Part shown: piece after piece, positions 1 through 11,191 of the stretch | How positions within the stretch are numbered: the stretch's first letter is position 1 | Layout: every line of letters starts with the position of its first letter | DNA from: Candidatus Thorarchaeota archaeon | Lineage (GTDB): Archaea > Asgardarchaeota > Thorarchaeia > Thorarchaeales > Thorarchaeaceae | DNA length: 11,191 nt | Reading direction: 5' to 3' | Assembly (NCBI GenBank): GCA_004524445.1 | Contig: SDNP01000055.1 | Location: 1 to 11,191 of the forward strand | The notes under the pieces: model-generated | Databases searched by the model: none | What the model saw: the letters and a program-made list of their open reading frames with translations, nothing else | Told to the model about the DNA's origin: nothing | Made by a program: the position numbers and the translations under genes

Positions 1-632
1 TCCTCCGTCACGAGGATGTCAGTTTCACTCATTCGTCGCTTATAGCCAATCCAGCCGTATTTTTCTAAAGCAGAAAGCAATGCAATGACTTCATCATCGG
101 AAAGATCAATCAAATCCATAATCTCTGAGACAGTACGTTTCCCATTAATGAAATTCTCAATTTTCTCTAGAGCCTTGTCGGTTGTGCCAACTCGAAATGG
201 GATGGTCTTGCCCTTTTTCTTATAGGGCACCATGGATATATCGGGACGGTCGTAAGGAAACTCTTTCAGAATGGTGAGGGCAAACTCCCTGAACCTACGC
301 ACGTCACCTTCGAATTTTTCCAATTTCGCTCCATGTTTTTCTTCAACTAGCTCCAAGATTTCCTTTAGCTTCTTGCGATAGGGTTTTTCATCCGTAACAG
401 GATCAGCAACAAGCAATACAAGGACGGTTTCGCCTACCTCAATCAAGATGTCATAGGCTGCTTTCCGAATAGTTCGAATGGGAGTCTTGGCAAATATGAT
501 AACAGCAGTAACAAAACCAGCAATGAGATCGGGGTCTACCGTCATGGAGGCATAAGGCAAATTCAGAATGGATTCACCGCCCTCCAGTCTGATTAGTGAT
601 ATGTACCGAACCTTTGAAACATCAGGTCCCAT
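1..632 (-). CDS. Longin-like domain + winged-helix protein, paralog of 722..1567 (3'-truncated by the window edge)
   Basis: Not in the ORF track; translated by hand from the ATG at 632: MGPDVSKVRYISLIRLEGGESILNLPYASMTVDPDLIAGFVTAVIIF...PYRKKLKEI...FEGDVRRFREFALTILKEFPY...IENFINGKRTVSEIMDL...LEKYGWIGYKRRMSETDILVTE. The frame is open to the edge. It aligns without gaps to the first ~125 aa of 722..1567. An alternative in-frame ATG lies at 659, and a GGAGG at 648-644 favours 632. Confidence 0.88.
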   Translation of the reverse strand, partial: MGPDVSKVRYISLIRLEGGESILNLPYASMTVDPDLIAGFVTAVIIFAKTPIRTIRKAAYDILIEVGETVLVLLVADPVTDEKPYRKKLKEILELVEEKHGAKLEKFEGDVRRFREFALTILKEFPYDRPDISMVPYKKKGKTIPFRVGTTDKALEKIENFINGKRTVSEIMDLIDLSDDEVIALLSALEKYGWIGYKRRMSETDILVTE

Positions 633-703
633 CTCGATGTTTCCCTCCTGAGCAAGCATATTTGAATCTGCCACGATATACAGCTCCAATGTAGAATTCC
701 GAT

Positions 704-720
704 AGGGTATAAGACCCTTT
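704..720 (-). promoter_or_regulatory. Possible BRE/TATA element for the downstream longin paralog
   Basis: The minus strand reads AAAGGGTCTTATACCCT, a purine run followed by TTATA, inside a small AGGGT-N5-ACCCT dyad in the gap between the paralogs. Confidence 0.3.
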
Positions 721-721
721 C

Positions 722-1567
722 CTACTTTGTGCCACTGATTCTTAGCACTCCTGTATCTATAAGATTTTTTATGAGGGTTTTGACGACTTCCATGCCGTAG
801 GGAAGCTCATCACAGATATCAGACAAGCTTCGGGTTCCGTCACACAACTCAACAATATGCTCGAGTTGGTTACCGTATACACCTATCAGGAATCTTGGCG
901 GATCAGAAACCTTGACAAGTTTTGAATCCGATTCCAGTTTTTTGCTCAGTGATATCCATTTGTATCTATAGAGCATTGAGAATATTCCCTCTATTTCATT
1001 TTGGTCGTATTTTGATGATTCCATTATCTCCAATATCGATCTCTTTCCATTGATGAAGCCCAGAATTTCTTGGATTTTCTCATCGGTTCGTCCTACACTC
1101 CATGGTATCTTCGCCTTCTGATCAGGCGCGGCCTTGCTGCTTTTCAAAAGCCGCGGCACCAACTCAAGATCAATATCAGAATACGGATAGATGCTCAAAA
1201 TATCAAGTGCATATTCTCTGAACGGTCGTATATCACCCTTCCAATTATTGAGAAGATCGTTATATTTCTCCTCAAAATCTGCAATTATCTTTTTCAAATT
1301 CTTCCTGTATGGTTCATCATCTTCGACTTTGTCCACAATAAGTAAGCCAACCACATGTTCCCCCTCTTCAATCACCACTACATATCCTTCCTTTGTGAAG
1401 GTCTTTAGGTCTCGATTCTCGAAGATGATAATAGCAAGGACAAAGCTAGCTACAAGGTCGGGGTCGACACTCATAGAGCGATATGGTATTCCTAAAATTG
1501 GCTCTCCGCCTGCCTTTCTAACGAGGCTGATATACCGCACCTTATCACTTTCTTCCTGCGAAACCAT
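722..1567 (-). CDS. Longin-like domain + two C-terminal winged-helix domains (281 aa)
   Basis: The N-terminal ~125 aa show the Asgard longin-like pattern (YISLV..GG.PIL, DPDLVASFVLAI, YVVVIEEGEHVVGLLIV, FEEKY..LLNNWKGD...F). Two wH-type repeats follow: ILGFINGKRSILEI...LYRYKWISL and IVELCDGTRSLSDI...LIDTGVLRI. Confidence 0.88.
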   Translation of the reverse strand: MVSQEESDKVRYISLVRKAGGEPILGIPYRSMSVDPDLVASFVLAIIIFENRDLKTFTKEGYVVVIEEGEHVVGLLIVDKVEDDEPYRKNLKKIIADFEEKYNDLLNNWKGDIRPFREYALDILSIYPYSDIDLELVPRLLKSSKAAPDQKAKIPWSVGRTDEKIQEILGFINGKRSILEIMESSKYDQNEIEGIFSMLYRYKWISLSKKLESDSKLVKVSDPPRFLIGVYGNQLEHIVELCDGTRSLSDICDELPYGMEVVKTLIKNLIDTGVLRISGTK

Positions 1568-1592
1568 AGTACTATTTGGTTATGCAGCCTTC

Positions 1593-1600
1593 TATAATAA
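1593..1600 (-). promoter_or_regulatory. Putative archaeal TATA box (leaderless or short-leader transcript) for 722..1567
   Basis: The minus strand reads TTATTATA, ending 26 nt upstream of the ATG at 1567, which is the usual archaeal spacing. Confidence 0.45.
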
Positions 1601-1605
1601 GATAT

Positions 1606-2493
1606 TCAGAGGAAATGCTCTAGTCCTGACTGCATAATGGTTTCAGGTGGAAACTTGAGTTGAGCAAGATCGTACCCCAGGAGTCGCCGTAGGTCCGCTA
1701 TAAATAAAGCAGATTTTCTTTCCACCAAGATATTGCTTCCTTTGACGCCGCAAATTCGGCCATCCAACATTGAATTCTCCATTGATGCATTACTTTCCAG
1801 CCAAGTTAGTGGTTCAGAGGGTAGTGTTTTAAAACCGTAATAGCAGGATAAGTCGATTATCTCGGGGCGCTGGTGAAGCTTGGCAAAGTCCATTTCCTCA
1901 ATCACCTCGAGGATTATCTCTTCCGCGGCTGCTGCATTCAACCTCATAGACATACTTGACTGCTTTCGAGTGCGATGAACAGCATCAGAAATATCAGTCC
2001 TCTTGGCTACAATCCGCTCTGTCTTTCGAGCCTCCTGTCCGCCCTCAACTTCAGCAATGATAGCACCGTAGTCGGCACCCTGCTCTATCCAACGCAACAA
2101 TATCCTACTCATGCTGGAAACGCCCACCTTTATTATATCATTACCAAACAAGGCGAGATACACTCCATAAGGAGTTTCCATGCATTGTTTCTGTCTTTCT
2201 TCATTTGCAAGACATGTATCACCTCGGCACCGGATACAAGGAGAGTACTCATCGAGTCTGGAACAGCCTCGGCAACGGATTTGATTTCTTCTTAGAACGG
2301 AGTCATTCGGACATGGCTGCCATCCGGTGTCTTGGTAATACCCAGTACATCTTCGGGGTCCTGTGATCCTCCAATGGATATTCTTTCCTAGCTGAATAGG
2401 CATCTCCTCTCGGTTGCCATTACTATTCTGAAAATGGAGATACGGTTGAAATCTTCCTTTCAGACTACGCCAACCCGTATCTATAATATGCAT
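1606..2493 (-). CDS. DUF2797 domain-containing protein (Cys-rich zinc-binding region + GIY-YIG-like core), 295 aa
   Basis: Motifs RRCTGY...CP...CRGC...CIRC...C...C and PYGVYLA...IKVGVS...RWIEQGA, with C-terminal GRICGVKG and DLRRLLGY, are typical of DUF2797. Start moved to the ATG at 2493 (MHIIDTGW) to avoid a 95-nt overlap with the upstream gene, which ends at 2504. Confidence 0.85.
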   Translation of the reverse strand: MHIIDTGWRSLKGRFQPYLHFQNSNGNREEMPIQLGKNIHWRITGPRRCTGYYQDTGWQPCPNDSVLRRNQIRCRGCSRLDEYSPCIRCRGDTCLANEERQKQCMETPYGVYLALFGNDIIKVGVSSMSRILLRWIEQGADYGAIIAEVEGGQEARKTERIVAKRTDISDAVHRTRKQSSMSMRLNAAAAEEIILEVIEEMDFAKLHQRPEIIDLSCYYGFKTLPSEPLTWLESNASMENSMLDGRICGVKGSNILVERKSALFIADLRRLLGYDLAQLKFPPETIMQSGLEHFL

Positions 2494-2503
2494 GTATAAA
2501 GCC

Positions 2504-3550
2504 TCAGAAGAATCGAGATGACCCAGGCCCAATTTGCATCCATTCTGTTCCGGCAATGCCCAGATCTGTACCACATTTCGGACACTTGCCTTCTTCATCT
2601 AGATTATTTCTTTTCAGAAATACAGAATATCTTTCAACGGCTTTGAAGCCACAATTTGGGCATATGGTATTTTCATAATCATGACCGGGTATATTACCTG
2701 AGTAGACATACTCCAATCCCGCGTCCTTGGCAATGGTGATGTGGGCTTCTATCACGCTAGCTGGGGTTCGAGGAAGATGGGTTATCTTGTAGGTTGGTGA
2801 GAAAGCAGTGATGTGAAATGGGGTCTTGGAACCAAGATTCTCCACTGTCCAAGTTGCAAGTTCTCTTGTATCATCTCTAAAGTCACCAATTTGGGGAATG
2901 ATTAGATTTGTTATCTCAATGAAGATATTCTTCTGGCTCATGTATTCCATCGCTTCAAAAATTGGCTCAACCTTTGGAACCTCCATATATTCCTTGTAGA
3001 ATCCCTTGTTCCCACTACCCTTGAAATTGACAGACGCTGCATCTAGATATGGAGATATGTAATCGATTGCCTCCCGTGTAAGATACCCATTTGTGACAAA
3101 TGTATTGTACATTCCTTCTTCATGTGCTATTTTTGCAGTATCATGGGCTATTTCCATGAAGATGGTCGGTTCAGTATAGGTATAGGTTATGCCTTGGCAA
3201 TCATGGTCTTTAGCCATGTCCACAATTTCATGAGGCGAGAATTCTCTTCCAACGGGGTGCTCTCTATGGGCACTATGGTAGTTTAGGCAGAACTTGCATC
3301 TGAAATTGCACGACGAAGTGCTGATTGAAAATGTATGCGACCCAGGTGCGAAATGAAATAGAGGCTTCTTTTCCACGGGATCTGCTGCCATCCCATCAAT
3401 TAGTCCATATACTTTAGTATGGAGCATTCCATCCTCTAGATGCCTCACTCGACAAAATCCTGTTTCACCCTCATGAATTACACACCTTCGTGCACAGAGG
3501 TCACATCTCACCCCGCCGGGTATTTCCGAATATAGCCGTGCTTCCTTCAT
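2504..3550 (-). CDS. amrS: AmmeMemoRadiSam system radical SAM enzyme
   Basis: N-terminal VRCDLCARRC...GFCRVR, then DPVEKKPLFHFAPG, the radical SAM motif CNFRCKFC, YTYTEPTIF and FVTNGY. C-terminal YVYSGN...NTICPNCG...CPKCG. All are characteristic of this family. Confidence 0.95.
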   Translation of the reverse strand: MKEARLYSEIPGGVRCDLCARRCVIHEGETGFCRVRHLEDGMLHTKVYGLIDGMAADPVEKKPLFHFAPGSHTFSISTSSCNFRCKFCLNYHSAHREHPVGREFSPHEIVDMAKDHDCQGITYTYTEPTIFMEIAHDTAKIAHEEGMYNTFVTNGYLTREAIDYISPYLDAASVNFKGSGNKGFYKEYMEVPKVEPIFEAMEYMSQKNIFIEITNLIIPQIGDFRDDTRELATWTVENLGSKTPFHITAFSPTYKITHLPRTPASVIEAHITIAKDAGLEYVYSGNIPGHDYENTICPNCGFKAVERYSVFLKRNNLDEEGKCPKCGTDLGIAGTEWMQIGPGSSRFF

Positions 3551-3686
3551 CTTTGCATATTCTACTCGAGATAGCTCTTATGCGTGTTTTGGTACAGATA
3601 GGAACAATTCTTGAGAAAACACGAAAGTTGGTAGGAAAAAGACATCATTAAAAGCATTCCATTCCAAATATTTACTGGCGGTCTGA

Positions 3687-4130
3687 ATGAATAATCCGGA
3701 TGGTCTGCGTAAAGTGAGTGGACTGCTGGAATCGGTTACGTCTAGAAATCGTTCATTTTTGGATAAATGTGCTGACACAAAACTGATGGCTGTAAGAAAC
3801 CCTAATCGAGCACATCAAACGTATAAAGCGTTGGCCATACAATTGATAGCAAATAGTGAGGGCAATTTTGGTAGAAGTGATAATTGTCTGAAATATATGG
3901 AAAAGATTCGATATGATTTGGATTCGGATAGTCTGAATGCTTCTCTTTTGGATGTCATGCAGAATCTCAGGTCATCTTATTTCGAAGACGTCCTTCGACC
4001 GGCCGTTAGACAGTATCTATCAGGTCAGGGATCTTCAAAAGAAGTCCTCGAAAATCTCTACGAATCCGTATTGCATCTAGATGGTTTGGTAGAAACTCTT
4101 GGCTTCATAGCCAAGCTGCAGCATACCTAG
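3687..4130 (+). CDS. Hypothetical all-alpha protein (147 aa)
   Basis: ATG-started ORF that fills the gap between amrS (divergent) and the coiled-coil gene (convergent, 13-nt gap). It has amphipathic helical patterning and no family I recognise. Confidence 0.72.
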   Translation: MNNPDGLRKVSGLLESVTSRNRSFLDKCADTKLMAVRNPNRAHQTYKALAIQLIANSEGNFGRSDNCLKYMEKIRYDLDSDSLNASLLDVMQNLRSSYFEDVLRPAVRQYLSGQGSSKEVLENLYESVLHLDGLVETLGFIAKLQHT

Positions 4131-4143
4131 CAAGCTCCGAATG

Positions 4144-5598
4144 CTACTCCGAGTCTTCAATTAGGTCCTCTGCAAGGACCAATGTTTTGTTGTCTCTGAT
4201 ACTGGCAAGCCCCAGATCAACAAAATCATTAGCCCATTGTGAAACAATAGCGGGCGAAACACCAAGCGAGCGGGCTATCTCCCGAATTTCCATTTCTCTA
4301 TTATCTTCAACCATGAGGAATGCTTTGGTCTTCTCTGAAGAAGCCATTAGGTCCAAATATCCATTCAGGCGAGCGGTGGTGGTTTCAGCTTGGTTTTGTG
4401 CCTTTTCCAATTCCAAGCTCAACCGTTGATTACGCGACTGCTCACGGTCCAGTTCAGCCTTCAAGCGCTCAGCTTCTCTCATTATGTCACCGGATTCATA
4501 GTCTCGGACCATGGATCGAAGTTCGTCAATTTCGGAAAATCTCTCCGATGCCTTCTCAAGCTCGGATTTGACGGATGAAAGTTGATTCTGAAGTTCCTGC
4601 TCACTTAGCTCCGTCTTTGCAAGTTTATCCTTTAGTTCAGTAACTGTCTTCTCTGATTGTTTCTGAGCCCTACTTAATTGGGTGATTTCATCTTCAAGTA
4701 GTTCTTTTTCAGTTTCCAGTGCCTTCACGCTTTTGCGAAGGTTCGCAACCATTTCTGTATCAGTGGCGGGCGTTTCCTTCGCTTTACGGATAGCATTTTC
4801 GAGATTCTCATTTCTTGCTTTGGTTGCCGCCAAATTTGTTTGAAGAGCAGTAATTTCAGCTTCTCGATTTTCCAGTTTATCATTGAGCAGTTCGACTTCA
4901 TTCCGTAGACGTCGCAATTGGCGTTCCTGTTCCTCGACTTTCTCTTTCACTTCCTTTGGAATCTCAACTTTAGGCTTCATGCTCACTTCTTTTGAAAGAA
5001 ACTCGATTTCGGTGCCGGCTCTCTGACCGTAGTCATCAATAGAAGCTTTAAGATGGGAAAACTCTTCATTCAGAATTCCAACCGATTCTTTGAACGTATC
5101 AGTTAGGTCGCGTATCTTTTCCAAAATCGGAGCAGACATTCCTGAGGTGAGAGTCGCTTCAATCTCCGAAAATTGTTCATCGCAGATTGATTTTACTGTG
5201 TTCTCAACGAAATTTGCTTGTAAATTTGTTTTTGCCCGTCGTTTGCTTCTACCAATTATATTAGTCTTTAGACCAACTAGGTCACCCTTCAAGCGTACCA
5301 AGAAAGAAAGAACAACTGGGACCAAATCACTCTCTACGCGATCAACAAAGTTCTCGATTTTCATCATGTCGCGTTCAACGAGATTCAAATTCTCTCTGAG
5401 TCGCTCTCTGCTTTTCTCGATTTCCATCTGTCTACGAATCTGTTCAGCAGTTGCAACTTTCACCACATCGCTGGACATTCGTCCTGATTCGACAAGCTCT
5501 TGTCGCATTGCATCATCAACGCCAAGTTCTGACAACATATCATCGACTACTCTGTCCTGATCGTTTCTTGACGGCTTTTTTTCGTTATCTTCTGGCAT
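4144..5598 (-). CDS. Long coiled-coil protein with C-terminal winged helix-turn-helix (484 aa)
   Basis: E/K/L/Q/R-rich heptads over about aa 215-415. The C-terminus KAFLMVEDNREMEIREIARSLGVSPAIVSQWANDFVDLGLASIRDNKTLVL fits a wHTH. No Walker A/B motif and no transmembrane segment. Confidence 0.9.
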   Translation of the reverse strand: MPEDNEKKPSRNDQDRVVDDMLSELGVDDAMRQELVESGRMSSDVVKVATAEQIRRQMEIEKSRERLRENLNLVERDMMKIENFVDRVESDLVPVVLSFLVRLKGDLVGLKTNIIGRSKRRAKTNLQANFVENTVKSICDEQFSEIEATLTSGMSAPILEKIRDLTDTFKESVGILNEEFSHLKASIDDYGQRAGTEIEFLSKEVSMKPKVEIPKEVKEKVEEQERQLRRLRNEVELLNDKLENREAEITALQTNLAATKARNENLENAIRKAKETPATDTEMVANLRKSVKALETEKELLEDEITQLSRAQKQSEKTVTELKDKLAKTELSEQELQNQLSSVKSELEKASERFSEIDELRSMVRDYESGDIMREAERLKAELDREQSRNQRLSLELEKAQNQAETTTARLNGYLDLMASSEKTKAFLMVEDNREMEIREIARSLGVSPAIVSQWANDFVDLGLASIRDNKTLVLAEDLIEDSE

Positions 5599-5704
5599 CT
5601 CAGAACCCCAAGAATCTCACCCTGACTGGGCAATAGATGATGACTAGCTAATAACACATAAATCTATTCTCTAGACATTCAAATATGATTCTGAGGTCCC
5701 GTCG

Positions 5705-6541
5705 GTGCGTTTGTTCATTGAGATGCAAGCTAACATTGAAAATCGAGACTCAGTTCGTATTAGGGACGGTCGACTCGTCTGGCACATGTTCACGGATATG
5801 GATAACCAGTTCGTTGAAACCATAGATGTGTTTCCGCCAGCGAGGGTTTCAGAGAAGGCCGAGAGGAATATTGTAGCAATCATGAAGGTACCAGAGCTAA
5901 ATCCGGGTGAGAGTTTTTCCCCCACAGTAATCCTCCGAATTGATACAATATCGAGAGACTGGCTCATAGAACCCCAAGAAACACCTGAAGAAATGGTAAA
6001 ACGCGTCCAATCGGGATACTGCAAAATGCAGAAGTATTGGGAACTTGGCGATGACACAGTTCAGGAGTTATCTCAAAGAATAGCCGAGAGAAGCAATAGC
6101 GATGAAGCCTATTCCAGGATTGCAGTGAAGGTAGTAAGAGAACACATGAAACTGAAGACACATCTTGATACCCGTCTAGGTGCAGCCAGAGCCGCCCTAG
6201 AACAAGAGGGCGATTGTGATGAACATGCAGACCTTTTTATTTCACTAACTAGGGCAGTCAGAATCCCTTCTCGGAGAGTCATCGGACATCTATTCAGGGG
6301 AAACCCCGAACCAGAGCCTCATGCGTGGTGTGAGGTTTTTCTAAGAAACAAAGGTTGGATACCAGTTGATCCAGCGTTAGGGCAATTTGGCATCCTGACA
6401 GAAGACTATTTCTCGCGGGTTAGAGAAGGACTGGTTCCAGAGAGACCAACCATTCAGATGAAGATGTCAGCTTCCTCATCAAACCCAGTGGCGATAGAGG
6501 AGAAGGTAAGAATGAGGGTCTTAAGAAATGGCGAGGATTAG
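5705..6541 (+). CDS. Transglutaminase-like (Cys-His-Asp) domain protein
   Basis: Catalytic triad motifs GDCDEHADLF...RAVRIPSR, PHAWCEV and GWIPVDP. GTG start with GAGGT (5693-5697) 7 nt upstream. No signal peptide. Confidence 0.92.
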   Translation: MRLFIEMQANIENRDSVRIRDGRLVWHMFTDMDNQFVETIDVFPPARVSEKAERNIVAIMKVPELNPGESFSPTVILRIDTISRDWLIEPQETPEEMVKRVQSGYCKMQKYWELGDDTVQELSQRIAERSNSDEAYSRIAVKVVREHMKLKTHLDTRLGAARAALEQEGDCDEHADLFISLTRAVRIPSRRVIGHLFRGNPEPEPHAWCEVFLRNKGWIPVDPALGQFGILTEDYFSRVREGLVPERPTIQMKMSASSSNPVAIEEKVRMRVLRNGED

Positions 6542-7269
6542 AGCCGGTTCATTGCCCCTGATTCCTGCAGAGTCGTAAGAAGTTCAGCTCCAAAGTGCCA
6601 GGATGAATGGGTATCAAAAATACAGCACTTCACCTTCGGAAGAAGGTGGGTGTCTAATGCCGACCTTAGTGTTGAAGCGAGACGATGTGTCATCATCTCA
6701 CCATAAGCAGCTACTTGGGGAAGAGATTCCATGAACCGTTTTGTAGTGGAATCCAGAGACCCTGGCTTATAATCACACACCTGCACGGCGTCATCGACTA
6801 TTCTAACTAGGTCAATATGACCGGTTAGATGAAGACGTTCAGACCAGACTGGAACCTCAATTGCTACAGATTTGCGGTCGGCGGTTAGAAAGTCCTTCAC
6901 TATGGTGTGGTCAGACTGATATGATGGGTCTCCACGGTTTCGATGTAATTCCCGAATTCGATCTACTAATTCATCATCAAAAGATATGTGGAGTGCATCT
7001 GCCTTTTCAAGTCGTTTCCGCAATCGAACCTTTACGTGTGGTGGTCTGCGCCTCAATCGCAAGGAGGATGCTCTCTGATAAAATGGGTCACGGAAAAATG
7101 ACTCTGGGGTTTTTCCATTGATGATTTGCGTAAGATGTGCCCATAATGCTGCTGAATCACCCGAATCCTTTCCGAAATCCTGATGGTGCGAACGATTCCA
7201 ATGGAAAGCATAGGCAATCTTGCCATGCTGGAAGTCACATCGGACAATATCGTTGGACCCACTATTCAT
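6538..7269 (-). CDS. PD-(D/E)XK nuclease superfamily protein (RecB-like motif set)
   Basis: Motifs AIEVPVW, LTGHIDLV, CDYKP and QVAAY give the E...D...DxK...QxxxY pattern. Its stop overlaps the convergent transglutaminase stop (6538-6541). Confidence 0.85.
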   Translation of the reverse strand: MNSGSNDIVRCDFQHGKIAYAFHWNRSHHQDFGKDSGDSAALWAHLTQIINGKTPESFFRDPFYQRASSLRLRRRPPHVKVRLRKRLEKADALHISFDDELVDRIRELHRNRGDPSYQSDHTIVKDFLTADRKSVAIEVPVWSERLHLTGHIDLVRIVDDAVQVCDYKPGSLDSTTKRFMESLPQVAAYGEMMTHRLASTLRSALDTHLLPKVKCCIFDTHSSWHFGAELLTTLQESGAMNRL

Positions 7270-7341
7270 GGCGACTCAAATTTTTGTCAAGCGCCAATCT
7301 TTTTAATGCACCGAAGAATTGGGATTCAAGAGGTACTTGGT

Positions 7342-7647
7342 GTGACTTTCTCATTTGTCGTATTCTATAGCTTAATGAAAATGACAGCTGAAAAAGCTGA
7401 CAAGGCAAAGGAATTCTGGCAAGAGTTTTCTCAGAAAGATTGGCCGGAGGATCTTCATATTGTGGGAGATTACAGGTTTGCCTGGGGGACAGAATGGAAC
7501 GGTTTCCTCTTTTTAGAAACAGATACTCCCCAATTATTCTTCGATTTTTGGCCTCGATTCCGAGAAAAGACACGTTGGTACATAGATAACACTAGGACAG
7601 TTATCGGAATTAAAAGAAGCCCAACTGAATGGCTTCAGGATGCTTGA
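7342..7647 (+). CDS. Small hypothetical protein, probable ferredoxin-like/dimeric alpha-beta barrel fold (101 aa)
   Basis: Start reassigned to the in-frame GTG at 7342. It has GAGGT (7330-7334) 7 nt upstream, the same geometry as the 5705 gene, and removes the overlap with the nuclease gene. The beta-alpha-beta-beta-alpha-beta pattern (FVVFYSL / helix / LHIVGDY / GFLFLET / helix / TRTVIG) is read by eye. Confidence 0.75.
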   Translation: MTFSFVVFYSLMKMTAEKADKAKEFWQEFSQKDWPEDLHIVGDYRFAWGTEWNGFLFLETDTPQLFFDFWPRFREKTRWYIDNTRTVIGIKRSPTEWLQDA

Positions 7648-7654
7648 ATTCCTA

Positions 7655-7696
7655 AGAAAGAAAAAGAAACTGCTGGGAAGGCCACCGAGACGGCCT
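7655..7696 (-). terminator. Putative terminator of the 7706..8467 gene
   Basis: On the minus strand, just after the stop: hairpin AGGCC-GTCTCGGT-GGCCT (7696-7679), then the U-rich tract TTTCTTTTTCTTTCTT. Confidence 0.55.
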
Positions 7697-7705
7697 GTTC
7701 ATTTG

Positions 7706-8467
7706 TTACCCAACAGCAGAATCTTCCATCATAGTTACAATCCAGTCGAGGTCAGCCTCTCTAATGCCATCGCCCGATTTGTAAATCAATAGAGATCCTT
7801 TTTCCGTATTTACACTGGTTGTCAAGAAAGCGCCGCTTGGATATGGAAATGTGCCCCGAAATCGGCTGATAGAGCCCTTGTATCTCCGAGTATACATTAG
7901 GATATCGTCTTCTGTTTGGATTCCCTCTCCTATGAATTGCGCTTTCTTGAGATTTCCAACATCCTTCTCGATTCCAGTCAACATCACTGATGCGATGTCC
8001 GCGGCTGAATCATACAGCTTCTTTGCACCGCCATCCAAATTCAGAGGTGATATTGTCGCTCCACTAGCTTCTTCAATGTCCCTTACAACTTTATTCGCAA
8101 TTCGTTGTGAACCACGAACTTCAATTGTTCCCCGATCCAGTTTCACAATGACTTCTGCTTTGTCCATACTGACATAATGCTCTGGCGTTAAGTCTCCATT
8201 CTCATCGTAAGTCAAAATTGGGACTCGAAAACCGGCTACGTATTCGCCAACAACTGTTTCTCCACTTGCTCTTGCAGAGGCAAATCCCGAGGTGACATCT
8301 TTATCGTCTTTGGGCTCATAAGGCATTTCACGCAGTGCCTTCGACAGCTGCGACCTAGACATTCCCAGTCCTTCATACTTATACAATTTGACAGCCATCG
8401 CCATGCCTCGTGTTCGAAGGAGTTTGGAGTTTTGGGCTGCACTTTTTGATATTCTCTTTTTGCTCAC
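7706..8467 (-). CDS. Hypothetical protein, probable RdgC-like fold, with a basic N-terminal tail (253 aa)
   Basis: Clean ORF with a GTG start (alternative ATGs at aa 22 and 24). Segments VKLYKY...[12 protein letters not shown]...TSGF and [47 protein letters not shown] resemble RdgC as I remember it. The CDS itself is secure; the fold call is tentative. Confidence 0.8.
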   Translation of the reverse strand: [253 protein letters not shown]

Positions 8468-8550
8468 GGTTACTCATCTCTCGGTGGTTTTCAAGGCTAA
8501 GGATACCGTATGTAACTAGCCTTTACTTCCACTGGAAAGGGTGCTTTATC

Positions 8551-8559
8551 TTAATATAA
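8551..8559 (-). promoter_or_regulatory. Putative TATA box for the 7706..8467 gene
   Basis: The minus strand reads TTATATTAA, the best TATA-like element in the 256-nt intergenic region. It implies a leader of about 55-60 nt. Confidence 0.4.
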
Positions 8560-8723
8560 GTAGTACATCAAATCCACGCATTAGTATCATACGCATCTGC
8601 GTATTACATGGGTATACACAGCGATAACAATTCACAATCATCATTATTCAAGAATCGTCCGAATGATTTCCATTTCGCGCCAAATAGAGATTTTCTCCTT
8701 GAAAGGAACAAACAAATCCGAAA

Positions 8724-9185
8724 TTAACATTGGTTCTCTTTGATAAGATTCAGTATAAGTTTGTGAGCGCGTGGAGCATCAGTTACGAAAGGCTTCAGGT
8801 TCGTATTCTTGACAAATTCGATACACTTCACCAGCTCGCTCAGATTCCGACACCAAACTAGATGCCCTCGACACTCTAATTCCCTAATGAGTTGTTTTTG
8901 ATGCCCTTCCATGACCGATTCATTCTCGACCACGACAAGCTTGAGTCCCCGGGTTGTGCATTCAATCGTGGTTCCAGCACCACCCGCACTAACAATTACA
9001 TCTGCGGTTTCATAGGCCCGATTGAGATCCTTTAGGAGGCGAACGTATTTGAAGTTCGTGGGAATGTATCTCCCGGTGCCGATCTGGGCAAGTATTGATT
9101 CGGTGATTGCTCCAGACTCAACTAGGTTGTCCATTTTTCTGATTAGTGCATCAAAATGAGATGTGCCAACTGTCAGAAAGATCAT
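8724..9185 (-). CDS. alg13: Alg13-like UDP-GlcNAc transferase subunit (GT28 C-terminal; PssE/Cps14G-related)
   Basis: Motifs IFLTVGTSHFDALI, AQIGTG, ADVIVSAGGAGT, VVVENESVMEGHQ and LECRGHL. ATGA overlap (9182-9185) with the upstream Alg14-like gene. Confidence 0.88.
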   Translation of the reverse strand: MIFLTVGTSHFDALIRKMDNLVESGAITESILAQIGTGRYIPTNFKYVRLLKDLNRAYETADVIVSAGGAGTTIECTTRGLKLVVVENESVMEGHQKQLIRELECRGHLVWCRNLSELVKCIEFVKNTNLKPFVTDAPRAHKLILNLIKENQC

Positions 9186-9664
9186 AGCAATTGACCTCCG
9201 TAAATAACCCCCGGCAACTTATCCGCAAGAGACTTCCATTGTACCAAGAAGAGCGTAGTTTTTCCCAGCAGGATTTCTCCTGTTTTTGACAAGGACTTCA
9301 CCCGAGACATGCTCTCGATGAACACAGTCTTGATACCCACAGCCCGCGCGGCATAAAAAACTGGAACAGTCATCCCAGTTCCGCAACTGATTACCACACA
9401 AGGTCTGAAGATAAGTAGATAAAAAACCGAAAGGAGAAGTGTTGCAAGGGTTCGTATCGCCGACATTATCCGAGAATCTTCAGGTCGAAGCCTAGGGGTT
9501 AAGACCCGAAGCAGAGTGCCTTCTTGGGCGATTTTGGTTGGTGTAAGCCTGTCCATGAGTCCGACCATGTAGATGTAATGAAATTGTGGTCCGAGAAGAT
9601 CCACAAGTGAGAAAGTCTGGGCCGTGTGACCGCCTCTGCCCAAAACCACACCGATTCGATTCAT
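9182..9664 (-). CDS. alg14: Alg14-like oligosaccharide biosynthesis subunit (PssD/Cps14F-related)
   Basis: Motifs VVLGRGGHT, RPCVVISCGTG..VP, VFIESMSRVKSLSKTG, FLVQW and YGGQLL. The start is either the ATG at 9664 or the ATG at 9682. Confidence 0.88.
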   Translation of the reverse strand: MNRIGVVLGRGGHTAQTFSLVDLLGPQFHYIYMVGLMDRLTPTKIAQEGTLLRVLTPRLRPEDSRIMSAIRTLATLLLSVFYLLIFRPCVVISCGTGMTVPVFYAARAVGIKTVFIESMSRVKSLSKTGEILLGKTTLFLVQWKSLADKLPGVIYGGQLL

Positions 9665-9782
9665 GGTAGGTCCCGAAGTCATTCAAGCTATATCCTGTTC
9701 ATAAGTTGTTCTCTTTTGCCAGCGATATTCTATCTCTGAGATCTTCCGACAGGTTGCCTCCATCGCTGGTTTTCACCAAGCG

Positions 9783-9796
9783 TTTAATACTTATAC
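9783..9796 (+). promoter_or_regulatory. Putative TATA region for the FAD oxidoreductase gene
   Basis: TTTAATACTTATAC lies about 33-46 nt upstream of the ATG at 9829. There is a GAGG at 9818-9821. Confidence 0.35.
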
Positions 9797-9828
9797 TCAA
9801 ACAAATTCCCACAGCAAGAGGCATTTTC

Positions 9829-11191
9829 ATGACAATCGTCAAGTCTTCGGAGAATCATCCGCTCTACAAGTCCATCTCTGCCGTAGTTGGTACTGATAGA
9901 GTCAGCGATAATCAAGTAATCATTTCATCCTACAGCAAAGATGCTTGCCACCTAACAGCAGAAAGACCCGGCATGGTTGTTATGCCGAAAACAGTTGATG
10001 AAATTCAAGAGATAGTAGACATATGCCGGGAGAACAAAGTGCCACTTGTACCTGCAGGTGGTAGAAGCGGGATCTGCGGTGCGTGTCTACCAAGAGTAGA
10101 GCATGCTGTTATGCTTGACTTGGTAAATATGGACGACATTATTTCGATTGATGAAGATGTCATGACAGTCACAGTAGAAGCGGGCTTAAGATGGGCTGAG
10201 CTTATCCACAAACTTGATGAGAAGGGATTCAAGCTTGGATTCAGAGGACCCTACGGAGGAAATGCTGGAACAGTTGGAGGGTCAGTTAGTATTAACTCGA
10301 TTGGCTATGCAGCCTCGAAATTTGGACCATCTCCAGAGGGGGTCGTTTCCCTTGAGGTTGTACTAGCTGACGGCAAAATAATCACAACTGGTACTGGATG
10401 GAATGAAACTGCAAGAATATTTGGCAGATACTCGTCCTATAACGACCTGACAGGAGTTTTTCTCGGAGATCATGGTACGCTTGGTATTAAGACAAAAGTC
10501 ACTCTCAAAATCTATCCCAAAGCTGAGTACCTCACTTTCGGAGACTTTGGATTCAAAAGCTTAGAAGATGCTACTGCTGCCTTTCTAGAGGTGCAAAAGA
10601 GAGGACTTACAGAAGAACTCAATCTACTCGCGGATAGGCAATCAACTGATACCTTCTTTCCCGGATTTCTCGACAAGCATCCCGAGATACTTGCAATGTT
10701 CGCTTCAGTGGTCCAGGAAACAGATGAACAGCTAGCAAATAGAAAAATGGAGATTATCAAGGATATCGCCCTTGAGTATGGCGGAAAAGATCTTGGAAAC
10801 TTTGCGTCACAAATGCACTGGGGCGAGATGTTCAATCTTGTTCAACCACTCTACAACAACGGTTTTTGGTTGAATACGTGTCATCTTAGGCCCATTACTA
10901 GAATTCCAGACTTAATGGAGAAAGCATGGGACATCTTCGAGAAATACAACCTGCTTGACAATGGTATCAAGTGGATTGCCAGCTGTCTGGGAGCTGATAG
11001 GGCTTATGCCACAGGGTGGGTAACATTATTCGCTCCAAACAAGGAGCAGATGGAACTTGGAGTAAAGGCATGGAATGAATTGCTTGATGCTGTTATCCAA
11101 ACAGGCGGCTGTCCATATTGGAATGGATTGCTATGGGAAAACAGGGCATTGAAGAAAACGAATGAGGAGTTCCTCAATACCTATTGGAAGA
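9829..11191 (+). CDS. FAD-binding oxidoreductase (FAD_binding_4, VAO/PCMH/GlcD superfamily), 3'-truncated
   Basis: Not in the ORF track; translated by hand: MTIVKSSENHPLY...PGMVVMPKTVDEIQEIV...VPLVPAGGRSG...LDLVNMDDIISID...VTVEAG...GTVGG...LEVVLADG...DLTGVFLGDHGTLGIKTKVTLKIYP. The frame stays open for 454 codons to the edge. Confidence 0.93.
   Translation, partial: MTIVKSSENHPLYKSISAVVGTDRVSDNQVIISSYSKDACHLTAERPGMVVMPKTVDEIQEIVDICRENKVPLVPAGGRSGICGACLPRVEHAVMLDLVNMDDIISIDEDVMTVTVEAGLRWAELIHKLDEKGFKLGFRGPYGGNAGTVGGSVSINSIGYAASKFGPSPEGVVSLEVVLADGKIITTGTGWNETARIFGRYSSYNDLTGVFLGDHGTLGIKTKVTLKIYPKAEYLTFGDFGFKSLEDATAAFLEVQKRGLTEELNLLADRQSTDTFFPGFLDKHPEILAMFASVVQETDEQLANRKMEIIKDIALEYGGKDLGNFASQMHWGEMFNLVQPLYNNGFWLNTCHLRPITRIPDLMEKAWDIFEKYNLLDNGIKWIASCLGADRAYATGWVTLFAPNKEQMELGVKAWNELLDAVIQTGGCPYWNGLLWENRALKKTNEEFLNTYWK

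Follow-up and report, generated by a model that had tools for sequence, protein, structure and literature searches.

Longin-Based Regulators of Small GTPases and an NPRL-Like Gene Pair from Thorarchaeia

GATOR1 is a GTPase-activating complex that turns off Rag GTPases and mTORC1 under amino-acid scarcity. The origin of longin-based GTPase regulators such as its subunits NPRL2 and NPRL3 is a question in eukaryogenesis. The eukaryotic proteins of this architecture, including those of GATOR1, all act as heterodimers of paralogs (PMC12290439). In archaea, an NPRL2-like family has been described "in most Thor MAGs" (Liu et al., 2020, bioRxiv 10.1101/2020.10.19.343400), and the corresponding asCOG class, "NPRL2-like longin domain," was also used in a later study (PMC9834061). 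Other Asgard look-alikes, annotated as Folliculin/SMCR8 longin proteins, come mainly from Heimdallarchaeia (PMC12290439). A further combination of related folds is found in the Mfp system, in which the DUF742 protein MfpC is reported to be a GEF that works together with a Ras-like GTPase and a Roadblock protein (PMC11343762).

Here, we describe two adjacent paralogous genes, A and B, at the left end of contig SDNP01000055.1 of a Thorarchaeota genome (GCA_004524445.1); the stretch analyzed, hereafter the window, spans 11,191 nucleotides. We assign both proteins to the NPRL2-like Asgard family described by Liu et al., with which they are equated by description and distribution, not by asCOG identifier, on the basis of the available part of that preprint. 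The family assignment is therefore already published and the locus does not represent a new type of system, contrary to the novelty implied by a first-pass annotation of this DNA. What the present analysis adds is the tandem pair, a GTPase fusion, the Roadblock and DUF2797 neighbors, and the absence of the arginine finger, none of which is mentioned in the available part of the preprint text.

Organization of the Locus

A and B close a co-directional run of four genes that begins with a radical SAM gene, followed by a DUF2797 gene (Table 1). B is cut by the contig end. Its open reading frame as listed covers 3-689(-), with a likely ATG at 632 preceded by GGAGGG, and the missing last 68 aa are encoded at C52:1-207, on a contig of this genome that overlaps the window in its first codons ("ILVTE"). 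The full-length ortholog of B (P0125/P0226) has 287 aa. The real start of the DUF2797 gene is probably an internal Met near nt 2493, because its orthologs measure 274-297 aa.

Table 1. Features of the A/B locus, with positions in the window.
Feature	Position	Strand	Basis
Paralog A (281 aa, P0001)	722..1567	-	ORF; longin plus two winged helices, NPRL2/NPRL3-like architecture
Longin domain of A, aa 8-129	1181..1546	-	DSSP of model: two strands, helix, three strands, two helices
Linker of A, aa 130-159, conserved VP strand (P138) into first winged helix	1091..1180	-	Model, conservation
First winged helix of A, aa 160-219, INGKR..EI motif	911..1090	-	Model, profile alignment to NPRL2
Second winged helix of A, aa 225-277, CDGTRS motif	737..895	-	Model
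Paralog B, N-terminal ~210 aa, truncated at contig end	3..632	-	ORF; longin nt 252-617, first winged helix nt 6-185
DUF2797 zinc-ribbon protein, conserved upstream neighbor of A	1606..2598	-	Pfam DUF2797, E 3.9e-21
AmmeMemoRadiSam-type radical SAM enzyme, C-terminal zinc ribbon	2504..3550	-	TIGR04337, 294.9 bits vs cut-off 220

The upstream genes recur elsewhere. A DUF2797 gene also precedes A at loci L009-L011 and precedes a single-copy relative with 32% identity (P0135), and the radical SAM gene occupies the same position at L009 and L020. A literature search on DUF2797 found no functional study. The gap between A and B is about 89 bp, and TATA-like AT-rich stretches lie 5' of each gene; thus, A and B are not translationally coupled. 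RNA-library contigs of one salt-lake study, with two metatranscriptome runs, match positions 1010-1547, within gene A, at 99-100% identity, a weak hint of its expression. These contigs do not cover B, the DUF2797 gene or the radical SAM gene and are uninformative on their expression.

Fold and Structural Relatives

The AF2 model of A (pLDDT 87.6, pTM 0.79) consists of a longin N-domain followed by two winged helices, each a helix-helix-helix-strand-strand unit (residues 160-219 and 225-277), with a linker strand at residues 137-140. The winged-helix repeats ascribed to each paralog by the first-pass annotation are thereby seen in A; the second unit of B lies outside the window. The annotation's longin assignment of the N-domain was borne out, as the model has canonical longin topology and VIA-align matched it to Sec22b (1ifq_B) with Z 15.3 and an rmsd of 2.5 Å over 120 aa. 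Further matches of this domain included VAMP7, Ykt6, Fuzzy, AP sigma and SRX, and structurally it is nearer to SNARE longins than to NPRL2. A Roadblock/LC7 fold was ruled out by the longin order of secondary structure and by the much weaker MglB and Roadblock matches.

With the whole model of A as query, the first ten Foldseek matches in the PDB comprised only NPRL2/Npr2 chains (E 1e-7 to 9e-6) and NPRL3 chains (E 4e-5 to 7e-5), in alignments of 320-370 columns; generic longins, with AP2 sigma, began at E 8e-5. A total of 251 residues of the model could be aligned to yeast Npr2 (8adl_S, Z 11.0). The C-terminal module modeled alone (pLDDT 87.9) gave a similar picture: its top six Foldseek matches were NPRL2/Npr2, and the seventh was NPRL3 (TMq 0.60-0.66). 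A second, exhaustive search that did not rely on Foldseek placed NPRL3 first (8fw5_C, Z 12.6, 144 of 152 aa, rmsd 3.8 Å), together with Npr2 (8adl_S, Z 12.0, 143 aa, rmsd 2.9 Å), followed by FAM91A1 (Z 8.7) and single RRE-type winged helices (Z at most 7.5). Two independent structure searches therefore ranked NPRL2, Npr2 and NPRL3 at the top, and the concern that the module might match only generic winged helices was refuted. A prediction of the A-B complex from full-length chains with two alignments, run without controls, scored 0.01 (mark 0.32) and is neutral on binding.

Sequence Kinship with NPRL2 and NPRL3

At the level of sequence the tie is weaker and lies outside the longin domain. In a search of 177,635 PDB sequences, the family HMM ranked human NPRL2 first at a marginal E of 8.9e-4 (query 116-211 against NPRL2 152-246), and yeast Npr2 was also among the matches. 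The first winged helix of A aligns in this profile to human NPRL2 residues 186-246, and the linker stretch with P138 aligns to the NPRL2 segment VPVFTK. The first-pass annotation had pointed to a likeness to the NPRL2 stretch VPVFTK...LLYYGVVTL, and the profile alignment falls exactly there. Within the A family, P138, G174 and R176 are nearly invariant. The INGKR..EI motif was less telling than the annotation supposed, being a general signature of PqqD/RRE-type winged helices that is not specific to NPRL2.

Other searches delimit this relationship. When the longin part was left out of the profile, NPRL2 (E 7e-3) scored no more strongly than MarR regulators (E 4e-3), and a longin-only profile gave nothing significant against PDB sequences (MON1A, E 0.66), so that the NPRL2 tie does not come from the longin sequence. 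Searched as a single sequence against the PDB, A yielded only a chance match to Rab4A (E 1.5). Membership in the Pfam families NPR2 (PF06218) and NPR3 (PF03666), which the annotation had proposed to check, failed, with no match in this genome even at E 10, let alone at gathering scores. Among 24 family members, the NPR2 model touched only two (E 0.16), and HTH_NPRL3 touched six (best E 5.7e-4, under the cut-off); the latter model also gave matches in 6 of 14 control genomes. Below threshold, the second winged helix of A matches Pfam HTH_47 (E 4e-5) and DUF742 (E 1e-3), and residues 236-255 match PqqD TIGR03859 (E 2.9e-6, 27.1 bits vs a cut-off of 46).

Duplication and Distribution of the Pair

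BLASTP aligned A and B over 210 aa with 44% identity and one 8-aa gap (E 5e-59). Against the full-length B ortholog P0125, the N-domain of A is 54% identical over 121 gap-free residues, in agreement with the co-oriented paralogs, roughly half identical over a gap-free N-domain of about 120 aa, described from the sequence in the first-pass annotation. Identity falls to 34% across the linker and first winged helix and to 13% in the second winged helix. The possibility that one copy is a pseudogene or an assembly duplicate was ruled out, as the two reading frames are open, share 44% identity and are conserved separately in 60 genomes.

A is present in 60 of the 61 Thorarchaeia genomes, including all 24 of high quality, and scattered single copies occur in other Asgard families, a distribution like that of the NPRL2-like family in the available part of the preprint (Liu et al., 2020). 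The Asgard origin assumed in the first-pass annotation is correct. As to whether the tandem is kept across Asgard genomes, B follows A immediately and in the same orientation at the Thorarchaeia loci listed, and the pairing is also seen in adjacent NCBI locus tags. Orthologs of A across Thorarchaeia share 58-69% identity, and A and B form separate clades with full support in the tree. Judged from these sequences, the duplication that gave rise to A and B appears to be archaeal and separate from that of NPRL2 and NPRL3, because A and B, at 44% identity, are far closer to each other than the sub-threshold NPRL2 match.

The Arginine Finger and Longin Loops

The catalytic arginine finger of NPRL2 is Arg78, which, from the human sequence, we take to lie in the loop between strands 4 and 5. 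At this position A has EEG-x-x and B has EVG-x-x, with no conserved Arg; the variable positions carry an Arg in one of the eight orthologs printed for A and in one of eight for B. The first-pass caveat that the finger was not visible was thus well placed. Because neither paralog has an Arg in this loop, a GAP mechanism of the NPRL2 type is not expected, and a role as a GEF, scaffold or effector-like protein, or GAP activity through another residue, seems more likely. A candidate functional surface, which is conserved, lies at the strand1-strand2 loop end of the longin domain; R17-x-x-G20-G21-E22-P23 at this loop is invariant among orthologs of A. As for the surface, it would comprise R17-x-x-GGE-P/S, W109 and G111-D-[IV]-R114.

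Small-GTPase Context

A first link to small GTPases is a third conserved paralog (P0142, P0144; about 640-680 aa), also encoded in this genome, in which a GTPase is fused N-terminal to the longin-winged helix-winged helix module. Its GTPase is intact and of the Arf/Ras/Roc/RagA type, with GxGGVGKST, WDFxGQ and NKQD motifs; in this genome the domain maps to C64:45839-46930. In another example, a relative with 26% identity (P0147) is encoded in a cluster of co-directional genes that includes one for a 275-aa Arf/Ras/Roc GTPase; profile comparison of its unknown neighbors of 352, 217, 164 and 171 aa with the family found no significant relation. The genome also encodes several Arf/Rag-like GTPases.

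A Roadblock/LC7 gene is a convergent neighbor here, on other Thorarchaeia contigs and beside the 32%-identical single-copy relative. Of the two kinds of gene that the first-pass annotation suggested might lie left of the window, a Roadblock gene, at C52:1040-1468, was indeed found just past the left end, and no GTPase gene directly adjoins the A-B pair. The co-directional radical SAM and DUF2797 genes upstream give no pointer to a known GTPase pathway. In addition, Pfam IML1 (PF12257), the DEPDC5/Iml1 family, matched no protein of this genome, which is 90% complete, at E ≤1.

Proposed Role and Alternative Explanations

A and B are cytoplasmic paralogs built on the NPRL2/NPRL3 plan, and we consider it rather probable that they are a pair regulating an Arf/Rag-like small GTPase. 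Each protein joins an N-terminal longin, through a short linker strand, to a C-terminal pair of RRE/PqqD-type winged helices. A would pair with B through the longin domains and winged-helix modules, as do NPRL2-NPRL3, FLCN-FNIP and C9orf72-SMCR8, and the pair would form a platform that binds and regulates the GTPase. Candidate partners are the GTPase moiety of the third paralog and the product of the neighboring Roadblock gene. The small-GTPase regulator first proposed for these genes thus stands in part: the longin fold, the NPRL architecture, the fused GTPase paralog and the Roadblock neighbor speak for it, and Pfam membership and the arginine finger do not.

The pairing itself could be questioned, as prokaryotic Roadblock/longin regulators are typically homodimers. 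A and B might then be GTPase-related longins that form separate homodimers serving different GTPases, with the tandem as a relic of duplication. MglB and Asgard Roadblock/longin dimers, including the Lokiarchaeal longin dimer 8yqg, are among the fold matches, and the intergenic spacing, the separate TATA-like stretches and the divergence of the second winged helices are all compatible with this explanation. However, the order and strand of the tandem are kept in essentially all sampled Thorarchaeia despite a divergence of about 35-40% per gene, and the two families evolve at equal rates (mean column identity of 70% in each). Moreover, the eukaryotic proteins of the same architecture are without exception heterodimers of paralogs (PMC12290439), and we regard separate homodimers as unlikely.

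The two remaining explanations give the winged helices a different purpose. A and B could be accessories of the radical SAM and DUF2797 genes, using winged helices of the RRE/PqqD type to capture a peptide or protein tail through strand addition and hand it over to the radical SAM enzyme, with the longin for dimerization or sensing only. Such a role would fit the co-directional order of radical SAM (zinc ribbon), DUF2797 and longin-winged helix-winged helix genes, which is shared by other Thorarchaeia contigs and the 32%-identical single-copy relative, as well as the sub-threshold PqqD match and the resemblance of single winged helices to the RREs of MccB (Z 7.5), PbtF (Z 7.4) and TigE (Z 7.2) and also to LynD and PqqD. 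We nevertheless consider it quite improbable. The tandem module resembles the C-terminal domains of NPRL3 and Npr2 (Z 12.0-12.6) far more than it does RREs, the upstream enzyme is of the AmmeMemoRadiSam type, a radical SAM class for which we know of no dependence on an RRE, and other family members have no radical SAM neighbors but a small GTPase, either fused to the module or encoded in the same gene cluster. No gene for a precursor peptide could be recognized, and no RiPP-class enzyme was identified. Alternatively, A and B could be ordinary archaeal transcription regulators that combine a longin/roadblock-type sensor with DNA-binding winged helix-turn-helix domains, as the comparable MarR and NPRL2 scores of the C-terminal profile and sub-threshold matches of family members to HTH_27, HTH_24, IclR, TrmB, ArsR and MarR might suggest. 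This is very unlikely: the winged helices of both families are acidic to neutral (mean net charge -1 to -3, pI 4.8-6.1; whole A, pI 4.9), which argues against DNA binding, DNA-binding regulators reach at most Z 6.9 in the fold search vs at least 12 for NPRL2/3, and the same module occurs fused to a GTPase.

The reading of A and B as a GTPase-regulating pair can be extended, though doubtfully, to a Thorarchaeal precursor, or counterpart, of the GATOR1-Rag-Ragulator axis. Together with the GTPase-fused paralog and the Roadblock neighbor, A and B would then constitute a heterodimeric NPRL-like platform controlling a Roadblock-docked Rag/Arf-like GTPase by a mechanism without the NPRL2 arginine finger, perhaps with input from the radical SAM and DUF2797 genes. 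To call this a "proto-GATOR1" module, as the first-pass annotation did, overstates the case, since the search for a DEPDC5/IML1-like protein found none and the duplication behind A and B cannot be linked to that of NPRL2 and NPRL3. In any event, Thorarchaeia possess the NPRL2/NPRL3 architecture in compact form, as a pair of genes, and a sister gene fuses the same module to a GTPase. The pair offers a small, soluble and tractable system for asking whether heterodimeric longin pairing was already archaeal, which GTPase is its target, and whether it acts as a GAP or a GEF.

Comparison with Known Systems

Among prokaryotic systems, the conservon/Mfp modules consist of a Roadblock protein (CvnB/MfpD), a DUF742 winged-helix protein (CvnC/MfpC) and a Ras-like GTPase (CvnD/MfpB). 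Like A, they combine a fold of the Roadblock/longin superfamily with a winged helix, and the second winged helix of A has the sub-threshold DUF742 and HTH_47 matches noted above. In these systems, the Roadblock and winged-helix domains sit on different proteins, the topology of the Roadblock is not that of a longin, and the genes share one operon with a GTPase and a histidine kinase; none of this is seen for A and B.

The FLCN/SMCR8-type GAP longins pair with a paralogous longin, as A may with B, and regulate Arf/Rag GTPases (PMC12290439). Their GAP-active longin subunit bears a "GP motif" in the strand1-strand2 loop (PMC12290439), to which the conserved glycine-rich loop of A (GGEP) compares with G-x-P in place of GP; orthologs of B have GGES, without the Pro. 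Unlike these proteins, A and B have no DENN domain and no conserved arginine finger.

The closest resemblance is to NPRL2/NPRL3 (yeast Npr2/Npr3) of GATOR1/SEACIT. A and B are shorter (281-287 aa vs 380-615 aa or more) and lack the eukaryotic insertions; also unlike NPRL2/NPRL3, they fall under the Pfam NPR2/NPR3 thresholds, have no Arg at the Arg78 position and have no DEPDC5/Iml1 partner that could be found. In both cases, however, two diverged paralogs carry a longin, a linker strand and tandem winged helices in the same order. The marginal profile match covers the human NPRL2 linker and first winged helix, and NPRL2/NPRL3 are the best structural match of both the whole A protein and its C-terminal module.

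Genomic context of the paralog pair

The window opens contig C18, of which it covers the first 11,191 bases. The source genome spans 2.79 Mb in 64 contigs and is 90% complete; the nearest protein relatives of the window carry the annotation Candidatus Thorarchaeota. Four co-directional minus-strand ORFs encode a radical SAM enzyme, a DUF2797 protein and the neighbouring paralogs A (P0001) and B, which share 44% identity over 210 aa (E 5e-59). Compared with P0125, a full-length ortholog of B, A shows 54% identity over a gap-free N-domain of 121 aa, 34% over the linker and first winged helix (wH), and 13% over the last domain. The first-pass annotation, which had described the paralogs as roughly half identical over a gap-free N-domain of ~120 aa, was therefore correct on this point. 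Another contig of this genome, C52, begins with the last 68 residues of B, and the codons for 'ILVTE' are common to window positions 1-17 and C52; thus, B is whole across the assembly break, and a broken gene can be ruled out. The gene order past B on C52 matches that in a 93%-identical relative and in long Thorarchaeota contigs.

Features of the locus and of related loci (window positions unless a contig or locus is named)
Feature	Position	Strand or orientation	Remark
Paralog B	3-632 or 3-689 (alternative starts)	-	open at contig end
Paralog A	722-1567	-	281 aa
DUF2797 zinc-ribbon protein	1606-2598	-	
Radical SAM enzyme, AmmeMemoRadiSam type, with zinc ribbon	2504-3550	-	TIGR04337, 294.9 bits
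Coiled-coil protein	4144-5598	-	484 aa; weak Pfam matches only
Transglutaminase-like protein	5705-6541	+	
PD-(D/E)XK nuclease-like protein	6538-7269	-	
Alg13-like (Glyco_tran_28_C, 153 aa) and Alg14-like (166 aa) genes, adjoining	8724-9682	-	
Second radical SAM gene	C52:208-1095 (L028 = C52:1-2523)	convergent	
Roadblock/LC7 gene	C52:1040-1468	convergent	
332-aa gene	C52:1525-2523	convergent	family not assigned
GTPase-fused third paralog	C64:45839-46930 + C59:8-604		split across two contig ends
Further paralog	C19:17884-18846		644 aa; 37% identical over N-terminal 320 aa
P0135 locus: radical SAM (zinc ribbon), DUF2797, longin-wH-wH, then Roadblock	L020:3-2837	Roadblock convergent	P0135 32% identical
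P0147 cluster: 352-aa tandem wH protein, 275-aa GTPase, 164- and 217-aa proteins, P0147, 171 and 102 aa	L024:2926-7870	co-directional	seven genes

Elsewhere in the window, the Alg13-like and Alg14-like genes are similar to the two parts that make up the UDP-GlcNAc transferase of eukaryote-type N-glycosylation. In other Thorarchaeota contigs, the coiled-coil and transglutaminase-like genes are again found next to the radical SAM gene. Window positions 1010-1547, within A, match contigs of two salt-lake metatranscriptome libraries from one study at 99-100% identity, which suggests that a near-identical organism lives in the salt lake and possibly expresses A.

Structural similarity to NPRL2 and NPRL3

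An AlphaFold2 model of A (pLDDT 87.6, pTM 0.79) was built from a 24-sequence alignment assembled from two homology searches. Residues 8-129 are modelled in longin order (two strands, a helix, three strands and two helices), followed by a short strand (137-140) and winged-helix units at 160-219 and 225-277. With VIA-align, the closest match to the N-domain was Sec22b (Z 15.3, rmsd 2.5 Å, 120 aa), followed by VAMP7, Ykt6, Fuzzy, AP sigma, SRX and TRAPP; in Foldseek, MglB and Roadblock proteins were far weaker matches to the model.

A preference for NPRL2/NPRL3 of GATOR1 over generic winged helices, whose absence had been named beforehand as the observation that could overturn the proposed kinship, was seen with both Foldseek and VIA-align. 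With the whole model as query, Foldseek placed only GATOR1/SEAC chains in its top ten PDB positions (NPRL2/Npr2, E 1e-7 to 9e-6; NPRL3, E 4e-5 to 7e-5; 320-370 columns), and the first generic longin was AP2 sigma (E 8e-5). Chain identities were confirmed by PDB sequence search (8adl_S, 6ces_N/7t3a/9v0j, 8fw5_B), and the NPRL3 label of the C chains was read from entry composition. In VIA-align, yeast Npr2 aligned with 251 residues of A (5-281; Z 11.0), at a high rmsd (11.8 Å) because domain orientation differs. When residues 130-281 were modelled alone (pLDDT 87.9), the six highest Foldseek places went to NPRL2/Npr2 and the next to NPRL3 (E 5e-5 to 1e-3, TMq 0.60-0.66), with single generic winged helices at E >0.07. 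VIA-align, which does not depend on Foldseek, was also run exhaustively with this module against 48,161 representative chains, and returned NPRL3 (Z 12.6, 144/152 residues) and Npr2 (Z 12.0, 143 residues) ahead of FAM91A1 (Z 8.7) and the single RRE-type winged helices of MccB, PbtF and TigE (7.2-7.5).

Sequence support for this kinship is weaker than the structural support. The top PDB sequence match of the family HMM was human NPRL2 (E 8.9e-4), in an alignment that starts at the C-terminal end of the longin domain and extends across the first winged helix (NPRL2 residues 152-246), the same stretch that had been likened to NPRL2 in the first reading; yeast Npr2 was also listed (E 1.1). A longin-only profile gave nothing significant against PDB sequences. 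The expected sequence match to Pfam NPR2/NPR3 failed to appear, as NPR2, NPR3 and IML1 had no matches in the 90% complete genome, and family members reached only sub-threshold scores against HTH_47, DUF742, HTH_NPRL3 and NPR2.

Distribution and links to small GTPases

Of the 61 Thorarchaeia genomes sampled, 60 carry A, including all high-quality ones (24/24), and among the places listed B is the next gene downstream, in the same orientation, so the tandem looked for is conserved; adjacent NCBI locus tags give the same pairing. Beyond Thorarchaeia, only scattered single full-length relatives were found. A and B form separate, fully supported clades in a maximum-likelihood tree, in which branching between A, B and distant relatives is not settled. 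Among 1.8 billion proteins searched, only 96 representative clusters were recovered (E <=1e-3), and in many of these the N-domain forms the C-terminal end of a very large protein, in some cases one that carries Ig-like domains. P0164, P0186, P0181 and P0188 are such giants (1,300-2,800 aa) ending in an A-type N-domain, with bacterial Ig-like domains in P0186.

A third paralog of ~640-680 aa, matching A residues 53-277, occurs in nearly every Thorarchaeota genome. Its representatives P0142 and P0144 comprise a ~110-aa N-terminal region, an intact small GTPase (Pfam Arf, 1e-19; also Roc, Ras and Gtr1_RagA; motifs GxGGVGKST, WDFxGQ and NKQD), an acidic linker and longin-wH-wH, a Rosetta-stone-type fusion. 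P0147, a 26%-identical relative, groups with this clade (support 94/88) and shares its cluster with an Arf/Ras/Roc GTPase; the cluster may be a self-contained GTPase module of another Asgard lineage. A Roadblock gene, which was to be looked for to the left of the window, was found on C52, and Roadblock/LC7 is likewise a convergent neighbour in other Thorarchaeota contigs and at the locus of P0135, a single-copy relative that keeps the gene order of the window and lacks the second radical SAM gene.

Proposed function and alternatives

A and B probably constitute a platform of paired longins that serves an Arf/Rag-like GTPase. The R-x-x-G-G-E-(P in A, S in B) sequence of the strand1-strand2 loop is invariant in each family, and helices 2 and 3 are joined by a W-x-G-D-[IV]-R-x-F-R-E motif; longin topology predicts that the two share one end of the domain, with the motif presumably beside the loop. 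The strand4-strand5 loop (EEG-x-x or EVG-x-x), which we take to be the site of NPRL2 Arg78, has no conserved Arg. Therefore, the early caveat about a missing arginine finger holds and an NPRL2-type GAP mechanism is unsupported; a putative GEF or scaffold role is more likely than an arginine-finger GAP.

The conserved tandem, together with the mode of all eukaryotic proteins of the same architecture, suggests that A and B would heterodimerise; a variant of the platform in which they form non-pairing homodimers is unlikely. Less likely again is an accessory of the radical SAM and DUF2797 genes with RRE-like peptide binding: the motif INGKR..EI, whose counterpart in the second winged helix reads CDGTRS..I, is matched by PqqD TIGR03859. 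The NPRL2 likeness first proposed thus stands for the tandem winged-helix arrangement, which is NPRL2-specific, but not for this motif, a general PqqD/RRE-type signature. A winged-helix transcription regulator is the most doubtful alternative; a profile without the longin part scores MarR regulators equal to NPRL2 among PDB sequences, but the acidic to neutral charge of both winged helices speaks against DNA binding.

Comparison with known systems

Liu et al. (bioRxiv 2020) reported a family combining a longin and an NPRL2-specific C-terminal domain in most Thorarchaeota MAGs. Among asCOG categories, 'NPRL2-like longin domain' is already established (PMC9834061), and Asgard GAP-type longins have been treated (PMC12290439). 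Therefore, the core claim, an NPRL2-like longin family in Thorarchaeota, is already known. In the literature searched, no description was found of A and B as a strictly conserved tandem, of a GTPase-fused paralog of their longin-wH-wH module, of their Roadblock and DUF2797 neighbours or of the missing arginine finger. The DUF742 similarity of the A family, although sub-threshold, recalls the DUF742 protein of the bacterial conservon; one such protein, MfpC, has been reported as a GEF in a system that also includes a Roadblock protein and a Ras-like GTPase (PMC11343762).
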